Part shown: one piece after another, positions 1-64,000 of the stretch
How positions within the stretch are numbered: the stretch's first letter is position 1
Layout of the letters: every line of letters starts with the position of its first letter
From: Nanobdellota archaeon
GTDB lineage: Archaea > Nanobdellota > Nanobdellia > Tiddalikarchaeales > Tiddalikarchaeaceae
Assembly (NCBI GenBank): GCA_016931175.1
Contig: JAFGFH010000014.1
Coordinates: 4,553-68,552, forward strand
Reading direction: 5' to 3'
Length of the DNA: 64,000 nucleotides
Position numbers and translations under genes: made by a program
The notes under the pieces: generated by a model
Databases searched by the model: none
Told to the model about the DNA's origin: nothing
What the model saw: only the letters and a program-made list of their open reading frames with translations

Positions 1-295
1 TATTGTATAATATTTCAGTGCTGAAACTTATGCCGTTAATTGCTGTCAATGCCTGGTTTAATTCCTCACTTACCTCCATCTCTTTATTAATATAATCTAT
101 AATCTCTGGAGGGAACTCTTTCAAGTCCTCGTAATCTGTTCCTTGAAATAGTTCATTGTCAAACGTTAAGCTTACTTGTTTGAGCTGCTCGCAGACTACC
201 TTCATTGGGTAATCGCTGCCGCCTATATCTATTGATTGGCTGAAAACTATTGGGAAACTAACAAAGATTACTGCTAGAATTAATAATTTCTTCAT
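1..295 (-). CDS. Partial CDS (start at 295, runs past window start): secreted protein with N-terminal signal peptide MKKLLILAVIFVSFPIVFSQS
   Basis: Manual revcomp translation of 295..1 is open for 98 codons with no stop. Hydrophobic signal-peptide-like N-terminus. Missing from the ORF track because no stop lies in the window. Confidence 0.4.
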   Translation of the reverse strand, partial: MKKLLILAVIFVSFPIVFSQSIDIGGSDYPMKVVCEQLKQVSLTFDNELFQGTDYEDLKEFPPEIIDYINKEMEVSEELNQALTAINGISFSTEILYN

Positions 296-332
296 TATTT
301 TTAATTAATAATAAGGTAAATAAAAAGCTTAC

Positions 333-569
333 TCAAGAGCTTAACTCTTCAATTATGTATCTAAGCCCGTTCCTGGCTTCTATGTAAAGGCCTTTCCTGG
401 CATTGCTGTATACATAGTTTAATTCTTGTATTAATCTGGTTCGTTTTGAACTGTTGGTAATATGAGGTTTCAAATCATCACCTAAGTTTATTATTATCTT
501 GTTAAGACTCTTATGGCTGGATTTAGGGTTAAAGTCCTTAACAATACCAGATATCTCTTCTAAATTCAT
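333..569 (-). CDS. Hypothetical small protein (78 aa)
   Basis: ORF with balanced composition and no recognised motif. Confidence 0.3.
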   Translation of the reverse strand: MNLEEISGIVKDFNPKSSHKSLNKIIINLGDDLKPHITNSSKRTRLIQELNYVYSNARKGLYIEARNGLRYIIEELSS

Positions 570-831
570 TAATTAATTCGGAAAAATTTGTTTTTTAAAA
601 AAATTTTGGAAAAAAGAGAAAAAAATAAGACAAGAAAGACGAGGTTAATTAATCCTCTTCATCATTCATGTCTTGTTCATCTTCTTCGTCGTCATCCCAT
701 GACTCTGGTTCTTCTGAATCCTTCTCGTCATCATCCCATTCGTCTTCTGAATCAAACTTCATATCAATTAAACCCTCACTGATTTTAATTAAAGATTGTT
801 TAAACCTTATATTTAAAAATGTTGTGAAGAA

Positions 832-904
832 TGGGCCCGGCCGGATTTGAACCGGCGACATTCGCCTTGTAAGGGCGACGTCATAACCTCTAGACCACGG
901 GCCC
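832..904 (-). tRNA. tRNA-Val (anticodon TAC)
   Basis: Minus-strand cloverleaf GGGCCCG/CGGGCCC acceptor, D-arm GTCT..TGAC, anticodon stem TCGCC/GGCGA with loop CTTACAA, T-arm CGCCG GTTCAAA TCCGG, discriminator A. CCA not encoded. Confidence 0.85.
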
Positions 905-950
905 AGTATAGGAATTAATAGAAAAGGAGTCTTTTAAAAAGTTTATCCGT

Positions 951-1526
951 TCAAGCTTCAACTGGTTTTTCCTGCATGAACTGTTCAAACCATGATTTAA
1001 CAACATCAGATTCACTTTCTTCTTTAAAGCCGCCGTTAAAGTATAAGACTACATATTTATGATTTGAGGGGAAGTATAAATAAGTATCGTGGCTGTAACC
1101 TGAATTATAACCTGTGTTATAAGTTGTTGTAAGCCACAATTCGCCCCATTTAAGCTCATAACCTTCTTTTAACAAGTTGTCCAGAAAAACCTCTTGAAAG
1201 GATTTAAATGCTGACTTTGCAGGGATTTCAGATTCGAATTCTATCCTTGCAACCCTGCCTCCTCCTATTATTAATTCAACTGCTTCGTCAGAAACTGCAG
1301 TGTGTTTAAGGTCTTCTTTAATCCTAAAACTGCCATTATAACACTCCCATTTAATACTAGTAAAGGGCATTATCTTGTTATCCGCACAGTTCTTAACATA
1401 CTCAGGGGTTTCAAAAACACCATTTACTTCTTTTGCAGTAAAATAAAGTTTAGTATATTCTGGCATAATAGGAATTGTCCGCAATAGTTCAAACCTCTCC
1501 TCTCTTGAAAGACTCCTGCTCTCCAT
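951..1526 (-). CDS. Hypothetical protein (191 aa)
   Basis: Long ORF with protein-like composition and no recognised domain. Confidence 0.45.
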   Translation of the reverse strand: MESRSLSREERFELLRTIPIMPEYTKLYFTAKEVNGVFETPEYVKNCADNKIMPFTSIKWECYNGSFRIKEDLKHTAVSDEAVELIIGGGRVARIEFESEIPAKSAFKSFQEVFLDNLLKEGYELKWGELWLTTTYNTGYNSGYSHDTYLYFPSNHKYVVLYFNGGFKEESESDVVKSWFEQFMQEKPVEA

Positions 1527-1617
1527 GTTTAAATTGTTTAAAATCGTGGTTTATAAAATGTTGTCACTATCATTTAGAAAATAAATTAATATAGTCCTCG
1601 TTTATTAGAAAATATTC

Positions 1618-2598
1618 ATGGGTGAAGTATTATTCAGCAAAGAGTTTGACAAATTATTGGAGAGTATTGATTTTTCAAAACTTGGCAAGAAGATTGCTAT
1701 TAAGTGCCATTTCGGGGAGGAAGGGTGCACTACTTTCATTCCTCCAAGTATTGTTAAGAAATTGTATGATAAGGTTAAGACTAAGAGTAACACTGTTGAC
1801 TTAGTTGACTGCAACGTCTTATACAAGGGTGCTAGGACTACTAAAACTGAGCATTTGAAGACTGCTAAAGAGCACGGTTTCACCTTCGCGCCTGTTAAGA
1901 TATTAGATGGAGAATACGGGCAGGACGTTGCTGAAATTAATAACAGCAAGATTGGGAAAGGTATTAAGGATTACGACTCAATTATTGTTCTTACCCATTT
2001 CAAGGGCCACATGGAGACTGGATTCGGCGGGGCTTTGAAGAATATTGGTATGGGATTAGCGAGCCGTGCAGGAAAATTATACCTGCATGGTGATACTGCT
2101 AAGCCTAGTGTTAACAAGAGCAAGTGTATTGGGTGCGGGGTTTGTATTAGTGAATGCCCTGTTGAGTGCATAAAATTAAAGGATGAGAAGGCTGAGATTG
2201 TTCAAGAAGACTGCATTGGCTGCGCTATGTGCATCGCGGTATGCCCTGTTTGCGCTATCAAGATTCCATGGGCAGGCTCAACACCTTTCAAGGTGCAGGA
2301 GAAGATATGCGATTACACTAAAAACGTATTGTCATTATTCGGCAAAAATACTGTGTTCATTAATTGCTTGATTAATATTACCACTAACTGCGACTGCATG
2401 AGCACTAAACAGGAGCCAGTAATTGAAGACATAGGATTTCTCTACTCCAAAGACTTGATAAGTTTAGAGTCTGCGAGCAAAGAATTGGTTACAAAGAAGG
2501 CAATGAAGTTGAAAGGCGTATTATTCAACCACATGCTAGACTACGCGGAAAAGACAGGACTGGGAAAGAAAGAATATAAAATACTTGAAATAAAATAA
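1618..2598 (+). CDS. DUF362-type iron-sulfur protein with two 4Fe-4S ferredoxin motifs
   Basis: Two CxxCxxCxxxCP motifs (CIGCGVCISECP and CIGCAMCIAVCP) inside a roughly 320 aa protein typical of the DUF362 family. Confidence 0.65.
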   Translation: MGEVLFSKEFDKLLESIDFSKLGKKIAIKCHFGEEGCTTFIPPSIVKKLYDKVKTKSNTVDLVDCNVLYKGARTTKTEHLKTAKEHGFTFAPVKILDGEYGQDVAEINNSKIGKGIKDYDSIIVLTHFKGHMETGFGGALKNIGMGLASRAGKLYLHGDTAKPSVNKSKCIGCGVCISECPVECIKLKDEKAEIVQEDCIGCAMCIAVCPVCAIKIPWAGSTPFKVQEKICDYTKNVLSLFGKNTVFINCLINITTNCDCMSTKQEPVIEDIGFLYSKDLISLESASKELVTKKAMKLKGVLFNHMLDYAEKTGLGKKEYKILEIK

Positions 2599-2601
2599 GA
2601 A

Positions 2602-2734
2602 TGGCGCTGGGGCCGAGATTCGAACTCGGGCTCCCTTGCGGGAACAGGTTAATTGCAAGATCTATGCAGGACTCTTAAAAGTCTGGAGTCGTCTTTTAGC
2701 AAACCTGCGCATTAGACCGCTCTGCCACCCCAGC
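2602..2734 (-). tRNA. Intron-containing type-II tRNA, read as tRNA-Ser (GCT), with encoded CCA
   Basis: Minus strand: acceptor GCTGGGG/CCCCAGC, 3-bp D stem, anticodon stem CAGGT...ACCTG interrupted by a roughly 45 nt insert after position 37, long variable arm TCCCGCAAGGGA, T-arm CCGAG TTCGAAT CTCGG, discriminator G then CCA. Anticodon assignment GCT is by eye. Confidence 0.6.
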
Positions 2735-2735
2735 A

Positions 2736-5312
2736 TTAAGTAATTAAAACAATTATTTGGTTTATAAAATTAACTAATAATTCAAAGAGGGAGACTTCGT
2801 CAAAGTAGTAAATTCCTTTACTATCCTCTTCTGTTGGCACAACTACCACACTGAATTGTTCAACAAGGTAATCCTCTGGGTTGTTAACATTATTCATTGT
2901 CAAAGTGAAGCTTATCTCTCCGCTTATAACGGGGTAAACGTCAATGTAAGTAACGAAGTCTGATAATGGAGGAACTGTTACAGTTAAAGTATTTGACTCT
3001 GACACTGTGAAGCGGGCGTAGCCGTTATCATAATTCAAAACCAGATTATAAGTTTGGAACTCGTTCAAAGGATTATTTATTGTGAAATTTATGGTTCCAG
3101 AATAAGTGTTGCCTGAAACTAAGAGTCCTGGAGGCAGTTCAACACTAACCTCGCTCGGCGTGTAATAACTCCTTGCCCAAGTATTATTAGATAAACAGTA
3201 ATAAGCGCCTTTAACAATTCCTGTAGCAACGTTGGTATCAACTCCTCCAGCATCACTAACCTGGTCGTTGCAGTCAAATAATTGCCCGCTTGAACAGTAC
3301 AAACTATTACTAATGTTCCCGCTGCTCATTGCAAAACCATTATAACAGCAGCTGCTTTGCCCGAGCCAGTCATCACTAGTCCCGTTGTTCCCGCAGCAAT
3401 AAGGACTCTCACCTGTGTTGTAATTTGGAATCCAAGACCAAGTCGTTGACGCGTTCACGCATAAACTGTAAGTATTCTCAGGATAAGAAGAGCAGTCAAT
3501 ATCAGGGGTTTCACAATACATGCCATAATCCTCCAAGCAGACTCCATCTATTAAACCGCAGTAAATTATTGAACCATTAAAGCAGGCGCCTGAACTATTA
3601 AAGAAAGTATCAAAGGCACCGTCATCACCGCAGCACGCAGCTATCAAATCACCGCTCCTGCCGCTGTTCCATGAAAAATCTAGTGCATCAAGATAAAAAT
3701 CACTATCCTGGTAGTATGATATGAAGTTCCAATTATCCAAATCAGTGCATGTGCCGTAAAAGCCCAGGTTGCTTCCAATTAATACATTATCTTTGTAAAC
3801 ACTCCATGACGAAGCACAGTCATAAATTACTTTATAATAATGCCATAATCCGTCTTTCTGATTCTTTGATTCCAATGTCTTAACCACACCATCATAGTAA
3901 AAGAGTTGGGAACTGCTCCAGTATAATCTAAGATTTCCTCCTCCTGAACCAGAAACCCATAGCCTGTTTTCACCAGAACCTCCTGGCATATTCTTCATCC
4001 AGAAATCAAACGTTCCAGACGCCTGGTTCTGGGTAGTAACACTGACTCCGAAATCACCATTTGTTGCACTCGTATGAAGCATGTGATAAACCTTTTCATG
4101 ACCATCCATTTGTTCAACAACTTCATTAGTTCCGTAATCAGTTCCATAAAGAACCCATCCTGAAGCTATACCTTCACCATTATTATCATAAGTGAATGAA
4201 TAAGTTGCAGGATAATTTGAGTTGTTAAACCAAGTATAGGAATAATCCTCACATAGTGTTTGATTAAAATCTAAAGGATGGAATGTTGCATATCCCTGAT
4301 AGCAGAAACTATTAGTTGTGCTTATACTATTATTATAAAAATTATCATACGCACCGTCATCACCGCAGCAGGATGCATTCGTTCCCGTTGTTGTTCCATA
4401 AAACCAGTCATAACCGTAAATAGTGCAAAGATTTTCACTGTCATCTAATCCATTAATGTAATACTCTGCGTTGTAGCAGAAACTTCCAGTATTCAAAGTT
4501 CCGTTGTAGAAAGTGTCATAAACGCTGTCATCACCGCAGCAAGAAGGAACAGTGTTGTTCGCGTTCAAAGTATTCCAGTCTTTATTCACTGCATCAATCC
4601 ATAAGTAATGGTTGGATGACGCGGAGGATATGACTGCTCCAGTTCCAAATAATTGATTCGTGGCTCCCAGAGTGCCCCAGTCACCGTACAAATTGCACGT
4701 TACTGGACTATTATCATCAAAGGTTACTTCAAAGGTTGAACTCGTGTTGTCAAATTCTACATTAATGTAGTGCCACTGGTTTGCGATTACTGTTCCTACT
4801 AGGGTCATGCCTGCGCCTGCGCCCTCAGCGCACGCAATATCTGACGTGATTATTATTGCTCCCAGGCTCGCAGTCCCGAATGCTAGAACAGGGCTCGCAC
4901 CTGCTGCTCCATTAGATAATAATTCTGCAATTCCGAAGGCGTTGCCAGGGTCTGCCATCCTAAACCAGAAACTCCAATTGCCTTTGGCCTGATTAAAATT
5001 AGCCGTTGCGGACAAGTATTTCTCATTATCAGGGTCAGCATCATTATCCCAGAACTCGTAAACCTTAGCGTGCCCGTCAACTTCATCAACTACGTAACCG
5101 TAACCAGGGTCCGCGCTGCCCCATAGCATGAAACCAGTCGGATTAATCGTGCCATTAGGGTAATCAAAGGATTCAGTAGCATTATAGTGAGAGTTGTTAA
5201 TCCAGTCAAAACCGCTGGACGTGCAAGCAGAAGCAGAAGTATCTTCAGCGAATGTTGCAAAACAAGGGCTAATAAGGATTATAAATATAAAGAAATACTT
5301 CAACCTCCCCAT
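2736..5312 (-). CDS. Secreted cysteine-rich surface protein with two ConA/LamG-like lectin-like domains and four CCGDDGAYD-type repeats
   Basis: ORF track gives 2736..5372. Start chosen at the internal Met (MGRLKYFFIFIILISPCFATFA signal peptide), which also avoids overlap with the structured RNA at 5346-5620. Repeats SCCGDDSVYDTFYN, SCCGDDGAYDNFYN, ACCGDDGAFDTFFN, YCCGNNGTSDDW. Two similar roughly 200 aa domains each containing DGH(A/E)KVY. Confidence 0.65.
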   Translation of the reverse strand: MGRLKYFFIFIILISPCFATFAEDTSASACTSSGFDWINNSHYNATESFDYPNGTINPTGFMLWGSADPGYGYVVDEVDGHAKVYEFWDNDADPDNEKYLSATANFNQAKGNWSFWFRMADPGNAFGIAELLSNGAAGASPVLAFGTASLGAIIITSDIACAEGAGAGMTLVGTVIANQWHYINVEFDNTSSTFEVTFDDNSPVTCNLYGDWGTLGATNQLFGTGAVISSASSNHYLWIDAVNKDWNTLNANNTVPSCCGDDSVYDTFYNGTLNTGSFCYNAEYYINGLDDSENLCTIYGYDWFYGTTTGTNASCCGDDGAYDNFYNNSISTTNSFCYQGYATFHPLDFNQTLCEDYSYTWFNNSNYPATYSFTYDNNGEGIASGWVLYGTDYGTNEVVEQMDGHEKVYHMLHTSATNGDFGVSVTTQNQASGTFDFWMKNMPGGSGENRLWVSGSGGGNLRLYWSSSQLFYYDGVVKTLESKNQKDGLWHYYKVIYDCASSWSVYKDNVLIGSNLGFYGTCTDLDNWNFISYYQDSDFYLDALDFSWNSGRSGDLIAACCGDDGAFDTFFNSSGACFNGSIIYCGLIDGVCLEDYGMYCETPDIDCSSYPENTYSLCVNASTTWSWIPNYNTGESPYCCGNNGTSDDWLGQSSCCYNGFAMSSGNISNSLYCSSGQLFDCNDQVSDAGGVDTNVATGIVKGAYYCLSNNTWARSYYTPSEVSVELPPGLLVSGNTYSGTINFTINNPLNEFQTYNLVLNYDNGYARFTVSESNTLTVTVPPLSDFVTYIDVYPVISGEISFTLTMNNVNNPEDYLVEQFSVVVVPTEEDSKGIYYFDEVSLFELLVNFINQIIVLIT

Positions 5313-5345
5313 ATTATTAATAAGAAGTGTAGCGGTTTTAAAAAA

Positions 5346-5620
5346 TGTAGTGGAGGGAGCTCCTAAGCACAACCATGCATCCCAGTGAACTTAACCAAAC
5401 ACTTTGCTCCACCCTGCTACCTCACGAACACCGAAGAGGATAACTTATAGCTGCTCCCGTCAAGGCCTGACTCTTTCATTAACATCAAGGTCCCGTGAGA
5501 CAAGGCTTCGACGCGCGGTGTAAGGGGTTCTCTAAGGTGCGAAGCCACACTCAGGTATTCAGCTCTGCCAGCAACTTGCAGCGAGGGGTTTCGTTAAAAC
5601 CCAGCCTATCCCTCCAAAAA
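5346..5620 (-). ncRNA. Candidate signal recognition particle RNA (7S/SRP RNA)
   Basis: Non-coding island of about 270 nt, visibly GC-richer than its surroundings. Terminal helix GGAGGGA (5352-5358) pairs with TCCCTCC (5609-5615), as in archaeal SRP RNA helix 1. The minus strand carries GUCAGGCC-UUGAC-GGGAGCAGC, resembling the helix 8 apex CAGGCCC-GGAA-GGGAGCAA. Several internal hairpins, e.g. GGGUUU-CGUUA-AAACCC. Strand and exact ends uncertain. Confidence 0.45.
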
Positions 5621-5661
5621 TTACAAGCAAGTTTTTAAGTTATAAAACTATCGAATAAGAT

Positions 5662-6732
5662 GTGAACGTTGAAAAAGAGATTAAAACCCTTGCAAAGACT
5701 TTAGTGGATTATTGTGTTAAGGTCAAGCAGGGCGAATTGGTTTTAGTAAAATTCAACGGTCCTGGCAGGCAATTAGTTGACGAGCTGACTAAATTAATAA
5801 GCTTGAAAGGTGCTTACTCACTGACTACTTTAAGGAATTATAATTATTACAAGTATTCTCCAATGAAGTCTTTGCAGAAAGAATTTCCTCTTGGGAAGGA
5901 GATAAGCGAGAAAGTAAATTGTGTGATATCAATTGATGACAGCGAGGACTTGTTTAAGCTTAAAATTGTTGATAATAAGAGGTTAAACGCTGCTTCGATT
6001 GCTAATCTGGAGAATGACAGGAGAATTATTGAGGAAAAAAAGTGGTGCATTGTAAGATACCCTACTAGTGCTTTCGCACAGCAGGCAGAGATGGGATTAG
6101 AAGAATACCAGAGTTACGCTTTTAAGACTATGAATATAAACTGGGTTAAGAAGAAAAAAGAAAGCGTTAAGTTAAAGAAATTAATGGATGATACGGATAT
6201 TGTTAGAATCGTTGGGGATAAGATGGATTTAAGTTTCAGCATTAAAGGAAGAAAGAGCATAATCTGTGCTGCAGAGTATAACATGCCAGGGGGAGAGGTT
6301 TGGACAGCTCCTGTTAAAGAAACAGTTAACGGCGTAATGCACTGCCCTGTTGCTTACTATAATGGTAAAAAGTTTGAAAACATAACACTTCATTTCAGGA
6401 AAGGAAGAATTACTGAATTCTCAGTTAAGAATAACAAGAAAGAGTTTGAGAAGATTATAAACGCTGACAAGCATGCAAGGTTCATAGGAGAGTTGGGTAT
6501 TGGAACAAATTATAATATTAAGAAAGTGGTTGGGGATATATTATTTGATGAAAAGATTGGAGGAACCATACATTTGGCGCTGGGTTCTGCTTACAGGGAA
6601 AATTTCAGGGAAGATTTTTCAAAGATGAGCAAGAAAGCAGGTGCGGAATTATCAAACGAGAGCGCGGTTCACTGGGATATGATAATAAGACCTAAGAGTT
6701 TATTCTTCGACGGTAAAAGAGTAAAGATATGA
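5662..6732 (+). CDS. Aminopeptidase-like protein (M29/AmpS-type, tentative); GTG start
   Basis: 356 aa ORF with EVWTAP and GELGIGTN segments reminiscent of thermophilic M29 aminopeptidases. Assignment by memory of family motifs only. Confidence 0.45.
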   Translation: MNVEKEIKTLAKTLVDYCVKVKQGELVLVKFNGPGRQLVDELTKLISLKGAYSLTTLRNYNYYKYSPMKSLQKEFPLGKEISEKVNCVISIDDSEDLFKLKIVDNKRLNAASIANLENDRRIIEEKKWCIVRYPTSAFAQQAEMGLEEYQSYAFKTMNINWVKKKKESVKLKKLMDDTDIVRIVGDKMDLSFSIKGRKSIICAAEYNMPGGEVWTAPVKETVNGVMHCPVAYYNGKKFENITLHFRKGRITEFSVKNNKKEFEKIINADKHARFIGELGIGTNYNIKKVVGDILFDEKIGGTIHLALGSAYRENFREDFSKMSKKAGAELSNESAVHWDMIIRPKSLFFDGKRVKI

Positions 6733-7534
6733 AAACAATAGATAAGAAGATTATTAAGTAATTGCTCTCATCCGCTACTATTATATTAAAACCTCCTCTT
6801 GAACTGCTGAAAACCTCGTAATTAAAGTTTATTATCACTCTGTTATAAACGCATTCCTCATCTGTTAAGTAAACAGTGTAAAAACCTGAAGCACCGCTCA
6901 TTACAGGTATTAAAGAATGGGAGAAAATTATGTCCTCTCCTGGCTGGAGGTGAAAAACTTCATTGCTTATGTGAGAAGTTGAATAATCACCTTTAGAGGT
7001 GATAATTTCAGAAAATATTGACTCTTCATAGTTAACGCTTACATTAAAATTAAGCGTTTGGAAACCGTTGTTGGAAACTGAGTATAAGAGTTTGCCGACA
7101 TCATCTGTTTGTATGCCAATTATTGTGTTAATATCCTCTGGTGAGGATATTTCAACAATTAAAGGAGAAGCAGTCAGTATGGTGTAAAGAGTAGAGTTAG
7201 CAATCTTTGTTCCTGAAGAATCATCATAAGTGAAGTTTGCAAAGAACTCGTAAAGGTTGTCTCTTGGTTCGCAGCCAATGCTTACTTCAAATATTACTTC
7301 AGCGCTTGAACCTGCAGGTATTGAATCTGGTGAGAAGTAAATATTATAGTTTGAAAAACCGTTAAGTGTTTTATTGGTTAAATAAGCAGCCTCATCCCCG
7401 TTGTTAACGAGTGTGAATGTTATTCTTGACAAAGAGTTTGAATAAACGTAAGTATAAGACGCGCTGTCAACGTTAATATTGGCTGCTCCGAAAGCAATAG
7501 GCAGCAAGAAGAGGAGCAAAAATAGTTTCTTCAT
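6692..7534 (-). CDS. Secreted protein with signal peptide and C-terminal transmembrane anchor
   Basis: N-terminus MKKLFLLLFLLPIAFGA. C-terminal hydrophobic helix followed by the basic tail YRRRINS. Beta-rich composition. Confidence 0.55.
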   Translation of the reverse strand: MKKLFLLLFLLPIAFGAANINVDSASYTYVYSNSLSRITFTLVNNGDEAAYLTNKTLNGFSNYNIYFSPDSIPAGSSAEVIFEVSIGCEPRDNLYEFFANFTYDDSSGTKIANSTLYTILTASPLIVEISSPEDINTIIGIQTDDVGKLLYSVSNNGFQTLNFNVSVNYEESIFSEIITSKGDYSTSHISNEVFHLQPGEDIIFSHSLIPVMSGASGFYTVYLTDEECVYNRVIINFNYEVFSSSRGGFNIIVADESNYLIIFLSIVFISLLFYRRRINS

Positions 7535-7602
7535 TAAAAATAAAGAGTCTTGTTCGAGTTAAATAAATTACTGAAAAAAATAGAAAAGTTTAATAGAACT
7601 TT

Positions 7603-8751
7603 TTAAAGCTCTATTAAATTAACCTGTTTGCTTTTGGCTTTGATATTGTTAGATACTATGTTTGAAACTCCTTTCTCTTCTGCAATAGAAACTAATTCCT
7701 TGTCAACAACGCCGTCCACAACTATTGAAACTATGTTATCTGAGCTGTCTGTTAATGTGTTAACTATTTCTGAAGCTGGAAGTTTTCCCTTAATGTTCAT
7801 GTTTTCATCCAACAAGTAAGCTCCTCTTGTTCCGAACAAGTCATTAAGAAGCTCTTTGAACTTATTAGCCTCTCCTTTAACCTCTTTATGAACTTTTTTG
7901 GAGGATGACATCATCTTGCCTCTTGTCTTCTTTCCAAAAAACTCGCTTGCTTTCATCCTTGAACGAAGACATTTGTGAATCTCTTTGCTGGTTAATTCTT
8001 CAACCTCTTTGCCGTCAGGCGCAACTGCTATGTATTCCAAGTTGCCTAGGTTCATCACTTTCTGGGCAATTAATTTCCCTCCCCTGTCGCCGTCAACAAA
8101 CAAGGTACAAACCTTAGTGTCAAGAATTTTTTTAACAGATTTCGGAACGTTTACTCCGTTAACGGATAATAAACCGCCGAAGCGGTTCTTCAGCATGTTA
8201 ACTACATCAGCTCTTCCTTCAACAAGGATTACCTCCTCTGCTGATTCAATATCGTTTGAAGCAGCTAATTTGTCAGGCCCGTACTCTATCAAGTTTGCAG
8301 CCCTCACGCTTTTCTTAACAGTGCTCATTATTTCTTGTGAATCTGTTGATTCCAAATTTAGTTTTTTAAGAAGATTCTTTGCCCTGTCCATTATCATCTC
8401 TCTTTTGTTAAAGCGAACGTCTTCAATCTCTTTCACATTAACCTCTGCTACGCAGGGTCCGATTCTTTCAATAGTTTCAAGGCTTGCAGCTATTATTGCC
8501 GTTTCAGCCTTTGCTAAACTGCTTGGAACTGTTATTGTTCCAGTAGTTTTATCATTCTTTGTTTCAACTTTAACATCTATTCTTCCTATCCTTCCGCTTT
8601 TCTGAAGCTCGCGAAGCTCTAACTCATCACCAAGCAAACCCTCTGTCTGCCCGAAGATGGCGCCTACGATATCATTCTTGTCTATACTTCCTTCAGCTTC
8701 AATCGCTGCGGTTATGATATACTTGGTTGAAACAGGATATATCTTACCCAT
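7603..8751 (-). CDS. dnaG: DNA primase DnaG (archaeal Toprim primase)
   Basis: N-terminus ...IITAAIEAEGSIDKNDIVGAIFGQTEGLLG is characteristic of archaeal DnaG. Toprim region VEGRADVVNM...DGDRGG. Confidence 0.85.
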   Translation of the reverse strand: MGKIYPVSTKYIITAAIEAEGSIDKNDIVGAIFGQTEGLLGDELELRELQKSGRIGRIDVKVETKNDKTTGTITVPSSLAKAETAIIAASLETIERIGPCVAEVNVKEIEDVRFNKREMIMDRAKNLLKKLNLESTDSQEIMSTVKKSVRAANLIEYGPDKLAASNDIESAEEVILVEGRADVVNMLKNRFGGLLSVNGVNVPKSVKKILDTKVCTLFVDGDRGGKLIAQKVMNLGNLEYIAVAPDGKEVEELTSKEIHKCLRSRMKASEFFGKKTRGKMMSSSKKVHKEVKGEANKFKELLNDLFGTRGAYLLDENMNIKGKLPASEIVNTLTDSSDNIVSIVVDGVVDKELVSIAEEKGVSNIVSNNIKAKSKQVNLIEL

Positions 8752-8782
8752 AACTTTTCATTCACCTCTGAATTTTTTTACT

Positions 8783-9127
8783 TCATAAACCTTCAACGTG
8801 GCTTATTTTCAACTCAGCAAGGTTTTTTTGAAAGGTTTCATCAACCTTCACACCTAACCTGCCAAACTCAGCTTTTAACTTAGAAAACAATTTTCGTCCT
8901 TCAGTGTCATTGTCCATTAATAGTATGACTCTATTATGCAAACTCCCTATCTGCTCAGCAAATGAATATAAAGGCTTGCGTGATAATTGAGTTACTTTTG
9001 TGATTCTAAGCTGTTTGAGCCTGGCAACGTCCTTTGCTCCTTCAACAATAACTAAAGTATCAGCGCGTATAATTTTTTCAATAAACTCTTCCTTTGTTAA
9101 AGGATTTTTGTTGCCCTTTACTAACAC
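8783..9127 (-). CDS. Small Toprim-domain protein (COG1658-like)
   Basis: VIVEGAKD...LLMDNDTEG Toprim acidic motifs in a 114 aa protein immediately upstream of dnaG. Confidence 0.65.
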   Translation of the reverse strand: MLVKGNKNPLTKEEFIEKIIRADTLVIVEGAKDVARLKQLRITKVTQLSRKPLYSFAEQIGSLHNRVILLMDNDTEGRKLFSKLKAEFGRLGVKVDETFQKNLAELKISHVEGL

Positions 9128-9246
9128 AACTCCTCACCGCTTTTGATGAACATCATCTTTGCTCTGATATTGTAACCTTGTAAAGGGCTTACCTTGCCAA
9201 TATGAATATAGCAAGGTTGATATTTAAAAAACTTACCCAAACATTT

Positions 9247-9264
9247 ATTTACCATATGGTAAAT
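9247..9264. promoter_or_regulatory. Perfect 18-bp palindrome ATTTACCATATGGTAAAT in a 305-bp divergent intergenic region
   Basis: Self-complementary by inspection. A 17/18 match (ATTTACCATATAGTAAAT) occurs at 26929-26946 inside the putative origin. Confidence 0.35.
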
Positions 9265-9432
9265 AATTAAGATTATTTACAGTTTGAAAAACCTTGTTTT
9301 TCAATATAGTAAATAAATAAGTGGTTGTTGAACTGCTAGAAGTATAATATAAGGAATTGATATTCTTTAAGTGTTTTTATCATATAGTATCAATATTCAT
9401 ATATTAAATCAATAGATTGTTTAATTTTTAGA

Positions 9433-10035
9433 ATGACGATTATTCGTGAGTCTAATTTTTCAGATTCTTTGAACAATTTTAATGTTCTAGAAGCATTAGA
9501 CGAATTTGTTTACCAAGTGGCTGCAAAACCGGTTGAGTATCACAGAGAGTACTGCCTGGAGTCCTTTGTTGAGAGGGAATTGTTTGATTTAAACCTGCAG
9601 GAAATGTACAGAGATATTAAGATTCATTACATGATTAAAGAATACTTGTATTACAAAAAACTGTTAACAGAAGAAGTTAAGAACAATAAAAAGGGTTATC
9701 TTGATTTCATCTTAAGAATTGATGTTGAAAGTTACGAATCTGTTAAGGATTCGCTTGTTGGAGACTTCCTTGAGGTGAATCTTTTTGAACTTGAGGAGGT
9801 TATGAGCAAAGATTTCGAACCGGGTGATTTAATCAAGCAGGGATGGAAGTGCTTCATCTTTGACAAGGTTTTGTCAATTCTTGAGAAGCAGACTAAGAAT
9901 TCTATCTTAGAGGATGAGGTAGTTAAGTTCGTAGAGGATAATGGTTTGAAGAATGCTGAACCTCAGTCTATAGCTTGGACTTACGCGATTGAATCTTACA
10001 AGATTGAAGAGAAGAGGTGGAAGGTTTCAGGTTAA
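9433..10035 (+). CDS. Hypothetical protein (200 aa)
   Basis: ORF with acidic, protein-like composition. Confidence 0.45.
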   Translation: MTIIRESNFSDSLNNFNVLEALDEFVYQVAAKPVEYHREYCLESFVERELFDLNLQEMYRDIKIHYMIKEYLYYKKLLTEEVKNNKKGYLDFILRIDVESYESVKDSLVGDFLEVNLFELEEVMSKDFEPGDLIKQGWKCFIFDKVLSILEKQTKNSILEDEVVKFVEDNGLKNAEPQSIAWTYAIESYKIEEKRWKVSG

Positions 10036-11502
10036 CTTGTTCATTATCGTGTTTTTTAAGTTGCTTATCTTTACCCTGTCCTGTTTCATGCTGTCCCTGT
10101 CCCTGATTGTTACTGTATCATCTTTTATTGTATCAAAGTCTATCGTAATGCAGTAAGGTGTTCCTATCTCGTCCTGCCTCCTGTATCTTCTTCCAATGCT
10201 TCCAGAGTCGTCATAGAAGCAAGTGAAATCCTTGCTTAATGCTTTGAATAGTTCTCTTGCTTTAGTATCTAATCCTTCCTTATTGACTAAAGGGAAGATT
10301 GCGCACTTGTAAGCTGCCAGTTTAGGATTAATCTTTAAAACCATTCTCTCTTTTTCCTGAACTAAACAATCAAAGATTAGTGTGAGGAATAACCTGTCCA
10401 TTCCAACGCTTGGTTCCGCAGCAACGTATAATAACTCTTTTTTCTTAGTCTCTTCATCAAAGTATTCAAGATTCTGTTTGGAATGCTCCTGGTGCTGTTT
10501 CAAGTCATAAGTGGTTCTGTCAGCTATGCCCTGCAGTTCCTTCCAGCCCATAGGATAATTATATTCTATATCTACGGTTCCGGCACTGTAATGGCTTAGT
10601 TCCTCGCTGACGTGCTGTCTTATTCTTAAATTCTTAGGGTTAATACCTATATTTAGATACCATTTGTAAAAGATTGCCGTCCAGTAAGCGTGCCATTCAG
10701 TGTTGAAGACTTTACGCTTCAAGCACATGTTTACTGTCATCTCTTCAGAATCGTTTACTTTTTGTTTCTGCTTCTCTTCTGAGAGAACGTTAACCTTCAA
10801 ATTTTTAAAATCTTCAAAATAAACGCATTTATTCTTCTCATTACTTTTCACAAAGTATTCTATCTCTGCCTGCTCGAACTCTCTGAGCCTGAACAAGAAG
10901 TTCCTGGGGCTTATCTCGTTCCGGAACGATTTGCCTATCTGTGCTATACCAAAAGGAGGTTTTAGTCTTGTGGAGTCCATTACTGACTTGTAGTCCGCGA
11001 ATATGCTCTGCGCAGTCTCAGGCCTGAGGAATGCAGTCTCTCCCTCCATTGGGCCGACATTAGTTATGAACATCTGGTTAAAGTTTTTTACCTCTCCCAA
11101 GTCTCCTTTGCACTTCGGACATTTTATCTTGTTCTTGATTATTAATTCGCTTAACTGCTCTTTTGTGAGTCCGTCTGTTGGTTTATGCAGACTGTCTTCT
11201 ACTACGTGGTCTGCTCTCCATTTCAACTTGCAATTCCTGCACTCAGTTAAAGGGTCGTGGAAACTTTCAACGTGCCCGCTCGCAACCCACACCTTGGGGT
11301 GCGTGATTATGCTGCCGTCGATTCCAACAACATCCTCCCTGCTTTGAACAAAAGTCTTCCACCATAATTGTTTAATATTATTATAAACCTCAACACCTAC
11401 TGGACCGTAATCGTAAAATCCTGAATAATTCCCGTATATTTCACTGGTTGGGTAAACAAGCCCTCTCCTCTTGCAATAAGCTGCTATTTCATCAATATCC
11501 AT
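10027..11502 (-). CDS. glyS: Glycyl-tRNA synthetase (archaeal/eukaryotic-type class II)
   Basis: N-terminus MDIDEIAAYCKRRGLVYPTSEIYGNYSGFYDYGPVG and FRNEISPR motif 2 are typical of archaeal GlyRS. Confidence 0.9.
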   Translation of the reverse strand: MDIDEIAAYCKRRGLVYPTSEIYGNYSGFYDYGPVGVEVYNNIKQLWWKTFVQSREDVVGIDGSIITHPKVWVASGHVESFHDPLTECRNCKLKWRADHVVEDSLHKPTDGLTKEQLSELIIKNKIKCPKCKGDLGEVKNFNQMFITNVGPMEGETAFLRPETAQSIFADYKSVMDSTRLKPPFGIAQIGKSFRNEISPRNFLFRLREFEQAEIEYFVKSNEKNKCVYFEDFKNLKVNVLSEEKQKQKVNDSEEMTVNMCLKRKVFNTEWHAYWTAIFYKWYLNIGINPKNLRIRQHVSEELSHYSAGTVDIEYNYPMGWKELQGIADRTTYDLKQHQEHSKQNLEYFDEETKKKELLYVAAEPSVGMDRLFLTLIFDCLVQEKERMVLKINPKLAAYKCAIFPLVNKEGLDTKARELFKALSKDFTCFYDDSGSIGRRYRRQDEIGTPYCITIDFDTIKDDTVTIRDRDSMKQDRVKISNLKNTIMNKLT

Positions 11503-11613
11503 TGAAATAATCTAATAAACAATTAGTTTTAAAGCTTAACCCTTCTTATAAAAAACTTTATAAATCCAAAATTTGATTATTTCAAGTATAAGTTCTAGAG
11601 AGTTTGAATACTT

Positions 11614-12240
11614 ATGGATGAACAAGGAAAGAAGGGAACAACAACTGTTGGTATTATTACCAAGGAGGGTATAGTCTTGGCTGCTGATAAGCGCGCAAGT
11701 ATGGGTTACTTAGTGGCTGATAAGAACGCTGAGAAGATTCACTTGATTAATGATAATACTGTTATGACCTTTGCGGGCAGCGTGGCAGACAGCCAGATGC
11801 TGTTAAGGTATTTGAAGAGCCAGTTGGCTTTGTACAAGATTAAGAGGGAAAAAGAGGCTAGTGTTAATTCAATTGCTACGCTCTTATCGCATTACATATT
11901 CAGCAATGCTCACAGCTTCTCGCCTTTCATGATACAATTCATTATAGGCGGTGTTGACGAGTCAGGTTTTCACATGTTCAGTTTGGACATGCTAGGCTCT
12001 AAGATGGAGGCTGACACTTTTACTTCTACAGGTTCAGGAAGCCCAATAGCTTACGGTGTTTTGGAAGATAATTACAAAAAAGACTTAACTATTGAAGAGG
12101 CGTTGAAACTAGCAGTCAGGGCAGTAAATGCTGCAATTAAAAGAGATTTAGCAACAGGAAACGGTATAGACGTTGTTGTTATTGATAAAAAAGGCGCAAC
12201 ACGTGTTGAAAAAAAGAAGATAGAATCATTAATGAGCTAA
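11614..12240 (+). CDS. psmB: Proteasome beta subunit
   Basis: Propeptide then catalytic TTTVGI...; LAADKRAS and GSGS motifs. Confidence 0.9.
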   Translation: MDEQGKKGTTTVGIITKEGIVLAADKRASMGYLVADKNAEKIHLINDNTVMTFAGSVADSQMLLRYLKSQLALYKIKREKEASVNSIATLLSHYIFSNAHSFSPFMIQFIIGGVDESGFHMFSLDMLGSKMEADTFTSTGSGSPIAYGVLEDNYKKDLTIEEALKLAVRAVNAAIKRDLATGNGIDVVVIDKKGATRVEKKKIESLMS

Positions 12241-12254
12241 AAAAAATTATTTTT

Positions 12255-14156
12255 ATGAGTTCTAAAGACATCATAAACCAGATAAAAGAACTGATACCAA
12301 AGGATGCTGAAATAAGCGATTATGCTTTTGAAGGCGCGAACATCGTCCTTTACTCAAAGGATAAAAAATTTGCAATAAACAGCAAGGATTTAACAAGGGA
12401 CGTGGTTAATCAGATAAAGAAAAGAGTCAGCATTAGGCCTGACGAGGTTTTGTTAGAAGACCAAACTTTTTCGGAAAAGTTTATCCGAAGTATTGTTCCT
12501 GAAAACGCTGGTTTAGGAGACATCTGGTTTGATGAGAAGAGGAGTCTTGTAATACTTGAAGCTAAGAGACCAAAGCTCATACTTGCTAATGAGGCAGAGA
12601 TTATTAACAAAATTACTGAAAAGACCTGCTGGGTTCCTGTTGTAAGAAGATGCCCTGCAATTAACAGTGATATTATAAGAAATATCAGGCTGACTTTGTA
12701 CAAGAACAGCAAGTTCAGGAGAAAGTTTCTCAACAGTATTGGTGAAAAGGTTTATTCAAATTGGGAAAGGGATAATAAGTATTGGATTAGAGTAAGCTGT
12801 CTTGGCGGTTTCAGAGAGGTTGGAAGAAGTTGTTTGTTAATTCAAACACCTAATTCTCAAGTCTTGGTTGACTGCGGTATTAACATAGCAAGTGACGAGT
12901 TCGCTTACCCTCACTTGGAAGCGCCTGAGTTTGATCCTAAAAGGCTTGACGCAGTTATAATAAGCCACGCGCACCTTGACCATTGCGGTTTCCTGCCTTA
13001 CTTGTTCAAGTACGGTTATGAAGGCCCGGTTTATTGCAGTGAGCCTACAAGGGACATTATGACGTTAATGCAATTGGATTATATTGATATTGCAGAGAAA
13101 GAGAATAAGAAATTATTATATGACAGCAAGGATGTTAAGGAGATGGTTAATAGAACTGTTTGTCTTAATTTCGGTGAGGTTACTGACATAACTCCTGATT
13201 TCAGGCTGACACTGTTTAATGCTGGGCACATTCTTGGCAGCAGCATGGTTCACTTGAATATTGGAAATGGTTATCATAACTTGTTATACACTGGTGATTA
13301 TAAGTTCTCGCAGACTCAATTACTTGGACCTGCAGTATCGCATTTTCAAAGGGTTGAGACTTTAATAACTGAGAGCACTTACGGCGGGGCTAAGAATATT
13401 CAGCCTTCTAAGGAAGAGAGTGAGAACTTCTTGTCTAAGATTATTGAAGAGACTATAAAGAGGAGAGGGAAGGTTCTCATACCTGTTCTTGGTGTCGGCC
13501 GTGCGCAGGAGGTTATGATTCTTATAGAGAAAATGGTGAGGGAGGGTAAGATTCCTGCGAGTCCTGTTTACGTTGACGGTATGGTCTGGGACATTACTGC
13601 TATTCACACAACTTATCCTGAATATATGAATAAGGATGTTAGGAAACTAATATTCCAGGAAGGGCATAACCCTTTCCTTAATCCTATCTTTAAACAGCCT
13701 GGTTCGCAGAAGGAGAGGATGAAGATAATTGAAGAGGAAGGGCCTTGTGTTATACTAGCAACGAGTGGTATGCTTACTGGGGGTCCAAGCGTTTTCTACC
13801 TGGAGCAGTTAGCTGATAATCATAAGAATAGTTTAGTTTTTGTAAGTTATCAGGGAAAAGGCAGTCTTGGTAGAGTAATACAAAGAGGGGATAAAGAGGT
13901 TATTCTTGGCAGCAGCAACGGCAAGAGGGAAATGCTTCCTATAAAACTTGAAGTTTACACTATTGAAGGTTTGAGCGGTCACAGTGACAGAAACCAGTTA
14001 ATGAATTATATTAACAAGATTGTGCCGAGGCCTAAGAAGATAATAATAGACCACGGCGAGACTAGCAATTGTTTAGATTTAGCAAGCAGTATTTATAAAA
14101 GGTTTAAGATAGAAACTGTTGCGCCGAGAAACTTGGATTCTATAAGATTAGCATAA
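12255..14156 (+). CDS. aCPSF1 (KH + metallo-beta-lactamase + beta-CASP RNase; transcription termination factor)
   Basis: 633 aa. N-terminal KH region. HAHLDHCG metallo-beta-lactamase motif, beta-CASP region, and a C-terminal segment typical of archaeal CPSF1. Confidence 0.9.
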   Translation: MSSKDIINQIKELIPKDAEISDYAFEGANIVLYSKDKKFAINSKDLTRDVVNQIKKRVSIRPDEVLLEDQTFSEKFIRSIVPENAGLGDIWFDEKRSLVILEAKRPKLILANEAEIINKITEKTCWVPVVRRCPAINSDIIRNIRLTLYKNSKFRRKFLNSIGEKVYSNWERDNKYWIRVSCLGGFREVGRSCLLIQTPNSQVLVDCGINIASDEFAYPHLEAPEFDPKRLDAVIISHAHLDHCGFLPYLFKYGYEGPVYCSEPTRDIMTLMQLDYIDIAEKENKKLLYDSKDVKEMVNRTVCLNFGEVTDITPDFRLTLFNAGHILGSSMVHLNIGNGYHNLLYTGDYKFSQTQLLGPAVSHFQRVETLITESTYGGAKNIQPSKEESENFLSKIIEETIKRRGKVLIPVLGVGRAQEVMILIEKMVREGKIPASPVYVDGMVWDITAIHTTYPEYMNKDVRKLIFQEGHNPFLNPIFKQPGSQKERMKIIEEEGPCVILATSGMLTGGPSVFYLEQLADNHKNSLVFVSYQGKGSLGRVIQRGDKEVILGSSNGKREMLPIKLEVYTIEGLSGHSDRNQLMNYINKIVPRPKKIIIDHGETSNCLDLASSIYKRFKIETVAPRNLDSIRLA

Positions 14157-14190
14157 TTTATTAAAAACAAGAATTATATATGAATATAAT

Positions 14191-14667
14191 ATGGGTAAAG
14201 TCGCAAGAAGCCAGTTAAATATTAGTAATTTAAAGGTTGATATGAAAGGGCTTGTAGAAGCTGTTAAATCATCTCTTGAAGCATTGAATTACGACGTTGA
14301 CGACCCTAAGTATAAGTATCATGGGAAACCTGAAGAGATTAACGAGGTGCAGTCTAATGTTGTTGGGGAGAAAAAGGTTGATAATTATACTATGTTCAAG
14401 ATAGAGGTTGAGATTAACATCAGGAGTGCGAAGCCTTTTATTGAAAAAGGCAAGAAGTTAATAACTGGTGAGGGCAAGATTATATTAAGAAGTGATTTAA
14501 TATTCGATTATGATAATAAGTGGAGCAAGGATCCCATACTTCACTTCCTTAAAGGAGTTTATGAAAAATACATTTACAGGCAAACGATTAAAAATTTTGA
14601 AGTTGATGTATCTAATGAAATGTTCGGGGTCAGGGATGAGATTAAGTCCATTGTTAAGATGAGGTGA
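14191..14667 (+). CDS. Hypothetical protein, paralog A of a tandem pair
   Basis: 158 aa. Shares KY-H...IEV..I....LRSDL.FDYDNKW..DPIL.F motifs with the adjacent ORF. Confidence 0.55.
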   Translation: MGKVARSQLNISNLKVDMKGLVEAVKSSLEALNYDVDDPKYKYHGKPEEINEVQSNVVGEKKVDNYTMFKIEVEINIRSAKPFIEKGKKLITGEGKIILRSDLIFDYDNKWSKDPILHFLKGVYEKYIYRQTIKNFEVDVSNEMFGVRDEIKSIVKMR

Positions 14668-14676
14668 GATGAGAAA

Positions 14677-15180
14677 ATGCCGTCAATGTTCATACTGGGA
14701 AAGACAAGTATTGAATTAAATAATGTAATATTTAACTACGCTGATTTTTACAGGTTTATGAAGAAAACTTTGGAGGAGAGGGGTTATTTTATAGAGGAAA
14801 AAAAGTACTCGCATGCCCCAACAGGTGATAAGAGTTATGTTGATTTTTACTGGAAGTGTTTGAAAAACATAGACGATTACAGCAGGTTTATAATAGAGGT
14901 TGACACTAAGTTTTCTAACGTTGAACCCATTACTGTTCTGGTTAACAAGGTTAAACAAACCAAGGATAAAGGGGACGGTTCTATTAAGTTAAGGGCTTCG
15001 CTTTCAACAGATTATGACACTAAATGGGAGGAGAATCCTATAATAAACTTTGTTAAAACTATTTTTGAAAACATCTTTGAAAAATCCAGCGTTAACCAGT
15101 ACAAGAAGGATTTGAAGAATGAATTGTACGAGTTAGAGAATGAGGTAAAGAGTTATTTTAACGTTCAGAGAATGATATGA
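14677..15180 (+). CDS. Hypothetical protein, paralog B of a tandem pair
   Basis: 167 aa. LRASLSTDYDTKWEENPIINF aligns with LRSDLIFDYDNKWSKDPILHF of the upstream ORF. Confidence 0.55.
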   Translation: MPSMFILGKTSIELNNVIFNYADFYRFMKKTLEERGYFIEEKKYSHAPTGDKSYVDFYWKCLKNIDDYSRFIIEVDTKFSNVEPITVLVNKVKQTKDKGDGSIKLRASLSTDYDTKWEENPIINFVKTIFENIFEKSSVNQYKKDLKNELYELENEVKSYFNVQRMI

Positions 15181-15181
15181 A

Positions 15182-17017
15182 ATGAAGAGTTTTTTTGTTA
15201 CAACACCTATTTACTACGTTAATGGGGAGCCGCACCTTGGAACTATTTATACAACAATAGCTGCTGATATAATAGCTAGGTATAAAAGATTCAATAATAA
15301 GAAGGTTTTTTTCCTGACAGGAACTGATGAGCACGGGGAAAAGGTTGAGCAAAGCGCTCAAAAAAAAGGAGTTAGTGTTAAGAAGTACGTTGATGAGATG
15401 AGCTCAGCATTTAAAGAAGCGTTCAAAAAAATGAACATCTCATATGACAGGTTCATAAGAACCACTGATGAAGACCATATTAAAACTGCAACTGCTTTTT
15501 ACAAGCAGGTTTTTAAGAAAGGCGATATTTACAAAGGCGAATACGAGGGATGGTATTGTGTTTCATGCGAGACTTTCTGGACAGAAAAGGAGTTATTGAA
15601 TAATACCTGCCCTGACTGCGGTAAAAAGGTTAAGATATTAAAAGAGGAGACTTTATTCTTTAAGCAGTCAAAGTATCAGAAGAAACTGATTGAATATATT
15701 AACAAACATCCTGATTTTATCCAGCCCAAGATTAGGAGGAATGAGATAATTAGTTTTCTTAAAAAACCGTTGAAGGATTTAAGTATTTCAAGAACAAGTT
15801 TCACTTGGGGAATCCCTGTTCCAGGCGAGAAGAAGCACGTAATATACGTCTGGTTTGATGCTTTGATTAATTACCTGACTGCTTCGGGTTATCCTAAGAA
15901 GGGTTATACTAATATCTGGCCTCCTGATATCCAGTTCATGGGAAAGGAGATAACACGCTTCCATTGCATAACTTGGCCTATAATGCTTATGAGTGCGGGT
16001 TTAGAGCTGCCCAGGAAGGTGTTCGGCCACGGCTGGTGGACTCTTAATGCTAAAAAGATGAGCAAGAGCATTGGGAATGTGATATGCCCTGACAAGTTGT
16101 GCGACAAGTATAATGTTCCTGTTGACTGCGTGAGGTATGTTTTGTTTAAGCAGATGCCTTTCGGAAGCGATGGGGATTTTAATGAGTCAATCTTTGTTGA
16201 AAAGGTTAACAACGAATTGGGAAGCGAGTTAGGCAACTTAGTTTCAAGGAGTCTTGCACTATTTCAAAGGTATAATAATAGTGTTGTCCCAAAAGGAGAG
16301 GTTGATAAAAAATTGCAGGAATCTTATAAGAAAGTGCTGGAATCTTACCATAAATTCATGGAGGATTTGGATTATTATAATGCCCTTAACTCTGCTTTTG
16401 ATTTTGTCCGCGCTGCTAACAAGTACATAGCTGATGAGGAGCCTTGGAAGCTTACCAGGAAAGAGGATAATGACAAGCTTATGAGTGTATTGTTTAATCT
16501 GGCTCAAAGTCTGAACATTATAAGCGCTTTAATATATCCTTTCATGCCCGAGACTAGCGGCAAGATTGACGAGCAGTTAAGTGTTAAAAAAGATTATAAT
16601 AAAGGTTTCAAGAATGTTAAACCCGGAGCTAAGACTGTAAAAAGAGACATATTGTTTCCTAAGATTGAGAAAATAGTTGAGGAGAAACCTGCTCAAGAAC
16701 TTGAGCACGCGAGCTTTGAAGACTTCAAAAAGCTTGACATCAGGACAGGAACAATAATTGAAGTCAGTGAATTAACTGACAAATTGTACCGCATCAAGGT
16801 TAAGGCTGACAAGGAGAGAACCGTCGTGTCAGGCATCAGGAAGTATTATTCCAAGAAGGAATTATTGAATAAGAAAGTAGTCATATTAATTAATTTAGAG
16901 CCTAAGAAGATAATGGGTGTGTTAAGCGAGGGCATGATACTCGCAGCCGAGAAGAACAACAGAGTAGTATTGTTAAGTCCTGACAAGGACATCTACGATG
17001 ATGCTAGAGTATTGTGA
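15182..17017 (+). CDS. metG: Methionyl-tRNA synthetase with C-terminal EMAP/tRNA-binding domain
   Basis: HLGT (HIGH-type) motif, KMSKS, zinc knuckles CVSC...CPDCG, and a C-terminal OB-like tRNA-binding domain. Confidence 0.9.
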   Translation: MKSFFVTTPIYYVNGEPHLGTIYTTIAADIIARYKRFNNKKVFFLTGTDEHGEKVEQSAQKKGVSVKKYVDEMSSAFKEAFKKMNISYDRFIRTTDEDHIKTATAFYKQVFKKGDIYKGEYEGWYCVSCETFWTEKELLNNTCPDCGKKVKILKEETLFFKQSKYQKKLIEYINKHPDFIQPKIRRNEIISFLKKPLKDLSISRTSFTWGIPVPGEKKHVIYVWFDALINYLTASGYPKKGYTNIWPPDIQFMGKEITRFHCITWPIMLMSAGLELPRKVFGHGWWTLNAKKMSKSIGNVICPDKLCDKYNVPVDCVRYVLFKQMPFGSDGDFNESIFVEKVNNELGSELGNLVSRSLALFQRYNNSVVPKGEVDKKLQESYKKVLESYHKFMEDLDYYNALNSAFDFVRAANKYIADEEPWKLTRKEDNDKLMSVLFNLAQSLNIISALIYPFMPETSGKIDEQLSVKKDYNKGFKNVKPGAKTVKRDILFPKIEKIVEEKPAQELEHASFEDFKKLDIRTGTIIEVSELTDKLYRIKVKADKERTVVSGIRKYYSKKELLNKKVVILINLEPKKIMGVLSEGMILAAEKNNRVVLLSPDKDIYDDARVL

Positions 17018-17050
17018 AATAAAATATTTTCTTAAAAAGTAGTGATTAGT

Positions 17051-17124
17051 TGGGCCAGACCGGATTTGAACCGGCGACCACCACGTTATCAGCGTGGCGC
17101 CCCACCAGACTAGGCCACTGGCCC
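17051..17124 (-). tRNA. tRNA-Ile (anticodon GAT)
   Basis: Minus strand GGGCCAG/CTGGCCC acceptor, anticodon stem CCACG/CGTGG with loop CTGATAA, T-loop TTCAAAT, discriminator A. Flanked by a 9-bp inverted repeat GTGATTAGT (17042-17050) / ACTAATCAC (17127-17135). Confidence 0.85.
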
Positions 17125-17180
17125 GCACTAATCACGATAAGTAAATTAATAGAACTATTTTCATTTTAAAAAGTTTTTAT

Positions 17181-18755
17181 TCATGAAATATCCACTGAAG
17201 GTGTGTCTCCTCCAGTAACTGCACCAATAGTGTTAAGTCCTAAACCATATTCTCCTAGGACATCAGTTAATCCTTCTGCAACGCTTCTGCCCGTGTCGCC
17301 GAAGTCGTTCAAGTCAACGCCTGTGAACCTGAAAACTAAGTCAAAAACTGGCTGAAGGTCTCCTGCTTGTGCTGATTGCACCGCGCTCATTGTGGTTGAA
17401 GCTAACTCTTCAACGTCTAAGCTAACAGAGGTAACATAACCCCATAAGAAGAATATTACGCATATTGCTGCGACTACGTAAGCAATTATTGTGCCAAGAA
17501 GAGGAATTGCTTGGACGTAAAAAGAGATGAGTATTGCACCTATTGTTCCAAGTATTGCGATTATTAATAGAACTATTGGTATCCACAACTCTGCTGCGTG
17601 CAGCGGGCCTCCTCCGAAAAACGCCCAAATGCTTGGAACAAAACCGAATCCTATTATTAAAGCCCACGCGATAATAGTTGCTTTAATGTCAAGCTTGCCT
17701 CTCGGTATTTTTCCTTCAATTTTTTTAAGCTTGTTTTTTAAATCATCAACATCTTTTGAACCACCGCTTCCTGTTGGGCTTACTGTTGGGAGTACTTTTT
17801 GTATTTTTGTAATAACTATAGTATTGGGCGCACTGGCTACTGGAGTCACTGCAGAAGGAAGATTTTTTGAAGCAGTTCCTGCAGCTGTTTTAATTGCTGC
17901 ACTCGCCATTCCAGCTGTTGCTGCTCCAGCAGCAGTTTGAAATCCAGTGCTCGCGGCAGCAGCGCCAATTGCTGCTCCTGCAACTGCGCCGCCAATTGCA
18001 GCACCAGCTGCTCCTACACCAGCACCAGGGGAAGATTTTCTTTTAAACTGCTCATTAACTAATTCATTCCTTCTTTTTCTAAGATTTAATAAAGAATCTA
18101 GCATGACTTGATTCCCTTTAGCGCTCATTTCATTTATTCTCTCAAATTTTCCAGTGCGCTTTTGCTCATCACCAATTTCTAATAATTCTTTTTCAATTTC
18201 ATTTAAACTCATATCCTTAGCAGGCTTATACCTTTTTTCATAAGAATAAAGCTCTCCCTCTGTATTAAACTTGTTTTGCAAACCCTTACTAAAATTATTA
18301 ATGCTGGTTTCTAAGTTTTGGATAAGAACTGCGTTTTTTGTCGGAGTATCACATGCTCTTTGTAACTCATTTAACTTATTCATAACATTTTCCAAGGCTT
18401 TTTTAGAATCAGTGGTTAATTCTATACGCAGTATTATATTTAATATATCATTAATGTTATCGCTTATACGTGATAATGTGAGAAAATAAGGTCTTAAAAC
18501 TGCAGTATATTCATTATTTAATATGTTTGGGTTGTCCTTCTTTAATTCATTAAATTCAATCCTTAATGGATTTACTCTGGATATCATAATTATGCTGTTT
18601 TGCAAAAGCCTTTCAACCTGATTAATAGTATTAACCTTTTTTTCTGAAATTATTTTGTTTAAGTTATTAAAAGCATCATTGGTGGCTTCCGTGGTTTCAA
18701 GAATTGTTGCTTTAAGATTTTCTAATTTTGTTTCAAGAACATCTTCATTAACCAT
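17181..18755 (-). CDS. Membrane protein with N-terminal coiled-coil region, central Gly/Ala-rich low-complexity linker and C-terminal transmembrane helices
   Basis: 524 aa. AGVGAAGAAIGGAVAGAAIGAAAAS linker encoded by a local GC-rich patch at 17.9-18.0 kb. Hydrophobic helices in the C-terminal third. Confidence 0.55.
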   Translation of the reverse strand: MVNEDVLETKLENLKATILETTEATNDAFNNLNKIISEKKVNTINQVERLLQNSIIMISRVNPLRIEFNELKKDNPNILNNEYTAVLRPYFLTLSRISDNINDILNIILRIELTTDSKKALENVMNKLNELQRACDTPTKNAVLIQNLETSINNFSKGLQNKFNTEGELYSYEKRYKPAKDMSLNEIEKELLEIGDEQKRTGKFERINEMSAKGNQVMLDSLLNLRKRRNELVNEQFKRKSSPGAGVGAAGAAIGGAVAGAAIGAAAASTGFQTAAGAATAGMASAAIKTAAGTASKNLPSAVTPVASAPNTIVITKIQKVLPTVSPTGSGGSKDVDDLKNKLKKIEGKIPRGKLDIKATIIAWALIIGFGFVPSIWAFFGGGPLHAAELWIPIVLLIIAILGTIGAILISFYVQAIPLLGTIIAYVVAAICVIFFLWGYVTSVSLDVEELASTTMSAVQSAQAGDLQPVFDLVFRFTGVDLNDFGDTGRSVAEGLTDVLGEYGLGLNTIGAVTGGDTPSVDIS

Positions 18756-18810
18756 TAATTATCTAAAATACCTTATTATTTTATAAATTTGAGCATTTAA
18801 TGATTATATT

Positions 18811-19587
18811 ATGGATGAGCTGGTTTTTCTCGGAAGTGGAGGAGGCAGGCATACTATGCTGTTTCAGTCCAGGAGCACTGCTGGTATTGTTTACAAGACT
18901 TGCAACCACCAAGTTCACATAGACCCTGGGCCTGGCGCTTTACTTAGGTGCAAGGAATGCAATATTTACCCTTTCAAGACTGATATTTTAATCGCTACTC
19001 ATAATCACATTGACCACGTTAATGACTTGAACGTCTTAATTGAAGGAATGAGCCAGGCAGCTGCAGTAAAGAAAGGAACATTAGTGACGAGCGAGGAGGT
19101 TTACGAAACGTGTGTTAGTGATTATCACAAGACTCTTGTTAAAGAGGTTAAATTACTCAAACCTGGAGAGGCGGCATTAATAAACGGGTTAAGGATAGAA
19201 GCGATTAAGGTGCAGCACAGCTTGCCTGGGGGTGTTGGTTACAAGTTTCACACGCCAAACTATTGCTTATATTATACCAGTGATACCAGCACCTATCCTG
19301 GTTTTGAAAATAATTTGAAAAAAGTTGACGTATTGATTGCTAACGTTATCAGACCAGGCGATAAGAAATGGGCAGGCCACATATGCAGTGATGACTTGGT
19401 AAGCGCTGTAAGGAACAGCAAGCATAATATTAAACTTATAATAATTAATCATTTCGGAACATTAATGTTAAGAGCTGACCCTGAAGTTGAAGCTGAGAGG
19501 ATAATGGCTGAAACAGGCGTTAAGACAGTGGCTGCGAGCGACTCTTTAATTATTAAATTAAATGACAGCGTCTCATTGAGAGAATAA
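18811..19587 (+). CDS. Metallo-beta-lactamase-fold hydrolase
   Basis: LGSGGG N-terminus and HNHIDH (HxHxDH) motif. 258 aa. Confidence 0.6.
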   Translation: MDELVFLGSGGGRHTMLFQSRSTAGIVYKTCNHQVHIDPGPGALLRCKECNIYPFKTDILIATHNHIDHVNDLNVLIEGMSQAAAVKKGTLVTSEEVYETCVSDYHKTLVKEVKLLKPGEAALINGLRIEAIKVQHSLPGGVGYKFHTPNYCLYYTSDTSTYPGFENNLKKVDVLIANVIRPGDKKWAGHICSDDLVSAVRNSKHNIKLIIINHFGTLMLRADPEVEAERIMAETGVKTVAASDSLIIKLNDSVSLRE

Positions 19588-19857
19588 GTAGACAGCAATT
19601 AAGAAAATTATTATTACTACCACTATTATCAAAAATATGCTTAATGTGTATTTTCTCTCTTTGTCTTCTGCAAGCTTTAACTCTAAAGGGCTTTCACCAA
19701 AGGAAATTGGGCTCTCTTCTTCAAAGCCAACGATTGGTTTAATCTTGTCATAGATTCCCGGCTTTTCAATTTTTAACCTGTTCATGAAGTCCTTGAACTC
19801 TTCAGGTTTCTCCTTCTTCATAATGTTAAGCTTGGTTACTAAATCGTTAAGCTCCAT
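19573..19857 (-). CDS. Small protein with C-terminal transmembrane helix
   Basis: 94 aa ORF. C-terminal helix LIIVVVIIIFLIAVYLF. Confidence 0.35.
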   Translation of the reverse strand: MELNDLVTKLNIMKKEKPEEFKDFMNRLKIEKPGIYDKIKPIVGFEEESPISFGESPLELKLAEDKERKYTLSIFLIIVVVIIIFLIAVYLFSQ

Positions 19858-19921
19858 TATATAAGAAGTTAATAAAGCGTATTTTAAAAAGACTTAGTTA
19901 AGCTTTAAAAAGAAGAAAGGG

Positions 19922-21037
19922 GTGTTTTATATTATGGAGTTAAGTACTGAAGACAGTTATATGATAAACAAGCTTATAAGACGTTTAAGCAAGGTTAAAG
20001 CGAGCGCTACTGAGCTGGTTTCGCTTTACATACCTTCAGGTTTTGACATAAGCACGGTTAAGAATCAGTTAACGCAGGAATTATCCTTGAGCGCAAACAT
20101 AAAAAGCAAGCAGACAAGGAAGGCCGTTCTAAGCAGTATTGAAAAGACTTTACGGGAACTGCAGAAGTACCAGAAGACTCCTGAAAACGGTTTAATAATA
20201 TTCTGCGGTGACGTGGACCAGCAGGTTGGCAAGTCAAACACTGAAATCTTCGTGCTGGACAACTTGCCTGCCCCGGTTAGTGTTAGAATGTACAGGACAG
20301 AGCCTGTTTTTATTCTCGACCCTTTAAAGGACATGATTGAGTCAAAAAACGTTTACGCTCTTATTAGTATTGACAAGAACGATGCTGCTATTGCAATAAT
20401 GAAAGGCACTAGTGTGAGAGTAGTTGCAAAGCTTGGCAGTTTAATACCTGGAAAGTTCAGGGCGGGAGGGCAAAGTGCTGCTCGTTTCAGCAGGGTAAGG
20501 GATAATCTTACTAAGGCTTGGTATGAAGAGGTTAGTTTGAAGGCGAACGAGGTCTTAATGCCTATAAAAGATTTGAAAGGGATTGTTGTTGGGGGTCCAA
20601 GCCAGACAAAGGATTCTTTCTTAAGAGAGGAGAAGTTAAGTAATGAGTTGAAAAAAAAGGTCTTGGCAGTTTTAGACACTGGTTACGCGGGAGAGGACGG
20701 CATCAAGGAATTGGTTAACAAGAGCGAGGAAGTATTCCAGCAGGAAGAGATATTTATAGAAAAGAGGTTGTTAAAAGAGTTCTTCACAAGACTTGGCAGG
20801 GGTGAAAAAGTAACATATGGTTTAGAAACTATTATTGAAGCTATTAAGATAGGCGCGGTTGACAAGGTTTTATTAAGCGAGAGTTTGCCTGATGAGACTA
20901 TTGACAAAATAATGAGTTTGGCAAAGAATTATAAAACAAGTGTTGTAATGATTTCTACAAATACTGAGGAAGGAGAGCAGTTAAAATTAATGGGCGGAGC
21001 AGGCGCCTTCTTAAGATACAGTATTGGAGAGGCGTGA
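19922..21037 (+). CDS. prf1: Peptide chain release factor aRF1
   Basis: NIKS motif (SANIKSKQ) and GGQ motif (GGQSAARF). Real start may be the Met at 19934. Confidence 0.9.
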   Translation: MFYIMELSTEDSYMINKLIRRLSKVKASATELVSLYIPSGFDISTVKNQLTQELSLSANIKSKQTRKAVLSSIEKTLRELQKYQKTPENGLIIFCGDVDQQVGKSNTEIFVLDNLPAPVSVRMYRTEPVFILDPLKDMIESKNVYALISIDKNDAAIAIMKGTSVRVVAKLGSLIPGKFRAGGQSAARFSRVRDNLTKAWYEEVSLKANEVLMPIKDLKGIVVGGPSQTKDSFLREEKLSNELKKKVLAVLDTGYAGEDGIKELVNKSEEVFQQEEIFIEKRLLKEFFTRLGRGEKVTYGLETIIEAIKIGAVDKVLLSESLPDETIDKIMSLAKNYKTSVVMISTNTEEGEQLKLMGGAGAFLRYSIGEA

Positions 21038-21073
21038 AAGCTTATTTAAACAAAGAACTATTAACATATTTTT

Positions 21074-21283
21074 ATGAGCGAAGTATCTTTGCGGGCTGCT
21101 GAAAAACTGTTAAAAAAAGCTGGTTGCAAGAGGATAAGTGTTGAAGCTTGCAAAGAGTTGCAGAAGGTTCTTGAGAAAAAAGCCGTTGATTTGGGAAAGA
21201 TTGCCTGGAAACTCACAAAACATGCTAAGAGAAGAACTGTTTTGGCAGATGATGTTAAACTTGCAAGTGAAACAATGCTTTAA
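21074..21283 (+). CDS. Archaeal histone (histone-fold protein)
   Basis: 69 aa. ...KISVEACKELQKVLE...LTKHAKRRTVLADDVKLA matches the HMf-type histone fold pattern. Confidence 0.8.
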   Translation: MSEVSLRAAEKLLKKAGCKRISVEACKELQKVLEKKAVDLGKIAWKLTKHAKRRTVLADDVKLASETML

Positions 21284-21324
21284 TCAAAAATCTTTAAAAA
21301 GGGTGGTATATTCTTTTTTCAATT

Positions 21325-21726
21325 ATGAGTGGAGAAGTTAAACCAGTAGATGTTCACAGCATAAAACCTGGCAGGTATATTGTAATGGAAGGCGTGCCTT
21401 GCCTGGTTAAGGATATTAAATCAAGCGCTCCTGGAAAGCACGGGCATGCAAAGTTCAGAATAGAAGCAGTAGGCATCTTTGACGGCAAGAAGAGAGTAGA
21501 GGTTAAGAGCAGCCATACCCGTTGTGAAGTGCCTGTTATTGAGAAGAAAAGCGCTCAAGTTCTCAGCATGACCGAGGATAAGATTCAAGTTATGGACATG
21601 ACTACTTATGAAACATTCGAGCTGCCAATGCCTGAAGAAGAAGAGGTTAAGGAGAAAGTAACTGAAGGTGTTGAAGTAGTTTACTGGGACGTAATGGGTA
21701 CAAAGCAGATAAAAGGCATAAAGTAA
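21325..21726 (+). CDS. Translation initiation factor 5A (aIF5A)
   Basis: Hypusination loop SAPGKHGHAKF within an SH3-like N-domain. 133 aa. Confidence 0.9.
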   Translation: MSGEVKPVDVHSIKPGRYIVMEGVPCLVKDIKSSAPGKHGHAKFRIEAVGIFDGKKRVEVKSSHTRCEVPVIEKKSAQVLSMTEDKIQVMDMTTYETFELPMPEEEEVKEKVTEGVEVVYWDVMGTKQIKGIK

Positions 21727-21761
21727 AGTTTTTTAAGCCAATCTTTTTCTTAATTTTACTT

Positions 21762-22037
21762 ATGGGTTTTGAATTCAGCAAGTACTTAACTCCTTGGGTT
21801 GTTGGAGGAGCAATACTTTTAACAACAGTGGGAGTAAGCAGAAACGTCTGGGAAGACTTACTGCAGGGAACAGTAATAGACGGGGTTCAAACAATTAATC
21901 TGGCAGTTAACACTTTAATATTCGTATTATTCTTGTCAATAATGCTCGTGCCTTCTATAAGAGATAATATTAACAAGATGATAAACAAGATTTTTGAGTA
22001 CCCTATGAAGGTTATTGAAAACTTTTTCAAGGTTTAA
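21762..22037 (+). CDS. Small membrane protein
   Basis: 91 aa with two hydrophobic helices. Confidence 0.3.
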   Translation: MGFEFSKYLTPWVVGGAILLTTVGVSRNVWEDLLQGTVIDGVQTINLAVNTLIFVLFLSIMLVPSIRDNINKMINKIFEYPMKVIENFFKV

Positions 22038-23068
22038 TCCTTGTCCCCGTACTGGACCTCGTTGAATATTACTGCTAATTCGTTTTCGAAGTTAATGTTT
22101 GATATTAACTTATTGGTTATGACTTCAACAGTGTTGCTGAAGTCGTTAAAAGATGTTCTGCCGTAGACAATAACCTCTTTTCCCAAGACTCTTTCTGTAA
22201 CGTGCTCTATTGGGTAGCTTGAGTCTTCGTGGCTGTCTGCTAAATCAACAGCTTCTTTTGTGGAGATGCCTAAAAGTTCTTCTGCATCCCTGCCGAAACT
22301 AGTGCATCTCACATTATTCGTGCCGTCGTCTAATACAAAAGATACAAATAATTTCTTATTGGGTTCTATCCTTCCGTGCTCTTTGCACATGTAGATTCCT
22401 TCATCAAGTTTGACGCTCTTGCCGCAGTCAGGGCAGACGTTAAAGAAGCAGTTCTTCTTGAAAACGTTCACAACCACTCCTAAGACCTTAATGTTCATGT
22501 CCCTCTTCAGCTCAATTAAATCTATCCTCTCGCTCTGCCTTTGAACCTTGCTGGCTGAAGGAATCGATTTAGGGTCAATGTCTTCAGGGTTTATTCTAAC
22601 CTTTGTTCTGTAACTGATATGAAGCTCTAACTTGCCGAACTTGTTCTCTTTAACGTAAGCATTAATTACCTTAATTATGTCTCCTTCCTTAATATTCTTA
22701 AACACGGGAATTGAGTCCTCCCAGAAGACTATTCTGACAAAGCCTGTGCCGTCGCTTATGCTTAAAGCTGCAACCTGTGACTCTTTTCCTTCTTTTTGAA
22801 AACTATTAATAGGATATATGTCAACTACTCTTCCCATAACTATTACGTTGCGCAGCCCGCCGACGAGGTTCTTAATGTTAACGTAATCCTGGCTAGCGTC
22901 ACTGTCTATTAAGCTGACTCCTAACTCGTTAGCTATGATGTGGGCCGCTCCTTCCTTGCTGACCAGCTTGTCCAATTCTTTAATCTTGTCTTCAATCTTG
23001 CTAGTTAAGAGTTTTCTGTCTATCCCTGTGCTTTTTACAATTCTTTCAATAATTGTTTCATAATCCAT
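22034..23068 (-). CDS. Replication protein A-like ssDNA-binding protein with zinc ribbon
   Basis: N-terminal helical region typical of archaeal RPA (…KIKELDKLVSKEGAAHIIANELGVSL). OB-fold-like repeats. CPDCGKSVKLDEGIYMCKEHG zinc finger. Confidence 0.55.
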   Translation of the reverse strand: MDYETIIERIVKSTGIDRKLLTSKIEDKIKELDKLVSKEGAAHIIANELGVSLIDSDASQDYVNIKNLVGGLRNVIVMGRVVDIYPINSFQKEGKESQVAALSISDGTGFVRIVFWEDSIPVFKNIKEGDIIKVINAYVKENKFGKLELHISYRTKVRINPEDIDPKSIPSASKVQRQSERIDLIELKRDMNIKVLGVVVNVFKKNCFFNVCPDCGKSVKLDEGIYMCKEHGRIEPNKKLFVSFVLDDGTNNVRCTSFGRDAEELLGISTKEAVDLADSHEDSSYPIEHVTERVLGKEVIVYGRTSFNDFSNTVEVITNKLISNINFENELAVIFNEVQYGDKD

Positions 23069-23177
23069 TATTAATACTAGAATAAGTGTTTTTATTTTAA
23101 AGATTTAGTATGTAAATTATTCACTTAAGAGTGTATAATAAAGTTTTTAAAAGAATTATTTTACGGGGTTATTCAGC

Positions 23178-23381
23178 ATGAGTGAGAACATAAACAGTTT
23201 AAATTACAAGTATGACAAGCTGATTGAAGAGTTGTACGAGGAAGTATTATGCGACAAGTGCAGAAGGACGATTAAACTGGGAAATATTGAGGGGAAAATC
23301 ACTAATGTATTAAACAATGAAACCCTGTTCTTGTGCAAGGAATGCAACAACAAACTAATAAAAGAGATTAAGAAGGTTTGA
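23178..23381 (+). CDS. Small zinc-ribbon protein (CDKC...CKEC)
   Basis: 67 aa with two CxxC pairs. Confidence 0.35.
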   Translation: MSENINSLNYKYDKLIEELYEEVLCDKCRRTIKLGNIEGKITNVLNNETLFLCKECNNKLIKEIKKV

Positions 23382-23392
23382 AAAAAAAAAAT
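23382..23392 (-). terminator. Oligo-T tract (minus strand) directly after the P-type ATPase stop
   Basis: An 11-nt A run on the + strand gives a T run on the coding strand of the minus-strand gene. Archaeal terminators are oligo-T. Confidence 0.35.
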
Positions 23393-26112
23393 TACTGCGC
23401 GCTTGCCTTCTTCAACCCAATGTTTAAATCTTTATGGAACCATTTAGGTATTATTAACAATCCTCCGCTTGCAAATAAGAACACTAATCCTATCTCTGCA
23501 AGATTTAAAGGAACAGTTTTGAACAAAAGGTTAAATAATGGGTTGTAAATGAACATGAACTGTAAAAACATGGAGCCTATAAATGCTGCTGTGAGCCACT
23601 TGTTTGAAAAGAAGGTGTCTTTAAATCCTATTCTCCATATGCCTTTATCATCATCCCTGCAGTTGAAAACGAAGAAGAGTTCAAATATTATAGCGCCTGA
23701 GATTGCCATTGTCCTCGCCTTTGCGAGCGCTAATTCTGAGCCGTCAATAAAGTATCCTTCATAGTTTAATGATATCATGAAAAGAGTTATGCTTGAAACT
23801 GCTTGAACAAGCCCTGCTATTATGATAAACAAACCAATCTCTCTGATTAAACTTCTCTTCGGATTTCTTGGCTTCTTATTCATTATTTCTTTTGCCGGAG
23901 GGTCAACGCTTAAAGCGAGCGCGGGAAGCCCGTCTGTTATCAGATTCATCCAGAGTATGTGAATAGGAATGTAAGGTAACGGCAAACCAAGAATTAAAGA
24001 CAAACTGATTATATTTATTGTGTCAACGTTAGAAGCCAAGAGAAATTTTATGAACTTCTTTATATTGTCAAATATTCCTCTCCCCTCCTTAACTGCTTTA
24101 ACAATTGTTGAAAAATTATCATCTGTTAATACCATCTCGCTAGCTTCCTTGCTTACGTCTGTTCCAGTAACTCCCATAGCAACACCAATATGTGCTGATT
24201 TCAAAGCAGGAGCATCATTAACCCCGTCACCTGTTACTGCAACTATCTCCCCTTTATTTTTAAGTTCATTAACTATTCTCAGTTTGTTCTCAGGACTTAT
24301 TCTCGCAAACAAGTTAACTGTTTTAACAATTTTTTTGAACTCTTCTTCGCTCATCTTGTCCAATTCCTGGCTGGTTATGCTTAAATCATTCTCATCTATC
24401 AAACCAATACTTAAACCCACTGCTCTAGCTGTGGCAATATAATCTCCTGTAAGCATCATAACTCTTATGCCTGCTTTCTTGCAAAGATTAATTGCATCCT
24501 TAACCTCTAATCTCGGAGGGTCTATCATACCAACAAGTCCTAGAAATACTAAATCCTTTTCTAAGGATTCATCAAACTTTGAAACATTGTTATCAATCGG
24601 CTTATATGCTAAACCAAGAACTCTTAATGCCTGGGATGCCAATTCATCATTCTTTTCTAATATTTTCTTTCTCTGGCTGCTGGTTAACTTAACTATCTTG
24701 CCTTTGTTTAAATAATGAGTGCATAAGTTAAGCATCATGTCAGGCGCGCCTTTAGTGTAAACAAAATTTTCTTCCTTCTTCTTTAAAACAACACTCATCC
24801 TTTTCCTTTTAGAGTTGAAGCTTATCTCTGCAAGCTGCTTGTAATCATCTTTTAAATCCAAGTAATTAATCCCTGCTTTGCTGGCAAGGACTAGCAAACT
24901 TCCTTCAGTAGGGTCTCCGACAACACTGCAGCAGCCGTTGTCATTATTAATATAAGCATTATTGCATAATGCCCCAACTTCGAATAATAAATTAAGATTA
25001 GAAGGATTAAACTTTTCTCCATTAATCAAGAACTCTCCTTTTACCTCATAACCTGAACCTGTAACTTCGTACTCTTTATCTCCGTCAAATATTTTAGTCA
25101 CCGTCATCTCATTCTTTGTTAACGTGCCTGTCTTGTCAGAACAAATAACTGTCACATTTCCAAGTGTTTGAACAGCAGATAATTTTCTAACCACTGCGTT
25201 CTTCTTAGCCATTCTCTGCATGCCTATTGCAAGGGTTACTGTAATAACTGCAGGCAGCCCTTCTGGAACTGCTGCTACTGCCAAGCTCACGCTTGTAAGA
25301 AACATCTCTGAAACTTCGTGATTAAATATTATTCCGAGTAAGAAGACAAAAGTAACTAATATTACTACTATTATTGCCAAATACTTTGCCAATACTGCAA
25401 TCTCTTTCTGCAAAGGAGTCTCCTCCCTCTCTGTTGACTGAACTTCTTTAGCTATTTGACCTATCTCAGTTTCCATACCTGTGGCGCATACAACTCCAAC
25501 TCCTTTGCCGTAAGTTACTATAGAACCCATGTATACTATGTTCTTCCTGTCAGCAACACCAACCTCTTTTTCTAACTTCTCAGTTACCTTCTCAACACTG
25601 ATGCTTTCTCCTGTCAAATGCGCCTGGTCTACTTTTAAACCAACACTTTCAATAAGCCTTATGTTTGCTGGAACCCTGTCGCCAACATTCAAAACAACTA
25701 TGTCTCCTTTAACTAATTCCCTGCTGAAAACCTCCCTCTCCTTGCCTTCTCTTATTACAACAGCGTGCGGCGCGGCTAGACTAAGTAAGGCCTCCATTGC
25801 TTTTTCAGCCCTGTATTCTTGAATAAAACCCAGAACTGCATTTATTACAAGTATTACCAGTATTACTGTAGCGTCAAGCAGTTCTCCAATCATGAAAGAA
25901 ACTATTGTTGCAAACAACAGCATGAAAACCATTATGTTCTTGAATTGGGAGAAAAATATTTGCAAAGGAGTCACCTTCTTCTCACTAACAAGTTCATTAG
26001 GGCCTTGCCTCTCAAACCTCTTCTTAGCTTCCTGGTTTGACAAACCCTTTTTTGAGGTGTTTAATTCTTTTAAGGACTCTGAAACAGAGATATCGTGAAA
26101 AGTTTTAACCAT
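23392..26112 (-). CDS. P-type cation-transporting ATPase (P2-type, Ca2+/cation pump-like)
   Basis: 906 aa. DKTGTLT phosphorylation motif, PEGLP, TGDGVNDAPAL hinge motif, and about 10 transmembrane segments. Confidence 0.85.
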   Translation of the reverse strand: MVKTFHDISVSESLKELNTSKKGLSNQEAKKRFERQGPNELVSEKKVTPLQIFFSQFKNIMVFMLLFATIVSFMIGELLDATVILVILVINAVLGFIQEYRAEKAMEALLSLAAPHAVVIREGKEREVFSRELVKGDIVVLNVGDRVPANIRLIESVGLKVDQAHLTGESISVEKVTEKLEKEVGVADRKNIVYMGSIVTYGKGVGVVCATGMETEIGQIAKEVQSTEREETPLQKEIAVLAKYLAIIVVILVTFVFLLGIIFNHEVSEMFLTSVSLAVAAVPEGLPAVITVTLAIGMQRMAKKNAVVRKLSAVQTLGNVTVICSDKTGTLTKNEMTVTKIFDGDKEYEVTGSGYEVKGEFLINGEKFNPSNLNLLFEVGALCNNAYINNDNGCCSVVGDPTEGSLLVLASKAGINYLDLKDDYKQLAEISFNSKRKRMSVVLKKKEENFVYTKGAPDMMLNLCTHYLNKGKIVKLTSSQRKKILEKNDELASQALRVLGLAYKPIDNNVSKFDESLEKDLVFLGLVGMIDPPRLEVKDAINLCKKAGIRVMMLTGDYIATARAVGLSIGLIDENDLSITSQELDKMSEEEFKKIVKTVNLFARISPENKLRIVNELKNKGEIVAVTGDGVNDAPALKSAHIGVAMGVTGTDVSKEASEMVLTDDNFSTIVKAVKEGRGIFDNIKKFIKFLLASNVDTINIISLSLILGLPLPYIPIHILWMNLITDGLPALALSVDPPAKEIMNKKPRNPKRSLIREIGLFIIIAGLVQAVSSITLFMISLNYEGYFIDGSELALAKARTMAISGAIIFELFFVFNCRDDDKGIWRIGFKDTFFSNKWLTAAFIGSMFLQFMFIYNPLFNLLFKTVPLNLAEIGLVFLFASGGLLIIPKWFHKDLNIGLKKASAQ

Positions 26113-26225
26113 TATTTTTATTGATTTGTAGATTATTTAAAAAGGTTTTAAATAATAGAAGAAACCAGACAATTATTTACAATATTGTAAAAAAATATAA
26201 AAATGTAAGGTGATTAATCCATCCT

Positions 26226-26774
26226 ATGAAAGGCAGACCAGAAGGCAGCATTATTAGAAACAGATTAATAGCTATACTTCAAAGAGTGAGAACTAGTTAC
26301 GGGTATGAACTTTACAAATTATATAAGGAAATCTTTGGGAACGTTCATATAAGAACCATATATTATAATCTAAAAAAAGGCATTGAAAAAGAGGAAATAA
26401 TAGTTGTTAATGTTGCAAGAGAGTTGGGAGATTATTCATGGGGTGATGAGGTTGAAAAAGTGTATTATAGTGTTGGCCCTTACGCAAACCAAACCCTTTC
26501 CAAAAAAGACGTTGAAAAAATAAATGAAATAAAAAATAAAGAGAATAATATTAAGATAGATTGGAAGAAAGAGGTAACAAATATTGTTAACCAGTACAGG
26601 AAAGAGTTCAATGATTATAAGGAAAGGTATGAAAAATTGTCCAATCAAGGAAAGAAATTATTGAAACAGAGGCTTGAAGAAAAATATAAGAAAATAAAAA
26701 AGTACAGTTCTGACAAGATAAGTGAAAACGATTTGAATACTTTAATAAAAGATTCTAACCCCCAGACCCTTTGA
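26226..26774 (+). CDS. PadR-like winged-helix protein with C-terminal coiled coil
   Basis: N-terminus IRNRLIAILQRVRTSYGYELYKLYKEIFG...IYYNLKKGIEKEEI fits the PadR wHTH pattern. The 3' end overlaps the left ORB-like repeat of the putative origin. Confidence 0.45.
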   Translation: MKGRPEGSIIRNRLIAILQRVRTSYGYELYKLYKEIFGNVHIRTIYYNLKKGIEKEEIIVVNVARELGDYSWGDEVEKVYYSVGPYANQTLSKKDVEKINEIKNKENNIKIDWKKEVTNIVNQYRKEFNDYKERYEKLSNQGKKLLKQRLEEKYKKIKKYSSDKISENDLNTLIKDSNPQTL

Positions 26775-26985
26775 TTTCTTGTGGAACTTATGGAGAACGC
26801 GTTTTAAGTGAAAATGTTTCAACTCCTTTATTTCCTCTGGAAATAAGTTATAAAAAGGTTTAAAGCTGTTGTTCCTTTAGAAAAATAAAAGTTTTTATAA
26901 AATCTTCTTGTTTTATATTATATATATTATTTACCATATAGTAAATATATATTATATATGAAGAACTTCCACAAGAACGAAACCC
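26758..26985. other. Putative replication origin (oriC): inverted ORB-like repeats flanking an AT-rich DUE, immediately upstream of orc1/cdc6
   Basis: TTCTTGTGGAA (26776-26786) and TTCCACAAGAA (26967-26977) are an exact inverted 11-mer. The left copy, read on the minus strand, is TTCCACAAGAAatcAAAGGGTCTGGGGG, i.e. an ORB-like core plus G-string. About 160 bp of nearly pure AT lies between them, including the palindrome-like ATTTACCATATAGTAAAT. Confidence 0.55.
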
Positions 26986-27062
26986 TCTAAACCAACAACT
27001 CCATATGAAACAAAGGTGTATCTGTGGTTTTATTACAGAAATATTTATAAGCTCTCTTTCCT

Positions 27063-28286
27063 TTGGAACTGGATATAATGGTGCAAATGTCTGCTTTTGA
27101 TTTCTTTGAGGAATACTTGGACAAACCTTCATTGTTTAAGAACCCTGACGCGTTAACTCTAAAATTTAATCCTGATAATATACCTCACCGTGATAAAGAG
27201 ATTAATCTGATAGCTCAAATACTCGCCCCTGCTTTGAAACAGGTCAAACCATCTAATATATTCATTTACGGCAAACCAGGAACAGGCAAGACATTGGTTG
27301 TTAAGAATGTTTTAAAGAATATGGAGAAAATATCTGGTTCAAAAAATATTCCTCTTAAGCTTATTTACTTGAACTGCAAGATGCAGAACGTTGCTGATAC
27401 TGAGTATCGGGTTGTGGCCCAGATTTCAAGAGAGTTTGGCAAGGACGTTCCTATCACTGGGCTTCCAACCAATGAAGTATATAATGAGTTCTTTAGTGTG
27501 GTTGACGATACTAAACAAGTTGTGATTCTTGTTCTGGATGAGATAGATGTTTTGATTAATAAATGCGGGGATAACATACTTTACAATCTTACCAGGATTA
27601 ATGAGAACTTGAATAATGCTGTTCTTTCAATAATAGGAATCAGCAATGATGTTAATTTCAAGAATAATCTTGAACCAAGAGTTAAGAGCAGTCTTGGTGA
27701 GGAGGAAATAATCTTTAACCCTTATGATGCTTTGCAGCTTAAAGAGATACTTCATCAGAGGGCGGAGCTGGCATTTAATGAGTCTTCTTTTGATCCTCTT
27801 GTTATTGCCAAATGCGCGGCTTATGCAGCCCAGCAGCACGGTGATGCTAGGAGGGCAATTGCTCTTTTCAGGGTTGCAGGCGAATTGGCAGAGAGGGCTA
27901 ATAAAATATTATCTGAAGAGTTTGTTGACATGGCAGAGAAGCAGCTGGAGAAAGACACAGTTATGGAGCTTGTGAAGAATTTAACATTACAGTCAAAGCT
28001 TGTTTTTTACTCTATCATATCTTCTTTGAAGAACAGGGTTACTCCTGCCTTCACTGGTGAGATATTCGAGTTTTATAATCATATTTGCAACAGGAATGGT
28101 TTGGACGTTCTTACTCAGAGAAGGCTGAGCGATTTGATAGGAGAGTTGGACATGCTGGGATTGATTAATGCCAAGGTTATAAGCAAAGGAAGGTATGGCA
28201 GAACAAGAGAGATAAGCTTGGCTGTTGATGCGGATTATGTTAATAAGATAAGCATATGGTTAGAGGATGATTTAGAGCTTAAATAA
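27063..28286 (+). CDS. cdc6: Orc1/Cdc6 origin-binding AAA+ initiator
   Basis: Walker A GKPGTGKT, Walker B VLDEID, C-terminal winged helix. A TATA-like ATTTATAA at 27043-27050 suggests a leaderless start at the Met at 27078. Confidence 0.9.
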   Translation: MELDIMVQMSAFDFFEEYLDKPSLFKNPDALTLKFNPDNIPHRDKEINLIAQILAPALKQVKPSNIFIYGKPGTGKTLVVKNVLKNMEKISGSKNIPLKLIYLNCKMQNVADTEYRVVAQISREFGKDVPITGLPTNEVYNEFFSVVDDTKQVVILVLDEIDVLINKCGDNILYNLTRINENLNNAVLSIIGISNDVNFKNNLEPRVKSSLGEEEIIFNPYDALQLKEILHQRAELAFNESSFDPLVIAKCAAYAAQQHGDARRAIALFRVAGELAERANKILSEEFVDMAEKQLEKDTVMELVKNLTLQSKLVFYSIISSLKNRVTPAFTGEIFEFYNHICNRNGLDVLTQRRLSDLIGELDMLGLINAKVISKGRYGRTREISLAVDADYVNKISIWLEDDLELK

Positions 28287-28761
28287 TTCTTTTCTTTTTT
28301 CTAATAAACCACATTATTAATAATAAAGGTATTAACAACAGTATTATTTTGACTATATTGTTTGTTTCAGCTGCCAAGTTAGTGATTGAAACCTCACTGG
28401 TTTCTATTAAGCTTGAAGCAAGCAAACCTTCTTGTTTAGGCCGAAGGTATGATATTATGAAGTAGCCGTACATTATTGTTATTGCTGCTTTTACTTCCAA
28501 ATCTTTTGTAACTGATTTTAATAATTTTTTTAAATTCATAATCCAATTATTCTTGTAATCATCACTTAATTCGCACAAGGTTATTGTCTTCTTGTCTTTC
28601 TTTGTTTTTTTCACAATTATTAAATTGTCTTTTTTCATATCATTTATTATCTTATGAGTGTAAGAGTAATAATTCCCTGTCCTCTTAGCCAGTTCGCTTA
28701 TACTAACACCAGGAGTTTCTATTAATATTTTAGTGATTTCATCTTTTAATTTTAAATCCAT
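28279..28761 (-). CDS. Membrane-anchored winged-helix (HTH) protein
   Basis: N-terminus ILIETPGVSISELAKRTGNYYSYTHKIINDMKKDNLI is wHTH-like. Two C-terminal transmembrane helices. Confidence 0.45.
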   Translation of the reverse strand: MDLKLKDEITKILIETPGVSISELAKRTGNYYSYTHKIINDMKKDNLIIVKKTKKDKKTITLCELSDDYKNNWIMNLKKLLKSVTKDLEVKAAITIMYGYFIISYLRPKQEGLLASSLIETSEVSITNLAAETNNIVKIILLLIPLLLIMWFIRKKKRII

Positions 28762-28854
28762 GACTATTCATATTATTTTGTCTTATTATTAAATTTGTTG
28801 TATAAACAAAAGTATATATAATGTTTAAATACTAGCAGAACTTATTATTATTTT

Positions 28855-30411
28855 ATGAAAAAACAGTATTATTTTTTTATTATTTCATTGATTGTTTTGT
28901 CTTCTGGTTTTGCTGATTCTTCATCAGAGGCTATGACTTATTCAGTTCCAGGCTCTGAAGGTGTTGTTGTAGACTCGTACCAAATTAGGGATGATATTTC
29001 TTGTTCTGTTTCCCAGGACGTTATTGATGCCGTCCAGTCCTTTTTAGGTGATAATTTCAACCTTTCAAGTTACGCTTACAGTAATTACAGTGACAGTTAT
29101 TGTTATTTTTATAATGATTATGAAAATATTTATATTAATTTCATATTCAAAGAGAGCGAGAGTGATTACAAGGGTAAACAGGTTAGTTTCTCTTTTTCAA
29201 CATCCCAAGTTTATGATTTTAATTCAGTCTTCTCTGATTTAGAGAACAAAGTCTTAGGTTATACTTTAAAACAGAAATACGTTGATTATTTAATCAGCGG
29301 CGTTGATGAAGAGTACTATGTTACTATTTCTAATAATTATGATGTTAAGAATGGCTGTGAATTGTTGAGGAATTTTTATAATTCACTAACAGGGGAGAAG
29401 TATTTTGAGGAGGATGAGTATTACTGCAGTATTGTTGCAAAGGTGAAGACTTCAGAGTTGAAATCATTGGTTGATGACAAGGTGGGTTACGTTTACTATT
29501 ACACTGATGATTTAAGCTTCACGTTTTCAGGCTATTTTGAAGGAAGCTTTGATTTAGAACAATTATATAATATTCTTGATTGTGATTTGAGCAAGAATAA
29601 TTATTATTATCCCGAGTTTGATTCTGATTGTTATGGCATATATAAGGATAAGCCAAGGATTTATTTCTCAAAGAGTGAGAGTTTAGGTGATTACTGGGTT
29701 AACTTGTACGTTTATGGTATTATTGGTGGCAAAGCACAGTTTAACTTTAATGCTTACGGTGAAGATTTAAGCCTGGCGTCCGCTCAAGCATGGGTTAATA
29801 ATCTTTTAAGCTCTTATTTCCCTTCTTATTCTTTAAATTTAGAGCTTAAAGAAGAGTATTATTCCACATATATTAGTGGAGAGAGTTTAGTTGAAGATTT
29901 CACCTTTGACGCAAGTGTTTTAATTAGTTTAGATTCAAGGCAGGAGCAGATGAACACTTATTATGAAGGGGATAATTTATGGATTACTTTATCCGAACCT
30001 TATATTCAGATAAGGCCAAGTATTGTTCTTTACAAAACATCTTCTGAGATTATGCCTTACCCTTACTGGCAGCAAACAATGGTTATTACCAGTGATAAAG
30101 TTTTTTCTTCCATAACTGTTGATGATAATGATGAATCGCTCGCTGTTGAAGAATTGAATAGTTTCGTGTCTCCTTTTATTGCTCCTGGAGACTGGGTTCT
30201 TGATATGAGCGTGTCAGGTCATTATTATATAATGCCTCTTGCTGAAGCAGGAGGAGTTGATGAGGCAGCAATAATCCAATCCTCTGCAGTTTCAGAAACA
30301 GGAGTAAGGGATGCTTTTTCAACCAATTATGATGTTTTTAATGAATTAGAAGAGACTGAGCAGGAAAATAAGCAAAGCTTCTGGGATTGGGTTTTAAGCC
30401 TTTTTAAATAA
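28855..30411 (+). CDS. Secreted Tyr/Asp-rich protein with signal peptide
   Basis: MKKQYYFFIISLIVLSSGFA signal peptide. 518 aa, acidic and Tyr-rich. Confidence 0.55.
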   Translation: MKKQYYFFIISLIVLSSGFADSSSEAMTYSVPGSEGVVVDSYQIRDDISCSVSQDVIDAVQSFLGDNFNLSSYAYSNYSDSYCYFYNDYENIYINFIFKESESDYKGKQVSFSFSTSQVYDFNSVFSDLENKVLGYTLKQKYVDYLISGVDEEYYVTISNNYDVKNGCELLRNFYNSLTGEKYFEEDEYYCSIVAKVKTSELKSLVDDKVGYVYYYTDDLSFTFSGYFEGSFDLEQLYNILDCDLSKNNYYYPEFDSDCYGIYKDKPRIYFSKSESLGDYWVNLYVYGIIGGKAQFNFNAYGEDLSLASAQAWVNNLLSSYFPSYSLNLELKEEYYSTYISGESLVEDFTFDASVLISLDSRQEQMNTYYEGDNLWITLSEPYIQIRPSIVLYKTSSEIMPYPYWQQTMVITSDKVFSSITVDDNDESLAVEELNSFVSPFIAPGDWVLDMSVSGHYYIMPLAEAGGVDEAAIIQSSAVSETGVRDAFSTNYDVFNELEETEQENKQSFWDWVLSLFK

Positions 30412-30471
30412 AACATATATTACATTTACTTTAACAGTATTTATAAGTAACATAGCTTTTTCTATTAAATT

Positions 30472-31956
30472 ATGGGATTCATTGAGGAGTGTTCCAGTAA
30501 AGGTTTTCTCGTCAGCGAAGGAGTTGACTTTTCCAGAGTGAATTCTCAGGATTTTATTAAATACGTCTTAGATTTAAAAGAAAAACCTTTTGTTATAAAT
30601 CAAGAATTAATTGACGGCTTTAAAAATAATAATTCTTTTTTTGGCAAAAATTTGCCTGAAAATCATAGTGTTGAAGTGTCCTCTCCTGTTTTAAGAGATA
30701 AGGGTTTGTCAAGGGTTGAAGTTATTAAATCTTATAATTTAAATAATAAACTCAGGAGTATGAATGACTGGTTTGATTTTTATCTTAACAGGTTTAACAG
30801 GATGAAAAAATTATTAGAGAACAGGAACGGTTTGCGAAACGCCACCAGTATAGCATCGATTAGTAAGATGAGCGGCAAAAACGAAGTCTCAACTATTGGT
30901 TTAGTGAAGGATATTAGAAAGACTAATAATGGTAATTACATGATTGAGTTGGAAGACCCTACTGGTTTGATTAACATATTTGTTGGAACGAGCAAAACTG
31001 AGTTGATAAAACAATGTGAGGATTTAGTTTTGGATGAAGTTATTGGTGTAGTAGGTTCTACAGGCACTAATTTCTTGTACGTTTCAGAATTGGTTTTTCC
31101 AGAGGTTCCTGACAACCCTGTTAAATACGGGCCTGTTGATGAATATGCTTGCTTTATAGCAGATACTCATGTCGGCAGCACTGACTTTGAGCCTAAAATG
31201 TTTGAGAATTTCACTAATTGGTTGAGGGGAGGTTGCGGCACTAATGAGCAGAAAGAGACAGCTAAGAAGGTTAAGTACTTATTTATTATTGGTGACTTGG
31301 TTGATGGAGTGGGTGTTTATCCTTCCCAGTCTTCAGAATTAACTATTAAAGATATTTACAAGCAGTATGAAGTTTTCAGCGATTACTTGAAAGGTTTGCC
31401 TGAAGATATGCAATTAATATTTATTCCTGGAAACCATGATGCTTTAAGACAGAACGAACCCCAGCCCCCTTTATTCAGTGATATTGCGAAACCTGTTTTC
31501 GAACTTAGTAATGCTAAAAACTTGTCAAACCCGAGCGTTGTTAACATAGGCAAGTATTCCAATTTTAACGGTTTTAACGTATTCCTTTACCACGGCTACA
31601 GTTATACTTATTACGCGAATAATGTTCCTAATCTTTTGAATGTTGGAATGGACAGGCCTGAACAAGTTGGTGAATTCCTTCTTAGGAAGAGGCATTTAGC
31701 ACCAACACATTCCAGCAGTTTAATAACACCTGAAATGGTTGATCCTTTCATTATTGATGCTGTTCCTGACATTCTTGCCACAGGACACTTGCACAAACTG
31801 GGCTACAAGATGTACAGGGGTATTAACATCTTAGGAACCAGTTGTTTCCAGAAGATGACTAGTTACATGCAGAAATTAGGCCACCACCCAACGCCTGGTT
31901 TTGTTCCTTTAATAAACTTAAAGACGAGGAATGTTAAGATTATGAACTTCACATGA
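30472..31956 (+). CDS. polB: DNA polymerase II (PolD) small subunit DP1
   Basis: Calcineurin-like phosphoesterase motifs: ADTHVGS, IIGDLVDG, GNHD, TGHLHK. N-terminal OB region. 494 aa. Confidence 0.8.
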   Translation: MGFIEECSSKGFLVSEGVDFSRVNSQDFIKYVLDLKEKPFVINQELIDGFKNNNSFFGKNLPENHSVEVSSPVLRDKGLSRVEVIKSYNLNNKLRSMNDWFDFYLNRFNRMKKLLENRNGLRNATSIASISKMSGKNEVSTIGLVKDIRKTNNGNYMIELEDPTGLINIFVGTSKTELIKQCEDLVLDEVIGVVGSTGTNFLYVSELVFPEVPDNPVKYGPVDEYACFIADTHVGSTDFEPKMFENFTNWLRGGCGTNEQKETAKKVKYLFIIGDLVDGVGVYPSQSSELTIKDIYKQYEVFSDYLKGLPEDMQLIFIPGNHDALRQNEPQPPLFSDIAKPVFELSNAKNLSNPSVVNIGKYSNFNGFNVFLYHGYSYTYYANNVPNLLNVGMDRPEQVGEFLLRKRHLAPTHSSSLITPEMVDPFIIDAVPDILATGHLHKLGYKMYRGINILGTSCFQKMTSYMQKLGHHPTPGFVPLINLKTRNVKIMNFT

Positions 31957-32016
31957 TTTGTTACTACAAGATTGTAACAAAGCTTTTTTAATACAATATT
32001 AATAACTAATCTTGCT

Positions 32017-32574
32017 ATGAGTGAATTATATTCTGATTTTGTTCAAAGAGTAAAACTAACTATTGAATACTTTAACGAAGACGCTGACATTATTTCCTCT
32101 ATAGAGTCCAAGGCAAAAAAGAAGGTTTACTTATCTGTTATAGACCAATTAATTGAAGTGACTGAGAAGTATTGTCTTGATGAGGATGGGAGCAGATTAA
32201 GCGTTTCAGAACTCTTGGAGAAGAGCGAGGAGGAACTGGTTAAAATAATAAAAGAAAACATTGAAACTGAACCTGCCAAATCTAATAATTTAATCTTTGA
32301 GGTTATTATGAAAGGACTTGAAAATAAGCTGGCATCAGACAATGATTTGGTGAAGATAAGGGAGGCAAGAAAGGCCATTTCAGAACTATATGATGATTTC
32401 AGCAGTTACTTTATTGATGGAGGAGAAAACCTTCTTAAGGAAGAGGTTGAGAACAGTTCCGCATTTTCGCTTATTAAAAAGACTAAGGAGAAGACGGAGT
32501 TGTTAAGAAAAGTCTATGACGCTTTTGAGAATGTGAGGAAGAAAGTTGACAACTGGTTTTATGTCCACAGCTAG
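32017..32574 (+). CDS. Hypothetical acidic helical protein
   Basis: 185 aa, charged, predicted coiled coil. Confidence 0.45.
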   Translation: MSELYSDFVQRVKLTIEYFNEDADIISSIESKAKKKVYLSVIDQLIEVTEKYCLDEDGSRLSVSELLEKSEEELVKIIKENIETEPAKSNNLIFEVIMKGLENKLASDNDLVKIREARKAISELYDDFSSYFIDGGENLLKEEVENSSAFSLIKKTKEKTELLRKVYDAFENVRKKVDNWFYVHS

Positions 32575-32607
32575 ATTTAAAACCCACTAATTGTTCTGAT
32601 ATGATTA

Positions 32608-33714
32608 ATGAAATTTTTTAATATTGACAGTTTGAGGAAGAACTTAAGCGAGCTGCACATCCACCTAACTATTGAAAACATCGCCCTTAGTCTGATAAGC
32701 GTTTTTATTCCAATATTCATGCTCACAATTGGTTTCTCATTGAATGATATATATTTTTATTACCTGGTATATTCTTTTTCAACTCTTCTCTCTTCTCTCT
32801 TCTCTTTCGTTTTTTCAAGGATTGGTTTTAAAAAAATTATTATGTTAAGACCTGTTAGTGTGATAACTTTTTTATTATGGCTTTATTCTCTTGAATTTTT
32901 TCCCAGCTCCTATTTTTTTTTAGCTGTTTATAACGGTTTTTTTTCAGGAATATACTGGGTTATTTTTCACTTCTTTTTTGCTAAGAAAGCTGACGGTGAC
33001 GACGTTGAAGGTCAGGTGGGGTTGTTGTTTGCAATGCCGAAACTTTTTACCATGATCTCTCCAATGATAGGAGCTCTAATAATATCCTTTTTTTCTTTTA
33101 ATGTTCTTTTCTTATTGGTTGCTTTTTTATTATTAGTAAGCATTCTCCCTCTTATTCATTTAAAAGAGCAGAGGTTTAGTTTTAAATTCGAAGTCTCGAA
33201 TTTGCTGGACTGGTCTTTTGTTAAATACGCGCTTGGTTTTATTAACGAGAGCATTCATTATTATGCTGTTGTTTTCCTTCTTCCTTTATACATTTATTTT
33301 ACATTAAGCTCTACTTTAGAGATTGGTTTTTTCTCAACAGTTGTAGGAGTGAGCGGTTTTTTAACGCCCCTTATTATTTCCTCCTTGTGCAGGGGAAGGA
33401 CTAATTTATTTATTAAATTAGGGGCAATGCTTAATGCTGTTTTTTTCTTTTTCGTTTTTTTCTTAAAAACACCGTTGGAGTTTTTCTTATTCGGTTTTAT
33501 TATAGGAACTTTCACTTCTTTTTGGGAAATTCCTTTCTATTCCAGGATGTACAAGCATGCTAGGAACTCTAACACTTTAGAGTTCTTTATTTTCAGGAAA
33601 GTAATCCATGGCATAACAGAGTCTGCAATATTCGTACTGCTTCTTCTAACGTCAAACTTTTCTATTATTTTCTTGTCAGAGATAACCAGCAAGATTCTTT
33701 TCGTGTTTTTTTAA
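32608..33714 (+). CDS. Polytopic membrane protein (about 10 TM, Phe-rich)
   Basis: 368 aa, almost entirely hydrophobic helices. Contains a CT dinucleotide microsatellite at 32790-32815. Confidence 0.5.
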   Translation: MKFFNIDSLRKNLSELHIHLTIENIALSLISVFIPIFMLTIGFSLNDIYFYYLVYSFSTLLSSLFSFVFSRIGFKKIIMLRPVSVITFLLWLYSLEFFPSSYFFLAVYNGFFSGIYWVIFHFFFAKKADGDDVEGQVGLLFAMPKLFTMISPMIGALIISFFSFNVLFLLVAFLLLVSILPLIHLKEQRFSFKFEVSNLLDWSFVKYALGFINESIHYYAVVFLLPLYIYFTLSSTLEIGFFSTVVGVSGFLTPLIISSLCRGRTNLFIKLGAMLNAVFFFFVFFLKTPLEFFLFGFIIGTFTSFWEIPFYSRMYKHARNSNTLEFFIFRKVIHGITESAIFVLLLLTSNFSIIFLSEITSKILFVFF

Positions 33715-33755
33715 GGCAAAATCTTTTATATTGCCAGATTTTTTAAAAATTCAGC

Positions 33756-34223
33756 ATGAACTGTCCCCTCTGCCACTTGATTAAAAGGGTTTCTGAGTGG
33801 AATGTTAAAAATAAAAAGTGGAGCAAGAAGATAGGCCCTCTTGTTGTTAGAGGAGAGCAGTATTTTACCTCACCTAAACATGATAAGGGTTACAAGGACA
33901 TTGTCAGATATTTTGACGGCGAGTTCTTGTTCGTTAACTCTGTAAGGATTGAGAGCAGTTCGAGGGATGTTGTTATATGTATGCCTGTCAAGCATGTTAA
34001 CAAGTTCGATTTGAGGAAGAAGGAAAACTCTGAGTTGTTAAGAAAGCTGGATGAGAAGATTCTTAGTTTTATTAAGAAAGAGTACAAGAGTGTTGGTGGG
34101 AATGTGAGAGTCTTTGAGAACTTCGGCAGCCTTGCTAGCATTCCAGAGCACGCGCATAAGCAGATTGTTTATACTAAGAGCAAGGGTTTGCATCTCACAT
34201 TTATACCTATTAAGTATAATTGA
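33756..34223 (+). CDS. HIT-family-like protein with degenerate histidine triad
   Basis: N-terminus MNCPLCHLIKR resembles HIT (CIFCKII). The VVICMPVKHV segment is like the HIT core. Triad region is EHAHKQIV rather than HxHxHxx. Confidence 0.45.
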   Translation: MNCPLCHLIKRVSEWNVKNKKWSKKIGPLVVRGEQYFTSPKHDKGYKDIVRYFDGEFLFVNSVRIESSSRDVVICMPVKHVNKFDLRKKENSELLRKLDEKILSFIKKEYKSVGGNVRVFENFGSLASIPEHAHKQIVYTKSKGLHLTFIPIKYN

Positions 34224-34989
34224 TTTCTACAAGATTGCTGATTAGGTTGTTCAAATCGTAATAGTAATATTTTTCATTATTTTCGTATACGATTATTTTT
34301 CCTTTAACGCAGACTATTCTCCCGTTCAAGTTTGTTGAAATTGTTGGTTCAGAAGGTATTGAGTCCAGTCCTTCATAGTATCTTCTCACGTTAATTATAG
34401 GCACGTCTAATTTTTTTTCTTTCAAAAATTCTTCAAAATAACTGAGATCGTCTTTCATGAAATTCTGCACCTTTTCCTTATTGCTTATTCTGTCGCTTAT
34501 CTCTTTTGCTAACAAGTGTTCTTTTCTCCTAATGTCCAAGCCGTTGCCTGATGAGATTATGCAGGAGTAGTCGCTTCCCTGTTCTACCCACCTCTTCAAG
34601 TACCTGCCTGCCTTGGTTACTCCAACCTTAATCTTTTCACCTATTATTGTCAAATACATGAAGTGAGTCTTGTTCAAGCAGTTTTTCATGATTTCAGCGC
34701 TGGCATTGCATTGCTGGCCAGTGCATTTTGCGCAAGTGTTGAAATCATCCATTTTCCTGCACTTATTGCATTGTTTGCCGTAGCTTATTTCTTCATTAGA
34801 AGGGCAGGCGTGAAACTCGCCGTTTTTATAATAACCTGTGCATTTCTTCCCGAAATCCTTTAACACTTGAATAGTCTTATTCCTGTTAAGGGGTAAATAA
34901 TGCTCTGTATTGTCTTCTTTAACGATTTTAAGAAAAGGAGTGGCTTTCTTGTCCAATTTGTAAAAAAAACCAGTAATATGAACCTTCAT
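34210..34989 (-). CDS. Cys-rich hypothetical protein (putative zinc-binding)
   Basis: CPSNEEISYGKQCNKCRKMDDFNTCAKCTGQQC cluster. 259 aa. Confidence 0.5.
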   Translation of the reverse strand: MKVHITGFFYKLDKKATPFLKIVKEDNTEHYLPLNRNKTIQVLKDFGKKCTGYYKNGEFHACPSNEEISYGKQCNKCRKMDDFNTCAKCTGQQCNASAEIMKNCLNKTHFMYLTIIGEKIKVGVTKAGRYLKRWVEQGSDYSCIISSGNGLDIRRKEHLLAKEISDRISNKEKVQNFMKDDLSYFEEFLKEKKLDVPIINVRRYYEGLDSIPSEPTISTNLNGRIVCVKGKIIVYENNEKYYYYDLNNLISNLVEINYT

Positions 34990-35078
34990 TAATCAACCAA
35001 ATTGTTTAAAGATAAAGGATTTTTCGGTTATTATTCCGATAATAATATTTTTAAAGATATTTTTCTCTTATTAAACTC

Positions 35079-35561
35079 ATGGGATTGGTTGAAAAGCTTA
35101 GAGTTAAAGAGATAGTTAAACACTTTAATTTCAATAGTTTAGACGATTTTGTTTTGAGGATGAATGAGGTCTTGGGTCACAAGCGCCAGGAGGTTCCAGG
35201 TGAAATTGTGGCAGATGATAATACTAATCCTAAGCAGGTTGTTAATGACGTTTATAAAAGAATTAAATCAGGAGAGTATAAGAGGCTTATTGGCTGGTGC
35301 GCTCACTTTGCTAATTTAACAAAGAAAATAGCTGAATATTTTGGCGAGAAAGGCAGTGTTGAGCATTATAATGTATTATATTTGAATCCTGAGAAGCCAA
35401 CTCATCACTATGTCTTTGAAAAGAGTGATGGTATAGTAATGGATGGTTCTATCTATAATAGTTATGCTTCTAATTATACTCTGGATATGATTAATATTGA
35501 TAGGGTGGCTATAAGGGAGCGTGTGGATAGAACAAGCCAAGATGATAGATTCGTATTTTAA
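35079..35561 (+). CDS. Transglutaminase-like (papain-fold) putative cysteine protease
   Basis: GWCAHFA (G-x-C-x-x-FA) followed by HHYV and DG residues, consistent with a Cys-His-Asp triad order. Confidence 0.45.
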   Translation: MGLVEKLRVKEIVKHFNFNSLDDFVLRMNEVLGHKRQEVPGEIVADDNTNPKQVVNDVYKRIKSGEYKRLIGWCAHFANLTKKIAEYFGEKGSVEHYNVLYLNPEKPTHHYVFEKSDGIVMDGSIYNSYASNYTLDMINIDRVAIRERVDRTSQDDRFVF

Positions 35562-35598
35562 ATCGATTGTATTTGATTACAATAATAGTTTTTAAACT

Positions 35599-38500
35599 GT
35601 GTATTATTCCAATCTTTTAGTAATGGTGGAATGTTCTCCCCGTGTAAGTGAGTATCTGGGTAGTATTGAGAAGGCTACGCTTAAGGAGTATAATTTGGCA
35701 GAGCAAGCCAGGAAGCTAGGCTTCGATCCTGAGGATAAAGTGGATATTCCTTTGGCTGCTGATGTTGCAGAACGTTGTGAGGGTATTGTTGGCGCTGTTG
35801 CTCCTGAAGTTATTGGTGTAGGCATTCCTGCCAGAATCAGGGATTTAGAGAAGGAGTACAGCAGTGGTGATTGGAGGATAGCGTTCATAATAGCTTCTGA
35901 GATAGCTAATGGCAAGTTTTACAAAGTGACTGATTTGAGAAGAGCTTTAGAGACTGGCGTCCGCGTAGGTTTAGCTTATATTACTCTTGGTGTAACGTGC
36001 GCTCCTTTAGAGGGTTTTATTGAATTAAAGCTTAAGAATCGTTTAGACGGCGGGCAGTACTGCGCGGTTTATTACGCAGGTCCTATCAGGGCAGCTGGGG
36101 GAACTGCAGCAGCGGTTAGTGTATTAATTGCTGATTATGCGAGGAAATCGGTTGGTATTAAAGATTATGATCCGCAGCCTGTTGAACTTGACAGGTATTA
36201 TGCGGAGTTAATGGATTACGATGAGAGGGTTAGCAGGTTGCAGTATAAGCCGAATAAGGAAGAGGTTTACTTCCTTGTTAAGAATATTCCTGTAGAGCTT
36301 AACGGCGACCCTACTACGCAGTACGAGGTTAGTAATTATAAAAGGCTTGAAAGGGTTGAGACGGATTTGATAAGAGGGGGAATGTGTTTAGTCTTAGGTG
36401 AGGGTATGAGTTTGAAGGCTAAGAAAGTTATTAAGAACATTGCTAAGTGGGGGGAGAGTGTTGGTATGCAGCACTGGTTATTCCTTAATGACTTTGTTGA
36501 ATTGCAGAAGCAGATTCATGCCCAGGGAGCAACGGTTAAGAAGGAGGAAAATAGCAATGATTCTTGCAAGGTTAAACCAAACACTAAGTTTATTGACGAG
36601 TTAGTAGCAGGCCGTCCAGTATTTAGCCACCCAATGGCTGTTGGCGGGTTCAGGTTAAGGTATGGCAGGAGCAGGTTCAGCGGTTTAGCAGCAGCTTGCG
36701 TTCATCCTGCAACTATGAGGATAACGGATGATTTCATAGCAACAGGCGTGCAGTTAAAGGTGGAGAGGCCGGGTAAAGCTTGTGCTGTCAGCCCTTGTGA
36801 TTCAATATCAGGCCCGTTGGTTAAGCTGAAGAATGGTAATGTTTTATGGCTTAATAGTGAGGAAGAAGCTCTTAAGTACAGGAAAGACGTTTCTGAAGTC
36901 TTATTCTTAGGTGATATTCTTTTCTGTTATGGGGATTTCATGGAGAATGGTTCCATGCTTGTTCCTGCAGGTTACGTTAAGGAGTGGTGGGTTCAGGAGT
37001 TGAAGGCTAAGCTTGGCGGGGACGTAAACCAGCTTCAGAAAGAGGTTAGTGTTGATTTAAACTTGTTATTAAACGAGCCTTTAACAACTAGTGTTGGGTT
37101 AGAAGATTCTGTTATAATATCAAGAAATACTGGTGTGCCTCTTAACCCGGAGCATGTTTTTTTCTGGAATAATATTTCAGCAAATGATTTGAAAAATTTA
37201 GTTCAAGAATTAGAAGGGCTTAATCTTAATCTTGAAAACATTGAGATTGGTTTAAGTGTTAAGCCTGTTCTTGAAAACCTTTACGTTCCCCACCAAGTCG
37301 TTAATGACAAAATATTATTATCTGAACTTGACGGCAGGAGATTGCTTGTTAACTTAGGATATGATAAGGGTTTCAAACAAGCAGTTGGTGATGATGTTCT
37401 GAAAATGGTTAATTCATTAAGCAGTTTTGAGATAAGAGATATTGGCGGGACTTTTATAGGCGCGCGCATGGGCAGGCCTGAGAAGGCTAAGCTTAGAAGA
37501 ATGACTGGAAGCCCTCATGGATTATTCCCTGTAGGAGAGGAGGGAGGCAGGTTAAGGAGTTTTAACGCAGCGAGTGAAGCAGGCAAGGTTACTGCAGAGT
37601 TTTCACTTTTTCACTGCGATAATTGTAATATTGATACTGTTTACAGGTTATGCGAGGAGTGCGGGACCAAGACTAGCAAGAAGTATTATTGCGTTAAGTG
37701 CAAGAAGATAGGTGATAAAGAGGTTTGCTGCGGTGAACACGCGAAGACTTATGTTAAGAAAACAATTGATATTAATCATTATATTAGGAAGGCGCTGACT
37801 AGTTCAGGATTGCAGATGCCTAACTTGGTTAAAGGTGTTAAGGGTGTTTGGGATAAGGACAGGATAACTGAGAATTTCATGAAAGCTTTGCTTCGTTCTA
37901 AGAATAATGTTTACGTTAACAAGGATGGAACAATAAGGTATGATATTATTGAAACCATTGCCACGCATTTTACTTGCGAGGATGCAGGCATTACTGTTGA
38001 AAAAGTTAAAGAGTTAGGTTATTACAAGGACATTCATGGTAAGGAATTAATTTCTTCTTCCCAAGTTATTGAATTGCTGCCCCAGGATGTTATTCTTCCA
38101 AACTGTACTGAGTGGCATGATGCAAGCGCTGTTGATTTCCTTTTAAAGACTTGCAGTTTTATTGATGACGAGTTGGAATACTTGTATCATTTGCCGAGGT
38201 TTTTTAATGTTAGAACAAAGGACGAGTTAATAGGCTTGCATATTATTAGCTTGGCTCCGCATACTAGTGCTGGAATAGTCAGCAGGGTTATTGGTTTCAG
38301 TAATACTCAAGGCATGTACGCTCATCCTTACCTGCACGCTGCGTGCAGGCGAAACGCTGACGGTGACGAGTTAGGAGTGATACTCTTAATGGATGGTTTG
38401 TTGAACTTCAGCAGGCAGTTCCTTCCGGACAGGAGGGGAGGAAGAACCATGGATGCTCCCCTAGTTTTAAGTGTTAAGCTTGATCCTTTAGAGATTGACA

Positions 38501-39102
38501 GTGAAGCGTACAACGTTGATATACAAGATTATTATCCCTTAGAATTTTATACAGCAGCTGATGAGTGCAAGATGCCTTGGGATGTTAAGATTAAACGCGT
38601 TCAGGACGTTCTTAACAGCCCTGAACAGTTTGAAGGATTGAAATACACTCACCCTTCAACAAGTATGAATAAGGGCCCTTTTGTCAGCGCTTATAAGAGT
38701 TTGGAGTCAATGGAGGATAAGATGAATGCTCAGCTTGAACTAGCAATTAAATTAAGGTGCGTTGACCAGGATGATGTTGCGAGACTAGTTATTGACAAGC
38801 ACTTCCTTAAGGATTTGAAAGGTAATCTTAGAAAGTATTCAACTCAAGGATTCAGGTGCGTAAATTGTAATGAGAAGTACAGGCGGCCACCTCTTAGCGG
38901 CAAATGCAACAAGTGCAGCGGTAAGATAATACTTACAATAGCAGAAGGGAGTGTTAAGAAGTACTTGGAGCCGTGCATGAATCTTAATAAGGACTTCAAA
39001 CTGCCTGATTATATGAAGCAGGACTTGATGATATTAGAGAGGAGAATAGAAGGAATGTTTGGTAAGCCCCCAACCAAGCAGGTCAGCTTGTCTGATTTCT
39101 AA
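35599..39102 (+). CDS. polC: DNA polymerase II (PolD) large subunit DP2
   Basis: 1167 aa with DP2-typical N-terminal region and C-terminal zinc fingers (CDNCN...CEECG; CVNCNEKY...CNKCSG). A TATA-like TTTTTAAA at 35589-35596 suggests the real start is the Met at 35623. Confidence 0.9.
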   Translation: MYYSNLLVMVECSPRVSEYLGSIEKATLKEYNLAEQARKLGFDPEDKVDIPLAADVAERCEGIVGAVAPEVIGVGIPARIRDLEKEYSSGDWRIAFIIASEIANGKFYKVTDLRRALETGVRVGLAYITLGVTCAPLEGFIELKLKNRLDGGQYCAVYYAGPIRAAGGTAAAVSVLIADYARKSVGIKDYDPQPVELDRYYAELMDYDERVSRLQYKPNKEEVYFLVKNIPVELNGDPTTQYEVSNYKRLERVETDLIRGGMCLVLGEGMSLKAKKVIKNIAKWGESVGMQHWLFLNDFVELQKQIHAQGATVKKEENSNDSCKVKPNTKFIDELVAGRPVFSHPMAVGGFRLRYGRSRFSGLAAACVHPATMRITDDFIATGVQLKVERPGKACAVSPCDSISGPLVKLKNGNVLWLNSEEEALKYRKDVSEVLFLGDILFCYGDFMENGSMLVPAGYVKEWWVQELKAKLGGDVNQLQKEVSVDLNLLLNEPLTTSVGLEDSVIISRNTGVPLNPEHVFFWNNISANDLKNLVQELEGLNLNLENIEIGLSVKPVLENLYVPHQVVNDKILLSELDGRRLLVNLGYDKGFKQAVGDDVLKMVNSLSSFEIRDIGGTFIGARMGRPEKAKLRRMTGSPHGLFPVGEEGGRLRSFNAASEAGKVTAEFSLFHCDNCNIDTVYRLCEECGTKTSKKYYCVKCKKIGDKEVCCGEHAKTYVKKTIDINHYIRKALTSSGLQMPNLVKGVKGVWDKDRITENFMKALLRSKNNVYVNKDGTIRYDIIETIATHFTCEDAGITVEKVKELGYYKDIHGKELISSSQVIELLPQDVILPNCTEWHDASAVDFLLKTCSFIDDELEYLYHLPRFFNVRTKDELIGLHIISLAPHTSAGIVSRVIGFSNTQGMYAHPYLHAACRRNADGDELGVILLMDGLLNFSRQFLPDRRGGRTMDAPLVLSVKLDPLEIDSEAYNVDIQDYYPLEFYTAADECKMPWDVKIKRVQDVLNSPEQFEGLKYTHPSTSMNKGPFVSAYKSLESMEDKMNAQLELAIKLRCVDQDDVARLVIDKHFLKDLKGNLRKYSTQGFRCVNCNEKYRRPPLSGKCNKCSGKIILTIAEGSVKKYLEPCMNLNKDFKLPDYMKQDLMILERRIEGMFGKPPTKQVSLSDF

Positions 39103-39112
39103 TATTTAAACC

Positions 39113-39526
39113 TTGTTCCGTTATATAATATTTATAACTGTAAATTTTTCTAGATTAATTATGAATTACAAAAGGAATTCTTCAATTGACAGGGACAGTA
39201 AGATTTTCCAGGAGAGCGGTAATTACTTGTCTTCCAGAACTAAGGTAAGAGAACACGTTTATACATTCAATAATCACGGAAAGGTTTCTTTGAATAATAA
39301 GGATGCTGATTTGATTCTGTGTAAAGAGGATGTTAGGGAGATTTTACTGGCAAGGTTTTGCTCGGACTGTCCTTACAAGGATAATGACAAAACTTGTACA
39401 AAAGTGTTTATTAAATCGCTTAAAAAGGATTCTGATGATTTGGTTGTGTTCAGAAACCAGAAATGTTCTGCGTTAATAAATACGTTATTATCCGATGATT
39501 TCTTAGAAATAGGCCTGCCTGGTTAA
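39113..39526 (+). CDS. Hypothetical protein (137 aa) followed by an oligo-T terminator
   Basis: ORF. A run of 10 T starts 3 nt after the stop, at 39530-39540. Confidence 0.4.
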   Translation: MFRYIIFITVNFSRLIMNYKRNSSIDRDSKIFQESGNYLSSRTKVREHVYTFNNHGKVSLNNKDADLILCKEDVREILLARFCSDCPYKDNDKTCTKVFIKSLKKDSDDLVVFRNQKCSALINTLLSDDFLEIGLPG

Positions 39527-40210
39527 TTACTTTTTTTTTATAGTTGTTATTTTCTTTCCTGCTCTGATAACTCTCCTCTGCTGGAAATGAGTTTTTTTCT
39601 TAACTGGTATTAATTTGTTTTTGAAATACTTTTCAGGCAATATTCTTATTATGAAATAAGTTATGAACAAGCTGGCTGTTTTGTCAAGGAAGTGTGCAAG
39701 CATTTCAGGCCCAACTAGTCCTGTGAGAACCCCGTTCATTGAATTGTCTGGTTTTCCTATTAGTATTATTATAATCCAATCTAATATGTTGGAGGCGGAA
39801 CTTGTTAAGAGTATGTTCAGTTTCGTATAAATAATTGTTGACAAGAAAGCGATTAACGAGCCTGTTCCGAGTATTTCAATAAGGTTTGATTTCTTGCTTA
39901 TTAAACTCTTGTACTTGTGAAGGTACCCTATTAGTAAACTGTTTATGCCTCCTATTAAGAAGTAAGGGATTATTGAAAAATTATTCACTCCTCTTATTGT
40001 GAATGTCAAAAGACTTGTTAAGAAGCCAGTCCAAGGCCCGCTTATTATTGCTGCAACCAAGCTGCCTATAATATCAAACCACAAGTTTACTCTTAAGTAG
40101 TTGTTCAGAAAAGACAGTAATAAATTAACTGCTGTTCCTAAGATTATAACAATTAAACCGTAACTTGTTAATTCCGTCCTGAAATCGTCTATGAAATCCT
40201 TTATTTTCAT
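39527..40210 (-). CDS. Membrane protein (about 6 TM)
   Basis: 227 aa of hydrophobic helices with a basic C-terminal tail. Confidence 0.45.
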   Translation of the reverse strand: MKIKDFIDDFRTELTSYGLIVIILGTAVNLLLSFLNNYLRVNLWFDIIGSLVAAIISGPWTGFLTSLLTFTIRGVNNFSIIPYFLIGGINSLLIGYLHKYKSLISKKSNLIEILGTGSLIAFLSTIIYTKLNILLTSSASNILDWIIIILIGKPDNSMNGVLTGLVGPEMLAHFLDKTASLFITYFIIRILPEKYFKNKLIPVKKKTHFQQRRVIRAGKKITTIKKK

Positions 40211-40249
40211 TAATTTAATTATTGTTACACGTTATTTATAAATTATCTT

Positions 40250-41434
40250 TTAAATTATTGATAAGTAGAATATTATCGTAGGCACTACTAAGCAGCCTAA
40301 TAACTGGCTTCTTCTAACATTAAGTCTTATGCAATAGTAACCTATTATGGAAGCTGTGAAAAGGATTAATAACCCAGGCAATCCGTTGAAATATAAGCAC
40401 AGGCTTGCTACGAAGATTATAACACTTAATTTAGTTAATTTATTGTTGAATATGTAAACGTGTTTTGATACTCTTTTAGCGGTTTTTATTAGCAGGAAAC
40501 AGCTTGCTGTGCAGGCGAAGAATCCAGTTATTAAAAGCAGGTAGTAATTGTTAAAGCTTAATTCTATTAATCCCCCTATTTTTTCAATAACCCCGCTTCT
40601 TGCCTTGTTTATCGCGGTTAAAGCTATCAGGCTTAGAATATTATCTGCTATGTTTATACTTGTCATGCTCGCAATTTTTAATTCATCACTTGTTTTTGTT
40701 TTCTTAAACTCTTCACTTACTAATCCGACTTGGCTCGGGCTCATGCTTGGCACTATTGCCATGATTATTGAGGATATTATTCCAATAATGCTTGCCTTAA
40801 GCAGTTCAGAAAAACTTGATTCAACAACTACTTTATTCATTTGTTTTGGAATATTATTGTTCTCGTTTTTTAAGTCTATTAAACTGCTTATTCCGAAAAA
40901 CCCAGTTAATAATGGAAGAAAAGGGTCTTTCAGGTTTAAGTTGAAAGTTATTACTCCAAGAATTCCAGAAAGTGTGAAGAATAACGCAGCCAATCTTATG
41001 CTCTTGTCTTTTATTATCAAGTGAAGCGCTATTCCTGCCATTATAGTCCACGCATAATTTTTCACAAAAGAGTATATAAGACTTATTTCCTGATGAAGTA
41101 AGGCCCCAAAGATTAAGAATACGCAGTACGTTATTATGCTGGAGTAAGCAACTATTTTCATGCCTGCTAATCCCCGCTTGTCCATCAAGAGGTTATGTAA
41201 AGGCATTCTTGTGAGAGATTCTCCTTCTTCAGGAACTCCTAAATAGCACGTGCTTAAAAACTCGAACACGTTGCTTGATATTAAGCAGGCGAATAAGAAA
41301 ACACTATTTTCAATATTATAATCTGATGCAATTATGACTGCAGCTACTGTGTTAGGGTGGAGTCCAGGCAAAAATCCTACAACTGCGCCTACGATTATGC
41401 CTAAAAACAGCGCTATTATTAAATTAAGCAGCAT
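40250..41434 (-). CDS. Polytopic membrane protein, possibly a TctA/DUF112-like transporter
   Basis: Repeated G..PG.(H/S)P motifs (GFLPGLHPNT; IVPSMSPSQ) among about 10 TM helices. The ORF track extends to 41722, but that N-terminal 96 aa overlaps a better + strand ORF, so the start is trimmed to the Met at 41434. Confidence 0.45.
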   Translation of the reverse strand: MLLNLIIALFLGIIVGAVVGFLPGLHPNTVAAVIIASDYNIENSVFLFACLISSNVFEFLSTCYLGVPEEGESLTRMPLHNLLMDKRGLAGMKIVAYSSIITYCVFLIFGALLHQEISLIYSFVKNYAWTIMAGIALHLIIKDKSIRLAALFFTLSGILGVITFNLNLKDPFLPLLTGFFGISSLIDLKNENNNIPKQMNKVVVESSFSELLKASIIGIISSIIMAIVPSMSPSQVGLVSEEFKKTKTSDELKIASMTSINIADNILSLIALTAINKARSGVIEKIGGLIELSFNNYYLLLITGFFACTASCFLLIKTAKRVSKHVYIFNNKLTKLSVIIFVASLCLYFNGLPGLLILFTASIIGYYCIRLNVRRSQLLGCLVVPTIIFYLSII

Positions 41435-41468
41435 AAAGATTATATCTACGGAGCGATATAATATAATT

Positions 41469-41819
41469 ATGGTTGTACTTATAGATTGGAACGAGCATGT
41501 AGTGTTCAATACTAAGAAAATCGTTGATGAGATTAGACACACATTGTTCAAAGGAATTGACAAGACCATAGACTTCAAATGGTTTTTAATGCCTGAGGGT
41601 GAAAAATCCAAAAGGGTTAAGTTTGAAGTTAAACCAAAGAACGAAGCTATAAGATTCCCTAAGAAGTTAATGCTTGATAAGGGAAAGGACTCAGTTTTTA
41701 GACTTAAAGTAGACGCGGACAAATTGCCTGATAACTGGGTTGGAGAGTTATGGATAGAAAGTGAAGGAATTACTAGAAAGGTGCCATTAGAGTTTGAGAA
41801 GACGACAACAACGCATTAA
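41469..41819 (+). CDS. Hypothetical protein (about 117 aa)
   Basis: Protein-like charged sequence starting at an internal Met of ORF 41334..41819. Confidence 0.4.
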   Translation: MVVLIDWNEHVVFNTKKIVDEIRHTLFKGIDKTIDFKWFLMPEGEKSKRVKFEVKPKNEAIRFPKKLMLDKGKDSVFRLKVDADKLPDNWVGELWIESEGITRKVPLEFEKTTTTH

Positions 41820-41939
41820 GAGTTGAACACGAGAAAGTTAATGTAAGAGTTTTTATTAGACTTAGTTGCATTCCAAAAATTTTTAAACTAATGAATTTCT
41901 ATCTAAATTCTACCAAAAAAATGGTGGGGGAGATAATTA

Positions 41940-42149
41940 ATGAAGGAGATAGAAGTTGGTTCTCTTGAATCAAAAGCACGTGTTGATTTCAACTCCTTAA
42001 GTGAGGTTGAAAGAGCCCTTTATTTAACAGAGTGTTTTGAAAATACAGAATATCAGAGCAGCAAAGACTTTGTTAGGCACTTTGTTCAGAAGGATAATTC
42101 CATTGATTTCAAAGGAATGGCGGCTTATTTAAGAACTAGGAAGGATTAA
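41940..42149 (+). CDS. Hypothetical small protein (69 aa)
   Basis: ORF only. Confidence 0.3.
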   Translation: MKEIEVGSLESKARVDFNSLSEVERALYLTECFENTEYQSSKDFVRHFVQKDNSIDFKGMAAYLRTRKD

Positions 42150-42150
42150 T

Positions 42151-42669
42151 TTACTTAATCATTTCAACGTATTTTTTCTGGTGCCAAGTAACGGCGCCCT
42201 TGTTCCATTTTTTTCCTTTTATCATCTTAACTATTTTTTTAGTGTTATCCTCGCTTGAATCTTTACTCGTATCTATTTCAACAACTTTTTTAGTCTCAGC
42301 TTTTTGTGTGAAGTAGTCAAGTATTTCAACCTCAAGGTTTTCTTTTATCTTCTCTTCTGAATAACTCCTCTCTTTAAGCCTTTTTTTTAACTCTTTAGGT
42401 TCGCATCTGAGTATTACTAAAACGTCGTAGTCCGGGACGTATTCTATTAAGTGAGTGTCTATAACGAAATCATCTGGCAGAACTCTTTTCAGCACAGTCT
42501 TTAATTTAGGACTTATAACTCTAACTCCTTTTTCCATCTTTTCAATAACACTGGGGTGAGTGTTTATTATTGTAGTTACATTATAATACGGCAGTTTTAA
42601 CGCGTAAGCTATCTTTCTCGCATTAGTCGTCTTACCTGTTCCAGGAGTTCCAGTAACTAAGACTTTCAT
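42151..42669 (-). CDS. Fap7/archaeal adenylate kinase-like NTPase
   Basis: P-loop VLVTGTPGTGKTT at the N-terminus of a 172 aa protein, typical of the COG1936 kinase. Confidence 0.75.
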   Translation of the reverse strand: MKVLVTGTPGTGKTTNARKIAYALKLPYYNVTTIINTHPSVIEKMEKGVRVISPKLKTVLKRVLPDDFVIDTHLIEYVPDYDVLVILRCEPKELKKRLKERSYSEEKIKENLEVEILDYFTQKAETKKVVEIDTSKDSSEDNTKKIVKMIKGKKWNKGAVTWHQKKYVEMIK

Positions 42670-43262
42670 AATTCTTTTATCACCCCTTCAGGTCCGGGGT
42701 TAAAGCATAAAGTGTTTCCTATCATTTCTTCCTGCCCTTGACATTCATGAACGTGGCCGCAGCAGCAAAGCCTTGGCTGGTTCTTTTTTATCCACTCTCC
42801 TATGGCAAAACTTCCTATGTGTAATCCATTCCTTGTCTTGTCAAGTTTTGTATTCTTAGGAGGCGTGTGGCTGACTAATACTGTAATATTATCTCCGTAT
42901 TTATCAAGTTTATTTCTGAACTCTTCATCTGTTAACTCGTAAGGAGTGTTGAAAGGGCTTATGCTTCCCCCTCCAATTCCAAGAAACCTAATCTCTAAGT
43001 CCTGGTAAACGTCGTCTTCAATAATTAGGATATTATCGTACTCTTCAGTAGCTTCATTTACGAACTCAGGAGTTTCATTATTCCCTGGTATTAAAAGAAG
43101 TTTTTTCATTTTTTTTAACTCACTTATTACTTCTCCAAAACCTTCTCCTAATCTGCTTAAATCACCAGCGCATACCGCCAAGTCTGCTTTCCTGCTCTTC
43201 TCTACTAGTTTCTTTGCAGTTTTTACATCCCCGTGCACGTCCGTGAAAAATAATACTTTCAT
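42666..43262 (-). CDS. Metallophosphoesterase (YfcE/MJ0936-like)
   Basis: DVHGD, GD...GNNE, GHVH motifs. 4-nt overlaps with both neighbours. Confidence 0.7.
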   Translation of the reverse strand: MKVLFFTDVHGDVKTAKKLVEKSRKADLAVCAGDLSRLGEGFGEVISELKKMKKLLLIPGNNETPEFVNEATEEYDNILIIEDDVYQDLEIRFLGIGGGSISPFNTPYELTDEEFRNKLDKYGDNITVLVSHTPPKNTKLDKTRNGLHIGSFAIGEWIKKNQPRLCCCGHVHECQGQEEMIGNTLCFNPGPEGVIKEL

Positions 43263-45124
43263 TTCAGCACCCTTATTTCTTCTCCCAAGTTTTTCGCATT
43301 AACTAACTTCTTTCCCACGTCGCTCTTATTTGAAACTTTTATTGAACCGTTCTTGCTGACCGTTGCAGTTAGCAAATAATCATCATCTAAGTATATGTCA
43401 ACGTTCGCGCCCTTTAAGGAGTAGTCGAGGCTTATCTCAATGCTTCTCTTTCCGAATTTAATATCATATTCTAAACTCTTCTTCTCGCGGTTAACTTCTT
43501 TCATGACTTTTTCCTTGTCCATTTCTCTGACTTGTATTCTTGCACCAATTCTCTTCTCAAGTTTTTCAATATTAACTCCTTTCCTGCCTATTATTTCAGG
43601 AATGTTCTCTTTAGGAACCCGTATTTCAATGCTGTCCTCTGAAGGCATGCTTATTGACAAAGGTATGTTGCTTGGCAATTCTTTCTCTATTCTCTCTTTT
43701 AACACCTCGCTGGCAACTTGTCTTGCAACACTCGTTGTTTTGATTCCTTTAACTGGAACAACTACTGTTTGTTCGCCGAAGGTGTACATCTCGTATACTA
43801 GTTCTCCGCTAAGGAAGTCTTTAACTTCTACGAGCGGCCTTGCAAGGTCTGCCTCTGTCATACCGCTTGGAACTCTGACAGTTATTCCAACTTCTAATAC
43901 TCTTCCTATCTGCCCTTTTTCTATGAATATTACTGTGTCTATGATGCTCGGCACCATTCCTAATTCTACTCTTCCTATGAATCTTTGTATTGCATCTATT
44001 GGATTAGTTGCGTGAACTACTCCAACCATTCCGACACCGCTTAATCTCATGTCTTTGAAGAGTTCAAAGTCTTCACTGTTTCTTATCTCGTCAAAGATTG
44101 TATAATCAGGCCTTGACAATAATAGTATGTCATGAATTTCTGCATTGCTTGCCTTGTTCTTTGAGTACTGTGTTATCTCAGGCGGGAGTATTAAATCCCT
44201 TGGAGCTTCAATGGTTTTAACTATCTTATTATTTGTTAAGTAAAATGTTGCCAGTGCTTGGCAGAACGTGCTTTTGCCATTTCCTGGTGCTCCCGCGACT
44301 AGTATTCCTTCTGCTTTTAACTTAAGCCTGTCTCTTAATTTGTCAACTATGTTGTAATCATTTAATGTTAGTATTTTTACAGGGCGCACTGCAGTTATCT
44401 CCCACCCGTCGCTTAAAGGAGGCCTCGTCATTACTATCCTGTAATTCCTGAACTGGACTATTGTCGAACCTCTATTTTCTATCTCTAAGAAACTGTTAGA
44501 GTCCATCTTCGTCTTCTCTACTATTTCTTTGCTTAATTCTTCCACCTCTTCGCTTGTGAGTTTTTTATCGCTGAGTTCAACAAAAATCCACTCTCCAGGC
44601 TTTCCCTTCTTAGCTTTTGGGGTTGTCTCCTCCCTTAAGTGAACGCTCATTGTAGTATCATCAAAGTATTTCTCTATACTGAGCCCTTTCACTGTCTTGT
44701 CGAACATTATTAGTTGTGATTTTACTCCCATGGCTTGAGCAATTTCATACTGCACCTTATCCCCTGTTAACAGTGTTGCCTCATTAGTTTCTGCGAGCTC
44801 CCTGATTATTGCATCTATCTCTCCCTTCTTAGCATACCTTATTTGTGAAGGCAAGGGCCGTGACCCTCCGAACTCTAGTATTATTTTACCTTTATTGTCC
44901 AAATCCTTTAATTCCTTAATCTCATCAATACCTAATAATCCAGTGGGGCGCTTGCTGTTAGCCTGGTGCTCTAACTCTGCCATTACAGCATTATGTATTA
45001 ATATTTTGCCTTTAAGTTCCCCTTTCTTAATCTTCTCACTCACTAAACCTTCTATTATAATACTAGTATCTGGAACGTAAACACTATCACTTTTAGTAGT
45101 TCTTTTAATCGTGCTCTCCCTCAT
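43259..45124 (-). CDS. PIN-domain/PilT-type ATPase with C-terminal KH domain (COG1855 family)
   Basis: Walker A GAPGNGKST. N-terminal PIN-like region. C-terminal KH domain IIGRKGVNIEKLEKRIGARI. Confidence 0.8.
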   Translation of the reverse strand: MRESTIKRTTKSDSVYVPDTSIIIEGLVSEKIKKGELKGKILIHNAVMAELEHQANSKRPTGLLGIDEIKELKDLDNKGKIILEFGGSRPLPSQIRYAKKGEIDAIIRELAETNEATLLTGDKVQYEIAQAMGVKSQLIMFDKTVKGLSIEKYFDDTTMSVHLREETTPKAKKGKPGEWIFVELSDKKLTSEEVEELSKEIVEKTKMDSNSFLEIENRGSTIVQFRNYRIVMTRPPLSDGWEITAVRPVKILTLNDYNIVDKLRDRLKLKAEGILVAGAPGNGKSTFCQALATFYLTNNKIVKTIEAPRDLILPPEITQYSKNKASNAEIHDILLLSRPDYTIFDEIRNSEDFELFKDMRLSGVGMVGVVHATNPIDAIQRFIGRVELGMVPSIIDTVIFIEKGQIGRVLEVGITVRVPSGMTEADLARPLVEVKDFLSGELVYEMYTFGEQTVVVPVKGIKTTSVARQVASEVLKERIEKELPSNIPLSISMPSEDSIEIRVPKENIPEIIGRKGVNIEKLEKRIGARIQVREMDKEKVMKEVNREKKSLEYDIKFGKRSIEISLDYSLKGANVDIYLDDDYLLTATVSKNGSIKVSNKSDVGKKLVNAKNLGEEIRVLK

Positions 45125-45252
45125 TAAAATATTAGAATAACTGCTTGTTTTTTAAAGCTTCTATTTTAATCCAATCGTTTTCTTACCTTTCATGTAAGGC
45201 TGCAATACTTTAATAGCTTAATCTTTATATTGTTCAAAATATTAAGATAGTT

Positions 45253-46314
45253 ATGGCAGAAGAAGGAACTTTTTTTATTATTAACTTAGATGAGAAAGAG
45301 GAAATAGAAGAAGGAAGTTATGCTATTATTACTAAATTAGATGAGGTAGGGGAAGTAGGGGAGGAAAGGATTATCCCTTATGAGGAGATTAAACAATATA
45401 AAACAAAGGCGAGAGCAATTCAAGAACTTAAAAAGAAATATAAACTATATTTTTCTCCAACCATACAGTCAAACAAGATAGGTGAGAACTCCATTGCTAA
45501 TATAGGATATAACACATATCATAATAAAAGAATAATCTTGCCTTATGATTCTTTTAAAAAGTACAAGACTAGATTAGAGGCTGAAAAGAAACTAAGTGAG
45601 AAATTTAAAAAAAATGTCCAAATAACCGAAGGAACTCCTTTATTACAAGATACTGAAGCTTACATTGTTAAATTCGGCAAAAAAGGTTTCAAGTATTCAA
45701 AGGTTTTAAAATATAAAGACCTGAAAAAGTATAGAACTCTTGATTACGCAGTTTATGCGTTAAGAAAGAAGTACAATTCAACCCCTGAGTTTAATTCTAA
45801 GATCCCAACTAGGGAGTTGCAAGGAGAGATACATAAGAGTTATATTAATAAATTAAAGTATATTAAAAAAAGGTTTGGTATTAAGAATGCTTATTATCCT
45901 GGGTGTGGTATTGATATAACTCCTGCTGCAGTATTTGACGAGACTTTACTTCTTGACATAGGCCATACTCAGCTTATTATTCCAAGTGATTTAAAGAAGA
46001 AGTGTAAACTAGTTTACGGCAACGCAGAGGTTTATGAAGTTGGTAAGAATTATGATCTTATGATCTTTAGAAGATTTCAAGGCAGGGTCGAGTATACTAT
46101 TGACAGGTTCAAAGGCAAGTATATTCTAACAGATAATGATTTTAATCACGCTTTTTATATTAGGGATTATCGTAAGGAATTTAAATTTGTAGGAATAGTA
46201 GAGGAGGATAGAATGGTTAAAGAGACCACACTTCATGAGTCTCTTTACTTATTTGAAAGAGTTGATTTTAATTTTATTGAGATGGTCGTTAATGCTATTA
46301 AGAAGCTTATATAA
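45253..46314 (+). CDS. Hypothetical protein with three N-terminal Y-x-x-(I/F)KxYKT-type repeats and a methyltransferase-like GCG motif
   Basis: Repeats YEEIKQYKTKARAIQELKKKYK / YDSFKKYKTRLEAEKKLSEKFKK / KYKDLKKYRTLDYAVYALRKKYN. YYPGCGIDITPAAVF resembles SAM-binding motif I. Confidence 0.5.
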   Translation: MAEEGTFFIINLDEKEEIEEGSYAIITKLDEVGEVGEERIIPYEEIKQYKTKARAIQELKKKYKLYFSPTIQSNKIGENSIANIGYNTYHNKRIILPYDSFKKYKTRLEAEKKLSEKFKKNVQITEGTPLLQDTEAYIVKFGKKGFKYSKVLKYKDLKKYRTLDYAVYALRKKYNSTPEFNSKIPTRELQGEIHKSYINKLKYIKKRFGIKNAYYPGCGIDITPAAVFDETLLLDIGHTQLIIPSDLKKKCKLVYGNAEVYEVGKNYDLMIFRRFQGRVEYTIDRFKGKYILTDNDFNHAFYIRDYRKEFKFVGIVEEDRMVKETTLHESLYLFERVDFNFIEMVVNAIKKLI

Positions 46315-47581
46315 TCCTTTTTCCGTTCATGTAAGGCTGCAATACTTTTGGCACGTTAACCTTGCCGTCTTTTGTCTGGTTGTTTTCCATTATTGCAATT
46401 AATCCCCTCACGTCTACTATTCCTGTGTTGTTAAGGGTGTGAACGTACCCTTTCGGAGGTTTACCTTCCTCTTCCCTGTACTTAATATTCAACCTTCTCG
46501 CCTGGTAGTCTAAAAAGTTTGAACAGCTTCCTACTTCCCTGTAATTGTCCTGCCCGGGCAGCCAGGCTTCAATGTCATACTTCTTTGTGCAAACAGTTCC
46601 AATATCCCCTGTGCATATGTTCACAACACGGTAATGTATTCCTAAGCTCTGCCATAATTCTTCTGCAGTTTTTAATAAGAACTCGTGCATCTTCTTGCTC
46701 TCTTCAGGTTTGCAGTATATCATCATCTCTACCTTGTTGAACTGGTGAACCCTGAATATTCCTTTAGTATCTTTGCCGTGGCTTCCCGCCTCTGTTCTGA
46801 AGCAAGAGCTGAATCCGCAGAACTTAATCGGCAAATCTGTTTCCAGCAAAGTCTCATCCATGTAATAACTCGTTAATGGAACCTCGCTTGTTCCTATCAA
46901 GTACAGGTCTTCTTTCTCTATCTTGTACAAGTCTTCTTCTCCTGTAGGCAAGTAGCCTGTGCCGTAAAAACACTTCTTATTGCAGAACTGAGGAGTTATC
47001 ATAAAGGTTAATCCCTTGCTTCTGAAGAAATCAATTGCGTAACTGAAAAGTGCGAACTCTAATCTTGCCAAATCGTTTTTGAGGAAGTAACACCTTGCTC
47101 CTGCTACTTTAGCTCCTCTTTCAACATCGTACCAATCGTTTAACTCGCACAGTTCTTGATGGTTTCTTGGTTTGAAGTCAAACTTTGGCTTTTTAGAATA
47201 AGTTTTTATTGTTACATTCTCGCTGTCGTCTTTTCCTACTGGAACAGTAGGGTCCAGTATGTTTGGTATCCTGTCAAGCTTGTATTGCATTTTTTCAGCA
47301 ACACTTCTTATCTCTTCTTCAACTTTTTCTATTTTCTTGTTGTTCTCAGCCATCTTTGCTATCTGTTTCTTCTTTTCAGCATCTAATTTTATAGTGGCTA
47401 TCTCTTTGCTTACCTTATTTCTTAATTGTTTAAACTCGTCCCTTTTCTGAATTAGTTCCCTCCAATTTTTGTCTAATTGTACTATCTCGTCTACCCATGG
47501 CAGCATTTCCTTGTTGCCTCTCTTCTTCAAGTCTTCTTTTATTATTTTAGGTTTCTCCCTGAAAAGGTTTATGTCAAGCAT
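46307..47581 (-). CDS. serS: Seryl-tRNA synthetase
   Basis: N-terminal coiled-coil arm (MLDINLFREKP...), class II core motifs. 424 aa. Confidence 0.9.
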   Translation of the reverse strand: MLDINLFREKPKIIKEDLKKRGNKEMLPWVDEIVQLDKNWRELIQKRDEFKQLRNKVSKEIATIKLDAEKKKQIAKMAENNKKIEKVEEEIRSVAEKMQYKLDRIPNILDPTVPVGKDDSENVTIKTYSKKPKFDFKPRNHQELCELNDWYDVERGAKVAGARCYFLKNDLARLEFALFSYAIDFFRSKGLTFMITPQFCNKKCFYGTGYLPTGEEDLYKIEKEDLYLIGTSEVPLTSYYMDETLLETDLPIKFCGFSSCFRTEAGSHGKDTKGIFRVHQFNKVEMMIYCKPEESKKMHEFLLKTAEELWQSLGIHYRVVNICTGDIGTVCTKKYDIEAWLPGQDNYREVGSCSNFLDYQARRLNIKYREEEGKPPKGYVHTLNNTGIVDVRGLIAIMENNQTKDGKVNVPKVLQPYMNGKRII

Positions 47582-47623
47582 AATACTATGATAAGAGTAA
47601 TCATTTTAAAAAATTATTGAAAA

Positions 47624-48322
47624 CTAGTTCCAGAAACGCATTTCAACGTTTTTCTGACGCGCAGCCCAGCTTTTGAGTTTTTTTTCAAAATTAGGAGGGA
47701 AGAGTTTATCGTTCAAGCTTTTATCCATTACGTTATCGTTAGGCTGGAATCTCTGCAGTACTAGTTTTGAAGGACTCACTACTTCGTTGATTTTAATAAT
47801 ATCTTCCATTGAGTGCAGTGAGGGTGTAACAGTCATTCTGAACTCGTGAGCTATACCGCTGTTCTTCACCATTTTAAAGCTTTTATAGAATTGGTTGTAC
47901 ATTCTCTTGCATTTGGTAACATTTGCATAAGCTTCTTCATTAAATAAGCTTTTAACATCCATTGCTATAAAATCAAAGGTTTTATTCTCCATTAAACGCG
48001 TTAATCTTGTGGGAAATGTCCCGTTTGTTTCTATTCCTAAGTTAAGAGAATGATCTTTGCACCAATCTCTTATTTTAAGAATAGCGTCTTCATGAATCAT
48101 AGGTTCTCCTCCGCTGAGCATTACACTGTCAATAATTTGCAGGTTTTTTGTAATCTCGCTGAAAACGTGGCCTAAATCCTTCTTGTTTTTAAATCCTAAT
48201 TGTTTGCTGTTGTAGCAGAAACTGCATTTAAGGTTGCATCCTTGAAAGAATATTACTGATGCTAAGTGCCCAGGAAAATCTATGCTTGAAACGTCCTGCA
48301 CTCCTGCCAAGTAAATCTGCAT
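47624..48322 (-). CDS. Radical SAM activating enzyme (NrdG/PflA-like; likely activase for class III RNR)
   Basis: CNLKCSFCYN (CxxxCxxC) near the N-terminus. 232 aa. nrdD is 4.4 kb away. Confidence 0.6.
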   Translation of the reverse strand: MQIYLAGVQDVSSIDFPGHLASVIFFQGCNLKCSFCYNSKQLGFKNKKDLGHVFSEITKNLQIIDSVMLSGGEPMIHEDAILKIRDWCKDHSLNLGIETNGTFPTRLTRLMENKTFDFIAMDVKSLFNEEAYANVTKCKRMYNQFYKSFKMVKNSGIAHEFRMTVTPSLHSMEDIIKINEVVSPSKLVLQRFQPNDNVMDKSLNDKLFPPNFEKKLKSWAARQKNVEMRFWN

Positions 48323-48374
48323 ATAATTTAGATAAAATTAATCTATTTAAATAATTGTTGTAATATATTTACTA

Positions 48375-48908
48375 ATGAATAACAAGTCCCAAGAATTATC
48401 TCTTAATTTAATAGTTATAGGTTCTCTTGCTTTGCTTGTTTTGTTAATCGTTGGCGGCATTCTTATCTTTGGAGGGGGAGATTTATTGTCTGGTTTTACC
48501 AGCATTGGCGCTAGCGAGCAGGAAGTGACCCAAATCTCTTTTATAAACCATTGCAGGAGTTTATGCAATACACTTAATCTTAGGATGGACTGGGAACAGT
48601 TGGAGGACTCGCCAGAGCTTTTTTGGAAAGAGGTTAAGGATTACTGTTGCGAGCACTCAGATTTGGACAAGAGCGGAGGTTTGGACTATTACGGTGAGAA
48701 AGGCCCGGAGATATGTGCTTTAGCATTTGACTGCATGTTTGACACTCGATTGGCTTCAGAGTTCTGCGACGGCATTTACTTTAATAAATTAAATGGTTAC
48801 TATTATAGTTATTTATTCAGAACCATTACTACAACTGATGCTGGTGAGGAGTGGAGGTGCAATTATAATCCTCCTGGTTATAGTCCTGCAGGCAACTCTC
48901 CTATTTGA
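48375..48908 (+). CDS. Cys-containing secreted or membrane-anchored protein with N-terminal hydrophobic segment (possible class III/pilin-like signal)
   Basis: MNNKSQELSLNLIVIGSLALLVLLIVGGILIFGGG N-terminus. Confidence 0.4.
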   Translation: MNNKSQELSLNLIVIGSLALLVLLIVGGILIFGGGDLLSGFTSIGASEQEVTQISFINHCRSLCNTLNLRMDWEQLEDSPELFWKEVKDYCCEHSDLDKSGGLDYYGEKGPEICALAFDCMFDTRLASEFCDGIYFNKLNGYYYSYLFRTITTTDAGEEWRCNYNPPGYSPAGNSPI

Positions 48909-48953
48909 GTAATTAGTTAAAATTTTAAAAAATAACAGTGTTATATTATCTTT

Positions 48954-49532
48954 ATGTTCGTAGTGTTTGAGGGTATTGATGGAAGCGGCAAGTCAACTTT
49001 GTCAAAGATGCTTGCGTCTTATTTAAAGAAGAGTTCTGAGAAGGTTTTATTGTCAAAGTATCCCAGCAAGGGACCGGTTGGTAGTTTGATTAAAAAAAAG
49101 TTTTTGTATCAGGATTCAACTAGTGAAGTTGATTCATTCCTTTTCCTTGCTGACATGTTCGAGCAGGACAATAATGTTATAAAACCGTTGCTAAAGAAGA
49201 AGTTTCACATAGTAAGCGACAGGTATTATCCTTCATTCATCTGTTATCAGAGGATTCAGGGCTTTGACACTAAGCTCTTGTCAGATTTTTACAACCGTTT
49301 GTCAAAACCGGATATTGTTTTCTTTTTGAAGTGCGATGCTTTAACTTGTTATGAAAGGAATAGGAAAAAGAAGCGTTCAAAGTATGAGACTCTTTCTTTT
49401 CTTAGAAGAGTGGAGAAAGAGTATGAAAAGTTAGGCAACTATATTAAGGACAAGATAATAGTATTGGATTCCAGTAAACCGTTAAAGGAGGTTTTCAAAA
49501 AAGTTTTAAGTGAGGCAGGTAAGTTATTATGA
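48954..49532 (+). CDS. tmk: Thymidylate kinase
   Basis: P-loop FEGIDGSGKST. LID and DRY-like regions. 192 aa. Confidence 0.85.
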   Translation: MFVVFEGIDGSGKSTLSKMLASYLKKSSEKVLLSKYPSKGPVGSLIKKKFLYQDSTSEVDSFLFLADMFEQDNNVIKPLLKKKFHIVSDRYYPSFICYQRIQGFDTKLLSDFYNRLSKPDIVFFLKCDALTCYERNRKKKRSKYETLSFLRRVEKEYEKLGNYIKDKIIVLDSSKPLKEVFKKVLSEAGKLL

Positions 49533-50566
49533 ACAAGATTTACTTGTTCTATTTAATGTGCATTGGTATCAGTCTTACTTTCTTATCAACGTATTTCAGC
49601 ATATTCTTTCCTGATTATTCAAACAGTATTTTATATATAGTTACTATAATGTTTGTTTCAAGTATTTTGTTTTTAATGTTCCTTGAAGGCAAGGTTAAAA
49701 TATTTGCAAGCAAATTAATGGTTTTGTCCTCTTTCTTCTTGCTGTTATATTTCAGTTCTATAATAGTTAAAAACTTGTTTTTTCTTACTATTTTTGGGGA
49801 AGAGGTAATATCAGTTTTTTCTGCTTTCTTTTTCCTGTGCTCGGTTTCTTTAATGATGATTGCTTCTCTCAGTTTGAGGAATGAAGCATTTTTTAACAAT
49901 AATGGTTTAATAGCATTAATCTTCTCTCCTGTTATTATTTACTCTTTATGGGTTTTGTTTAATAATGCCTTGTTTAGTACATCAGAGATATTCTCTCAGG
50001 TTCCTTTAAGGCTTTTTATAATATTTTTCACTAGTATTTACTCATTTATTATTTTTTACAACCTCTTCTTTTCAGCAAGAAAAGTTTTAGCTTTGAAGGA
50101 CAAGTATTTCATAATAGCAGCAGGTTTTGCTGTCTTATTCTTATCTTCAGGTTTTAGGATTGCAAACTTCTTTTTTGAATTGTCTTCTATTTTTTCAGTT
50201 ATTGGAAGCTTCACTATTTGTTTCGGTTTAATGATTGAGTCAAGCTTAAACCTTCACCAGTACATGCTTAACGTAATGGTTGACTCTTTGTCTGAAAAGA
50301 AAAAGAAGGATTTCCTTAAATTTCTTAAGAATAGTTGCAGCAAGAGGAAGGATTTAATAATTAATATAAGTAATAAAGTAGTTATTGTTGACAATCCTTC
50401 TTTGTCTAACATTGATGAGAAACAGTCTTATGATAAGGTTATTATCTCTTCTTACAAGTGGTTCAGGAAGCACGTTAAAGGCAGCAGCGAATTGTTGAAT
50501 AATTTGAAAGTGTTTTACAACAAGCAGGCTTTCATGAGCAAGAAGCTTAACTTAATGCTTATTTAA
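49529..50566 (+). CDS. Polytopic membrane protein
   Basis: 345 aa. About 8 hydrophobic helices followed by a basic soluble tail. Confidence 0.5.
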   Translation: MNKIYLFYLMCIGISLTFLSTYFSIFFPDYSNSILYIVTIMFVSSILFLMFLEGKVKIFASKLMVLSSFFLLLYFSSIIVKNLFFLTIFGEEVISVFSAFFFLCSVSLMMIASLSLRNEAFFNNNGLIALIFSPVIIYSLWVLFNNALFSTSEIFSQVPLRLFIIFFTSIYSFIIFYNLFFSARKVLALKDKYFIIAAGFAVLFLSSGFRIANFFFELSSIFSVIGSFTICFGLMIESSLNLHQYMLNVMVDSLSEKKKKDFLKFLKNSCSKRKDLIINISNKVVIVDNPSLSNIDEKQSYDKVIISSYKWFRKHVKGSSELLNNLKVFYNKQAFMSKKLNLMLI

Positions 50567-52218
50567 CTGCTGTCCTGCTCGTAAGTTTTTTTATTCTTAA
50601 TGCAGAATTCTGCTTTTCCAAGCTCGCTTCCCAGATACATTAAATGGGAAGGATTTATTGAAGTTCCAGCCTCTGCTATATTATTGTATAAATCTTTTGC
50701 TGTTTTTCCTTTGAAGCTTTCAATCCCTGAGTGGTCTATTGGGTGTAAGAGTTTCACTATTATCTCTTCTTTTTCTACTTGTATTGTATAATCTCCTCTG
50801 GCATCTTTGAACTCGCTGCTTGTTTTGTAATACTTTTTCAGCATGTCTTCAACTTGTTTGTAATAGTGAGCGTATATTTGAGCGCTTCCTGAAACAATTG
50901 TTAGTATTCCAGGCTCTACTTTTATCCCTTCTGCTATCTCTTTTTGTATTGCAGCGCAGCCGTAAGCGTTGTCAGGCCAGCCTTGTGTCATGTCGTGGCT
51001 TCTGAAGAATACGAAGAGGTTTAGTTTCTCATCCTGAACCATTGCTTGTAATAATACCAGGCACGGGCTGCTTTTATGCTTCCTCATTAGTTCGTCCTGC
51101 ACGTGCCAAGTGATTGCAACGCAAGCTTTAGAGTAAATATCTCTTTTCAACACTTCTATTATGTCGCTGATTTGGTCTACTTCAGCGTAGCCTTTCACGT
51201 AATATTTAACGTTAGCGTCTATCCAAGGGCCTTTGCCGAACTCGTAATCTTTATACTCTGTCGTGTTTACTAATTCTTTTATCGGCTCGCTTGGTGTAAT
51301 ATAAGCGCGTAATTTGTTGCCGTAAGTGTAAGCCTTTCCTTCCGGAAGCAAAGGGCTTAGTATTTCTTTCTTGTAAGCCTCTATCTTTTCAATTGTTAAA
51401 GGCACTAAGAAGGGATTAATGCTTAAGTCAGTGTTTTGAGGGTCGTGTATTACTACAGTCATATTGTTTATCTCTTTCACCCACCTGTCAGTGTTAGCGT
51501 TCATTAAGTTTTTTCTGCCGTAAGTGTTTATTGCGTGTATCATTTTTATCCAAGCGTCTGGTATGTTGGAGCCGTGAACTATTATTGGTCCGCCTTCGTA
51601 AGGTTTGGTTTCTTCCTGTTTTGTGTAATCGTAATTTGATGGGTTGGAATAAGCTTCTTCTTTCTCTTTCTTCATTATTTCATTAGCTTTTGCAATCTTG
51701 TCCTGCAGTGAAGCATTTTTCATCTCAGTATTCAAGTCGATTAATTTCACATTATCTATAATTTTTTTTATCTCACTCGTTGGTATGTTCTTGTCAAAGT
51801 TTACTGCAGTCTCGAATCCCGGTATCTTCCTGTCCTCGTTTATTCCTTTTGTGAAGAAAGCTCTTAAAGCGTTCGCGCTGGTTAGTTCACTCTTAGTCTC
51901 GCACCCGTCCTTGCTCGCGTACTCTTCCCCTAATATTATTATATATCTTATGTAGGGGTTGCCGAGGAGGTTCCTGACCATGCCTTCTATTCCCGCTGGT
52001 GTGTAGAAATTAGTGGCTATTGCGAGATTATCCTTGTCCAACTGGGGGAGTACTGCGTCTCTCATCGTCCATAAGAATGTGACTGCGTAATTTGCAGGAG
52101 TAACTCTTAACTCTTTTGAGTGAGGATATGCTATCCTGTCTCTTACAGCGACTGGCCAGCCTTTCTCACCGTTGCTGCCAATCTGTGATTTAATAGAATC
52201 TAATATCTTCTCCTTCAT
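50563..52218 (-). CDS. Thymidylate synthase (ThyA)-family protein; the N-terminal ~330 aa region aligns only weakly to ThyA or not at all
   Basis: C-terminal region aligns to ThyA core motifs: ITWHVQDEL (as AWNVGEL), SPCLVLLQ (catalytic Cys, as PCHAFFQF), RSHDMTQGWPDNAYGCAAIQ (as RSCDVFLGLPFNIASYALL), GSAQIYAHYY (as GDTHLYSNH). The C-terminal ~220 aa carries these core motifs; residues ~200-330 show weak similarity to the ThyA N-terminal core, and the first ~200 aa have no recognisable motif. Confidence 0.65.
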   Translation of the reverse strand: MKEKILDSIKSQIGSNGEKGWPVAVRDRIAYPHSKELRVTPANYAVTFLWTMRDAVLPQLDKDNLAIATNFYTPAGIEGMVRNLLGNPYIRYIIILGEEYASKDGCETKSELTSANALRAFFTKGINEDRKIPGFETAVNFDKNIPTSEIKKIIDNVKLIDLNTEMKNASLQDKIAKANEIMKKEKEEAYSNPSNYDYTKQEETKPYEGGPIIVHGSNIPDAWIKMIHAINTYGRKNLMNANTDRWVKEINNMTVVIHDPQNTDLSINPFLVPLTIEKIEAYKKEILSPLLPEGKAYTYGNKLRAYITPSEPIKELVNTTEYKDYEFGKGPWIDANVKYYVKGYAEVDQISDIIEVLKRDIYSKACVAITWHVQDELMRKHKSSPCLVLLQAMVQDEKLNLFVFFRSHDMTQGWPDNAYGCAAIQKEIAEGIKVEPGILTIVSGSAQIYAHYYKQVEDMLKKYYKTSSEFKDARGDYTIQVEKEEIIVKLLHPIDHSGIESFKGKTAKDLYNNIAEAGTSINPSHLMYLGSELGKAEFCIKNKKTYEQDSS

Positions 52219-52454
52219 ATGTAAGAAAAGGATTAAATTAAGGGTTTATTAAGGTTTTCAATAGTTTTTTTTATTTAATACTTATTTTTAAAATAATTAT
52301 GAAATGTTTAGAAAGTAAGATTTTTTTTAAAAAATATTGATTTGCAGCAGATTAATGAGGGTTTATACGAAAGACAGCGTAGAGAGGTTGAAAAAGAAGT
52401 TAATAGCATGAATCGTTATACTCCCGGGCTTTTAAGAACAAAACTGGGATGAAA

Positions 52455-52718
52455 TTATTTCACGTGCAGTTTTAGTTCTTTGACTAACTGAGCTTTTGTC
52501 GGCGCTTCGCCGAAGAATAATGTTTCATCGTTTAATGCTATGCTTGGTGTTTCCATGACTTGGTACATTAGTCCTTCAAACAAGTCTGACTTAATATCCA
52601 CTACTCTGAAGTTCATGCCTATTTCTTTAGCAACCTCTTCGCACATTGCCTTAACCTTAGGACAGTTAGGGCAAGTTGGCATTGTGAATACAGTAATTAA
52701 ATCATTTGTCTTTTTCAT
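52455..52718 (-). CDS. Glutaredoxin/NrdH-like thioredoxin-fold redoxin
   Basis: CPNCP active site in an 87 aa protein. 4-nt overlap (translational coupling) with nrdD. Confidence 0.6.
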   Translation of the reverse strand: MKKTNDLITVFTMPTCPNCPKVKAMCEEVAKEIGMNFRVVDIKSDLFEGLMYQVMETPSIALNDETLFFGEAPTKAQLVKELKLHVK

Positions 52719-54769
52719 AGTTCATACCTGTACCTGTCTTTCATCTCAGCCTTTTTACCAGGGTTCCACGCCTTTACTGGGGTTAAGTATCCAGTAACTC
52801 TTGAATACCATTCTATTCTCTTGCTCCCGCAGTTCAAACATTGTTTAATCATGCCGTTCGTGCTTCTCCCGCAGTCCAAGCACTGGCTCATATCTTTAGT
52901 TAGGCTGAAATAAGAGCATAAAGTCTTGGTTGCTACTTTTTTAACAAAATCATTTATGGCTGCAGGGTCAGGGTCCTTGTCTCCCATGAACATGTGTGTT
53001 ATTGCGCCGCCCATTAGTAATGGGTGGAAGCTGCTTTCAATCTTTATCCTATCCCATAACGGAATCTTCGCACCTACGAATACGTGGCTGCTGTTAGTGT
53101 AATAAACGTTTTTGGTTCCTCTTTCTCCTTTCGCCAGGTTATTTTTATACTCCTGGTCTAGTTTAGCGAATCTGTTGCTTGCTGACTCTGCAGGAGTCTG
53201 AACCAGGCTCCACCTGCTGCCTGTTGATTTCTCCATTCTAAAAGTTTTGTCTTTCATGTGATTCAAGACTTTTAACCCAAACCTCCATGAATCCTTGCTT
53301 TCATGTAATTCCTTGCCTGTCATGAAGTGAACTAATTCGTTTAGTCCAACAAAGCCGAAACTGTTAGTGCTGGTGTTTATGTCAAAGTAAGGCTCTCCGT
53401 CAAACTCTTGGGTTAAGAAAGGAGCGCCTCCGTTAAGCAAGTACTTCCTGAGTATGTTTCTTTTAGCTTCAAAGACTTGTTTTGCAGTATCAAATGTTTC
53501 ATCTATTAATTCATACATCATGCCCTCGTCGCCTTTGCTTTCATAAGCGCATCTTGGCAGGTTTGTTGTTACTGTCTGCAGACTGCCAAACCTTAGCTTG
53601 CCTTCTTCTATTTGTTTCATCTGTTTGCTGTCAGGTATTAGGAAGTACCTGCAGCACTGGCTTTGAACTGCGTCCGGCATGTAAGGAGCTGCTAGGTTTA
53701 AAAAGTAAGGCACGCCGTATTTGCTTGCAAGCTTTGAAATCTCTAACAATTCCTTGTCGTATTTCTTGGTTCTTACAACGTTTCTTCTGAGTTTGAATTC
53801 GGGTTTTGGGAAGTTGAAGCTTTTGCCGTGGTAATCTCCTTCCATGTAAGTGTCAATGAATGCCTTTAGTATTAGTTTTGACTCGTCAAGATAGTTTTCG
53901 TATGTAACTCCCTCTTTAACAACCCCTCCTGGGAGTAGCGCTGTCTGGTTTTTTAAATAGTTTGGAGGGTCGAACTCTAAACTAACGCTTGTGAAAGCTG
54001 TTTGTCCTCCTCTGCTGAAATTAGTCATTGACAACTCGTAAATGAAGTATTGAATAACTTGTTTTATGTCCTCGTATTTCATTCCAACAACGTAAGGGGC
54101 GAGTACTACGTTTAAGAAGTCGTAGCCTTGTCCTCCTGAAAAACTAGTCTGGCTTGTTTGTAAAACCTTGGCTAGCTGCATAACTGCGCTGTTTAAGTGC
54201 TTTGCAGGTCCTGCTACAGCTGTTGAAACTCCTTTACCGTCAGTCTTAATGCCGTGTTTTAAGAATAGTCTTGCTGGGACTTCGAAGCAGAAAGGCCGTG
54301 TTACGAAATAATCAAGGTCATGAATGTGAATTTGCCCGCTCATATGGGCTTTACTGGCTTCTCTTGGAAGAACTCTTAGCAAGGCGTATTCTTTTGCAAC
54401 CCTGTCTCCCATTGATTTGTGGACGAATCCTGGATTGTAGTAAGTGTTGGCGTTTTCATCGTCCATGTTAAATATTAACTGTGTGACGTCGTATACTGGA
54501 AGACCAACCCTAGTGTATTTGTCGTGGGCTTCTGTAAGTCCTAACTGGAGCAGTTTAACATTAGCCATTTCCCTTATAAGAGAACCTGAGACATATTCAA
54601 CGTTTAATTTTTCCAATTCTTTTCTAACATCAGCTGCTACTTTTCTTGCAAGATTCTTTGGCAAATCAGCTTCTTTCTCAAGGCTTTCAACGATTTTTTC
54701 ATTATCCTGCTCTTCTAATCTCCCGCTGCTAGTCATTACAAGAATCTTTTTCATTATTTTATTAGACAT
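52715..54769 (-). CDS. nrdD: Anaerobic ribonucleoside-triphosphate reductase (class III, NrdD)
   Basis: 684 aa. C-terminal zinc ribbon CLDCG...CLNCGS followed by glycyl-radical motif RVTGY. N-terminal ATP-cone-like region. Confidence 0.85.
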   Translation of the reverse strand: MSNKIMKKILVMTSSGRLEEQDNEKIVESLEKEADLPKNLARKVAADVRKELEKLNVEYVSGSLIREMANVKLLQLGLTEAHDKYTRVGLPVYDVTQLIFNMDDENANTYYNPGFVHKSMGDRVAKEYALLRVLPREASKAHMSGQIHIHDLDYFVTRPFCFEVPARLFLKHGIKTDGKGVSTAVAGPAKHLNSAVMQLAKVLQTSQTSFSGGQGYDFLNVVLAPYVVGMKYEDIKQVIQYFIYELSMTNFSRGGQTAFTSVSLEFDPPNYLKNQTALLPGGVVKEGVTYENYLDESKLILKAFIDTYMEGDYHGKSFNFPKPEFKLRRNVVRTKKYDKELLEISKLASKYGVPYFLNLAAPYMPDAVQSQCCRYFLIPDSKQMKQIEEGKLRFGSLQTVTTNLPRCAYESKGDEGMMYELIDETFDTAKQVFEAKRNILRKYLLNGGAPFLTQEFDGEPYFDINTSTNSFGFVGLNELVHFMTGKELHESKDSWRFGLKVLNHMKDKTFRMEKSTGSRWSLVQTPAESASNRFAKLDQEYKNNLAKGERGTKNVYYTNSSHVFVGAKIPLWDRIKIESSFHPLLMGGAITHMFMGDKDPDPAAINDFVKKVATKTLCSYFSLTKDMSQCLDCGRSTNGMIKQCLNCGSKRIEWYSRVTGYLTPVKAWNPGKKAEMKDRYRYEL

Positions 54770-54830
54770 TTGTCTATGTTTTTTAAATTATTACTCTAAA
54801 TAATACAATAAACAGAATATATATTATTGA

Positions 54831-55532
54831 CTATATATCTTTTTTCGTTATTGCAAAGAATTCTCTCAAAAAAGGGGAAAATCCCTTTTTTTGGGCTTTA
54901 ATCTTGGAAAAAATAACTGTTTCCTTTGTCTTTCTCCAAACACTTAAGAAATAATTTATGTTAAATCTTATGAAACGCCTTCTTGGAGTGTTAGGCAAAC
55001 GCTCCCAGCTTCCTCCCCTAGGCAGTCTTGTATAATACATTGGGTCGTATACTATGAATTCATTATTGTCCGGGTTATACTCTGTTATTACTACCCATCC
55101 GATGCCTAAATTCCTCTGATGGTATAATTCGTTGAGATTAATTAATAATGCAACAGGATAGTCTTTTAACTGTTTCACTAACTCATTCTCAATATCTTCG
55201 TTAATAACTGGTTTAATCTTTAAAGCTTCCAGTTTTTTCTTGGTATATTCTTCAATACTGCTTGAAGGGTCAGCAGGGAAAGAGTCACTCTCCTTCACAA
55301 TTATTACATTAAAATCCTTCAAAGCTAACCCTGCAAGGTCGTAAATAGTTACAGAACTCCAAGGGCTGTCTTTCAAAGCCAGCTTGTTCGCCTTGTCAGC
55401 TGTTGCACTGTAGTCATTAATCTTCTTCTCGTAAACTCCAACACCATTAGTGTAATCCTTCAGAATCTTGAGGCAAGTCACTCCTGTCTGTTCAACTCTT
55501 TTGCACGTAATGTGAGGAACGAAACGTTTCAT
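54831..55532 (-). CDS. Hypothetical protein (possible papain/C39-like fold, tentative)
   Basis: 233 aa. Candidate nucleophile in TGVTCLKIL. No clear His partner. Confidence 0.4.
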   Translation of the reverse strand: MKRFVPHITCKRVEQTGVTCLKILKDYTNGVGVYEKKINDYSATADKANKLALKDSPWSSVTIYDLAGLALKDFNVIIVKESDSFPADPSSSIEEYTKKKLEALKIKPVINEDIENELVKQLKDYPVALLINLNELYHQRNLGIGWVVITEYNPDNNEFIVYDPMYYTRLPRGGSWERLPNTPRRRFIRFNINYFLSVWRKTKETVIFSKIKAQKKGFSPFLREFFAITKKDI

Positions 55533-55540
55533 ACTAATAA

Positions 55541-55969
55541 TTAATTACCTTGTAGTTTATAAAATATTGACAACTTACGGGTTTCGCTGTCGTTAGATTT
55601 AATTACTTCTGCACCTATTCTTTTGCCAATCCTTTCAAAGATTTCAACCCTTTCCTCAAACACTATGCCTGTGAAGTCATCAGCGTCCGTTTTAATGTCT
55701 TTAATTCTTATTAATGAACTCCCTTTTTTAAGCGCGTATTGTTTCAATGTCTCTAAAACCTTTGTCCCAAGCCTGGTTCCAGCTTCGTATAAGAATATGC
55801 CTTCAACGTTTAAGACATCGTTTGTTTCAGACAATGCAAGCGAACCTGAATTATAAAACCCGTTTACTACTTCAAACAGAGTTGTTCCGCTCATTGTATG
55901 AACCTTTTGGAATGATAAATTATCTCCTCTGCAAAACGTGTTCAACTCATCTTGTGAAATATTTGTCAT
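55541..55969 (-). CDS. Putative GNAT-fold acetyltransferase (tentative)
   Basis: YEAGTRLGTKVLETLKQYALKKG resembles GNAT motif A (R-x-x-G-x-G/A). Confidence 0.35.
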   Translation of the reverse strand: MTNISQDELNTFCRGDNLSFQKVHTMSGTTLFEVVNGFYNSGSLALSETNDVLNVEGIFLYEAGTRLGTKVLETLKQYALKKGSSLIRIKDIKTDADDFTGIVFEERVEIFERIGKRIGAEVIKSNDSETRKLSIFYKLQGN

Positions 55970-56019
55970 AATTTTAAAAAGAAAAGCTTTATTTTAAAAC
56001 GTTTTCTAAAAAATTAATT

Positions 56020-56532
56020 ATGAGGTGTTTCTTCTCAGTTGAACTCCCTGAAACTATCAAGAAAGAGGCAATTATCTTGTTTAAGAAGTATCCTAACACT
56101 CATTTCACTGATTTAAAAAATCTTCACTTCACTCTTAAATTCATTGGTGAAACTGAAAAAATTAGTGACTTAATCAAGTCAGTAAAAGAGATTAGTTTTA
56201 AAAAGTTCAAGTTGAAGCTTTCAAATGTCGGCTGTTTTCCTGACAAGAATAATATTCGAATATTATGGTTAGGTGTTAGTGAGGGAAGAGAAGAGTTGTC
56301 AGAACTTGCAAATGTTATAGATTCAAAGACTAAAGATTTCAGAGTTAATGAGCATGAGAGTTTCGTGCCCCACTTAACCATTGCCAGGTGCAATAATAAT
56401 TGTGACAAGAAAATATTATATGAGGATTTTCAGTCCTCCGTGTTTGAAGTGTCCAAGTTTTATTTAATGAGTTCAACGCTTACTTGGGAAGGCCCGGTCT
56501 ATAATGTTGTAAAAGAGTTTAATCTTATTTAA
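56020..56532 (+). CDS. 2H phosphoesterase / RNA 2',3'-cyclic phosphodiesterase (LigT/ThpR)
   Basis: Two HxTx motifs (HFTLKF and PHLTIA) about 80 aa apart. 170 aa. Confidence 0.8.
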   Translation: MRCFFSVELPETIKKEAIILFKKYPNTHFTDLKNLHFTLKFIGETEKISDLIKSVKEISFKKFKLKLSNVGCFPDKNNIRILWLGVSEGREELSELANVIDSKTKDFRVNEHESFVPHLTIARCNNNCDKKILYEDFQSSVFEVSKFYLMSSTLTWEGPVYNVVKEFNLI

Positions 56533-56558
56533 AAATAAGCAGTTATTACTATCTTATT

Positions 56559-57584
56559 ATGGGTGTTGCATTAAGCGGTTTGTTCGAGCCGGTTGAGATA
56601 AGCATTGCTAATCTTAGTGGTAAGAAGGTAGCAGTTGACGCTTATAACACGCTTTACCAGTTCGTGTCAACAATACGCCAGTACGACGGCAGCCCATTAA
56701 GTGATTCAAAAGGCAATATTACCAGTCACTTAAGTGGTTTATATTATAGGACTATGAATGTTATGAAGCAGGGAGTTAAGCCTTGCTTCGTCTTTGACGG
56801 CAAACCCCCTGCTTTTAAGAAGCAGACTGTGAGCGACAGGATTAATGTTCGCGAGCAGGCGAGGAAGGCTTACGAGAAGGCTTTGGAAGAAGAAGATTAC
56901 GAGAAGGCTAAAAGCAAGGCTATGCAGAGCGCGAGGCTTACCTCTGAAATGGTTGATGAAGCAAAAGAGTTGCTGACTTACATGGGTGTTCCTTGGGTGC
57001 AGGCGCCGAGCGAGGGAGAGGCGCAAGCTGCTCATATGTGTTTAAAAGGGGATGTTTACGCGAGTGTGAGCCAGGATTATGACAGTTTATTGTTCAAAAC
57101 TCCTTTGCTTGTCCGCAACTTGAATATTACTGGGAAGAGGAAGGTTCCTAATAAAAACATTTACGTTCAGGTTAATCCCGAGAAGATTGTTTTAAAAGAT
57201 GAATTGAACAGGTTAAAACTATTTCACGACCAGTTAATCATGCTTGGAATTCTCGTCGGCACGGATTATAATCCCAAGGGCGTCTTCGGTTTGGGTCCTA
57301 AGAAGGCTTACAAGTTAGTCTTGGAAAAGAAGAGTTTTGATGCAGTATTCAGTGATGTTGAATGGGATTTTGATATTAGTCCTAAAGAGATATTTGACTT
57401 CTTCAAGAATCCTCCAGTAATTGATGATTACAAACTGAACTGGAGGTCTCCTAATCCTGACAAGATATTTGAATTATTATGCGAGAAGCACGAGTTCAGC
57501 CAGACCAGAGTGAGCAACGCTTTAGGCAAGCTCGCTAATTTAAGAAAAAAGGAAGGACAAACAGGACTTGACAAGTTTTTTTAA
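56559..57584 (+). CDS. fen: Flap endonuclease FEN-1
   Basis: N-terminus MGVALSGL...GKKVAVDAYNTLYQF. Acidic active-site residues and helical arch. 341 aa. Confidence 0.9.
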   Translation: MGVALSGLFEPVEISIANLSGKKVAVDAYNTLYQFVSTIRQYDGSPLSDSKGNITSHLSGLYYRTMNVMKQGVKPCFVFDGKPPAFKKQTVSDRINVREQARKAYEKALEEEDYEKAKSKAMQSARLTSEMVDEAKELLTYMGVPWVQAPSEGEAQAAHMCLKGDVYASVSQDYDSLLFKTPLLVRNLNITGKRKVPNKNIYVQVNPEKIVLKDELNRLKLFHDQLIMLGILVGTDYNPKGVFGLGPKKAYKLVLEKKSFDAVFSDVEWDFDISPKEIFDFFKNPPVIDDYKLNWRSPNPDKIFELLCEKHEFSQTRVSNALGKLANLRKKEGQTGLDKFF

Positions 57585-58165
57585 GCATCTTTTATCTTTC
57601 GTATGAAATAATATAATGAGCCTCTTACAATATCTGATTTAACCCTTTTTTCCTTTTCAGCTTCTTCATCTATCTTGTCTATTAATGTTTGAGGTAATAA
57701 AATTAGTTTATTGAATTCTTTTGAGCTCTCGTTTTCTTCAGGAAACCTTAAAGGAGTTTTGAAGTATAAGTGGCCGAATAATGAGTGTCTTATTAATTCG
57801 CTGAAGTTTATATTATGTGTTTTATAATACTCGTCGCTGAACTCTTTAACGCTTTTAGGAAACCTGTATAATCTGTTTTTTGTAAAATTAAACTCTGGCG
57901 CAGGACCTAAGACCCCCTCCAAGGCATGTATGCTTCCCCGGATATTGTCAGAGATATTGTCTTGAGATATTAGGTTTTCACAGTTCATTAATGTGTGCAA
58001 ACTGTTCGGTTTTTGAAGAGTGTATTCTTTTGGTGTTATAACCTCGTACTTTGCCAGGAACAAGCCTAATCTCGTGAACTCTGATGCATTAGTTATAATT
58101 CCCCAACAAGTAATATATTCTAGTTGGTGCTCGTCTATGAAAAAAGTCTTCATATTATTAGTCAT
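57581..58165 (-). CDS. Hypothetical protein (194 aa)
   Basis: ORF with protein-like composition. Confidence 0.45.
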   Translation of the reverse strand: MTNNMKTFFIDEHQLEYITCWGIITNASEFTRLGLFLAKYEVITPKEYTLQKPNSLHTLMNCENLISQDNISDNIRGSIHALEGVLGPAPEFNFTKNRLYRFPKSVKEFSDEYYKTHNINFSELIRHSLFGHLYFKTPLRFPEENESSKEFNKLILLPQTLIDKIDEEAEKEKRVKSDIVRGSLYYFIRKIKDA

Positions 58166-58295
58166 TAATCTTTTGGATTAATTATTATAATTATAAACTT
58201 AACTATTGTTTAGAAAAAAAATTTGTTGCCTCAGAAGTCAACTGAAAATCACTGAAAGTCATTTCAAGCCAATAGTCCTCATCGGCAACAATTTA

Positions 58296-59297
58296 TTAAA
58301 AGAGTTTTTTCTTATTAAAAGATTTGCTGTTAATTCTTAATACTAAATTGCTGGCAGTGTTTATTAAAATAATTGCAGGGATTATTATTCCTGCTATGTT
58401 AATACTGGACTGCAGGCTTAACGCGATAAGTGTTGCAGTGATTCCTTTCTCTTCGCAGAAGATTAACTGTAATAATTCGTTCTTATCAAAATTTTTTCGG
58501 AAGAAGATTATTATCTCCGCAGGCCTGACTATTAATAATAGTATTAAAGCGATTAAAATTCCAGTGATTACGTCAAAACTACTGAAGCAGATAATCATAC
58601 CCATAAGAGGAAAGATAGTGTAGTATATTATTGTTGACAACTTAGATAATTCTTTTTCAAACACATTCTTTATTAACAATCCAGCTATTGCAATGAAGAA
58701 GAAAGCGTCGTAAAAGAATGCAATGATTAATGAGAAGACGGCTAATACTTTTTTAACAATATTACTTTTTGTTAATTTTAACACTAACCAGACTATTAAT
58801 GCCAGGCAAACGTTGATGAACAGGTTGAACAGGTAATTAATTATAGAATTATTAATTCCAATTGTTAAGGGCAGTATTAAGTAAAAGGTTAATAGTATGG
58901 TCATTGGGTCGTCAAAGCTTGACTCGAACAATACCAAGTCTTTGATGTTTTTAGTGATTAATTTCTTCTTAACGTTGCTGAAGGTGTTGACGGGGTCAAT
59001 CTGCGAGATTACCCCAGCTAAGAGGAAGGAGTAGATATTGCCTGTTATTAAGTAAAGCAGTGCTCCAAGCCCAAATATTTTGAATAATAAACCTATAGTT
59101 ACTAGTATTAACGGCTTATTGCCGTTCTTTTTCAAACTTTTTAAGTTAATCTTCTGAGTATTAGTGAATAAAACTATCAAAAGAAACGCGTTTATTACTT
59201 GATGAAAGTAAGGAATAGTCGCTGGGTTGAAGCCTGAAAAGTACCCGAACAAAATACCTGTTAATATTAGAATTGTTGAATTAATCACCTTATTCAA
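58296..59297 (-). CDS. Polytopic membrane protein
   Basis: 333 aa, about 9 hydrophobic helices. Confidence 0.5.
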   Translation of the reverse strand: MNKVINSTILILTGILFGYFSGFNPATIPYFHQVINAFLLIVLFTNTQKINLKSLKKNGNKPLILVTIGLLFKIFGLGALLYLITGNIYSFLLAGVISQIDPVNTFSNVKKKLITKNIKDLVLFESSFDDPMTILLTFYLILPLTIGINNSIINYLFNLFINVCLALIVWLVLKLTKSNIVKKVLAVFSLIIAFFYDAFFFIAIAGLLIKNVFEKELSKLSTIIYYTIFPLMGMIICFSSFDVITGILIALILLLIVRPAEIIIFFRKNFDKNELLQLIFCEEKGITATLIALSLQSSINIAGIIIPAIILINTASNLVLRINSKSFNKKKLF

Positions 59298-59365
59298 AGA
59301 TTAGGCTTTAAAACTTTTTAAGCAATTAGAAAGTCTTTTAAATAGATTTTTGGCTATTAGAATAC

Positions 59366-61441
59366 ATGTCTGAGGAGAATAATAAGATACTGCCAGTAGT
59401 GTCTAAACAGCTGCTGGGAGAGAATAAAGAAATAACTCATGAGTATGTTAAAAAAGTGAAAAGGAAAGGTTTTGATAAGGACTTTGATGATGTTCCTGAG
59501 GATGAAAGAGTTACTAAACTAACACTTAGAACCCCAGCTAATCTCCCAAGCTTTGGTTCAATAATAATACCTTATGATATTTACGCTTCTTACAACTTCG
59601 GGTGCGAATTGTATGACAAAACAGGTTTAGGCCGTTTCTTAATCGCAGACTGGATTGATTCAGCCAAGAACAGATACCCTGGTTGGGAGTTCCCAAAGAA
59701 CGTGAACTACAGGGTTAGAATAGATTTACTTAACCCTTCTGAAATATTCTTTGAAGACATTCCAAATCCTGAATATGAAGAGATGCGAGATCTTATAAGA
59801 AGTATGGGAGGTAATACTATTGGAAAACCTAAGTACCCTCTTTTCCTTGAAGGCAGCCATGGCACAATGATTGGATTATCCAAAGGAAATGTTGAGAATA
59901 TCGTTGAACTTGCTGATTTAGAGAAGAAGATTAAAGGATTGGATGCGGTTAAGCTGCCGAAAGGGATAAGTTCAAATTACGCTGTTGACAAGGACGGCGC
60001 AAAGTATTACACCTTCAACGCAGACCACATACCTTTAATGGACAAATTAAGAATGGTTGCCAAGTTAGCGCTTAACCAGATAAGAAAAAATCACTCCTTG
60101 GATGATTCAGACATCTTATTAACCAGTAAGGATGAGAAAGAATTATCTGACTTGCTTGACGATAACAAAACGTTGAATAAGAAGGTGAGTGAATTAGAAC
60201 CCGTTGAGTTCTTGAGTTTGTACAGCGTTCTCGTCTCAAACATTTTGGACTTGGATAATACTATTACTATTTTTGAAAGGTATAAAGGAACTACTCATGG
60301 ACGCTTTGATTGGGATTCTGAAAATAGAAAGTATATTATTCCTCAAGCAGGAGTTTACGGCATACTAATTAAGGACTTTGATTTAAGCAGTCTTGAATAC
60401 TTCGGTTATAAAATGGGTTTTAAGAAGGAGAAGCCTCGATTATTCCTTCCCTTGCTTTTGAAAAATCTTGAAATTTTCGAAGACCCTCATATTTTTAATA
60501 AGTACAGGAATCCACTTCAGATAATGAGAGACTCAATTAATGCAGAGCCTGACTTTCCGGTTGTTCCAGGTTTAATGTTTAATTCAGAGACTGTTTTTGA
60601 TACAGATTATGATAGTGAAAAGAAGGAAATAGTTAATATTAAGATTAAGAATCACAGAGTCTCAGGAGAGTTGTTTTTAAGGCAGGCATTGAAGACTGCT
60701 TTGAAGAACAAGGACTCGAAATCAATTGAATTCCTAATAGCACTGCATAATTATATTAACAACAGTGACGAGCCAATTAATTACTCATCTGATAAAGCAG
60801 ATTCAAGAGAGGTGCTTGAGGCCACGGGAGAGTTCGCCACATTTAATGGACAACATACCGGTTTTTTCTACGGCAACGGCCTGCATACAATAAACAGCTT
60901 CGAAGCTAAAATTTTGCTTTCATTTTATAATCTTGAACCAGTTCAGGAATTAGACATGGAGGCTTTGAATATGGTTCTTAGAAGAGATGAGCATAGTGTT
61001 GAATCGCACGCGCTTTACACACTCAACTCTTACGGCAGTGATTGGAATAGGTTTTTTGACTACCAAGCAGGGCAGGAATTTCATCAAAGAGCATGGCCGT
61101 CCACTAAGAACTTATCATTTGAGAAGTACAAGTTCTTGTTCGAGTACTTGGCAGCTCCAGAGATTAAGAAGAACTTTGAACTCTTAGGGCTTGAACCAGG
61201 AGCAGGAGAGGAGGAGATAAGAACTGCTTGGAAACAGAAGTTGTTCCAGCTCCATCCTGATATTACTAAGGAAGGCGTTGATTACAAGCAGTTCCAGGAC
61301 GTTGTTGACGCCAAGACTAAGCTTATGAGTACGAAGATTGATGAGGAAAAATTTAAACTGCTTAAATTCTTGGGAAAACCGTTAGAGTTCGTTGAGTACA
61401 GAATGCCTGAACCCATAGGAATGCTAGAAGCGAAGGATTAA
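59366..61441 (+). CDS. Large hypothetical protein with C-terminal J-domain (DnaJ-like HPD motif)
   Basis: 691 aa. C-terminal EEEIRTAWKQKLFQLHPDITKEG...FQDVVDAKTKL matches J-domain helices II/III with the invariant HPD. Confidence 0.55.
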   Translation: MSEENNKILPVVSKQLLGENKEITHEYVKKVKRKGFDKDFDDVPEDERVTKLTLRTPANLPSFGSIIIPYDIYASYNFGCELYDKTGLGRFLIADWIDSAKNRYPGWEFPKNVNYRVRIDLLNPSEIFFEDIPNPEYEEMRDLIRSMGGNTIGKPKYPLFLEGSHGTMIGLSKGNVENIVELADLEKKIKGLDAVKLPKGISSNYAVDKDGAKYYTFNADHIPLMDKLRMVAKLALNQIRKNHSLDDSDILLTSKDEKELSDLLDDNKTLNKKVSELEPVEFLSLYSVLVSNILDLDNTITIFERYKGTTHGRFDWDSENRKYIIPQAGVYGILIKDFDLSSLEYFGYKMGFKKEKPRLFLPLLLKNLEIFEDPHIFNKYRNPLQIMRDSINAEPDFPVVPGLMFNSETVFDTDYDSEKKEIVNIKIKNHRVSGELFLRQALKTALKNKDSKSIEFLIALHNYINNSDEPINYSSDKADSREVLEATGEFATFNGQHTGFFYGNGLHTINSFEAKILLSFYNLEPVQELDMEALNMVLRRDEHSVESHALYTLNSYGSDWNRFFDYQAGQEFHQRAWPSTKNLSFEKYKFLFEYLAAPEIKKNFELLGLEPGAGEEEIRTAWKQKLFQLHPDITKEGVDYKQFQDVVDAKTKLMSTKIDEEKFKLLKFLGKPLEFVEYRMPEPIGMLEAKD

Positions 61442-61469
61442 AAAAAACTCGCAATTATTCTTTAACTTA

Positions 61470-62729
61470 ATGATTTTCGCTGATTTGCACATTCACTCCA
61501 AGTACAGCCGCGCTACTAGCAAGGACATGGATATTAAGTCCTTGTCAAAGTTTGGTGTTATGAAGGGTTTGGATATTATAGGCACTGGTGATATTACTCA
61601 CCCGGAGTGGATTAAAGAGGTGAAAAGTGAAACTGAGTACTTGGGCAATGGTTTGTATAAGAGCAAATATAACCAGATGCGCTTCATGCTTTCAAGCGAG
61701 ATTGCAACTATATACTCGCAGGATAATGAGGTGAAAAGAGTTCACCACGTTCTAGTTTTTCCGGACTTTGAAATAGTTGAACAGTTCAATGAAGTTTTGA
61801 GAAAAAATTTGTTTGATAAGAATAAGAAGTGTAATCTTGAATCAGATGGGAGGCCAATCATTGGCATGACGAGTGTAGAATTGGCAGAGGCGTTGTTTGA
61901 AGTAAGTGACAAGGCGCTTTTGATTCCTGCGCATATCTGGACGCCGTGGTTTTCATTATTCGGAAGCATGAGCGGTTTCAACAAAATAGAAGACTGCTAC
62001 GAGAAGTATGCGAAGAAGATTTACGCTTTAGAGACTGGACTCTCAAGCGACCCTTTAATGAACTGGAGAATAGACAACATAAGAGATTATGCATTGGTTA
62101 GCAACAGTGACTGCCACGGCCCTTTCGTTGACAGGATAGGCAGGGAGTCTAATGCATTCAACGGCAGTATTGAAGAATTCTCATTCAATAAGATGAGGGA
62201 GGCTTTGAAAAATAAAAACTTGGCTTTCACTGTAGAGGTTGACCCTAGTTATGGCAAGTACCACTTTGACGGCCACAGGAAATGCAATGTGTGTTATACT
62301 CCGAAAAATTCAATAGAACACAATAATAAGTGTCCTGTGTGCGGGAAGACATTAACTATTGGCGTTCTGCACAGGGTTGAAGAATTAGCAGACCACGAAG
62401 AGGGTTACAAGCCTGCAAAAGCTGTTCCTTTCGAGTACCATATTCCTTTGATTGAAATCATAAGCAAATTGTTAGGCAAAGGTATTAAGACAAAAAAAGT
62501 AATTGAAGTTTATGATGCTTTGATTAAGAAGTTCGGCAATGAGTACAACATCATGTTTAACGCTCCGATTGCTGATTCAGAAGCAGCTTTTCAGGGGTTA
62601 GGGTTTGTGATTAAATCATTAAGGGATAAGAGTTTAAAGGTAGAACCAGGGTATGATGGGGTTTATGGAAAACCATTAATTAATGAAATTAATTCATTAA
62701 AACCTCAAATGAACTTGTCAGATTTTTAA
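61470..62729 (+). CDS. PHP-domain nuclease with zinc finger, Endonuclease Q (EndoQ)-like
   Basis: N-terminus FADLHIHSKYS is a PHP-type motif. CNVC...CPVCG zinc finger around residue 280. Size 419 aa is like EndoQ. Confidence 0.55.
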   Translation: MIFADLHIHSKYSRATSKDMDIKSLSKFGVMKGLDIIGTGDITHPEWIKEVKSETEYLGNGLYKSKYNQMRFMLSSEIATIYSQDNEVKRVHHVLVFPDFEIVEQFNEVLRKNLFDKNKKCNLESDGRPIIGMTSVELAEALFEVSDKALLIPAHIWTPWFSLFGSMSGFNKIEDCYEKYAKKIYALETGLSSDPLMNWRIDNIRDYALVSNSDCHGPFVDRIGRESNAFNGSIEEFSFNKMREALKNKNLAFTVEVDPSYGKYHFDGHRKCNVCYTPKNSIEHNNKCPVCGKTLTIGVLHRVEELADHEEGYKPAKAVPFEYHIPLIEIISKLLGKGIKTKKVIEVYDALIKKFGNEYNIMFNAPIADSEAAFQGLGFVIKSLRDKSLKVEPGYDGVYGKPLINEINSLKPQMNLSDF

Positions 62730-62730
62730 T

Positions 62731-64000
62731 TTATTTTTTAGAAAGAAATCCGCCGAAAGAACTTTTTCTTGACTCAGGCAATTCTTTCTTATCATCGTTG
62801 TCTTTTGCTGGGGGAAGGTCGTTGTCCGATGGCAGTTTCGGAGGAGTTGGGGAACCCATCTTTGATATTAGTTTCTCATTCTGCTGCTCTGCAACCGCGT
62901 GGTATAAGTTGTTGAAGCTGGTTGTTAAATTGAATATCTTCTCTCTTAACTCCTTAACCTGGTTTGGTTTAAGCAAATCGTTCTCTACAGTTGTCTTGAA
63001 GAATTGCAGGTATAATTGCAAGCTTAAGTTTTCAATCGCGGAATCGATTATTAAATCCCTGTCAGGCTTATTAACATCATTTATTATAGTGTTTGCTAAT
63101 TTCAAAGAAGAGTACTTCTCTCTTCCCATCTCGTGAACTGCCACATTAGGCAGCTTGCTCTTCTGCTCATCAGTCAAGTGGGATAAGTTTTTCTCCAAGA
63201 ACTCGAAGGCGTAGCCGTTGCCGTTCTCAGCCAGTGAGATGATGTCATCATACTGCGTCTCTTTTAAATAATTAGCTGCGAGAGTAGCGAGTTCGAAGGC
63301 CATATTATTTCCTAAACTCATCAGCACACACATAGCATCATTATCTTCAACCGTTGACAGTCCTATTTGGAATGCATCCTTTGCAAAATCTATAAGGTTA
63401 TTATAGCTGATGCCGTTTCTTAAACTGTGAATAGTTATCTTTGGCACCAATACCATTCCTGCCTTATTGTCATTTGTCCACTCAATCAATCTCTGAAACT
63501 CGCCGCTATTGAATACAGGCTCTGAACTGCCTTGTTCGTAAAAGTATTCTTCTGCGAAACCATTATGTTGCAATAACCACTTTGCTAAATTAAAGACCTC
63601 CTTCCCGTCTTCCAGGTTCTTGCCTTTTTCAAAGAAATATTTTAAAGTATCTATTATAATCCTAGGTATCTCTTTAATATCTGAATCAGTGAATAACTGA
63701 TCTCTTGAATCATTGAATACTCCCTTCCCTGATTCAGTGAATATTGACATTCTTGAAAGTATTGGAATAACAGCAGCGTAAGCCTCTGGAATTACTGGCT
63801 TGAACTTAATTCCTTTGATAAGCAAATCGTTCAAGTTTTTAAACTCAGGAAGCTCATTTGATTTCAAGTAATTCTTAATATACTCGTAAGCCTTTGATAT
63901 TCCAACACTGTGTATCTTCTCGCTGTATTCGAGTATGCTAGGGTCATTTGTTTTCTCCCCTATTAAGTTAAGAACCTTCTGAATATCCTTGTAATACTGA
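62731..64000 (-). CDS. Hypothetical protein, partial (reading frame stays open to the window end; the track start at 63867 is a TTG)
   Basis: Manual translation upstream of 63867 continues in frame (…QYYKDIQKVLNLIGEKTNDPSILEYSEKIHSVGISKAYEYIKNYLKSNELPEF…) with no stop up to 64000. Confidence 0.5.
   Translation of the reverse strand, partial: QYYKDIQKVLNLIGEKTNDPSILEYSEKIHSVGISKAYEYIKNYLKSNELPEFKNLNDLLIKGIKFKPVIPEAYAAVIPILSRMSIFTESGKGVFNDSRDQLFTDSDIKEIPRIIIDTLKYFFEKGKNLEDGKEVFNLAKWLLQHNGFAEEYFYEQGSSEPVFNSGEFQRLIEWTNDNKAGMVLVPKITIHSLRNGISYNNLIDFAKDAFQIGLSTVEDNDAMCVLMSLGNNMAFELATLAANYLKETQYDDIISLAENGNGYAFEFLEKNLSHLTDEQKSKLPNVAVHEMGREKYSSLKLANTIINDVNKPDRDLIIDSAIENLSLQLYLQFFKTTVENDLLKPNQVKELREKIFNLTTSFNNLYHAVAEQQNEKLISKMGSPTPPKLPSDNDLPPAKDNDDKKELPESRKSSFGGFLSKK

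What the first reader, a model, noticed from the sequence alone, without database searches (positions are those of the whole stretch)
14191..15180. Tandem paralogous small proteins inserted between aCPSF1 and metG
Two adjacent same-strand ORFs (158 and 167 aa, 9-nt spacer) share an identical architecture: KY-x-H near residue 40, a FKIEVEINIR/FIIEVDTKF beta-strand motif, and a conserved C-terminal block LR(S/A)(D/S)L.(F/T)DYD(N/T)KW..(D/N)PI(L/I).F. They are divergent (roughly 25-30 percent identity), so the duplication is old and both copies are maintained, suggesting a heterodimer. They are embedded in a tight cluster of information-processing genes (proteasome beta, aCPSF1, MetRS), all on the + strand with 1-35 nt spacers, implying co-transcription. 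No family recognised from sequence.
Basis: seen in the sequence. Interest (0 to 1): 0.5.

Follow-up and report, generated by a model that had tools for sequence, protein, structure and literature searches.

The report
Uncatalogued DPANN tandem small-protein pair
Two adjacent genes after the archaeal transcription-termination nuclease gene encode diverged copies of a small protein from a large, unnamed family of tiny symbiotic (DPANN) archaea, and they probably work together as a complex whose function has not been tested.

Summary
ORF-A (14191-14667, 158 aa) and ORF-B (14677-15180, 167 aa) are real, 9 nt apart and paralogous (27% identity over the full length, E 4e-20). Both show the codon-position pattern of purifying selection.

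They match no Pfam, NCBIfam, PHROG, PADLOC or PDB sequence. An exhaustive profile search nevertheless finds 1,419 cluster representatives, nearly all 155-175 aa. Every inspected contig looks like a DPANN/Nanoarchaeota genome.

Family genes lie in tandem twos or threes in 14 loci, and the 5' copy is always the more divergent. Recurrent neighbours are psmB-aCPSF1 upstream, an orthologous CBS-pair protein directly upstream, and archaeal DnaG downstream.

The pair is therefore an old, conserved module rather than an insertion. My best reading, which is inference, is a non-enzymatic heteromeric adaptor tied to RNA/information processing. A conserved TATA-like element after the aCPSF1 stop suggests the pair has its own promoter. 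I rate the interest as moderate.

The parts
14191..14667 (+). ORF-A (158 aa). This is the more divergent, upstream paralogue of the family, NCBI hypothetical protein JW791_02625.
   Evidence: ORF list and sequence. It is 100% identical to P0001. Family HMM E about 1e-43. AF2 model has pLDDT 88.8 and pTM 0.80, with topology b1-a1-b2-b3-b4-b5-a2. Orthologues show a purifying-selection pattern.
14677..15180 (+). ORF-B (167 aa). This is the better-conserved, downstream paralogue, NCBI hypothetical protein JW791_02630.
   Evidence: It is 100% identical to P0004. Family HMM E about 1e-54. AF2 model has pLDDT 83.2 and pTM 0.74, with the same topology as A.
14506..14523 (+). The DYDNKW motif of ORF-A (residues 106-111), in the loop between strand 5 and the C-terminal helix.
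   Evidence: Invariant or nearly invariant columns in A1. D is found in 222 of 226 members and W in 196 of 226.
15010..15027 (+). The DYDTKW motif of ORF-B (residues 112-117). Together with Y37, E41, K63 and D66-D67-Y68 it forms a conserved acidic/aromatic cluster at one pole of the sheet.
   Evidence: Conservation table mapped on the AF2 secondary structure. The placement at one pole is inferred from strand polarity, not from coordinates.
14938..14979 (+). The tip of the b4-b5 hairpin of ORF-B (residues 88-101). It is Lys-rich and variable in length (family consensus about V-E-K-D-G-K-K-K-K-x-N-K-G). The equivalent region in ORF-A is 14440-14475.
14157..14167 (+). A TATA-like element (TTTATTAAAAA) immediately after the aCPSF1 stop codon and 24-34 nt before the ORF-A ATG. 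It is a candidate promoter for a leaderless A-B(-metG) transcript.
   Evidence: The same element sits at the same place in L001, L002 and L011. No transcript data were available, so this is inference.
14661..14667 (+). A Shine-Dalgarno-like GAGGTGA that overlaps the ORF-A stop codon, 9 nt before the ORF-B ATG. It would allow translational coupling of A and B.
   Evidence: Sequence. A GAGGT is similarly placed in L011. The 16S rRNA 3' end of this organism was not seen.
12255..14156 (+). The aCPSF1/FttA gene, encoding the transcription-termination and 3'-end cleavage nuclease. It is the upstream neighbour.
   Evidence: Pfam KH_TffA, Lactamase_B, Beta-Casp and RMMBL. The same neighbour is found in L001, L002, L011, L016, L003 and L004/5.
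11614..12240 (+). The proteasome beta subunit gene (psmB), first gene of the same-strand row.
   Evidence: Pfam Proteasome, E 1.8e-57.
15182..17017 (+). The methionyl-tRNA synthetase gene with a C-terminal tRNA_bind domain. It starts 1 nt after the ORF-B stop.
   Evidence: Pfam tRNA-synt_1g, Anticodon_3 and tRNA_bind. It is a neighbour only in the window's own clade.
7603..8751 (-). The archaeal DnaG (Toprim) gene, 5.4 kb upstream on the opposite strand. In other lineages DnaG lies directly downstream of the family genes.
   Evidence: NCBIfam NF003108 'DNA primase DnaG' equivalog at 408 bits (cut-off 300). The same model is hit above cut-off for the downstream neighbours in L003, L009, L022 and L023.

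Best explanation
ORF-A and ORF-B are two genuine, co-expressed paralogues of a large, uncatalogued, stand-alone protein family of about 165 aa. In every inspected case the family sits on a DPANN (Nanoarchaeota/Woesearchaeota-type) contig.

Each protein is a soluble two-layer alpha+beta module. It has a five-stranded antiparallel sheet with beta-alpha-beta4 topology (KA1/TBP-like), followed by a roughly 45-residue C-terminal helix. One pole carries a conserved acidic/aromatic cluster: Y37, E41, K63, DDY66-68 and the D112-Y-x-x-K-W motif. The opposite pole is a Lys-rich beta-hairpin.

The most likely mechanism is inferred, not shown. The conserved copy (B) and the diverged copy (A) would assemble into a non-enzymatic hetero-oligomer. 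The strongly conserved, hydrophobic first part of the C-terminal helix is modelled with low confidence and may be an interface. The complex would act as an adaptor or RNA-binding accessory in information processing. Candidate partners are the recurrently linked genes: aCPSF1/FttA, a CBS-pair nucleotide-sensor protein, and DnaG.

Shown: the genes, the paralogy, the family size, the fold class, the tandem multiplicity and the synteny. Inferred: the heteromer, RNA or partner binding, and the functional link to aCPSF1, CBS or DnaG.
For: Genes and paralogy. Purifying selection on both copies.

Family size and uniform length: 1,419 representatives at E<=1e-3 and 551 at E<=1e-10. No fusions apart from two odd N-terminal extensions.

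Tandem multiplicity: two copies in the window, L001, L002, L004, L009, L010, L011, L016, L018, L022, L023 and L026, and three copies in L013 and L014. In all 14 loci the profile score rises from the 5' to the 3' copy.

Coupling signals: 9-nt spacer plus an SD-like GAGGTGA.

Synteny in deeply diverged lineages (family identity 20-35%):
- psmB-aCPSF1 upstream in the window clade, L003 and L004/5.
- An orthologous CBS-pair gene directly upstream in L003, L013, L021 and L026, and within 1.5 kb in L009, L024 and L029.
- A DnaG equivalog directly downstream in L003, L009, L022 and L023, and 5.4 kb away in the window.
- Other neighbours are fibrillarin/Nop5, RpoF/DUF655, RtcA, aaRS genes and aRF1.

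Interface candidate: the conserved hydrophobic helix segment 121-136 has the lowest pLDDT (59-64) in the monomer model of B.
Against: - No multimer prediction or experiment was available, so a heteromer is not demonstrated.
- Some lineages carry a single copy at the locus (L003, L006-8), so a homo-oligomer must also be viable.
- Net charge is about zero and the median pI is 7.7, which is not typical of a dedicated nucleic-acid binder.
- DPANN genomes are dominated by information-processing genes, so such neighbours are partly expected by chance. The contexts also vary: a Lon-domain protein, a Dph5-like methylase, a GTPase and DTD.
- The CBS partner is absent from this 64-kb window.
- The conserved acidic cluster could equally be a metal or catalytic site.
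Confidence: 0.35

Rival explanations
1. The two proteins are independent or redundant paralogues. Each would form its own homo-oligomer (or act as a monomer), and tandem copies would persist through subfunctionalisation or dosage rather than an obligate A-B complex.
For: Single-copy loci exist (L003, L006-L008). Three-copy loci exist (L013, L014), so the stoichiometry is not fixed. Almost all copies outside the window clade, whether upstream or downstream, fit the B-type profile better than the A-type profile. Orthology of 'A' across lineages is therefore not established, and duplications may be recurrent.
Against: The 5' copy is the more divergent one in 14 of 14 multi-copy loci. Tight spacing and an SD-like coupling signal are present. 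Both copies are retained across genomes that have diverged to 73% aCPSF1 identity. Asymmetric divergence of one copy is the usual signature of a homomer turning into a heteromer.
Confidence: 0.2
2. They are helix-grip (START/Bet v 1/SRPBCC-like) carriers of small hydrophobic ligands or lipids. One possible role is handling host-derived lipids, which DPANN archaea are generally thought unable to synthesise (the author's background knowledge, not tested here).
Against: The models have only five strands and two helices. Classical helix-grip folds have 6-7 strands enclosing a cavity (author's knowledge). None of 41 members tested matches any SRPBCC/START/Bet v 1 Pfam model. Foldseek alignments to these proteins have TM-scores of 0.13-0.30. 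The conserved residues are charged or aromatic and sit at a pole rather than lining a pocket (the placement is inferred). The genomic context is information processing, not membrane or lipid genes.
Confidence: 0.12
3. They are chaperones or regulators of proteolysis, for example a proteasome- or Lon-associated assembly factor or inhibitor. This would be analogous to the paralogous PAC3/PAC4-type heterodimeric assembly chaperones.
Confidence: 0.07
4. They are a mobile or defence-type two-gene cassette (toxin-antitoxin-like), or spurious ORFs, that landed between housekeeping genes.
For: The region holds two small adjacent genes of unknown function. Its G+C (0.33-0.34) is slightly below that of the neighbours (0.38-0.42).
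Against: The two proteins are paralogues of each other rather than an unrelated toxin and antidote. There are no PADLOC or PHROG hits and no relatives in IMG/VR within the reach of the patterns used. The position is stably syntenic across deeply diverged genomes. Both genes show purifying selection and give confident folds.
Confidence: 0.02

Closest known systems
KA1 (kinase-associated-1) domains of MARK/BRSK/Chk1 kinases, METTL16 (VCR) and TUT1, and the related AMPK/SNF1 alpha-subunit C-terminal domain
   Different: There is no detectable sequence relationship: no Pfam hit at E<=10, nor at E<=1 in 39 members. KA1 is a eukaryotic C-terminal domain of larger enzymes. These are free-standing archaeal proteins with much longer strands, an extra roughly 45-residue helix and their own DYxxKW motif. 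They are encoded as tandem paralogues.
TATA-box-binding protein (TBP) and the TBP-like fold
   Same: A single TBP repeat has the order S1-H1-S2-S3-S4-S5-H2, the same as these proteins (author's knowledge of the TBP fold; topology). Two paralogous modules could in principle mimic the pseudo-symmetric two-repeat saddle.
SRPBCC / START / Bet v 1 helix-grip ligand-binding proteins
   Different: These proteins have fewer strands, show no sequence-profile match and give poor Foldseek TM-scores (0.13-0.30). Their context is information-processing genes.
DPANN-specific 'dark matter' gene clusters listed by Makarova, Wolf and Koonin 2019 (for example cls.004634 'double PepSY-like' and cls.004340 'alpha-helical, house-keeping context')
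   Same: Both are DPANN-restricted, uncharacterised and typically found in a house-keeping gene context (PMC6393860).
   Different: Identity with any of those clusters could not be checked because no sequences were at hand. The family is alpha+beta rather than all-alpha, and no PepSY signal was seen in 39 members.

Membership tests
Any curated protein family (Pfam-A 2025, NCBIfam 20.0, PHROGs v4, PADLOC-DB 2.0) | A profile-HMM match at or near the family threshold | tested here: not met
   A and B match no family at E<=10 in Pfam or NCBIfam. Thirty-nine diverse members give only scattered single-member noise hits at E<=1. There are no PADLOC hits, and PHROG hits are no better than E 0.05.
Proteins with a solved structure (PDB) | Sequence or profile similarity to a PDB chain | tested here: not met
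   The profiles of A1 and A2 give best E-values of 0.16 and 0.59, to unrelated chains.
KA1 domain | A compact beta-alpha-beta4-alpha fold of about 100 residues | tested here: met
KA1 domain | Sequence-profile membership (Pfam KA1) and location at the C-terminus of a kinase, methyltransferase or TUTase | tested here: not met
   There is no Pfam hit. All but two of the 150 listed members are free-standing proteins of about 165 aa.
KA1 domain | Binding of acidic phospholipid or structured RNA through basic patches | not testable with these tools
   Only a Lys-rich b4-b5 hairpin was seen. No coordinates or binding assay were available.
TBP (TATA-box-binding protein) | Two tandem S1-H1-S2-S3-S4-S5-H2 repeats in one polypeptide, with a TBP profile match | tested here: not met
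SRPBCC / START / Bet v 1 | A helix-grip fold enclosing a hydrophobic ligand cavity | tested here: inconclusive
SRPBCC / START / Bet v 1 | A sequence-profile match to a family of the clan | tested here: not met
   None was found in 41 members tested.
Type II toxin-antitoxin or defence cassette | Two unrelated small proteins (toxin plus antidote), patchy mobile distribution and hits to defence models | tested here: not met
   The proteins are paralogues of each other. Their position is stably syntenic. There are no PADLOC hits.
Obligate heteromer of tandem paralogues (as a mode of action) | Physical A-B association | not testable with these tools
The support is indirect: fixed order and polarity in 14 of 14 loci and coupling signals.

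The most novel reading that the evidence does not exclude
The family could be a DPANN-specific regulatory or adaptor subunit of the archaeal RNA 3'-end machinery. A heteromer of KA1-like modules would dock, through its conserved acidic/aromatic pole, onto aCPSF1/FttA and/or DnaG. With the co-encoded CBS-pair sensor it would couple transcription termination or RNA decay to the cell's adenine-nucleotide status. Such an AMPK-core-like 'KA1 scaffold + CBS sensor' arrangement has, to my knowledge, not been described in archaea.
Probability: 0.12. Interest if true: 0.75.

Novelty: new variant of a known kind. Interest (0 to 1): 0.45.

Why it matters
DPANN archaea make up a large part of archaeal diversity, and much of their reduced proteome has no assigned function.

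This family has more than 1,400 sequence clusters, a confident fold, two or three copies per locus and stable linkage to aCPSF1/FttA, a CBS sensor protein and DnaG. Yet it is absent from Pfam, NCBIfam and the PDB.

Defining it would add a well-delimited new family to the catalogues. It would also give a concrete, testable candidate for a lineage-specific accessory of archaeal transcription termination or RNA processing. If it turns out to be a lipid carrier instead, it would be a candidate for how these symbionts handle host lipids.

The pair is small and soluble, so it should be easy to express, which makes the question experimentally cheap.

Tried and rejected
- **Sequence libraries.** Pfam, NCBIfam, PHROGs, PADLOC and PDB sequences gave no match for the two proteins, for 39 diverse members, or for the family profiles.
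- **Foldseek.** Searches against the PDB and BFVD gave nothing significant; the best E-value was 1.3-1.5e-3 and TM-scores stayed below 0.4. The AlphaFold-database libraries were not available, so named AFDB relatives could not be sought.
- **Locus scans.** The search for related loci with the diverse alignments A2, A3 and A5 failed because no stretch was conserved enough. With the narrow alignment A1 only 4 genome loci and 7 metagenome loci were recovered, and none in IMG/VR.
- **Possible third copies.** I checked the same-sized neighbours L004:6576-7079 and L023:300-803. hhalign probability was about 0.1%, so they are unrelated.
- **Orthology of upstream copies.** I tested whether upstream copies in other lineages are orthologues of window ORF-A, using A-type and B-type profiles. 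Almost all copies fit the B-type profile better, so one ancient duplication versus recurrent duplications remains unresolved. The NJ tree groups copies by position only within two separate groups.
- **Source names and organism labels.** Two cluster look-ups returned only 'hypothetical protein' or no name. One 1.7-kb contig is labelled Gammaproteobacteria, which is probably a mis-binned contig.
- **Literature.** Searches on DPANN dark matter, aCPSF1 neighbourhoods and Nanobdellota core genes found no description of this family.

Full report
**1. Observation**

The two ORFs are exactly as described. ORF-A is 14191-14667 (158 aa) and ORF-B is 14677-15180 (167 aa), both on the + strand and 9 nt apart. 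BLASTP of A against B gives 27% identity, 54% positives and E 4e-20 over practically the whole length, so the paralogy is real.

The quoted strand motif and the C-terminal block are present. Across 226 family members the DYxxKW..P..F block holds the most conserved columns (D in 222 of 226, W in 196 of 226).

Pfam confirms the flanking genes: proteasome beta (11614-12240), aCPSF1/FttA (12255-14156) and MetRS with a tRNA_bind domain (15182-17017). The spacers are 14, 34, 9 and 1 nt. The family HMM finds only these two copies in the 64-kb window.

The source is a Nanoarchaeota MAG. The proteins are 100% identical to the hypothetical proteins JW791_02625 and JW791_02630.

**2. Real genes under constraint**

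I compared orthologues in four related contigs: the window, L001 (Ca. Tiddalikarchaeum anstoanum), L002 and L011.

| Gene | Amino-acid identity between genomes | Nucleotide identity, codon position 2 / 1 / 3 |
|---|---|---|
| ORF-A | 37-53% | 62-75% / 50-68% / 34-44% |
| ORF-B | 50-66% | 74-85% / 63-75% / 40-50% |
| aCPSF1, psmB | 72-76% | comparable pattern |

The pattern of position 2 above 1, and both far above 3, is the signature of purifying selection on a protein. Both copies are therefore maintained, and A evolves faster than B.

**3. A large, uncatalogued family**

- Word-seeded searches found only 3 relatives of A and 9 of B.
- An exhaustive profile search over 1.84 billion cluster representatives found 1,419 proteins at E<=1e-3 and 551 at E<=1e-10. 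Nearly all are 155-175 aa.
- No Pfam or NCBIfam model matches A or B at E<=10.
- Thirty-nine diverse members give only scattered single-member noise in Pfam.
- PHROGs, PADLOC and PDB sequences give nothing.
- Source names are 'hypothetical protein' or missing.
- All longer contigs inspected carry archaeal house-keeping genes. Where they are labelled, they are Nanoarchaeota, Woesearchaeota, Tiddalikarchaeum or unclassified 'archaeon' MAGs.
- No relative was found in IMG/VR within the reach of the patterns used.
- Literature searches did not turn up a description. Makarova et al. 2019 list a few DPANN-specific dark-matter clusters (PMC6393860), but identity with any of them could not be checked.

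**4. Fold**

AlphaFold2 with a 31-sequence alignment gives confident models: B has pLDDT 83.2 and pTM 0.74, and A has pLDDT 88.8 and pTM 0.80. Both share the topology b1-a1-b2-b3-b4-b5 followed by a roughly 45-residue C-terminal helix, which is kinked in A.

- Assorted two-layer alpha+beta domains.

Foldseek against the PDB and BFVD found nothing significant, and the AFDB libraries were unavailable. The fold class is therefore known (beta-alpha-beta4-alpha, KA1/TBP-like), but no specific relative emerges.

**5. Conserved features**

I mapped conservation from 226 members onto the secondary structure.
- The strongly conserved polar and aromatic residues (B numbering) are Y37, E41, Y44, K63, D66, D67, Y68, D112, Y113, W117 and E118. 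They lie in the a1-b2, b3-b4 and b5-a2 connections. By strand polarity these all sit at the same pole of the sheet. This placement is inference, because coordinates are not returned.
- The opposite pole is the b4-b5 hairpin tip. It varies in length and is Lys-rich, with a consensus of about VEKDGKKKKxNKG.
- The first half of the C-terminal helix (121-136; F125, R127, Y130, D131, K132, K136) is highly conserved and hydrophobic, yet it has the lowest pLDDT (59-64 in B). This fits an interface that lacks its partner in a monomer model.
- Net charge is near zero and the median pI is 7.7.
- A-type proteins systematically have N instead of the second D of the DDY motif.

**6. Tandem multiplicity**

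I scanned 30 fetched loci with a family HMM.
- Two adjacent same-strand copies: the window, L001/L012, L002, L004/5, L009, L010, L011/L015, L016, L018, L022, L023-25 and L026.
- Three copies: two Woesearchaeota MAG contigs, L013 and L014.
- One copy: L003 and L006-8.

In all 14 multi-copy loci the profile score rises from the 5' copy to the 3' copy, so the divergent copy always comes first. One caveat is that the profile may be biased towards B-like sequences.

Within the window's clade, the A orthologues and the B orthologues form separate clades, so that duplication predates the clade. Across the whole family, most copies fit the B-type profile better than the A-type profile. Whether there was one ancient duplication or several remains unresolved.

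In the window, an SD-like GAGGTGA overlaps the A stop codon 9 nt before the B ATG, which is consistent with translational coupling.

**7. Gene neighbourhood**

| Lineage or loci | Gene order around the family genes |
|---|---|
| Window clade | ProRS(-) psmB aCPSF1 A B MetRS |
| L004/5 (family identity only about 20-35%) | psmB-aCPSF1, then the pair |
| L003 (family identity only about 20-35%) | psmB-aCPSF1-(317-aa gene, opposite strand)-CBS-FAM-DnaG |

- An orthologous CBS-pair protein, some versions with a C-terminal CxxC...CxxC ribbon, lies directly upstream on the same strand in L003, L013, L021 and L026. It lies 1.3-1.5 kb upstream in L009, L024 and L029. The window has none.
- The Toprim genes directly downstream in L003, L009, L022 and L023 hit the archaeal DnaG equivalog above its cut-off. 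So does window 7603-8751 on the minus strand, 5.4 kb away.
- Other contexts are fibrillarin/Nop5 with RpoF-DUF655-S13-S4 (L013), RtcA, a Lon-domain protein, a Dph5-like methylase with TFE-alpha, an RsgA-like GTPase and DTD.
- A plausible ancestral string is psmB-aCPSF1-CBS-FAM-FAM-DnaG.

The pair is therefore not an insertion between aCPSF1 and metG.

A TATA-like TTTATTAA/TTATAAAA element directly follows the aCPSF1 stop, 24-34 nt before the A start codon, and is kept in the window, L001, L002 and L011. The pair, together with metG, may therefore have its own promoter and a leaderless mRNA. Tight spacing alone does not prove co-transcription with aCPSF1.

**8. Interpretation**

Shown: the genes, the paralogy, the family, the fold class, the tandem arrangement with a fixed polarity, and the recurrent linkage to aCPSF1, a CBS-pair protein and DnaG.

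Inferred (confidence about 0.35):
- A and B form a non-catalytic hetero-oligomer.
- The conserved pole and helix form protein-protein interfaces, and the Lys-rich hairpins contact RNA or another polyanion.
- The complex serves as an accessory of RNA and information processing.

The KA1 analogy is suggestive. KA1 modules bind U6 snRNA in METTL16 and TUT1 (PMC7229813). The KA1-like AMPK alpha C-terminal domain scaffolds a CBS-domain sensor subunit (author's knowledge). This is a resemblance in how the system might work, not a membership claim, because all sequence-membership tests failed.

Rivals:

| Rival reading | Confidence |
|---|---|
| Independent homo-oligomers | 0.2 |
| START-like ligand or lipid carriers | 0.12 |
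| Protease-linked chaperones | 0.07 |
| Mobile or TA cassette | 0.02 |

**9. Verdict**

The heterodimer is untested, the word 'inserted' is wrong, and co-transcription with aCPSF1 is uncertain.

This is a well-defined, abundant, uncatalogued DPANN protein family with a known fold class and an unknown function. I rate the interest as moderate (0.45).

Noticed in passing
window 14157-14167; L001 about 5448-5460; L002 about 3061-3070; L011 about 4965-4975: A TATA-like TTTATTAA/TTATAAAA element sits immediately after the aCPSF1 stop codon in four diverged genomes. It suggests an internal promoter and a leaderless transcript for the downstream genes.
   Followed up: partly
L003 5550-5996; L013 3314-3880; L021 172-741; L026 3-491; L009 4250-4666; L024 4060-4506; L029 2420-2842: An orthologous CBS-pair protein recurs next to the family genes; it is absent from the 64-kb window. 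The L013, L021 and L026 versions carry a C-terminal CxxC...CxxC zinc-ribbon-like tail.
   Followed up: partly
window 17181-18755 (-): A 524-aa ORF has no Pfam or NCBIfam match. It has a long Ala/Gly-rich low-complexity middle and a hydrophobic, probably membrane-spanning C-terminal part. It is convergent with metG.
   Followed up: no
window 17051-17124 (-) and 831-905 (-): tRNA-Ile(GAT) lies just downstream of metG on the opposite strand, and tRNA-Val(TAC) lies near the window start.
   Followed up: no
window 5355-5614 (-): An SRP RNA is best matched by the Rfam 'Bacteria_large_SRP' model (66.9 bits, gathering score 60) rather than an archaeal SRP model, although the genome is archaeal. Its 3' part overlaps the annotated start region of the 878-aa ORF 2736-5372.
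   Followed up: no
window 8783-9127 (-) and 7603-8751 (-): A small stand-alone Toprim protein (114 aa) lies next to archaeal DnaG. It resembles the PRK04017 hypothetical family but scores below its cut-off. The same pair is found in L001 and L011.
   Followed up: partly
window 9433-10035 (+): A 200-aa ORF has no family match. Its 3' end overlaps the 3' end of the convergent ProRS gene by 9 nt.
   Followed up: no
L011 5938-7473 and 7477-7797: In this relative the MetRS reading frame is split. The C-terminal tRNA-binding part is a separate ORF after an in-frame stop. This could be an assembly error or a genuinely split gene.
   Followed up: no
L022 69-490: A small RelE/ParE-like toxin-antitoxin-looking pair sits directly upstream of the family genes in this contig. 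It lies where other lineages have the CBS gene.
   Followed up: no
P0164: One family member on a 1.7-kb contig is labelled 'Gammaproteobacteria bacterium' in NCBI. This is probably a mis-binned DPANN contig.
   Followed up: no
L004 6576-7082; L023 300-806: These 168-aa ORFs adjacent to the family pair are the same size as family members but are unrelated (hhalign probability about 0.1%). They have no Pfam match.
   Followed up: yes

Follow-up and report, generated by a model that had tools for sequence, protein, structure and literature searches.

A very probable oriC1-type replication origin beside orc1 of an uncultivated DPANN archaeon, with a conserved palindrome in its melting region

The organisms of the DPANN lineages considered here are not growable alone, and no description of a DPANN replication origin was found in the searchable literature. 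Where and with which elements such an archaeon starts the replication of its chromosome is the question raised by a stretch of 64,000 nucleotides (the window) from an uncultivated DPANN (Nanoarchaeota) archaeon, which is known as a MAG. A sequence-only reading of the window had proposed a chromosomal origin upstream of orc1/cdc6, with inverted origin recognition boxes (ORBs) around an AT-rich unwinding element, and this proposal survived the tests that were run. The region 26759-27069 is very likely an archaeal origin of chromosome replication of the oriC1 type, and its initiator, of the Orc1-1 class, is encoded immediately to the right. Its plan is very probably the standard archaeal one, and its one unusual trait is a conserved palindrome in the middle of the melting region, which is repeated in the promoter of a neighboring PadR-like gene.

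Recognition boxes, unwinding element and orc1

The origin region comprises three full ORBs, one mini-ORB and one promoter-proximal core. Conservation was judged in an alignment of seven genomes (A2), composed of the window and six close relatives. The features are:

26759-26787, minus strand: ORB-L1, full box (GTTCCACAAGAAATCAAAGGGTCTGGGGG; PWM 30.8 bits; consensus match; conserved block in A2)
26816-26844, minus strand: ORB-L2, full box (ATTTCCAGAGGAAATAAAGGAGTTGAAAC; PWM 19.1 bits; match to the consensus pattern)
26872-26882, no strand assigned: possible degenerate mini-ORB core TTCCTTTAGAA
26881-26961, no strand assigned: AT-rich duplex unwinding element, 10-12% GC
26967-26977, plus strand: mini-ORB R1 (TTCCACAAGAA, then CGAAACCCTC; no G-string)
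26998-27025, plus strand: ORB-R2, full right-hand box (CTCCATATGAAACAAAGGTGTATCTGT / ACTCCATATGAAACAAAGGTGTATCTGT; PWM 24.9 bits; consensus match)
27035-27051, plus strand: orc1 promoter, a purine-rich BRE-like CAGAAAT followed by the TATA box TTTATAAG
27057-27069, minus strand: promoter-proximal ORB core TTTCCTTTGGAAC (minus-strand reading GTTCCAAAGGAAA), between TATA box and ATG
27078-28286, plus strand: orc1/cdc6 gene, 402 amino acids (Pfam Cdc6_C 9e-29, Cdc6_lid 7e-19, AAA)

The proposal had started from a perfect inverted pair of 11-mers, and TTCTTGTGGAA at 26776-26786 and TTCCACAAGAA at 26967-26977 are indeed exact reverse complements, separated by 180 nt. By itself the pair is no evidence, because chance accounts for the frequency of such pairs: the window contains 13 exact inverted pairs of 11-mers at distances of up to 300 nt, and second-order Markov simulations gave 10.7 +/- 4.6. 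For pairs of 11-mers with at least four G/C, six were observed and 3.5 expected, and the 11-mer with at most one mismatch occurs three times with 2.45 expected. The left copy was correctly read on the minus strand as TTCCACAAGAAATCAAAGGGTCTGGGGG (26786 down to 26759); it matches the ORB consensus pattern and is the best PWM match of the window. The right copy continues with CGAAACCCTCTAAACC and is absent among the full-ORB PWM matches, in line with its description as mini-ORB-like and devoid of a G-string. The inverted layout around the AT-rich element stood, but the right copy is not the functional partner of the left ORB; judged by its sequence, this is the G-rich full box ORB-R2 at 26998-27025, which had been missed. 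Nor is the spacer "essentially pure A/T" as had been stated, since its 180 nt include the second full ORB at 26816-26844 as well as sequence of ordinary composition.

The PWM was built from 19 sites of six other genomes, without use of any site from the window. Applied to the 64 kb it retrieved three full boxes only, all of them in the origin region, followed by a next best site of 5.5 bits, and the best score in 20 shuffles was 17.3 bits. The pattern TCCA-N3-GAAA-N1-2-AAAGG, derived from the published ORB consensus CTTCCAGTGGAAACGAAAGGGGT (PMC4153887, Table 2; PMC1868953), matched three times in the window, exactly at the three full ORBs, and not once in 100 shuffles. Five of the 14 occurrences of TTCC-N4-GAA in the 64 kb lie within 300 bp at the origin. 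A search for further copies, proposed along with the original reading, yielded three matches of TTTCYTNTGGAA in the window (0.21 expected), all in the origin region, and no second or better ORB cluster was found in the window by the PWM scan. TTCC and GAA, which are invariant in Pyrococcus ORBs (PMC1904270), are kept in the candidate boxes with the exception of ORB-R2, which reads CTCC; the cores, e.g., TTCCACAAGAA, are weaker dyads than the classical TTCCAGTGGAA.

ORB-L1 and ORB-L2 lie on the minus strand, R1 and R2 on the plus strand, and the cores are placed beside the unwinding element, an arrangement of opposite polarity that has been described for archaeal origins (PMC6742236; PMC12141716). 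In ORB-L1 the core is nearest to the AT-rich region and the G-string farthest from it. ORB-L2 has the same orientation with a weakened G-string (GGAG), and its position is kept in relatives, 56-68 nt from L1. ORB-R2, oriented oppositely to both, is kept as TTCCAnnnGAAATAAAGGTGTATGTGTG in relatives, and the position of mini-ORB R1 is occupied by a conserved TTCCATAAGAA in A2. At 26872-26882 no conserved block is present in A2, and this core is of doubtful significance because of its lack of conservation in relatives.

The unwinding element is the joint lowest-GC 80-nt stretch of the window. Its potential to form a cruciform or hairpin (-5.9 kcal/mol, z = -1.18) is indistinguishable from that of shuffled sequences, and a search of the intergenic region for RNA genes gave no Rfam match at E <= 1. 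An ORF of 90 amino acids across the origin (26860-27132, minus strand) was considered spurious, since the indels that separate relatives in this stretch are not multiples of three.

As proposed, orc1 starts shortly downstream, with its ATG at 27078, 101 nt past the right copy. The best PDB matches of the product are Orc1-1 of S. solfataricus (2qby_A, 4.9e-100) and ORC1 of A. pernix (2v1u, 8.7e-97), far ahead of the other classes (Orc1-3, 1.3e-48; ORC2, 2.6e-15), and these two nearest solved structures are the two ORB-bound initiators. By sequence the product is an Orc1-1-class initiator; it is 100% identical to a 402-aa Nanoarchaeota MAG protein at NCBI, and no second orc1 was found in the 64-kb window. 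The promoter is strongly conserved (block A340-G352 of A2, all columns invariant but one), and its distance of 27-34 nt to the ATG would imply a leaderless or near-leaderless mRNA. The promoter-proximal core TTCCTTTGGA is invariant in seven of seven close genomes (A2), and a minus-oriented ORB core at most 70 nt from the orc1 ATG is present in 38 of 78 loci, making it a candidate site for autorepression by Orc1.

Conservation, gene context and alternative explanations

The order of blocks is common to the window and the six close loci (L001-L005 and L058; Orc1 identity 70-79%). Among further DPANN loci, 72 of 74 contain at least one ORB match within 700 bp upstream of orc1 and 66 of 74 at least two. 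The density of ORB matches upstream of orc1 amounts to 3.99 per kb versus 0.056 per kb elsewhere, an approximately 70-fold enrichment. The genes for RPA, PolD DP1 and PolD DP2 are all located within 12 kb, and the flanks of the locus additionally encode eRF1 and tRNAs. The linkage of orc1, PolD and RPA recurs in distant relatives, where the order is DP2 / origin / orc1 / DP1 / RPA, as in Thermococcales (PMC1904270); gene order varies between clades, and in the clade of the window unrelated genes stand between orc1 and the PolD genes.

A cumulative GC skew analysis, suggested with the original reading and run on the window, tracks the gene strand and gives no interpretable inflection beyond this gene-strand noise, being uninformative at 64 kb. 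Gene orientation within the window is likewise unbiased (24 genes pointing away from the site, 27 towards it). When 80 loci were pooled, 318 genes point away from the site versus 196 towards it (p = 8e-8), a bias which weakens after a shift of the boundary by 3 kb in either direction; the pooled coding-strand GC skew of these loci is small and of a sign opposite to the usual G-rich leading strand.

Three other explanations of the locus have to be weighed against a chromosomal origin. The boxes could be transcriptional operators only, through which Orc1, like Orc1-2 of Sulfolobus, and the PadR-like protein control orc1 without any replication start. Non-initiator Orc1 paralogs acting as regulators are known (PMC9738581), the best conserved ORB core of all is the one between the TATA box and the ATG of orc1, the palindrome of the origin occurs in another promoter as well, and a skew signal is missing. 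For such control, however, a promoter-proximal site suffices, and the two outward-facing pairs of full ORBs 110-300 nt upstream, around an element of 10% GC, would be left unexplained. The protein moreover belongs to the Orc1-1 and not to the Orc1-2 class, the arrangement is kept across lineages whose promoter sequence is not, and the pooled loci show genes diverging from the site, so that we regard a purely transcriptional role as unlikely.

Still less probable is an extrachromosomal source, with the origin belonging to an integrated plasmid or virus that has an orc1 of its own. Archaeal orc1-origin pairs often come from extrachromosomal elements (PMC4010727) and the genome is seen over 64 kb only, but the flanks carry core chromosomal genes (RPA, PolD DP1 and DP2, eRF1, tRNAs), Orc1 is of the widely conserved Orc1-1 type, the orc1-PolD-RPA linkage recurs in distant relatives and the window holds a single orc1. 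A functionless chance inverted repeat in AT-rich intergenic DNA would agree with the chance-level counts of inverted 11-mers given above, but is excluded by the PWM result, by the matches to the extended pattern and by conservation between genomes, and we consider it exceedingly improbable. Also for the chromosomal origin, which we prefer, it should be kept in mind that Thermococcus kodakarensis grows without use of its own ORB-bearing origin (PMC5663688); since some archaea do without theirs, a well-formed origin is no proof of its use.

The palindrome of the unwinding element and the PadR-like gene

The second part of the question concerns the gene upstream of the origin and the palindrome which it shares with the unwinding element:

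26176-26191, no strand assigned: palindrome TTTACAATATTGTAAA, candidate autoregulatory operator of the PadR-like gene, whose ATG follows 35 nt downstream
26226-26774, plus strand: gene of a PadR-like winged-helix protein, 182 amino acids (ORF; syntenic with the origin)
26930-26945, no strand assigned: palindrome TTTACCATATAGTAAA in the center of the unwinding element; candidate binding site of the PadR-like protein

The overlap of the left ORB with the 3' end of this gene had been recognized correctly: the G-string of ORB-L1 shares sequence with the stop codon and the five codons preceding it (NPQTL). The designation of the product as a PadR-like winged helix-turn-helix (wHTH) protein stands at the level of the fold, but not as a match to a sequence family. 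In a Pfam search no family reached E <= 0.01, and even at E <= 5 nothing related to PadR came up; the best PadR match of a PDB sequence search was 3hhh with E = 0.91. An AlphaFold2 model (pLDDT 84.9, pTM 0.77) displays the order H-S-H-H-S-S followed by long C-terminal helices. Chains of the PadR-operator complex of B. subtilis (5x11; E from 4.7e-4) are among the top eight Foldseek matches of this model, and numerous other PadR entries come after them. The model thus supports, at fold level only, a PadR-like protein with an N-terminal wHTH and a C-terminal helical dimerization region. A match to the replication terminator protein of B. subtilis (1f4k, rank 13) was attributed to generic wHTH similarity. 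Only 33 homologs of the protein were found, several of them on contigs equal in length to those that carry orc1 homologs. Adjacency of the gene to orc1 was shown by tblastn in 14 loci, and in readable loci the gene is located beside orc1 or within a few kb, among replication genes.

Apart from the orc1 promoter, the origin palindrome is the most conserved intergenic block, and the block TTTACnATATAGTAAAT is almost entirely invariant in the seven genomes of A2. Exact TTTAC-N6-GTAAA occurs three times in the window with 0.2 expected. The copy TTTACAATATTGTAAA is situated just upstream of the TATA-like AAAATATAAAA of the PadR-like gene, and in nine related loci equivalent palindromes precede the gene, at -17 to -50 relative to its start. 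The motif of the unwinding element is origin-specific, with 13 matches upstream of orc1 versus one elsewhere in about 800 kb. TTACNATATAG is present in the origin of nine of the 14 loci with a PadR-like gene versus none of the 50 loci without (Fisher p = 7e-8), and a generalized palindrome is also present in the origins of eight of 50 loci without a PadR-like gene within 6 kb. A metagenome scan for ATTTACNATATAGTAAAT returned at least 120 matches, mostly by chance and in unrelated AT-rich DNA, for which reason this motif alone is not diagnostic in very large databases; among the matches listed only three adjoin orc1 (L120, L144, L174), two of them with a PadR-like gene.

The conserved pairing of the palindrome in the origin with that in the PadR-like gene promoter suggests, on the basis of the shared motifs, that the PadR-like protein may be an origin-bound regulator. 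A more specific version would make this lineage-restricted protein a dedicated origin-binding factor, acting as a dimer on TTWWCnATATnGWWA at the exact center of the unwinding element and at its own promoter; we put this forward tentatively and hold it to be possible rather than probable. If true, the level of the PadR-like protein would be coupled to the firing of the origin, with the loading or egress of MCM being licensed, blocked or assisted by it, and the protein would represent a DPANN counterpart of Sulfolobus ucm/UBP from an unrelated fold.

The palindrome of the origin also precedes a Toprim/DnaG-like gene pair (9248, 9298). If the dedicated factor existed, these sites might extend its range to a small replication regulon.

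Proposed initiation and comparison with known systems

By homology, Orc1 monomers would occupy the two left boxes, ORB-L1 and ORB-L2, and on the opposite side ORB-R2, probably together with mini-ORB R1. The winged-helix domain of Orc1 would contact the TTCC-N4-GAA core, which faces the AT-rich center, and the AAA+ domain the outward-pointing AAAGG/G-rich extension. With the ORBs in opposed polarity, the helicase-recruiting faces of Orc1 would be turned towards each other, and we propose that MCM is therefore loaded at the AT-rich element (80 nt, 10% GC), where strand opening would take place. At the fifth ORB core, between TATA box and start codon, Orc1 may repress its own gene. More speculatively, a dimer of the PadR-like protein probably binds both palindromes, regulating its own gene and modulating the origin.

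The canonical ORB-DUE-ORB design is hereby extended to loci of Nanoarchaeota, Woesearchaeota and Aenigmarchaeota. For these lineages a usable ORB matrix is now available, and peak-to-trough ratios, by which growth rates are estimated from metagenome coverage, can be anchored at a defined point. As a candidate for origin regulation in archaea, the unwinding-element palindrome with its tie to a neighboring regulator gene is concrete and cheap to test; in the literature searched, ucm/UBP, described in 2025, was the only comparable case of an origin motif with its regulator.

The oriC of Pyrococcus and other Thermococcales has the inverted pair ORB1/ORB2 and 13-bp mini-ORBs. The present locus shares with it the mixture of long ORBs and mini-ORBs, the invariant TTCC...GAA (PMC1904270) and the position directly upstream of a single cdc6/orc1 gene. 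As in the oriC-cdc6-dp1-dp2 cluster (PMC1904270), PolD genes are nearby, and distant relatives have exactly the order DP2 / ori / orc1 / DP1. Unlike in Thermococcales, no second ORB cluster was found in dp1 (best PWM score 5.5 bits, below shuffles), and the DPANN host is mesophilic and AT-rich. Inverted pairs of ORBs of the type GTTCCAGTGGAAATGG-AGGGGT, placed beside orc1/cdc6.1, likewise characterize the predicted Methanomassiliicoccales origins and haloarchaeal oriC1 (PMC4153887), and the G-string is outermost in each ORB (PMC1868953); the extended G-string of the halophile type is missing here, and, in contrast to these origins, part of ORB-L1 falls within the upstream coding sequence.

The closest resemblance of the initiator is to Sulfolobus/Saccharolobus and Aeropyrum pernix, whose solved ORB-bound proteins are nearest to it in sequence. 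Their oriC1, which in Sulfolobus/Saccharolobus is that of Orc1-1 with ORB1-3, also has ORBs of a core and a G-rich extension, opposed around an AT-rich unwinding element, with orc1 directly alongside. The cores here are AT-richer and weaker dyads (TTCCAnAnGAA versus TCCAGTGGAA), and there are two boxes per side as well as one in the orc1 promoter. A site for a sequence-specific DNA-binding protein other than the initiator within the origin would have an analog in oriC of E. coli (IHF, Fis), although this belongs to another domain of life with another initiator, and binding at the present locus is deduced from shared motifs. The parallel between UBP and bacterial non-initiator origin regulators has been drawn before (PMC12141716). 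By analogy, the conserved palindrome may correspond to ucm of Sulfolobales, a conserved short motif in the unwinding element between opposed ORBs (PMC12141716). The motif here is a 16-bp palindrome, unlike ucm, and whereas UBP is saddle-shaped with DNA-binding beta-hairpins, the candidate binder is a PadR-like wHTH dimer, so that, if it binds, its fold would place it in a protein family different from UBP.

Origin boxes and their arrangement

The region 26759-27069 very probably represents a canonical oriC1-type origin, paired with an initiator of the Orc1-1 class; the archaeon belongs to DPANN and is a relative of Ca. Tiddalikarchaeum. A sequence-only reading had started from two inverted 11-mers, TTCTTGTGGAA (26776-26786) and TTCCACAAGAA (26967-26977), and both are present at these places. 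As evidence by itself such a pair is statistically unremarkable, with 13 exact inverted 11-mer pairs at most 300 nt apart in the window and 10.7 +/- 4.6 in sequences simulated from a second-order Markov model. The upstream regions of six close relatives (L001-L005 and L058, Orc1 identity 70-79%) were read and aligned and have a common block order: two left boxes (minus-strand reading TTCCATAGGAAAtnAnGGGGTGtggg), an AT-rich centre, a right mini-box TTCCATAAGAA, a right full box TTCCAnnnGAAATAAAGGTGTATGTGTG, a TATA box AAATATTTATAAGCT and, shortly upstream of the ATG, an invariant core TTCCTTTGGA. A position weight matrix (PWM) was trained on 19 origin recognition boxes (ORBs) from the relatives only and then used to scan the window.

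Elements of the proposed origin
26760-26791, minus strand: ORB-L1, left full box, PWM 30.8 bits
26816-26847, minus strand: ORB-L2, left full box, PWM 19.1 bits
about 26881-26961: AT-rich unwinding element
26967-26977, plus strand: R1, right mini-ORB
26994-27025, plus strand: ORB-R2, PWM 24.9 bits; the real right-hand full ORB, CTCCATATGAAACAAAGGTGTATCTGT at 26999-27025
27057-27069, minus strand: promoter-proximal ORB core, the fifth core, between the orc1 TATA box and ATG

The runner-up elsewhere in the window reached only 5.5 bits, and the maximum over 20 shuffled windows was 17.3. Published consensus sequences are CTTCCAGTGGAAACGAAAGGGGT for archaeal ORBs (Pelve et al., as cited in Table 2 of PMC4153887) and GTTCCAGTGGAAAC-AAA----GGGGG for euryarchaeal ORBs (PMC1868953). 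The pattern TCCA-N3-GAAA-N1-2-AAAGG, derived from the literature consensus, matches exactly ORB-L1, ORB-L2 and ORB-R2 in the window and has no match in 100 shuffles. These three sites include the left 11-mer, and ORB-L1 had therefore been called correctly, as had its minus-strand reading TTCCACAAGAAATCAAAGGGTCTGGGGG. The right copy indeed lacks a G-string and is mini-ORB-like; ORB-L2, ORB-R2 and the fifth core had been missed. The elements TTCC and GAA, which do not vary among the ORBs and mini-ORBs of Pyrococcus (PMC1904270), are found here in every box with the exception of ORB-R2, which reads CTCC.

The 180-nt spacer, described before as essentially pure A/T, is not uniform and is extreme only at about 26881-26961, where a GC content of 10-12% marks the joint lowest 80-nt stretch in 64 kb. 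It is equalled by a second 80-nt stretch with 10% GC at 52265-52344, which is intergenic (ORFs ending at 52218 and 52715) and near which the PWM scan of the window gave no ORB matches. A 90-aa ORF (26860-27132, minus strand) covers the unwinding element, the boxes to its right and the start of orc1; it is almost certainly no gene, because the relatives differ in this region by indels whose lengths are not divisible by three.

To the left and to the right alike, the TTCC-N4-GAA cores adjoin the AT-rich centre, and the AAAGG/G-rich tails face outward. Orc1-1 occupies an ORB as a monomer, its winged-helix domain lying on the mini-ORB part and its AAA+ ISM on the DNA next to it (PMC3089459). PMC6742236 and PMC12141716 describe an unwinding element flanked by boxes of opposite polarity, whereby the MCM-contacting faces point towards each other and MCM is loaded between the facing lid and winged-helix surfaces that contact it. 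The box layout in the window fits this opposed-polarity model of MCM loading exactly, and by homology the mechanistic steps would be the same.

The orc1 gene and its promoter

The orc1 ORF (27078-28286, plus strand) has an ATG start and encodes 402 aa, 100% identical to the orc1/cdc6 protein of a Nanoarchaeota MAG (90.7-kb contig). AAA+, Cdc6 lid and Cdc6 C-terminal winged-helix domains were found. The nearest solved structures are S. solfataricus Orc1-1 (2qby_A, E 4.9e-100) and A. pernix ORC1 (2v1u, E 8.7e-97), the two initiators whose crystals contain origin boxes; matches to other classes are much weaker (Orc1-3, 1.3e-48; ORC2/Cdc6-2 class, 1w5s, 2.6e-15). No second orc1 was found in the window. 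The 160-aa ORF at 28279-28761 (minus strand) is convergent with orc1, the 3' ends overlapping by 8 nt, and its product combines an HTH_24 winged helix at the N-terminus with a hydrophobic segment at the C-terminus.

Called mechanically, the orc1 ORF begins with TTG at 27063, within the fifth core; the homologues and the deposited 402-aa protein begin at ATG 27078 (MVQ...). The TATA box (27044-27051) lies only 27-34 nt upstream of this ATG, and the mRNA is therefore probably leaderless. Of 78 related loci, 38 have a minus-oriented core at most 70 nt from the ATG, the typical spacing being TATA - 8 nt - TTTC-N4-GGAA - 6-10 nt - ATG. A protein on the fifth core would stop formation of the pre-initiation complex or recruitment of RNA polymerase, and by homology we infer, as the obvious reading, that Orc1 represses its own gene through this core.

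Conservation and genomic context

Of 74 further DPANN loci (Orc1 identity 51-61%; labelled Woesearchaeota, Nanoarchaeia, Aenigmatarchaeota and others), 72 have at least one PWM match in the 700 bp preceding orc1, and 66 have two or more. Match density is 3.99 per kb upstream of orc1 versus 0.056 per kb elsewhere, and usually plus-strand boxes are nearer to orc1 and minus-strand boxes farther away. Some distant DPANN loci show extra clusters of two to three matrix or pattern matches several kb from orc1 (L040, about +4920 to +5075; L023 and L025, about -2750 to -3050; L076, 1104-1195), which could be second ORB clusters as in Pyrococcus dp1 or second origins.

Replication genes surrounding the origin in the window
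7603-8751: DnaG-like Toprim protein
22034-23068: RPA
30472-31956: PolD DP1 (small subunit)
35623-39102: PolD DP2 (large subunit)

More distant relatives have DP2 / origin / orc1 / DP1 / RPA / PadR-like, the Thermococcales-type replication island (PMC1904270). In L085 and L086 the order is compact: DP2 / origin / orc1 / DP1 / small ORF / RPA / PadR-like / P-type ATPase.

Cumulative GC skew, proposed earlier as a check, tracks the coding strand over the 64 kb and gives no inflection that could be interpreted at 26.9 kb. The genes of the window by themselves show no preferred orientation (24 vs 27). Pooled over 80 loci, 318 genes are directed away from the proposed origin and 196 towards it (p = 8e-8), shared synteny making these counts not fully independent; this bias weakens when the boundary is moved 3 kb to the left and is absent 3 kb to the right. 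Coding-strand GC skew in these loci (L001-L080) differs slightly, 0.105 on the presumed leading and 0.139 on the lagging strand (p = 3e-4), and runs counter to the G-rich leading strand that is usual; it is gone with the boundary 3 kb to the left and kept when it is shifted to the right.

A palindrome found both in the unwinding element and upstream of the PadR-like gene

The best conserved block within the AT-rich centre is TTTACCATATAGTAAA, nearly all of it invariant in seven genomes. TTTAC-N6-GTAAA occurs three times in the window versus 0.2 expected.

Palindrome copies in the window
26930-26945: in the unwinding element
26176-26191: 35 nt before the ATG of the PadR-like gene
9248-9263: TTTACCATATGGTAAA, exact
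9298-9313: TTTTCAATATAGTAAA, one mismatch, 50 nt from the 9248 copy

The relatives again carry the palindrome at both places, the gene's own promoter and the unwinding element; distant loci keep both positions, though the sequence drifted to TTTTCnATATAGAAAA, and in locus L074 the 25-mer TTATTTTCAATATAGTAAATAAATA is identical in the two. The copies at 9248 and 9298 lie between divergent genes, a small Toprim gene (8783-9127, minus strand), which has the DnaG-like gene after it, and a 200-aa ORF (9433-10035, plus strand) for whose product no family was found; they may form a small regulon in common with the origin.

The PadR-like gene (26226-26774, plus strand) encodes 182 aa that matched no Pfam family, and only 33 homologues were detectable, several of them on contigs as long as those that bear the orc1 homologues; by tblastn it is adjacent to orc1 in 14 loci. 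Its AlphaFold2 model (pLDDT 84.9) shows a winged helix-turn-helix with long helices after it, and structural comparison ranks PadR regulators first, the B. subtilis PadR-operator complex 5x11 (E 4.7e-4) at the top. The sequence-only reading had noted that the left box overlaps the 3' end of this gene; the overlap covers the final codons (NPQTL and stop). On the other strand the ORB-L1 G-string is the C-run encoding this C-terminus (AACCCCCAGACCCTTTGA, 26757-26774), which most homologues conserve in the form (I)NP(P/D/Q)T(P/L), so that protein and box appear to constrain the same bases.

The most economical reading is that the PadR-like protein is a dimeric autoregulator which would also occupy the origin centre. 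Of the 14 loci with the gene beside orc1, 9 have TTACNATATAG in the origin, versus none of 50 without it (Fisher p = 7e-8). For the looser TTWWCNATATNGWWA the counts are 10 of 14 and 8 of 50 (p = 1.6e-4), and it has only three matches in about 835 kb outside origins and own promoters. In one clade the promoter half-site GTAAA has become GAAAA and the recognition-helix motif R-T/S-I-YYNLKKG has become R-N-L/I/V-YYNLKKG, which is only suggestive because it is probably one evolutionary event. The palindrome is present also in some origins with no PadR-like gene within 6 kb, and another factor could be responsible.

In the searchable literature we came across no account of DPANN origins with ORBs. 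The origin itself is of a well-known kind, and the pairing of palindrome and PadR-like protein is the sole element that could be new. According to PMC12141716, the Sulfolobus ucm motif is located halfway from ORB2 to ORB3, is required for oriC1 to fire and is bound by UBP, which contacts MCM. The fold of UBP differs, so the PadR-like protein would be its analogue and not its homologue.

What the first reader, a model, noticed from the sequence alone, without database searches (positions are those of the whole stretch)
50563..52218. Thymidylate-synthase-fold protein with a roughly 330 aa N-terminal region aligning weakly or not at all to ThyA, inside a dNTP-metabolism island
The C-terminal ~220 aa aligns motif-by-motif with the ThyA C-terminal catalytic core (catalytic Cys in SPCLVLLQ; RSHDMTQGWPDNAYGCAAIQ; GSAQIYAHYY). 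The preceding ~130 aa show weak similarity to the ThyA N-terminal region, and the first ~200 aa have no recognisable motif. The gene sits between tmk (48954-49532) and the grx-nrdD operon (52455-54769), with an NrdG-like activase nearby. The ThyA fold also gives rise to dCMP/dUMP hydroxymethylases and other pyrimidine-modifying enzymes, so the extra N-terminal region could confer a different substrate, cofactor handling (folate vs other C1 donor) or regulation. Several ThyA-motif positions are substituted (His in place of the usual Asn in ITWHVQDEL; Gln in place of the usual His in GSAQIYAHYY), arguing against a plain ThyA.
Basis: partly seen in the sequence, partly recalled or inferred. Interest (0 to 1): 0.6.

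Follow-up and report, generated by a model that had tools for sequence, protein, structure and literature searches.

The report
Three-domain thymidylate synthase of ultra-small microbes
The gene encodes a thymidylate synthase whose stripped-down catalytic core is flanked by two uncharacterised domains; this layout is conserved across many tiny archaea and bacteria, has not been studied, and might change how these cells handle folate.

Summary
The ORF at 50563-52218 (- strand, 551 aa) is real, intact and not a frameshift fusion. The protein has three domains:
- Residues ~17-205: a clear homologue of MtrA, the corrinoid-binding subunit of the methanogen methyltransferase. It has lost the cobalt-ligating His84 and Glu54.
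- Residues ~206-466: an archaeal/methanogen-type minimal ThyA core. Cys386, Arg406, Ser407, Asp409, Asn417, Tyr299 and Tyr449 are kept. The classical folate loop (W80/W83) and the C-terminal lid are absent.

The same architecture recurs in hundreds of protein clusters. It is 60-80% identical in DPANN archaea and CPR bacteria, and 30-40% identical in Chloroflexi, KSB1 and others.

Neighbouring genes are tmk, nrdD/nrdG, and dCMP or dCTP deaminase, which is sometimes fused to the gene. In CPR bacteria, glyA and folD follow directly downstream. No DHFR gene was seen in the window or in the 30 related loci searched for it. The protein is therefore very probably the cell's dUMP-to-dTMP enzyme and uses methylene-tetrahydrofolate.

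The role of the MtrA-like/DUF4346 module is unknown. My best guess is that it binds the folate cofactor. A more novel possibility is that it makes the enzyme independent of DHFR. I found no literature on this architecture.

The parts
50563..52218 (-). Whole gene: 551-aa three-domain thymidylate-synthase-family protein. It is identical to the NCBI MAG protein JW791_02820, annotated 'hypothetical protein', Nanoarchaeota archaeon.
   Evidence: ORF list; 100% identical database hit P0001; Pfam domains PF04208 + PF00303 + PF14251.
51604..52218 (-). N-terminal domain, residues 1-205. It has the MtrA (Rossmann-type) fold but has lost MtrA's cobalt ligand His84 and its partner Glu54. The positions that bind the nucleotide tail of cobalamin in MtrA are kept (Thr73, Gly76, Asn83). 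Trp50, Tyr72 and Arg82 are invariant or nearly invariant (>=90%) across the family.
50821..51603 (-). Linker plus ThyA catalytic core, residues 206-466, of the archaeal/methanogen type. It carries a subfamily-specific insertion at about residues 305-345.
51061..51063 (-). Codon of Cys386, the predicted catalytic nucleophile (equivalent to E. coli ThyA Cys146).
   Evidence: Translation gives SSPCLV; the residue is nearly invariant (>=90%) in the family-wide alignment A3 and Cys in all nine sequences aligned with E. coli ThyA.
50566..50820 (-). C-terminal DUF4346 domain (PF14251), residues 467-551, with a beta3-alpha2 fold. Asp472, His525, Gly530, Glu532 and Gln548 are invariant across all DUF4346 contexts examined.
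48954..49532 (+). Thymidylate kinase (tmk), which consumes dTMP. A tmk gene is a recurrent neighbour, found in 7 of 26 loci.
   Evidence: PF02223 E=2e-36; neighbour clustering.
52455..54769 (-). nrdD (anaerobic ribonucleotide reductase) followed by a thioredoxin/glutaredoxin-like gene. Both lie directly upstream of the finding on the same strand. nrdD is a recurrent neighbour, found in 8 of 26 loci.
   Evidence: PF13597 E=2.5e-157 and PF13192; neighbour clustering.
47624..48322 (-). Radical-SAM protein resembling the NrdG activase. It is a recurrent neighbour, found in 6 of 26 loci.
   Evidence: PF04055 and PF13353; neighbour clustering.

Best explanation
The gene encodes the cell's thymidylate synthase (dUMP to dTMP), but of a distinct and widespread three-domain family.

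What is shown:
- The catalytic chemistry sits in an archaeal-type minimal ThyA core.
- That core keeps the Cys386 nucleophile, the dUMP phosphate and uracil ligands (Arg406, Ser407, Asn417, Tyr449), the Tyr299 base, and the pterin-binding Asp409.
- The core lacks the two elements that classical ThyA uses to hold folate: the Trp80/Trp83 loop and the C-terminal lid.
- The core is inserted between the two halves of a pre-existing two-part module, an MtrA-fold domain plus DUF4346. This module also exists without ThyA.
- In this family the MtrA-like half has lost the cobalt-ligating histidine.

What is inferred:
- The flanking module supplies the missing cofactor site. DUF4346 occupies the place of the classical C-terminal lid, and it accompanies several pterin-handling enzymes elsewhere.
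- The conserved pocket of the N-domain (Tyr72, Thr73, Gly76, Arg82, Asn83), which derives from the cobalamin-tail pocket of MtrA, would hold the anionic tail of 5,10-methylene-tetrahydrofolate.
- SHMT (the GlyA enzyme) would supply that cofactor.
- dUMP would come from dCMP/dCTP deaminase, and the dTMP product would go to Tmk.
For: Domain architecture.

Catalytic residues kept, folate loop and lid absent.

All three domains are under strong constraint in the close subfamily. Columns at least 90% identical: 68 of 205 in the N-domain and 145 of 261 in the core.

The architecture dominates wherever this N-domain occurs. Of 72 long relatives drawn from 1.84 billion representative proteins, 66-71 carry MtrA + ThyA + DUF4346.

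The module exists without ThyA: P0173, P0229, P0373 and P0374 match NCBIfam NF002128 contiguously. DUF4346 also follows DHPS-like pterin-binding proteins (the TIGR00284 hit; P0389).

Genomic context:
- In 26 loci, the recurrent neighbours are NrdD (8 loci), Tmk (7), NrdG-like (6), dCMP deaminase (6) and dCTP deaminase Dcd (5).
- Operons with the order deaminase, three-domain gene, glyA, folD occur in CPR bacteria (L008/L010; L032/L033).
- Fusions to dCMP deaminase exist.
Against: - No biochemical data exist for any member, and 10 literature searches found nothing on the architecture.
- The role assigned to the module is inference only. DUF4346 has no informative structural relative, and I could not inspect model coordinates to see whether the module faces the active site.
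- Single-domain methanogen-type ThyA proteins have the same minimal core without any module, so the module is not strictly required by the core.
- In this subfamily, two of the four classical phosphate-binding arginines are Lys364 and Ala365.
- One Patescibacteria genome carries a second ThyA-like paralogue beside the three-domain gene. In that genome the two may have divided functions.
Confidence: 0.5

Rival explanations
1. A thymidylate synthase that does not need DHFR. The MtrA-like/DUF4346 module would either re-reduce the dihydrofolate produced by the ThyA core, or deliver reducing equivalents so that dihydrofolate is never released. That would make it a functional analogue of protozoan DHFR-TS or of ThyX, and the organism would need no FolA.
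For: - The module accompanies two enzyme types tied to dihydropterins: ThyA here (whose product is dihydrofolate) and DHPS-like proteins (TIGR00284/P0389).
- DUF4346 is also fused to 4Fe-4S ferredoxin domains (P0391, P0393), which hints at electron transfer.
- CPR operons encode a deaminase, the three-domain ThyA, SHMT and FolD, which is the thymidylate cycle minus DHFR.
- tblastn with E. coli FolA found no DHFR in the window or in 30 related loci. The Pfam-annotated neighbourhoods show none either.
- Published surveys report many genomes with thyA but no folA, and folA in only 54.8% of CPR genomes against glyA in 81.3% (PMC11974145).
Against: - The module has no NAD(P)H or flavin-binding motif and no conserved cysteines.
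- The N-domain's relatives bind corrinoid, not nicotinamide or flavin.
- Only about 8-10 kb around each gene was inspected, so folA could lie elsewhere in these genomes.
- The Foldseek alignments to DHFR-TS have TM about 0.28 and only reflect domain order.
Confidence: 0.2
2. The flanking module is a nucleotide-sensing regulatory or oligomerisation module. For example, it could bind dTTP, dCTP or another nucleotide in the former cobalamin-tail pocket, and have no direct role in catalysis.
For: - The conserved pocket residues (Thr73, Gly76, Asn83) correspond to those that bind the phosphate-ribose-base tail of cobalamin in MtrA.
- The gene is embedded in dNTP-supply genes, and in relatives it is fused to dCMP deaminase, an enzyme that is known from other organisms to be allosterically regulated.
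Against: - ThyA enzymes are not known to be allosterically regulated (general knowledge).
- DUF4346 keeps the same invariant polar residues (Asp, His, Glu, Gln) when attached to unrelated partners. That fits a common small-molecule ligand better than regulation specific to a thymidylate synthase.
Confidence: 0.13
3. Corrinoid-dependent thymidylate synthesis. The MtrA-like domain would still carry a cobamide in a His-off state. A methyl group taken from a methyl-pterin would pass through CH3-Co(III) to C5 of Cys-activated dUMP, as SAM-dependent C5-methyltransferases do with SAM.
For: - The N-domain is a true MtrA homologue and keeps the tail-binding positions.
- Sister MtrA-DUF4346 proteins keep the His and Glu cobalt-ligation residues (P0373, P0374).
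- DUF4346 is also found on a Peripla_BP_2 domain (P0392). To my recollection, not tested here, that family includes B12-binding proteins.
Against: - His84 and Glu54 are lost family-wide, and the His loop is deleted or variable.
- The pterin-binding Asp409 is retained in the ThyA core.
- The operon partners are glyA and folD, which supply methylene-THF, not an MTHFR or methyl-THF:corrinoid methyltransferase.
- CPR and DPANN organisms generally lack cobamide synthesis (general knowledge).
Confidence: 0.07
4. Not a thymidylate synthase but another C5 pyrimidine-modifying enzyme of the ThyA superfamily, for example a dUMP/dCMP hydroxymethylase or a flavin-dependent hydroxylase like 9iqc.
- Several classical positions are substituted: H147L, H207Q, R126K, R127A.
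- A second ThyA-like paralogue is present in L027.
- The score falls below the TIGR03283 and TIGR03284 equivalog cut-offs.
Against: - Asn417, the uracil-specifying residue, is nearly invariant (>=90%) family-wide.
- The gene is chromosomal and conserved in streamlined cellular genomes, next to tmk and dUMP-producing deaminases.
- No other ThyA or ThyX was seen in the window.
- No viral homologues were found.
Confidence: 0.07

Closest known systems
Methanogen/archaeal-type thymidylate synthase (NCBIfam TIGR03283; to my recollection the M. jannaschii MJ0757 type)
   Same: The ThyA core (residues 213-455) aligns end-to-end with the 201-position model at E=4.5e-42. It is the same minimal core: it has the Cys-Arg-Ser-Asp-Asn catalytic set, and lacks the classical folate loop and C-terminal lid.
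   Different: Members of that family are single-domain proteins of about 200-230 aa. This protein has a 205-aa MtrA-like domain in front and an 85-aa DUF4346 behind, and it scores below the family cut-off (143.9 vs 174.55 bits). Its hosts use folate enzymes (glyA and folD in the same operon in CPR bacteria) rather than methanopterin.
Classical ThyA (E. coli, L. casei; EC 2.1.1.45)
   Different: The W80/W83 folate-binding segment and the C-terminal lid are absent. His147 is Leu, Arg126 and Arg127 are Lys and Ala, and His207 is Gln in this subfamily. Two extra domains are present.
MtrA, the corrinoid-binding subunit of methyl-H4MPT:CoM methyltransferase (PDB 5laa, 5l8x; PMC4915002)
   Different: The cobalt ligand His84 and its partner Glu54 are missing. 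There is no transmembrane anchor, and the protein is not part of an Mtr operon.
MtrA-DUF4346 proteins (NCBIfam NF002128-like; annotated 'DUF4346 domain-containing protein') and the DHPS-like protein family TIGR00284
   Same: They share the DUF4346 domain with identical invariant residues (Asp, His, Gly, Glu, Gln). In the first group they also share the MtrA-like domain and a similar proline-rich linker motif (PF..P..FP). Together these define the two-part module into which ThyA is inserted.
   Different: Those proteins have no ThyA core. The examples read (P0373, P0374) keep the His/Glu cobalt-ligation residues, and P0373 has a Cys-rich N-terminus. None has a known function.
Bifunctional DHFR-TS of protozoa and plants
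   Same: The layout is analogous: an N-terminal alpha/beta domain followed by a thymidylate synthase, in one polypeptide of about 520-610 aa. These were the top Foldseek hits.
PDB 9iqc, a ThyA-fold protein deposited as 'monooxygenase dependent on riboflavin, with dCMP and FAD'
   Different: Only 15% identity. It was not found by sequence search, I located no publication, and it is a single-domain protein of 234 aa.

Membership tests
Thymidylate synthase ThyA (PF00303 / EC 2.1.1.45) | ThyA fold and a Pfam match above the gathering threshold | tested here: met
Thymidylate synthase ThyA (PF00303 / EC 2.1.1.45) | Catalytic Cys nucleophile in the P-C motif, plus Arg166, Ser167, Asp169, Asn177, Tyr94 and Tyr209 (E. 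coli numbering) | tested here: met
   Cys386, Arg406, Ser407, Asp409, Asn417, Tyr299 and Tyr449 align to these positions and are invariant or nearly invariant family-wide.
Thymidylate synthase ThyA (PF00303 / EC 2.1.1.45) | Arg126'/Arg127' phosphate ligands contributed by the partner subunit, and Arg21 | tested here: inconclusive
   This subfamily has Lys364 and Ala365 at these positions, while the distant subfamily keeps Arg-Arg. The Arg21 alignment is ambiguous; Arg245 or Lys248 are candidates.
Thymidylate synthase ThyA (PF00303 / EC 2.1.1.45) | Classical folate-binding elements: the Trp80/Trp83 segment, Leu172/Phe176, and the C-terminal lid | tested here: not met
   The segment between the Glu58 and Tyr94 equivalents is much shorter than the 36 residues of E. 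coli (about 14 by my motif-based mapping; the Glu58 equivalent is ambiguous). Leu172 is Gln and Phe176 is Asp. The C-terminal lid is replaced by DUF4346.
Thymidylate synthase ThyA (PF00303 / EC 2.1.1.45) | Catalytic activity: dUMP + CH2-H4folate gives dTMP + H2folate | not testable with these tools
   Only contextual support is available: tmk, dCMP/dCTP deaminase, glyA and folD as neighbours.
Methanogen-type ThyA equivalog (TIGR03283) | Score above NCBIfam's curated cut-off; single-domain protein of about 200 aa | tested here: not met
   143.9 bits, below 174.55. The protein has 551 aa and two additional domains.
MtrA corrinoid-binding protein (PF04208 / TIGR01111) | MtrA Rossmann-type fold | tested here: met
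MtrA corrinoid-binding protein (PF04208 / TIGR01111) | Cobalt-ligating His84 hydrogen-bonded to Glu54 (PMC4915002) | tested here: not met
   His84 falls in a variable, low-confidence insertion (residues 101-112) that has no conserved His. Glu54 aligns to a gap or to Thr73. TIGR01111 scores 38.6 bits, below 249.15.
MtrA corrinoid-binding protein (PF04208 / TIGR01111) | Actual binding of a cobamide | not testable with these tools
   The tail-pocket positions (Thr53, Gly57, Asn64) are conserved as Thr73, Gly76 and Asn83. His-off binding therefore cannot be excluded.
DUF4346 (PF14251, PterinBD-DUF4346) | Pfam match above the gathering threshold, with the conserved D..G / HA.YLG.EL / Y.QD motifs | tested here: met
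   64.2 bits against a cut-off of 29.6. Asp472, His525, Gly530, Glu532 and Gln548 are invariant across all contexts.
dCMP hydroxymethylase / CMP hydroxymethylase (T4 gp42, MilA) | Asp in place of the uracil-specifying Asn177, which selects cytosine (the role of this residue is from general knowledge of the family) | tested here: not met
   Asn417 is retained and nearly invariant.
Bifunctional DHFR-TS | A DHFR (PF00186) domain fused to the thymidylate synthase | tested here: not met

The most novel reading that the evidence does not exclude
The MtrA-like/DUF4346 module turns a minimal ThyA core into a self-sufficient thymidylate synthase that needs no DHFR, either by recycling dihydrofolate on the enzyme or by using an external reductant. 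That would explain how many ThyA-positive, FolA-negative genomes (CPR, DPANN, Chloroflexi and others) run the thymidylate cycle. It would also give a first function to DUF4346 and to His-less MtrA homologues.
Probability: 0.2. Interest if true: 0.85.

Novelty: new variant of a known kind. Interest (0 to 1): 0.6.

Why it matters
Thymidylate synthesis is essential, is a classic drug target, and has been thought to come in only two forms, ThyA and ThyX.

This three-domain form appears to be the thymidylate synthase of a large share of the ultra-small, host-dependent archaea and bacteria (DPANN and CPR) and of some Chloroflexi. It is conserved at 60-80% identity across the archaea/bacteria divide. 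Databases label it only 'thymidylate synthase' or 'hypothetical protein'.

Its two accessory domains descend from a corrinoid-protein module and also occur on other pterin enzymes. Working out what they do would assign a function to DUF4346. It could also bear on the long-standing question of how organisms with thyA but no folA regenerate tetrahydrofolate.

Tried and rejected
Searches that found nothing useful:
- Literature: 'DUF4346' (0 papers); 'thymidylate synthase' + 'MtrA' (only unrelated human MTRR/MTR papers); '9IQC'; 'MJ0107' and 'MJ0757'; Pfam accession numbers. CPR/DPANN papers mention thyA only generically.
- The supplement of PMC11974145 did not contain the genome accession I wanted for a folA co-occurrence check.
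- The viral contig scan found no relatives.

Technical failures:
- The search for related loci with the family-wide alignments A3 and A4 failed because no stretch was conserved enough. The one genome scan therefore used the single protein and recovered only the close subfamily.

Ideas rejected:
- A frameshift or gene-fusion artefact. The ORF is continuous and the architecture is conserved in hundreds of independent assemblies.
- An N-domain that is a divergent DHFR. The Foldseek hits to DHFR-TS have TM about 0.28 and reflect domain order only.
- A dCMP-specific hydroxymethylase. The uracil-specifying Asn is retained.
Full report
**1. Observation**

The window carries one uninterrupted ORF at 50563-52218 on the minus strand, 551 aa long. 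It is 100% identical to an NCBI MAG protein annotated 'hypothetical protein JW791_02820 [Nanoarchaeota archaeon]'.

The named neighbours are confirmed by Pfam:
- thymidylate kinase, 48954-49532;
- a radical-SAM NrdG-like protein, 47624-48322;
- a thioredoxin/glutaredoxin-like protein, 52455-52718;
- NrdD, 52715-54769.

The rest of the window is archaeal, with PolD, Cdc6/Orc1, RPA, aRF1, aIF5A and FEN1. No thyX, folA, glyA or folD was detected in it, either by Pfam on about 40 ORFs or by tblastn with reference proteins.

**2. Anatomy**

Pfam finds three domains:

| Domain | Pfam family | Residues | E-value |
|---|---|---|---|
| MtrA | PF04208 | 67-185 | 5e-11 |
| Thymidylat_synt | PF00303 | 343-469 | 1e-18 |
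| PterinBD-DUF4346 | PF14251 | 471-549 | 2e-17 |

- NCBIfam places the ThyA core at residues 213-455, covering the methanogen-type model TIGR03283 end to end (E=4.5e-42). The score is below its equivalog cut-off, 143.9 vs 174.55 bits.
- A profile-profile comparison against a bona fide MtrA gives 99.2% probability over residues 17-207. Essentially the whole 'motif-less' N-terminus is therefore an MtrA-fold domain.

**3. The ThyA core**

I aligned the core to E. coli ThyA, whose sequence I supplied from memory.
- Kept: Tyr94 (Tyr299), Cys146 (Cys386), Arg166 (Arg406), Ser167 (Ser407), Asp169 (Asp409), Asn177 (Asn417) and Tyr209 (Tyr449). All are invariant or nearly invariant across the family.
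- Changed: Arg126 and Arg127 are Lys364 and Ala365, His147 is Leu, and His207 is Gln447.
- The changes at Arg126/Arg127 and His207 are specific to the DPANN/CPR subfamily. The distant subfamily keeps Arg-Arg and His.
- The classical folate-holding elements are missing family-wide. These are the Trp80/Trp83 segment, Leu172/Phe176 and the C-terminal lid.

**4. The N-domain**

The MtrA structure paper (PMC4915002) defines the cobalamin contacts. His84 ligates cobalt and is hydrogen-bonded to Glu54. Asn55 and Asn82 touch the corrin ring. Thr53, Gly57 and Asn64 hold the nucleotide tail.

In this protein and its whole family:
- Gly57 and Asn64 are conserved as Gly76 and Asn83. Thr53 corresponds to Thr73 in the phmmer alignment but to a gap in hhalign, so this one is less certain.
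- Glu54 is lost.
- His84 falls in a variable, low-confidence insertion that has no conserved histidine.

The domain is still strongly constrained, with 68 of 205 columns at least 90% identical in the close subfamily. Trp50 is invariant across the family, and Tyr72 and Arg82 nearly so (at least 90%).

**5. How widespread it is**

- The full-length search returned 265 clusters. The best 120 all carry the same three Pfam domains at 61-80% identity. They come from DPANN archaea (Woese-, Aenigmat-, Iain- and Nanoarchaeia, and Tiddalikarchaeum) and from CPR bacteria (Zambryski-, Portnoy- and Saccharibacteria).
- A full HMMER scan of 1.84 billion representative proteins with the N-domain alone found 129 relatives. 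Of the 72 long ones, 71 have MtrA, 70 have DUF4346 and 66 have ThyA.
- A profile of these distant members (30-40% identical to the window protein) found 449 more clusters. These come from Chloroflexi, KSB1, Kerfeldbacteria and other Patescibacteria, Nanobdellota and Aenigmatarchaeota.

**6. The module exists without ThyA**

- P0173 (248 aa) and P0229 (269 aa) are MtrA-like + DUF4346 only. They match NCBIfam NF002128 contiguously.
- P0373 and P0374 ('DUF4346 domain-containing protein', from Verrucomicrobiae and KSB1) keep the His and Glu cobalt-ligation residues. P0373 also has a Cys-rich N-terminus.
- DUF4346 also follows a DHPS-like pterin-binding domain (TIGR00284/P0389) and 4Fe-4S ferredoxin domains (P0391, P0393), and precedes a Peripla_BP_2 domain in P0392.
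- Across all these contexts, Asp472, His525, Gly530, Glu532 and Gln548 are invariant.

The simplest history is that a minimal ThyA core was inserted into the linker of an MtrA-DUF4346 protein, and the corrinoid ligands were lost afterwards.

**7. Genomic context**

I clustered the ORFs of 25 related loci plus the window. The recurrent neighbours are:
- NrdD, 8 loci;
- Tmk, 7 loci;
- NrdG-like radical-SAM protein, 6 loci;
- dCMP deaminase, 6 loci;
- dCTP deaminase Dcd, 5 loci (Pfam-confirmed).

In CPR bacteria the gene is translationally coupled to a deaminase upstream and is followed by glyA (SHMT) and folD. This is seen in L008 and L010 and in L032 and L033. In Zambryskibacteria a dCMP deaminase overlaps the gene's start. 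Many homologues are fused to dCMP deaminase, and some also to a nucleoside 2-deoxyribosyltransferase domain.

No DHFR was found in the window or in the 30 related loci searched by tblastn, and none appears in any Pfam-annotated neighbourhood.

One exception to the simple picture is a Patescibacteria contig. There, a 317-aa ThyA-like paralogue and a dCMP deaminase lie two genes from a distant-subfamily member.

**8. Interpretation**

- Shown: the protein has a ThyA-type active site that is competent for attack on dUMP, and it retains a pterin ligand.
- Strongly supported by context: it sits where a cell's thymidylate synthase should sit, fed by dUMP-producing deaminases and by SHMT/FolD, and feeding Tmk. 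I put the probability that it makes dTMP at about 0.8.
- Inferred only: the role of the flanking module.

My preferred reading is that the module rebuilds the cofactor site that the minimal core lacks. DUF4346 would act as the lid and pterin-tail binder, and the former cobalamin-tail pocket would bind the anionic tail of the folate. This is the most economical common denominator for DUF4346's partners (ThyA, a DHPS-like pterin enzyme, and the corrinoid protein MtrA), all of which work with pterin cofactors. The report's confidence of 0.5 covers the thymidylate-synthase assignment and this module role taken together.

Rival readings:

| Rival | Confidence |
|---|---|
| DHFR-independent cycle, by on-enzyme dihydrofolate recycling or an alternative reductant | 0.2 |
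| Nucleotide-sensing regulation or oligomerisation | 0.13 |
| His-off corrinoid-mediated methyl transfer | 0.07 |
| A different C5 modification of the pyrimidine | 0.07 |

The DHFR-independent reading is attractive for four reasons:
- the CPR operons encode every enzyme of the thymidylate cycle except DHFR;
- DUF4346 occurs on ferredoxins;
- folA is reported in only about 55% of CPR genomes, against glyA in about 81% (PMC11974145);
- the same paper reports other lineages with thyA but no folA.

Against it, I found no reductase-like cofactor motif, and I could not survey whole genomes.

**9. Novelty**

The sequences are in public databases and are sometimes auto-annotated 'thymidylate synthase (methanogen type)'. 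Ten literature searches found no description of this architecture, of DUF4346, or of His-less MtrA homologues.

I class it as a new variant of a known kind: a thymidylate synthase with an uncharacterised, conserved two-part accessory module. It also shows clear cross-domain sharing. The protein is 63-66% identical between this archaeal window and copies on genuinely bacterial CPR contigs that carry NusG, L11, SecE, GyrB or GatB.

Noticed in passing
window 50563-52218 compared with L031:7001-8680 and L032:7001-8668: The protein in this archaeal window is 63-66% identical to copies on clearly bacterial CPR contigs, which carry NusG, ribosomal protein L11, SecE, GyrB or GatB next to the gene. This implies fairly recent horizontal transfer of the three-domain gene between DPANN archaea and CPR bacteria.
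   Followed up: partly
Homologues P0024, P0052 (919-923 aa); P0033, P0039, P0074, P0117 (~730-760 aa); L034:7001-9202: Many homologues are further fused at the C-terminus to a dCMP deaminase. In the longest ones a nucleoside 2-deoxyribosyltransferase domain is added as well, giving four- or five-domain dUMP/dTMP 'factories'.
   Followed up: partly
L027:11844-12797 (-) and L027:12798-13286 (-): In a Patescibacteria contig, a second and different ThyA-like paralogue lies in an operon with dCMP deaminase, two genes from a distant-subfamily three-domain gene. It is 317 aa, keeps the PC and RSRD motifs and the Asn, and has a long C-terminal extension. The two ThyA-like genes may have divided functions.
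   Followed up: partly
P0365 (420 aa; its longest contig is 685 kb): This protein has the MtrA-like and DUF4346 domains flanking a degenerate ThyA core that has lost the catalytic Pro-Cys and Arg-Ser-x-Asp motifs. It looks like an inactivated or repurposed member of the family.
   Followed up: no
P0391, P0393 (ferredoxin + DUF4346); P0392 (DUF4346 + Peripla_BP_2); P0373 (Cys-rich N-terminus + His-retaining MtrA + DUF4346): DUF4346 is combined with 4Fe-4S ferredoxin domains, with a periplasmic-binding-protein fold of the family that (to my recollection) includes B12 and siderophore binders, and with apparently corrinoid-competent MtrA domains. None of these proteins has a known function.
   Followed up: no
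window 39527-40210 (-): A 227-aa membrane protein gives a sub-threshold match to the substrate-specific (S) component of ECF vitamin transporters (24 bits, cut-off 30.7). It lies next to a TctA-family transporter. If real, it could be a vitamin (folate?) importer.
   Followed up: no
window 54831-55532 (-); also L002 and L003: A 233-aa protein with no Pfam match lies immediately next to nrdD here and in two related DPANN loci (cluster c9).
   Followed up: no
L005, L009, L015, L019, L024, L025 (for example L009:7004-7585 +): A 165-193-aa protein with no Pfam match recurs near the three-domain gene in six Woesearchaeota loci, directly upstream of it in L009 and L025. In L005, L009 and L015 it lies beside a radical-SAM gene that, from its sequence, looks like a wyosine-synthesis (TYW1/Taw1-type) enzyme; that gene was not itself scanned.
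   Followed up: no
window 48375-48908 (+): A 177-aa ORF between the NrdG-like gene and tmk has an N-terminal hydrophobic helix and several Cys residues, and no family match. It may be a small secreted or pilin-like protein.
   Followed up: no
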